DNA of 15,690 nucleotides from Nitrospinota bacterium (lineage in GTDB: Bacteria; UBA8248). Below are positions 1 through 15,690 of the stretch, piece by piece. The notes under the pieces were generated by a model that worked only from the letters and a program-made list of their open reading frames with translations, was not told the DNA's origin and ran no database searches. Every line of letters begins with the position of its first letter. Within the stretch, counting starts at the first letter, position 1. Made by a program: the position numbers and the translations under genes. Location of the stretch: assembly GCA_046581755.1 (NCBI GenBank), contig JAYGFR010000293.1, positions 1 to 15,690 of the forward strand. Direction: 5' to 3'.

Positions 1-1409
<1,409 letters not shown>

Positions 1410-1532
1410 TATTCTAATGAAAGAGACGCGCCGAAGCGCATAACCACCCGGTTGCCCGAGTGGCATCCTCGTCCCCTTCGTTTCAATCGAGGATTAACTG
1501 GACCCGTTCGAAACGTTTCGCACCCTATTCAA

Positions 1533-1563
1533 TTTTCAAAGATCATGTCCCCTGAATCAGGGG
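1533..1563 (-). promoter_or_regulatory. rRNA leader antitermination boxA, with an upstream boxB-like hairpin
   Basis: The minus strand reads TGATCTTTGAAAA (1545-1533), a boxA-like sequence, preceded by the hairpin CCCCTGA-T-TCAGGGG (1549-1563). It lies between the promoter and the 16S gene. Confidence 0.7.
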
Positions 1564-1700
1564 GGTCATCAGAACACCAACAATTGGCGTAAAACGCCAA
1601 CTTTTTTTATCTAAATAATCGCCAGATTCCCTTTTCAATACGGAGAATCCAGTCGCTCCGGACCGGCCAAACCAACGCCGAATTCGTGAAGCGGAGACGA

Positions 1701-1729
1701 AATATAGACCTCGCTACCCCAATTGTCAA
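1701..1729 (-). promoter_or_regulatory. sigma70-type rRNA operon promoter
   Basis: Minus strand TTGACA (1729-1724), 17-nt spacer, TATATT (1706-1701). It is followed by a GC-rich discriminator-like stretch (TCGTCTCCGC), preceded by T/A-rich sequence, and points into the 16S gene. Confidence 0.85.
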
Positions 1730-1833
1730 AGGAAAAATGACAAGCGTTCCATTTAGGCCGGTTCCAGGCCGGTTTTTTTTATAAGGTGCCTATATTCAGC
1801 TTGTTACATGATCCGTTCGATCTCCAAAAAACC

Positions 1834-3576
1834 TCATTCCACGGGCATGGCCGCCGTTAAGGGGACCCCGGGGGGCGGATCCCCCACCCCCTCACCCGGA
1901 ATCTCCTCCCGGCGGGCCGATATTTCCCCGTTATGAGCCCGCAAAACAATATTGCATCTCCAATTCTCATCGTCCAGGTCAGGAAAATCGAAGCGAAAAT
2001 GCCCGCCGCGGCTCTCCTCGCGCATGAGGCCCGCCGTCGTGAGCATCCTGGCCACCTGAATGAGGTTTCCCGTCTCCAGAATCCGGCGCATGCACTCCCA
2101 GCGCTTTTTCGGGGAATCTCCGGAGACGGACACCTCATCGTTATCCCGCTCGAGCGCATCCAGCTCAGTCAGGGCTTTCTTCAAACGATCGCCGTCCCGG
2201 ATTTGCCCGATGGTGACGGTGCCAACCTGCTGAACCTCTCTTCTGATTTCATCCACCCCCCCGCCGCCGGAGCGGTTTGCGCGCTCCTCGAGCCAGGCGA
2301 TCCCCTCGCGCCATCCGCCGCCCTCCGGGTCGGGCCGCTCCCGATCTCCGGCCTCGCAGGCGGCGCCGATTTCGGCCCGAAGTCCGAATACATAACTGTC
2401 CGCGAGCGCCGCGCCGCCCGTTCTGTTGGCTCCGTGGATTCCGCCAGCGGCCTCGCCGCCGGCGTAGAATCCCTCGATCGTGGTGCGGCCCCACTCGTCG
2501 ATGCGGATTCCGCCCAGGTAGATGTGCGGGCCGCTGGCCACCTCGATGGGCGACTCGGCCATGTCCACGCCGCAGTTTCTAAAAACCCGCACAATGTCCG
2601 CCGTGGCCCCGTTGTTGACCACATCGAACACATGGCGCGCGTCGAGCAAAATTTCGTGGCTTTCGGTTCCACGTCCCTGGTAGATTTCCGTTCCCACGGC
2701 GCGGTTCACGATGGCCCGGGTGGCGCCATCGCCGCGCTCCGGGTCGTAGCGCCACATGAACCGCTCTCCATCCTTGTTGCAGAGGTAGGCGCCCGCGTTG
2801 ATGAACCCGCTCGTGTGTGGCGGATATCCCCTTATCCGCTCGGGCGCGGCGGCCAGGAGCTGGTAGTCGATGAATTCCATGTCGATCAGATCCGCGCCCG
2901 CCCGCAGCGCCATGGCATAGCCGTCGCCCGATATGTAGGGGGGCGAATCGTTGAGCTCGTGAAGCTGGGGAGCGCCTCCCGTGGCCATGACGGTCGAGCG
3001 CGCGTGGACGGCGACGGGCGTTCCATCCCGGTAGAAAAACCCTCACGCCCCCACGACGCGGCCGCCCTCTTTCATCAGATCAACGAACATCACATGGGCG
3101 GTGGTCTCGAAATCCCACTCCTTCATCTTTTTAAAGAGCGAGTTCATCAGGGGCTTGCCCATCAGCTTTCCGCAATGGAGAAGGCGGTCGTAGCGGTGCG
3201 ATGCGCTGGGCTTTTGGTGATACCGGCCGTCCTTGAGCCAGACGAGCCCCAGACCCCAGGCGTCGAGCTCGATCGTCCGGTCGATGGCCTCGTGGCTCAT
3301 GACGCGCATGAGGCGCAGGTTGCACAGATCGTAGGCCGCCTGCACCGAGTCCTCGTAAAGAAACTCCGGTTTGTCGTCGGGATGGGAATGACCGAAGGCG
3401 GCGGTGTGGCCGCCGCGCGCCATGGAGGAGCTTCCCGAGGGGTAGGTGGCCTTTGTCATGAGAACCGGCCGGACGCCCGAACGCCGGCATCCGACGGCGG
3501 CCATCATCCCGGCGACGCCCCCGCCGATGATGAGGACATCGGTTTCGATATGCCGCACATTTTCGGATAAACCCAT
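1834..3576 (-). pseudogene. SdhA/FrdA/NadB-superfamily FAD-dependent oxidoreductase (~580 aa) interrupted by an in-frame TGA at codon 178
   Basis: ORFs 3043..3576 and 1834..2988 are in the same frame, joined by ...RVVGA-TGA-GFFYRDGTPVAVHARSTVMATGG. Motifs: DVLIIGGGVAG (FAD binding), GDGYAMALRAGA, GERFM, PHIYLGG, HGANRTGG, REESRGGHFRFDFP. RBS AAGGAG upstream of ATG 3576. Confidence 0.8.
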
Positions 3577-3660
3577 CCCCGAAATCTCCTTGCGGGAGCG
3601 CTATCGGTGCGCCTTACGGGTGAGTCGTGGATTTGGCCGGTTCTTAGGCCTGCATTTTCG

Positions 3661-4473
3661 CTAGGCCTGCGCCGGCGCGCCGTCCGAGATGAACGCCTCG
3701 ATGACCGCGGTTGTCTCCTCCGGCGCCTCCAGGCTGATCAGATGACCCACATCGAGGACGACCTCTTTCCTGGAACCCGGGATCTTTTCGGCCAACTCAT
3801 CGGCACAGGCCAGAAAACCGGGAAGATCCCGCTCGCCCACCATGATCAGCGTCCGGGCGGTGATTCCTAAAACCACGTCGGCCAGCGAGGAATCCCTCGG
3901 CGGATTCTCATCGAGCCAGTGCGTCCCCGTATAGGTGAGCATGATCTGCTCGATTTTCGACGCCACTTCCTCTTTTTCCAGTGCGGACCCGAAAATCGGG
4001 AGCGACAACCAATACTCCTTGGCCGCCCGGAGCCCCTCGCCCCGCAGCGTCGCCATCGTCTGAAGGCGCTGTTCGGCGAATTCGGGCAAAAGGCGGTCCA
4101 GGTCGAAGCCGGCGCCCATGGCGATCACCGAAGCCGTCTTGTCCGGATGCGCGGCGGCAAAGCCCAGGGCGATGCCGGCGCCCCGGCTCAACCCCACCAG
4201 ATGCGCTTTTGGCACTTTCGCCACGTCCAGGAAGCTTTCGAGATCCTTGATCTCCTCATCGCGGCCGTATCCGGTGGCCGGCTTCTCGGAGCCCCCGTGT
4301 CCCCTGAGGTCAAAGGTGATGACGCGGTGCGATGCGCGCAGGACCTGGCGCTGGCGGTCCCACATCGAGCGGTTCAACCCGTGGGCATGCAGAAAAACAA
4401 TGGGGGTCTTGGTGGAGCCGAAACCGGTGTCGTCAAAAGCAATCTGAATGTCGTTGCAAACGGCTTGTGCCAC
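3661..4473 (-). CDS. alpha/beta fold hydrolase (~270 aa)
   Basis: IVFLHAHG, FDLRGHGGS, nucleophile elbow GLSRG, GERD and GHL give a Ser-Asp-His triad. The GTG at 4473 has a GGGAGG RBS and is a better start than the ORF-track start at 4605. Confidence 0.9.
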   Translation of the reverse strand: MAQAVCNDIQIAFDDTGFGSTKTPIVFLHAHGLNRSMWDRQRQVLRASHRVITFDLRGHGGSEKPATGYGRDEEIKDLESFLDVAKVPKAHLVGLSRGAGIALGFAAAHPDKTASVIAMGAGFDLDRLLPEFAEQRLQTMATLRGEGLRAAKEYWLSLPIFGSALEKEEVASKIEQIMLTYTGTHWLDENPPRDSSLADVVLGITARTLIMVGERDLPGFLACADELAEKIPGSRKEVVLDVGHLISLEAPEETTAVIEAFISDGAPAQA

Positions 4474-4576
4474 AAAAAAATCCTCCCACGGGATCTGAAT
4501 CATCCAAGGCCGGCCGCCCGCCCCCAAAAAGGGGACGTCCCGCGATGGCGGGCTTCCTGGGCTATGAGACCGGCAA

Positions 4577-4605
4577 GGTATACAATGAACGCGCGGACAT
4601 GGCAA
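4577..4605 (-). promoter_or_regulatory. possible sigma70 promoter for the hydrolase/flavoprotein genes
   Basis: Minus strand TTGCCA, 17-nt spacer, TATACC, about 100 nt upstream of the hydrolase start. Confidence 0.3.
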
Positions 4606-4833
4606 AGAGCTCCGAAATAACCTGCCGGGCGCTCCCTCGCCGCACCAAATAGGTCCGGTGAACTACCCCATGAAATCTCCAGTTATTTTTCTTCTTTTTC
4701 AGGAGGAATTTCGGCCACGTTAGGTTTATCAGGTTTGATCCCCATAACCCCTGGAGCAAAATTTAATACATGCCCAAAATTACTACAAAAAATGGAAACG
4801 TATGAAGTCTCTCCAGCGATTTCACAAGCTCCC

Positions 4834-5019
4834 TCAGTCCGATACCTCGGGGTTTTCATCTTCCGCCTCTGGCGGCAGGGGCACGATTCCGCACTCCCCA
4901 CAAGCGACGAGGATGCTCTCCATCGGGATTCCCCGCTCCATTTCGGCCTGGATCCACTCCTGAAGCCTCTGGATTAGGGCCGCCTGCTCTTCGGTAGAGA
5001 GGTTATTCGATCGGGCCAT
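4834..5019 (-). CDS. small acidic hypothetical protein (61 aa) with a CGEC (CxxC) motif
   Basis: Strong GGGGAGG RBS. Starts 22 nt after the cupin gene stop on the same strand. Plausible helical N-terminus and acidic tail. Confidence 0.65.
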   Translation of the reverse strand: MARSNNLSTEEQAALIQRLQEWIQAEMERGIPMESILVACGECGIVPLPPEAEDENPEVSD

Positions 5020-5041
5020 GCGTCATCCTCCCCCAACCGGC

Positions 5042-5608
5042 CTAGCCGTCCACCTTCGAGACAATGCGCTTTTCCTTCCCCCGGTCCTGAACCTCCACCG
5101 TCCGGTTCTCCAGGTTGAAGCGCAGGTTTTTTCCGCTCTCGGCGTCCCCGCTCACCACTCGGATAAATGTTGAATTCGCCGGATAGTCGATGGAGTGGAT
5201 GTCGCCGACATCGTAGATGGAAGAGGTTCCCGAATCGATGCGGTATTCGCTGGACACCTCCAGCTCGGCGTAGCCTTCCTTTGAGCCGTCGTCGAGACGC
5301 CGGTACTCTTTCATGTCGGTGTAGCCGGTGGCGTTTCCGTAGATGACCCAGAATGGGCCGTGGTCGTGGGGCGCGGCGCTGCCGGCGTCTTTATAAACGT
5401 GCGCCAGGACGTACATATCCGATTCCTTGTTGTGATGAATGATGTGGCGGCCGGGCTCGGAATTCTCGCCCAGTATCCCGTCTACAAATTCGGGATGCGC
5501 CAGGATTTTATCGAAATGCTTCTGGATTTCCTTGCGCCCGGCCTCGCTGGCGTCCGCTTTCAGCGCCTCTTCGCAGTCCGCGCAAAACTCCTGAAACGAA
5601 TAGGCCAT
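5042..5608 (-). CDS. cysteine-dioxygenase-like (thiol dioxygenase superfamily) cupin metalloprotein (188 aa)
   Basis: Start MAYSFQEFCADC at 5608 with GAGGAG RBS. Motifs APHDHGPFWVIYG, YRRLDDGSKEGYAEL and GDIHSI match the three-His cupin layout of CDO / 3-mercaptopropionate dioxygenase-like proteins. Confidence 0.75.
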   Translation of the reverse strand: MAYSFQEFCADCEEALKADASEAGRKEIQKHFDKILAHPEFVDGILGENSEPGRHIIHHNKESDMYVLAHVYKDAGSAAPHDHGPFWVIYGNATGYTDMKEYRRLDDGSKEGYAELEVSSEYRIDSGTSSIYDVGDIHSIDYPANSTFIRVVSGDAESGKNLRFNLENRTVEVQDRGKEKRIVSKVDG

Positions 5609-5625
5609 TGTTTTCTCCTCTCGAA

Positions 5626-6234
5626 TTATTTTTTCCGCCCGCCCACGCTCGAACCGTAGATTTTTTCGGACTCTTCCTGGCTGATCGGGTTCCCCTCCGG
5701 ATCGTGCATGGGAAACGCCCGGAGCGTGCGCATGAAGACCTGCATGCCGTAGTGGATGGCGATGAAACCGCCGAGCTCCATGATCTGGGCCTCGGAGAAA
5801 TGCTTTTTGCCCTCGCCGTAGAACTCCGCGTTCAGCTTCTTCGGCTCGCGGTACATCAGCCAGGCATAGCGAAGCGCCCACTTTTCGGCGTCGGTGAATC
5901 CCGGGTCGTTTTCAAAATCCCCGCACCCCGCCTCGATGCGCTCCTCGGTCAGGCCCTCTTTCTTGGCTTTCTCCGAGCGGAGGTTGGTGAAATAGGTGTC
6001 CTCCGCATTCCGGGAGAGCTGGACCCGGATGATCTCCTTGAGCTTGTGGTCCACGTTTCCTTCGGCGTGGGCCATGTGCATGGCACCGTGCAGCACCTTG
6101 GCGTAGCCGGGCGCATGGGCCAGGATCCGGACAAATAGCTCGTCCGGCGCCTGGATATCCCGGGAACGCTTGAGCAGCTTCCCGAAGCCGGCCTGGTCGA
6201 TCCGATCCTCCGGGAGAGGTTCGATAAATGGCAC
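5626..6234 (-). CDS. AhpD/carboxymuconolactone decarboxylase-like protein lacking the CxxC/CxxU motif (202 aa)
   Basis: GTG start with AGGAGG RBS. Contains LAHAP, VDHKLKEIIRVQLSR, FTDAEKWALRYA and HFSEAQIMELG, typical of the CMD/AhpD fold. The redox motif position reads EDTYF. Confidence 0.85.
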   Translation of the reverse strand: MPFIEPLPEDRIDQAGFGKLLKRSRDIQAPDELFVRILAHAPGYAKVLHGAMHMAHAEGNVDHKLKEIIRVQLSRNAEDTYFTNLRSEKAKKEGLTEERIEAGCGDFENDPGFTDAEKWALRYAWLMYREPKKLNAEFYGEGKKHFSEAQIMELGGFIAIHYGMQVFMRTLRAFPMHDPEGNPISQEESEKIYGSSVGGRKK

Positions 6235-6259
6235 CGCGGATTCCTCCTGAATAGACGGT

Positions 6260-6925
6260 TTATTCGCTTCCTGATTCGATTTCGGATTCGCCCTCGCCGG
6301 TGGCGCGCGCCATCGCGCCCCGCAGGTGAGAGGTCGGGCGGTCGCCGTAGATGCGGCGCGATTCCTCCTGGCTCACCAGGTGGCCGTCGGGCGAGAACAT
6401 CGGATAGAAATCCAGCGTCCGGAAAAACGTGTGGTAGCCCACGTTAAAGCCGATGAAGGCTCCGAGCTCGACGATCTCCTCGTCTGAATAAAGCTCCTGA
6501 AGCCTCGCGTAGAAAGCGCCGTCGATCTTCTCGGGCTCGAACTGCATCAGCTCGCTGTACTCCAGGGCAATCTTTTCGCTTTCGGTGAACTTGTCGCTCT
6601 CTCTGAAGTTCTCGATGCCCTCGTCGATCATCTCCTCGGTGAGACCGTCCCGCTTCGCCGAAGCGGATCGCACGTTGCCTCAGTAGTTGCAGTCGGCCGC
6701 TCGGGAGAGCTGGACCCGGATAATCTCCTTGAGCTTGTGGTCCACGGCCCCGGTGCTGAAAACCGTTCCCCAGGCGATGTACATCGCCTTCGAGAGATCC
6801 TCGTTGTGGCCCTGTATGGCGTGAAACGCCGGGTCCGGGGCCCGGTGCTTGAGGCACTTTTTGACGAACGGGCCGAGCTTGGTCTTCGCCAGATAATCCA
6901 GATCCAGCATCGTGATGTTGGACAT
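6260..6925 (-). CDS. AhpD/CMD-like selenoprotein (221 aa; C79-N-Y-U82)
   Basis: ORFs 6680..6991 and 6260..6673 are in frame across one TGA (6680-6682): SRAADCNY-TGA-GNVRSASAK. The joined protein aligns end to end with the downstream paralog. The TGA falls at the second Cys of the AhpD CxxC. A SECIS-like hairpin follows. ATG 6925 has a GGAG RBS. Confidence 0.88.
6646..6670 (-). promoter_or_regulatory. putative bacterial SECIS element of the AhpD-like gene
   Basis: The mRNA after UGA reads GGCAACGUG-CG A UCCGCUUC [GGC] GAAGCGGG A CG. This gives a 7-bp perfect upper stem with an apical loop beginning with G, 20 nt after the UGA. Confidence 0.7.
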
Positions 6926-7060
6926 TTTCTCTCCATCCTCCGCGGCCCCCCCCGCATCCCGGAAGGACCTGATTTCAGCCTGTTTCCCCAACCGGGAAAT
7001 TTTATTCCAAACGGAAAGGCGATTCGGGCGAACCGAACTTTTATCTGGAGCGCTCCCCTT

Positions 7061-7185
7061 CCGTTCATCCTGACCGAAGAGCAGGCCGCCCGATCCGGAG
7101 CCTACCCCCCGGCCTGGAATTTCGTGAGCCCCACTTCGATGGCCGTAGCAACCCGCGCCGCCTGCTCTTCGGTCAGGATGAGCGG
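7061..7185. repeat. 32-bp inverted repeat (arms 7061-7092 and 7154-7185; 22-bp perfect core)
   Basis: tcatcctgaccgaagagcaggc (7065-7086) is the exact reverse complement of 7160-7181. The arms match at 29 of 32 positions. Confidence 0.9.
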
Positions 7186-8472
7186 CGGGGCGATGGTCAG
7201 GGTGTTCGAGGGCCCCTCGGCGATTCCCGAGCTCTTGCCGATGAGGACGCCCTCGTTCTTAACGTAGGAGACGACCTGCGCGGTTTCCTCGCCCGGCAGC
7301 GGATCTCCGCCCTCATCCACGAGTTCGATTCCCCAGAGGAGGCCGACGCCCCGGACATCGCCCACGCAGGGAATGTCCTTCAATTTTTTCAGCGCCGTGC
7401 CCAGGCCCTCGCCCACCCGCCGGGCGTTTTGGGGCATATCCTCGTCCAGCATAATCTCCAGGTTTTTCAGCGCCGCCGCGCACGAGGCCGGGTGGCCGCC
7501 GTAGGTGTTGATCTGCATGAAGCCCGTATCGCCCTCGCCGTTCATGACCTGGAACACATCGTCCGTCACCGCCGTCGCGCCGATGGGCAGGTATCCGCTG
7601 CTCAGCCCCTTGGCCATCGTCATGATGTCGGGCTTCACCCCGTAAAGGTCTGAGGCGAAAAGCTCGCCCGTCCGGCCAAAGCCCGTGATCACCTCATCGA
7701 GGATCAGGAGCACGCCGTGGCGGGTGCAGACCTCGCGCATTTTCTTCAGGTAGTCCGCCGGGGGCAAAATCACGCCGCCGCCCCCGATGATGGGCTCGGC
7801 GATGAAGGCGGCGACCGTGCCCGGGCTCTCGTAGCGGATCACGGCGTCCAGTTCCTCCGCCAGCCGCTCTGCCAGCTCGGTCTCGCTCGATGCCCCGCTC
7901 CGGAAAAAGTAGGGCGCCTGGACGTGGATGACGCCGGGCATGAGCGGCTCGAAGGGCACGCGGCGGGCGGTCTGCCCCGTCAGGCTCGCTCCCCCGATGT
8001 TGCCCCCGTGGTAGCCTTGGTAGCGGGCGATGATTTTGTAGCGGCCCCCGTTTCGCCGGCCCCAGGAGCGGGCGATTTTGATGGCAGTGTCCACGGCCTC
8101 GGAGCCCGAGTTCACGAACCAGATGCGCTCGATATTGCCCGGAAGGATATCGGCGAGCTTCGAGGCCAGCCGCGCCGCCGGGAGGGTGATTTTGCTGAGG
8201 GGATAGTAGGGAAGCTCGAGAAGCTGCCGGTAGACGGCCTCGGCCACCTCCTTGCGGCCGTAGCCGATGTTCACGCACCAAAGCCCCGCCATGGCGTCGA
8301 GAAATTCCTTTCCCTCCCCGTCGGTGACGGTGCAGCCCTCGCCCCGGACGATCATGTCGAGCGGGTTCTCGTCCAAGCCGCTGTGATTGAGGAACGGATG
8401 CCAAACGTGCGCCTTGTCGAGATCGCGGATTTGCTGAAGGTCCACTTCCGCCGCCGATTCCGGATTCATCAT
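7102..8472 (-). CDS. class III PLP-dependent aminotransferase (omega-amino acid / taurine / beta-alanine:pyruvate type; ~456 aa)
   Basis: Motifs WHPF, FLDAMAGLWCVNIGYG, SGSEAVDTAIK, YHG, FIAEPIIGGGG, DEVITGFGRTG, MAKGLSSGY (PLP lysine) and TYGGHP. ATG 8472 has a GGGAG RBS. Confidence 0.95.
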   Translation of the reverse strand: MMNPESAAEVDLQQIRDLDKAHVWHPFLNHSGLDENPLDMIVRGEGCTVTDGEGKEFLDAMAGLWCVNIGYGRKEVAEAVYRQLLELPYYPLSKITLPAARLASKLADILPGNIERIWFVNSGSEAVDTAIKIARSWGRRNGGRYKIIARYQGYHGGNIGGASLTGQTARRVPFEPLMPGVIHVQAPYFFRSGASSETELAERLAEELDAVIRYESPGTVAAFIAEPIIGGGGVILPPADYLKKMREVCTRHGVLLILDEVITGFGRTGELFASDLYGVKPDIMTMAKGLSSGYLPIGATAVTDDVFQVMNGEGDTGFMQINTYGGHPASCAAALKNLEIMLDEDMPQNARRVGEGLGTALKKLKDIPCVGDVRGVGLLWGIELVDEGGDPLPGEETAQVVSYVKNEGVLIGKSSGIAEGPSNTLTIAPPLILTEEQAARVATAIEVGLTKFQAGG

Positions 8473-8524
8473 TCTTTCTCCCAAAAACGTAGCGGGCGCC
8501 GCCGGACGCCCAATCGATCCCGGT

Positions 8525-9520
8525 CTAGAGAATCGTGTAAACCGGACGGCCCGCCTGAATCTCGTATTTTTGGCGGCCGATCTTCGAAATTTCGCCCTCG
8601 ATGACATCTCCGGGCCGGAGGAATTTTCCCCACGAGGCGGCGTTCCCCGCCGGAGAGCCCGTCGCGATGATGTCGCCGGGCCGGAGGGTGGCGATCGTCG
8701 AAAGGTAGGCAACCTGCTCGTCCACCTTCCAGACCATGTCGCCGGTCGAGGCGTTCTGGCGGAGCTCGCCGTTCACCCAGAGCTTGATGCGCAGCTTGTG
8801 GGGGTCCACCCCCTTGCCGTTGAGAAGAATATACGGGCCGGTCGGCGCGAAACCGTCGGGCCCTTTCATCTCGAACCAGTCGATGAACCGGTTGTCGCCG
8901 CTCAGCCGCAGGTTTCCCCGATCGCTCATGTCGTTGATGAGGGTGTAGCCGCCGACATGGTCCATCGCCTTCTCGACCGGAATGTTCCGGCCTCCCTGGC
9001 CGATGACGACGCCGAGTTCGAGTTCGTAGTCGAGCTTTTTCATCGAGCGCGGAACGATGACGGGATCGTAGGGGCCGTTGATGCTCGTGGGGGGCTTGAT
9101 GAAGCAAAAGAGCGGAAGCTCATCCTTGAACTCGGCGATCTTGCTTTTCGCCATCTCGGCGGCATGGGCGACATAGTTGCGCGCCATGCAAAACAGCGTC
9201 ACCTCCGAGACGGGGGGGAGCACCTCCACGCTCTCGGGATCGAAAACGATGGGCATGCCGTCGAAGGCGAGCGGCTGCTTTTTTCGGCGGAGGATCTTGA
9301 GGGCCGAGAGGGCGCTTTCGGCGATCCCCTCGGTGGTCTCGATGTCGTCCAGAAGCTCCTCGCACGATGGCGCGACGATCTCCTCGGCGGTCTCGAGCGC
9401 CTCTAAAGGATCCATGTCCGTGAGCGAAAGCGCGAACGATAGGGTCAGGTCGGCGATTCGATCGCCGAACAGGACGCCGACGCGGGGATCTCCTCCCAGG
9501 CTGAACGTGCAAATGCGCAT
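8525..9520 (-). CDS. fumarylacetoacetate hydrolase (FAH) family protein (~331 aa)
   Basis: Motifs CMARNYVAHAAE, FIKP, LDYELELGVVIG, GYTLINDMSDR, K..DGFAPTGP and TLRPGDIIATGSPAG. ATG 9520 has an AAGGAG RBS. Confidence 0.93.
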   Translation of the reverse strand: MRICTFSLGGDPRVGVLFGDRIADLTLSFALSLTDMDPLEALETAEEIVAPSCEELLDDIETTEGIAESALSALKILRRKKQPLAFDGMPIVFDPESVEVLPPVSEVTLFCMARNYVAHAAEMAKSKIAEFKDELPLFCFIKPPTSINGPYDPVIVPRSMKKLDYELELGVVIGQGGRNIPVEKAMDHVGGYTLINDMSDRGNLRLSGDNRFIDWFEMKGPDGFAPTGPYILLNGKGVDPHKLRIKLWVNGELRQNASTGDMVWKVDEQVAYLSTIATLRPGDIIATGSPAGNAASWGKFLRPGDVIEGEISKIGRQKYEIQAGRPVYTIL

Positions 9521-9580
9521 GCTGCGTGTCTCCTTGGCTGAACGATTCCAGTGCAAATCCACAATATTCGGAACGGCACC

Positions 9581-9589
9581 ATCATACCA
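9581..9589 (-). promoter_or_regulatory. possible extended -10 promoter for the FAH/aminotransferase genes
   Basis: Minus strand TGGTATGAT (TGnTATGAT), about 60 nt upstream of the FAH start. No clear -35 element. Confidence 0.35.
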
Positions 9590-9739
9590 CTCCCGGCCCC
9601 TGGAACAGACCCGCCCGCCCCCACCGCCGGGCCCGGGCGCCCTCGCCAGCTGGAAAATTAAAGTTTCCGTTACAAATCAAGTATTTGAGTGATTCTAAAT
9701 AAAACTGCCCCTTAGAGACTCACGCATCCACCCCGCGCA

Positions 9740-10080
9740 TCAGCGCCGCCACGCCGTCCGCTCCTCCCCGGCCGGCAGGCTTGCGCTGTTTCGGTCGGGG
9801 CCGCCGGGTTCATCCGGTTTCGAATCGCTGTGCTCGATAATCCGCGCGGGCCGGCAGATGGCCCCGTACATCCCCCCCGTCGCGAAGCACCGGTAAAGAT
9901 CGCCCGTCTTGACGTCGAGCCACCAGGCGTTGGCCACCCTCTGGCCCGGAGTGGCCGCAATCTGATACCAGCCGCCCGGCCAGGCAGGGGCGGGACCGGC
10001 GCGGTTTGCCCTAATTGGTTCAAGACGATGGCGCCCGCCAGGATACCCGCGGCGGCGACGATGGCTTGTGGGTAGTTCAT
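9740..10080 (-). pseudogene. small exported/membrane-anchored hypothetical protein, apparently frameshifted
   Basis: The signal-like N-terminus MNYPQAIVAAAGILAGAIVL (GGAGG RBS) is in one frame. The protein-like continuation GGWYQIAATPGQRVANAWWLDVKTGDLYRCF...C is in another frame ending at 9740. The switch is near 9985-10005. Confidence 0.5.
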
Positions 10081-10231
10081 GCTCTTCATCCCTCCAAGTC
10101 GAAAATCCGTGGCCGGCCGGTGTTTGGGGTGAAACCGGAGATGAACCGGAGACTGGTGGATGCGCGGCCGGTGTGGGTCATCCATTAAAACTGCATGGGT
10201 CATCCTTTAAACTACAGCGGAGGGGCCGGAT

Positions 10232-10351
10232 TTATTCCACGCGCGCGAAGCGGAGAAAGGCCGGAGCCCACCTCACCAGCGGATCGCCGGCCCCCTCCTC
10301 CTCGTAATAAATATTGATCTTCCCCGGGCTCTCCAGGATCAGTGTCGGCAC
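10232..10351 (-). pseudogene. N-terminal remnant of an alpha/beta hydrolase (39 codons)
   Basis: AAGGAG RBS plus GTG start gives MPTLILESPGKINIYYEEEGAGDPLV-RWAPAFLRFARVE*. The first 26 aa match the typical IYYEExGxGxPLV(LLHG) hydrolase start, then the similarity stops abruptly. Confidence 0.6.
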
Positions 10352-10593
10352 AAAGAAATCTCCTTCATTGCGAACTTATAAACCGAATTTATGGGTATTC
10401 CACATTTTTACGCCTTAGAATATTTCGTCGACAATTAAAACCTTCGGTAAACGCTGCATGTTCAGCTAGCGGTCCTCGTACATATGAAAGCGCTTGCGCG
10501 GGGTCTCGCTCTTTTATACCTTCACCACTATCGGTATTTTGAGACGGAATTTGGGGCCGATGGTCCCATTATCTCATAATGGAAATTCCAGAG

Positions 10594-11346
10594 ATGAAAA
10601 CCATCAACACAATTGAAGAACTCGAGGACCTCTACGGAAAGCCTCGGGAACCCTCCATCATAAAGGAAACCGATCTTATCATCCCCCACTACCGCACGTT
10701 GATCGAGGCCTCCCCTTTCGTGGCGGTCGCGACTGGTGGGCCCGAGGGGCTTGATTGCTCTCCGCGCGGAGACGAACCCGGCTTCGTGCGCGTCCACGAC
10801 GAGCGAACGCTGATGCTTCCCGACCGGCATGGCAACAACCGAATCGACTCGTTTCGTAACATCGTCCATGATCCGCGCGTGGCGCTTCTTTTTCTGATAC
10901 CCGGCTCCGGCAACACCCTCCGGGTAAATGGCAATGCGCGAATCGCCACCGAACCCGCTCTTCTCGAATCCTTCGTATCTCACGGTAAAGCGCCGAGATC
11001 CGTGCTCGTGGTAACGGTCGAATCAATATATATTCAGTGCGCCAGGGCCATCATCCGCTCGGATTTATGGAACCCCGGTAAGCACGTCGAGCCGGACACC
11101 CTACCCACTCCGGGGCAGATACTCGATGCGCTGTGTGGGGGCCGCGTGGATGGCGAGAAATACGACCGGGAGTGGCCCGAGTGCGCCAAGCGGACAATGT
11201 GGCGAGAACTCCTCCCGGCGAAAATTCACGCCGGCCTAGATGACTTCTTCCTCTTTCAGCCGGGCAATCTCTTCCGAATCGAGGCCGAGGAGGCCGCCGA
11301 AAATCTCATCGTGTGCGCGCCGATGAGGGGCGCCGGGCGCTCGTAG
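10594..11346 (+). CDS. pyridoxamine 5'-phosphate oxidase-like FMN-binding protein (MSMEG_1061-like), probably C-terminally extended by stop loss
   Basis: Motifs DCSPRGD.PGFV, LPDRHGNNRIDS, NIVHDPRVALLFLIPG..TLRVNG and QCARAIIRSDLW. The family-like sequence ends at ...KRTMW (11202). The start could be 10579 or 10594. Confidence 0.88.
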   Translation: MKTINTIEELEDLYGKPREPSIIKETDLIIPHYRTLIEASPFVAVATGGPEGLDCSPRGDEPGFVRVHDERTLMLPDRHGNNRIDSFRNIVHDPRVALLFLIPGSGNTLRVNGNARIATEPALLESFVSHGKAPRSVLVVTVESIYIQCARAIIRSDLWNPGKHVEPDTLPTPGQILDALCGGRVDGEKYDREWPECAKRTMWRELLPAKIHAGLDDFFLFQPGNLFRIEAEEAAENLIVCAPMRGAGRS

Positions 11347-12467
11347 CCGCCGGGGGATTTTTCCAGCTTGATGGGAAAACCCGGAGCGTGAACGCCCGGC
11401 AGCGGCCCGAGGGTGGGATGGAGGGCCTCGCCGATCATCCCGCGCTCCCGCAAATGGGGCCAGGCGAGGATTTCCCGAATATCCCGGACCGGGCCGTAGA
11501 TCACCCCGCCCTCCCGGAGGCGGTGCACGGCCTCGCCCACCTCTCGCTCTTTCGTCCACTCCCCGATGAGGGCGTCGATCTCCTCGTTGTGGGTGAGGCG
11601 GCCGGTCATGTCCGCATAGCGCGCATCGCCGATCAGATCCCCCCGTCCGATGACGCGGAGGAGATCGCGCCAGTGGCCATCGGTGCCCGTGGCGACGATG
11701 AGCCAGCCGTCCCGGGCCGGATAGGAGTTGAACGGGGAAAGCCGCATGATCCGGTTGCCCATGCGCTCGGGAAGCCCGAGTTCCTCGTAGCAGTCCATGG
11801 GCTCATCGAAGATCAGCGAGAACAGGCAGTCCGACATCGAAATATCCACGAACTGGCCCTCGCCCGTCCGCTCCCGGTGGAAGAGCGCCGTCATGATTCC
11901 GCCGAAGGCGAACGTGCCCCCGAGGCTGTCCCCGAGCGCCGATCCCGCCTTGGCGGGCGGGCCGTCCGGAAACCCGGTCAGGCTCATCAGCCCCGACGCC
12001 GCTTGGATCACCGCATCGTAGGCCTTGAGCCCGGCATCGGGCCCCGTCGCGCCGTAGCCCGTGATCGAGCAGTAAACGAGTCCGGGCCGCCCCTCCTTCA
12101 GGGAGGGATAATCGATGCCGAGCCGCTTCGCCGTCCCCGGCCCGAAGTTTTCGACGAGCACGTCCGCCGTATCCGCCAGGCGCAGGAACAGCTCCCGCCC
12201 GCGCGGAGCCTTGAGGTCGAGGGTGATGGATTTTTTGTTCCGCCCCCGCTTGAGGTAGGCGATGCCGATGTCGTCGTCGGCCTGCTTTTGAAACGAGACG
12301 CCCTTCGAGCCCACAAAGGGCGGCCGCGAGGCGATAGGGTCGTCCCCGCCCGGGGGGTTGATGCGGATCACCTCGGCCCCCAGAGCGGCCAAAAACAGCG
12401 TCGCCTGGGGCCCGGCCAGATATTGGGTCAGATCCAGGACCCGGATGCCCTCCAGGGGGTTTTTCAT
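11236..12467 (-). CDS. CaiB/BaiF (family III) CoA-transferase with a 1-nt frameshift near the C-terminus
   Basis: Motifs PLEGIRVLDLT, AGP..T..LA.LGAEVI, RNKKSITLDLK, ADVLVENFGPG, YCSITGYGATGP and GQFVDISM. The canonical tail DEIFGGLLGLDSEEIARLKEEEVI* is in another frame ending at 11236. As written, the ORF stops at 11256. Confidence 0.9.
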
Positions 12468-12477
12468 GGGGGGGATT

Positions 12478-13020
12478 CTACCCCCCCAGCAGGATCTTTT
12501 TCACCTGGGGCGCGGCGGCGGCGGCGCGGCCGCCGATCTCATCCTCGGTGAGGGTGGAGAGGGGATGGAGGACAATGACCGGATCTATGCCGTCCATCCC
12601 CAGCGCCGCGCGCTGGACGTGGGCCTCGTGCAAAAATGTTTCGGTGACGATGACCGCGGTCGGGACGCCGAGCTGCTCCAGGTAAACCCCGTCGTGCATA
12701 CAGCACGATGTGCAGGAGCCTCAGTCGCCGATGCCGGTGATGACGGCATCGTTCTCGGCCGCGATCCGTCCGATGAGCTCCGGCGCGGCGTTTTTGGAAA
12801 AGCTCTCTTTCTTGTAATAGGTCACCTCGCCCAGCCCCTCGCTGGCCTGAAGGAGGGCGATCGTCTTTTCGAGAAACCGCCGGCCGTTCCATTTCGTGTT
12901 GTCGAGAACGCCGACCCGGAGCCCTTCGAGGGAGGCCGGGCGCTTCGAGATCGGCCGGGGCTCCGCATCCACAGTGCCGCGCGGATCGTAGACGACTTGG
13001 TTCGATTCAGGTGGGTTCAT
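12478..13020 (-). CDS. UGSC-family selenoprotein (180 aa; U100-G-S-C-T-S-C-C)
   Basis: ORFs 12721..13047 and 12478..12699 are in frame across TGA 12721-12723: AVITGIGD-TGA-GSCTSCCMHDG. Also contains LEGLRVGVLDNTKWN and GVPTAVIVT..F..HP. ATG 13020 has an AAGGAG RBS. A SECIS-like hairpin follows. Confidence 0.9.
12684..12720 (-). promoter_or_regulatory. putative bacterial SECIS element of the UGSC gene
   Basis: The mRNA after UGA reads GGCUCCUGCACA-UCGUGC [UGUAU] GCACGA-CGGGGUU. This gives a 6-bp perfect upper stem (12692-12708), a G at loop position 2, the loop starting 18 nt after the UGA, and a possible lower stem. Confidence 0.7.
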
Positions 13021-13112
13021 CCGATTTTCTCCTTGTTCAGCTCTCAACTTGCCCAGAGCTTTCAGATTTCAGCGTTAAAAAACCGCCCGGAGCGTTCAGC
13101 TTTCAAATCTGC

Positions 13113-14228
13113 CTAGAGCATGCAGGTGCCGTCCACGCAAATGGCGCCCGGGGCGGGCTCGCCGCTGTCCACCGCGCGCAGGACCGGGTTGGTCATGTGC
13201 CCCCAGCCGGGGATGAACGCCGAGAAGCGGCCCGCCTCCCCGCCCACGACGAAGAGGTGGATATTCTCGGGGGACGGGACGATGGGAATCCGCGATTCGG
13301 CCTCGCGCCCATACCAGCGGGGCAGGTTGCGGTTGTACACCTTCCCGTAGCGGTGGCCAAAGCTCACGTCGGCGAAGGTGTTCTTGGTGTTCATCCAAAG
13401 AAAGCTCCGCACGTCGTGCCGGGTCCAGCCCTTTCCGGCGATGGTGGCGGCGTGTTCGGGCCCGATCACCACGGCGCACGAACCGCTGCTGACCGCGTTG
13501 TTGTGGGCGATGGTGCTCATGGCCGAGCAGATGCTCTCCAGAATCCCCTCCGGATCGTCCGATATGTGGTTGGTGACGCTGTGGGGGGCCTCGGCCGCGA
13601 TGGCGAACACCGTGCTGTCTTCGGGGGCATAGCCCTTTTCGACGTGGTAGGGCGCCCAGGGGCTGATCTCCTCGTTCTCGGCGATGCAGTAGGTGTACTT
13701 GCCCGGATGGCCGAGGGTGCTTTTGTCCAGCTCGCCCGGCCAGCCGCCGCCGGTGTTCAGGAGAATCAGCCGCACCGCCCGGCCGATCGTCGCGTTCGCC
13801 CGGTTCCCCGAGCCGAAGACGTTGCAGTCCGCGTTCATCCCGATCGCGCCCCGGATCGGGCCGTTCACGACCAGGAGCGGGCAGGCCATGTGGGTGGTCG
13901 CCTGAATCCCGTTCAGGTTGAAATGCGAATCGCAAAGCGCCCGCATCGCCGCGCGGACGACGGGCGCGTATTCGGGCAGGCATCCGGCCATGACCGCGTT
14001 GATCGCCAGGACCTCCCGGGTAAGGCTCCCCCAGCGGGGCGGCACCCGGCCCTCGAGGAAATCCGGCTCCCCGCCCAGCGCGGCCACCATCGCCTCGACT
14101 TTTTCGGGCGTGGGCGGCGCGACGGGCAGCCCGTCCGAAAACCCTCGCTCATAGTAGTGCTCGATCAGATCGGCGTCCGCATCGACGGTCTCTATTTGTG
14201 CGGCCCTTTTTTGCACGGCTTCGGGCAT
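13113..14228 (-). CDS. conserved hypothetical protein (371 aa) of the type found next to UGSC-family genes; C-terminal CxxxxC tail
   Basis: Long ORF with AAGGAG RBS. Motifs SDGLPVAPPT, AINAVMAGC.PEY.PVV, QATT, RANATIGRA.RL and LGHPGKY...AENEE.SPW. Ends in CVDGTCML. The family association is from recall. Confidence 0.85.
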   Translation of the reverse strand: MPEAVQKRAAQIETVDADADLIEHYYERGFSDGLPVAPPTPEKVEAMVAALGGEPDFLEGRVPPRWGSLTREVLAINAVMAGCLPEYAPVVRAAMRALCDSHFNLNGIQATTHMACPLLVVNGPIRGAIGMNADCNVFGSGNRANATIGRAVRLILLNTGGGWPGELDKSTLGHPGKYTYCIAENEEISPWAPYHVEKGYAPEDSTVFAIAAEAPHSVTNHISDDPEGILESICSAMSTIAHNNAVSSGSCAVVIGPEHAATIAGKGWTRHDVRSFLWMNTKNTFADVSFGHRYGKVYNRNLPRWYGREAESRIPIVPSPENIHLFVVGGEAGRFSAFIPGWGHMTNPVLRAVDSGEPAPGAICVDGTCML

Positions 14229-14262
14229 GGTTTTTCTCCTTAAACGAACTATTCGCTATTTA

Positions 14263-14709
14263 CTATTCCTGGCGCCCCAGCTTGCGGCAGAGGCGGCGGA
14301 GCTCCTCCTGCTCGGCGGCCGTCAGCGCCCCCATCTCCTCATGGATGGCGGCCACGCGCCGGGGCAGGAGCCCCTGAATCGTCCTTTTTCCCTTCGGGGT
14401 GAGGCGGACGGTCACCCGGCGGCGGTCGCGCGCGTCCCGCCCGCGCCGGACCAGCCCGGCCCGCTCGAGATTGTCCACCACCATGGTGATGTTCCCGCTC
14501 GTCTTGGACAGCTTCTCGCCGAGCTCCCGCTGGGAGAGGGGCCCCAGATGAATGAGCGCGTCCAGGGCGCTGAACTGGCTCTGGGTGATGGCTAGGCCCG
14601 CGAACTGGCCCTTCAGGCGGCCCATCACCGACTCGGCCGAGCGGACGAGGTTGATGAGCGCGCTCAGCGCCCGCGTCTCCGTCTTCGAGCCCTCATACAG
14701 GCTGCCCAT
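14263..14709 (-). CDS. MarR-family transcriptional regulator (~148 aa, MhqR-like)
   Basis: Winged HTH: ITQSQFSALDAL, GPLSQRELG, TSGNITMVVDNLERAGLVRR, DRRRVTVRLTPKG. ATG 14709 has a GAGG RBS. Confidence 0.93.
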   Translation of the reverse strand: MGSLYEGSKTETRALSALINLVRSAESVMGRLKGQFAGLAITQSQFSALDALIHLGPLSQRELGEKLSKTSGNITMVVDNLERAGLVRRGRDARDRRRVTVRLTPKGKRTIQGLLPRRVAAIHEEMGALTAAEQEELRRLCRKLGRQE

Positions 14710-14769
14710 GCGATCCTCTTTCAAGCGAAATTTATTCAGCTGTCTATATTAATACAATAACGTTAAACT

Positions 14770-14804
14770 ACTTAACATTAAGTCATTAACACGGTAGTCG
14801 TCAA
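14770..14804 (-). promoter_or_regulatory. marR operon promoter with an overlapping palindromic operator
   Basis: Minus strand TTGACG (14804-14799), 18-nt spacer, TAATGT (14780-14775). The palindrome ACTTAA-CA-TTAAGT (14770-14783) covers the -10 element. Confidence 0.65.
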
Positions 14805-14924
14805 GAAGGACTTTTCCAGGACAATCCAGGGGCTTGATTTTACAAATAACAAGAATTCGCACATAAATTATTGAAAAGAATATTTCGGACGAATCCATTC
14901 AATGAACATGGGGACAGGGCCAAC

Positions 14925-15690
14925 ATGGCAAGCTCTTATTCTCTGTATATCGATGAATCTGGAGACGAAGGGTTCCAATGGCCGGAATCGGGAGGTTCGG
15001 CAGGGAGCACGCGATGGTTTTTTTATTTCAGGCGCACTCGTTGTAACCGCCAACCGGACTTTGGCCGACAATATTGTGAATCAAATGTGCCGAATGACCG
15101 GAAAAAATGCCCGACAGAACCTTCACTGGCGGAGGCTGAAACCCGATCAAAAAGAAATTTATTCCAAGATGATCTCAGAAAGTAAAAATCTCAGGGGAAT
15201 TAACATTTGCATTTATAAGCCCGGCCTAGACCCCAAAATATTTTTAGCCGAGAGGCTTTACTTTTATTTTACGCGTCATCTTCTCGAAAGAGCGTCCTAG
15301 CTGGTTAGAGACGCTTTTGCCGGTCATGAAAGGAGAGGAATCCCAGGCGACGGCACGATGGAGTTTATTTTTCCAAGAGAAAAATATGAACTACGACGCT
15401 TTTGAATACTATATGTCCCGGCTAAGAATCGATCAAAAAACCTCAATTGCGTGGAGACACATTGGGAAAATGAGAGTGTTGGGAGCGGGCCAATCGAAAG
15501 GGCTCCAGATAGCGGACGCCTATGGCGGAGCCGCCTTCAATGCTCTTAACCCTCCATCGAGATCGGCACCCGAACCCCGATACCTGGAGATTATGAACCC
15601 AGCAATTTATTCGCGGATTGGAAACTATACAAGTTTTGGACTGAAGTTTTTCCCGCAGGCAACCAAACGGGAATTGGCATCTCAGTCCGG
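14925..15690 (+). pseudogene. DUF3800-family protein pseudogene (runs off the window end)
   Basis: N-terminal LYIDESGDEG and C-terminal GLQIADA motifs are typical of DUF3800. The reading frame is broken by an extra T in the T7 run (15018-15024), an in-frame TAG (15298-15300, ERAS*LVRD) and a missing base in the T run near 15368-15372. Visibly lower GC than its neighbours. Confidence 0.8.

Follow-up and report, generated by a model that had tools for sequence, protein, structure and literature searches.

The window, the whole stretch of 15,690 nucleotides that was analysed, is contig JAYGFR010000293.1 of a Nitrospinota bacterium (assembly GCA_046581755.1; source genome G000). On its minus strand lie two adjacent paralogous genes, A and B, the first of which is split by an apparent stop codon:

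6260..6925, minus strand: gene A, a predicted selenoprotein of 221 amino acids with an AhpD/CMD fold (readthrough translation, PF02627 match, homologues, structure model)
6680..6682, minus strand: in-frame TGA at codon 82, presumed to encode selenocysteine (TGA in 186 of 186 loci)
6689..6691, minus strand: codon of Cys79, the first position of CxxU (Cys in 163 of 163 distinct segments)
6668..6670, minus strand: codon of Arg86, corresponding in position to the AhpD relay His, His55 of PA0269 (Arg in 163 of 163; spacing compared with PMC3141380)
6649..6667, minus strand: putative bacterial SECIS hairpin of 7-8 pairs with a GGC loop (6659-6657), 20 nt after the TGA (conservation, fold, model in PMC13188914)
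6929..6934, minus strand: Shine-Dalgarno-like GGAGAG before the gene A ATG (read from the sequence)
5626..6234, minus strand: gene B, a 202-aa paralogue with D-T-Y-F for C-N-Y-U and no Cys in the motif, a likely partner subunit (ORF, alignment, synteny, tree)
6243..6248, minus strand: Shine-Dalgarno-like AGGAGG between A and B, which are 25 nt apart (read from the sequence)

Read from 6925 to 6260, gene A encodes 221 residues with a single in-frame TGA in the context RAADCNY-U-GNVRS. The motif is C79-N-Y-U82, with E67, Y81 and R86 as further residues. Under translation table 11 the gene falls into two parts, of 81 aa and of 137 aa, the latter an ORF at 6673-6260. An earlier note on this DNA had joined the two ORFs across the TGA at 6680-6682 into one protein of 221 aa, and readthrough bears this out; the note left the strand unstated, and it is the minus strand, the plus-strand translation of 6260-6925 being meaningless. 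The joined protein was also said to be colinear with the neighbouring paralogue. It aligns to gene B without a gap, straight across the TGA, at 43% identity over 191 aa. PF02627 (CMD) is its sole Pfam match, at 34.6 bits against a cut-off of 23. No NCBIfam model reaches its curated cut-off for this subfamily: the best, NF053654 (YciW-related (seleno)protein; E 1.7e-18), scores 67 of 310 bits, TIGR01926 33 of 81.8, TIGR00778 19 of 27.8 and NF041047 20.2 of 110.

The TGA is not an assembly error, since it is covered by contigs from two DNA runs, each of a different study and one run possibly being the source of this DNA, and by one contig from an RNA library, with no differing letter listed. TGC or TGT in the raw reads had been named in advance as a result that would speak against selenocysteine; the contigs from other runs show TGA. 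RNA-library contigs touch both A and B, which is no measure of expression or co-transcription.

Homologous loci were gathered with search patterns that left codon 82 out. The set comprises matches in related genomes (26 of 41, G000 included) and the best 80 each from 132 genome loci and from 254 metagenome loci; some genomes occur twice, kin are not independent, and weaker Cys forms may be missed among the best 80 of each. By record title the carriers belong to Nitrospinota, Acidimicrobiia, Rhodospirillales, Betaproteobacteria, SAR324, Chloroflexota and Verrucomicrobiales. TGA stands at codon 82 in all 186 loci, which comprise 163 distinct segments around the codon, and Cys or Trp in none; Cys79 is kept in all 163. 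In the 160 collection loci both halves of the protein around the TGA are conserved at 63-89%. Cys appears at the Sec column in distant relatives, in 71 aligned rows among the best 150 representatives (CxxC, about 22-43% identity; the query, written with C, is one of the 71), mostly with Arg at +4. The comparison proposed in the earlier note, a search of homologues for Cys or TGA at this position, thus yielded TGA in the close loci and Cys in the distant ones, and the opposing result it had named, a non-Cys residue, is absent in that no close homologue has another codon.

A stem-loop 20 nt downstream, with an apical loop starting in G, had likewise been noticed earlier, and is found at 6667-6649 with the loop GGC, its first G 20 nt after the TGA. 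The part of PMC13188914 that was available gives the bacterial SECIS consensus as a loop of 3-9 nt with G first, a stem of 4-16 bp, a distance of 16-37 nt from the UGA and an energy of -7.5 kcal/mol or lower; checked by hand, the gene A hairpin agrees with it (GGC loop, 7-8 pairs, 20 nt, -20.4 kcal/mol for a 60-nt stretch). The support comes from conservation rather than from energy, which does not exceed chance (z -0.67; 40 of 200 shuffles fold equally well). Codons +6 to +9 are each represented by a single codon in 161/162, 162/162, 162/163 and 162/162 cases, whilst the top-codon share of the remaining non-Met codons from -20 to +40 is 0.30-0.89. Across the seven core pairs, pairing is kept in 98% of cells, as against 27-65% when the structure is slid along the alignment, a comparison favoured by the structure having been taken from this sequence. 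Pair +17:+31 is formed in 163 of 163 segments (C-G 78, U-A 73, U-G 12); here a silent change accompanies an Arg/Gln one, and on a FastTree protein tree, with 147 of 159 rows counted, the pair has changed at least 9 times. Rfam returned no SECIS model for the window, its sole match being a 16S rRNA gene at 1-1408.

These data bear on whether the TGA is a true stop, with gene A a split gene, a pseudogene or the result of misassembly. A separate 137-aa protein could begin at the GTG at 6673, and another TGA in the same window, at 3043-3045, behaves like a nonsense change. However, the same TGA recurs in 186 loci over several phyla with both halves conserved, frozen silent sites occur only in the hairpin, and the other runs agree, so that a true stop is very improbable.

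The machinery for decoding UGA as selenocysteine is complete in G000 (96.5% complete), where selA, selB, selC and selD were to be sought according to the earlier note. selA and selB lie on contig C136 and selD, which carries an in-frame TGA of its own, on C268, all over cut-off; the tRNA-Sec on C264 scores 73.8 bits, also over cut-off. Among 50 other carrier genomes, taken from the 80 best genome loci for spread and largely without close kin, selA was matched in 45, and in 44 of them over cut-off, compared with 1 of 14 control genomes. The 5 carriers with no selA match are MAGs for which completeness is not given.

The reading of the UGA as Trp, in gene A or through use of code 4 by the organism, has a negligible chance of being right. 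Its support is a group of 7 database proteins that read Y-W-G-N-V-R-S, with W at the place of codon 82. Three of these could be matched to loci (two at 97.5% identity), the other 4 being untraced, and all three loci carry TGA, so the W is a gene-caller reading; TGG occurs in none of the 186 loci. Furthermore, TGA ends 484 of 1124 long ORFs in G000, some spurious frames included, and in the first 500 ORFs no Trp is aligned to a stop, whereas 955 Trp-Trp pairs occur. The reading was rejected on these two grounds, TGA in the matched loci and TGA as an ordinary stop in G000. With TGA in 186 of 186 loci, a conserved hairpin and the complete Sec machinery, the apparent stop that splits gene A is very likely read as selenocysteine, as the earlier note proposed.

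That AhpD-like CxxU selenoproteins are a known class, also stated earlier, is confirmed by published sets that contain near relatives. 'CMD domain-containing protein' selenoproteins were predicted from ocean (Sargasso Sea) metagenome reads (AACY01688758, AACY01716242; Zhang, Fomenko and Gladyshev 2005, PMC1088965, available part of supplement S1), and an 'AhpD-like 1' block from the GOS set (JCVI_READ_1558542, JCVI_READ_1510389; Zhang and Gladyshev 2008, PMC2398784, available part of supplement 3). Near the start of the latter block the gene A motif is found 3 times, one GOS read being near full length. Gene A and AACY01688758 share 60 of 76 residues (79%, counted by eye), and the match to the 2005 and 2008 reads extends to 31 identical residues around CNYU and the same hairpin letters after the TGA. 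In the portions seen, these entries are read fragments and selenoproteins by prediction, and neither PMC1088965 nor PMC2398784 mentions there a partner gene or a His-to-Arg change. Gene A has the traits of these sets, namely an in-frame UGA in CxxU, PF02627, close likeness and Cys homologues at the Sec column. By sequence it is a member of a subfamily already predicted as selenoprotein in 2005, and the subfamily is not new. A 2026 review lists AhpD-like and CMD-like CxxU families and, in the part available, describes AhpD-like selenoproteins as catalogued since 2005 and largely uncharacterised (PMC13188914). BSepDB, as far as its description was accessible, includes three genomes of UBA8248, under the titles Nitrospinota or Nitrospinaceae, for which 48-54 selenoprotein genes are listed (PMC13326102), and may contain gene A already. 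The present reading corrects the annotation of the family, which databases represent by fragments that begin downstream of the UGA or by sequences with an erroneous Trp.

The structure model of gene A (pLDDT 75.7) has helices at 63-77 and 80-84, and its fold and profile matches are all AhpD-like: Bmp8, 2prr and PA0269. With the AhpD-like peroxidases (P. aeruginosa PA0269, 2o4d, and M. tuberculosis AhpD; PMC3141380, in part) it has in common the fold, the two-helix hairpin and the Glu-12 / Cys / Tyr / Cys(Sec) spacing, and four of the five PA0269 relay residues have counterparts in its E67, C79, Y81 and U82. It differs from them in having Sec for the second Cys and a dedicated redox-dead paralogue. 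A further difference is at the relay His four residues after the second Cys, called invariant in these peroxidases in the available text of PMC3141380: in the gene A family this position is Arg86 in 163 of 163 segments. Arg86 appears to predate Sec, since Arg is common to most Cys relatives, and to mark a wider subfamily. Gene A is predicted to work like an AhpD redox enzyme, and is not filed here as a classical AhpD peroxidase. Of the Sec-dependent peroxidase or oxidoreductase that the earlier note had proposed, the AhpD-type CxxU enzyme stands, whilst 'peroxidase' is weakened, A having Arg86 in the position of the relay His of AhpD-like peroxidases.

That substitution goes beyond the earlier note, as does the place of gene B, used there only as an alignment guide and here seen as a probable part of the system. 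Of the 186 loci, 170 have gene B downstream of A, and in 2 (L078, SAR324; L094, Betaproteobacteria) the two genes are fused in frame. Of the 14 loci that lack B, 12 have 330 nt or less of contig left, and the other 2 (L033, L034) are solo Sec forms of 41-48% identity with no B within about 1.5 kb; a B profile search within these loci found no divergent copy. Among the 120 database matches listed of 298, the 16 long ones (at least 276 aa) all consist of the post-UGA half of A joined to B. Gene B is itself conserved, with D in 165, Y in 169, F in 163 and R in 169 of 169 loci, so that the equivalents of Y81 and R86 are kept throughout, and its 13-residue motif is free of Cys in 169 of 169. In a quick tree of 49 rows (no bootstrap), B is the sister group of A plus the two solo forms (SH-aLRT 97), and both stand among CxxC homologues. 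Gene B appears to be a duplicate that lost its redox residues and was kept. Its position downstream of A in 170 loci and the two fusions suggest a heterodimer of one active and one redox-dead half, whilst L033 and L034 indicate that the wider clade as a whole does not depend on the partner. The open-access literature on AhpD-like selenoproteins that was seen, which is not a full survey, makes no mention of a partner gene or of Arg for His.

A similar architecture is seen in human Sestrin2, which according to the accessible part of PMC4674687 has two pseudo-symmetric AhpD-like domains, one with and one without the redox residue. The resemblance to the natural A-B fusions is an analogy only, as Sestrin2 is eukaryotic and has a single Cys with a His relay. 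It is best regarded as convergence and not membership, since no sestrin was found among the Pfam or structure matches to A.

Taken as a whole, the reading in which UGA encodes Sec82 by way of the hairpin, in a predicted Sec/Cys redox enzyme of AhpD/CMD fold that likely forms a heterodimer with B, is favoured with some reserve. SelB-Sec-tRNA would almost certainly bind the hairpin and insert Sec82. From what is known of the family, there is a strong case that the Sec82 selenolate would attack an oxidised substrate, Cys79 would resolve it to give a selenenyl-sulfide, and a cellular thiol system would re-reduce the enzyme; no conserved gene for a reductant lies near A. Selenocysteine is ionised at neutral pH. 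A His relay would be dispensable given an ionised Sec, and Arg86 would serve to stabilise either the selenolate or an anionic substrate. Organic hydroperoxides would be the single most likely substrate, although as a tentative choice. Gene B, arisen by duplication and bereft of both redox residues, would probably occupy the other position of a pseudo-symmetric dimer, with a role in structure or in substrate binding.

Alternatively, Sec may be inserted and A be a stand-alone AhpD-type peroxidase or AhpC reductase, with B an independent gene of the same operon. The four relay residues shared with PA0269 and the existence of the solo forms L033 and L034 are consistent with this, and Clarke et al. 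describe, in the available part of PMC3141380, an AhpD-like active site that is structurally independent of the oligomer. The exchange of His for Arg in 163 of 163 segments argues against it, as do the presence of B after or fused to A in 172 of 186 loci, with 12 of the 14 misses near contig ends, and the conservation of the B motif in its own way. The stand-alone enzyme is on balance unlikely.

A different chemistry has also to be considered. The tetrabromopyrrole debrominase Bmp8 (6ohi) is the best match to A among solved structures by profile (E 4e-14) and by fold, and has a C-x-Y-C motif. Its mechanism is reportedly reductive debromination. An A-B pair acting as a Sec-dependent reductase of a non-peroxide substrate, for example a Bmp8-like reductive dehalogenase of halogenated aromatics, would agree with the altered chemistry that the His-to-Arg change suggests and with the catabolic neighbours of the locus (aminotransferase, FAA hydrolase, CoA-transferase, hydrolase). 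However, Bmp8 is a Cys enzyme of only 21% identity to A, 2prr and PA0269 score almost equally, and Bmp8 has a His after its CxxC where A has none. No bromopyrrole pathway genes were seen near A, and none of the neighbours is conserved across phyla. Such a reductase is decidedly unlikely. Equally speculative is a broader proposal: an obligate A-B heterodimer of Sec enzyme and pseudo-enzyme, in which Sec82 and Arg86 would carry out non-peroxide chemistry (Bmp8- or deiodinase-like reductive dehalogenation) in marine, freshwater and soil lineages, as a bacterial parallel to the two-domain sestrins. The presence of Sec in every close member examined, the changed catalytic residue and the conserved dead twin offer a direct route to what AhpD-like selenoproteins reduce.

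The surroundings leave the substrate unconstrained, since no neighbour besides B is conserved across phyla; the top neighbour clusters apart from B occur in at most 21 of 160 loci, mostly close kin. A promoter scan gave 0 sites, and terminator-like sites number 6 against 3.4 expected, an uninformative difference. An ORF with two His motifs at 5608-5042 (minus strand), 17 nt after gene B, has no Pfam or NCBIfam match; this protein, which we take to be cupin-like, adjoins the A-B pair in only 4 of 186 loci. The gene at 3576-1834 (minus strand) encodes an SdhA/NadB-like flavoprotein with an in-frame TGA at 3045-3043, where relatives, including all four same-genus genomes, have TGG (Trp). As three other runs show no difference, this TGA looks like a real nonsense allele of the species and not Sec, the gene being split or a pseudogene. 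A second selenoprotein, of the known UGSC family (G-D-U-G-S-C), lies at 13047-12478 (minus strand) with its TGA at 12723-12721; its readthrough passes NF041046 (149.9 against a cut-off of 125), which the halves alone do not. Directly before it is a 371-aa ORF at 14228-13113 (minus strand) with no Pfam or NCBIfam match, both being found in the same 10 loci. The 16S rRNA gene at 1-1408 (minus strand) is cut by the contig end.

Elsewhere in G000 five more AhpD-like genes (contigs C66, C231, C213, C247 and C42) have TGA in CxxU with His at +3 or +4, and one, on C118, has CxxC. By sequence G000 is predicted to have an expanded set of AhpD-like selenoproteins. Another AhpD-like gene (G000:C246:5829, L222) has TGA at the first Cys position (N-U-G-Y-C), whereas in 40 relatives the two nearest homologues (44-46%) have CxxU; it may be a rare form with UxxC or else a nonsense change. 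Finally, a 376-aa two-domain relative (P0143) has C-x-x-W in both domains, and would be a candidate double selenoprotein should W represent TGA.
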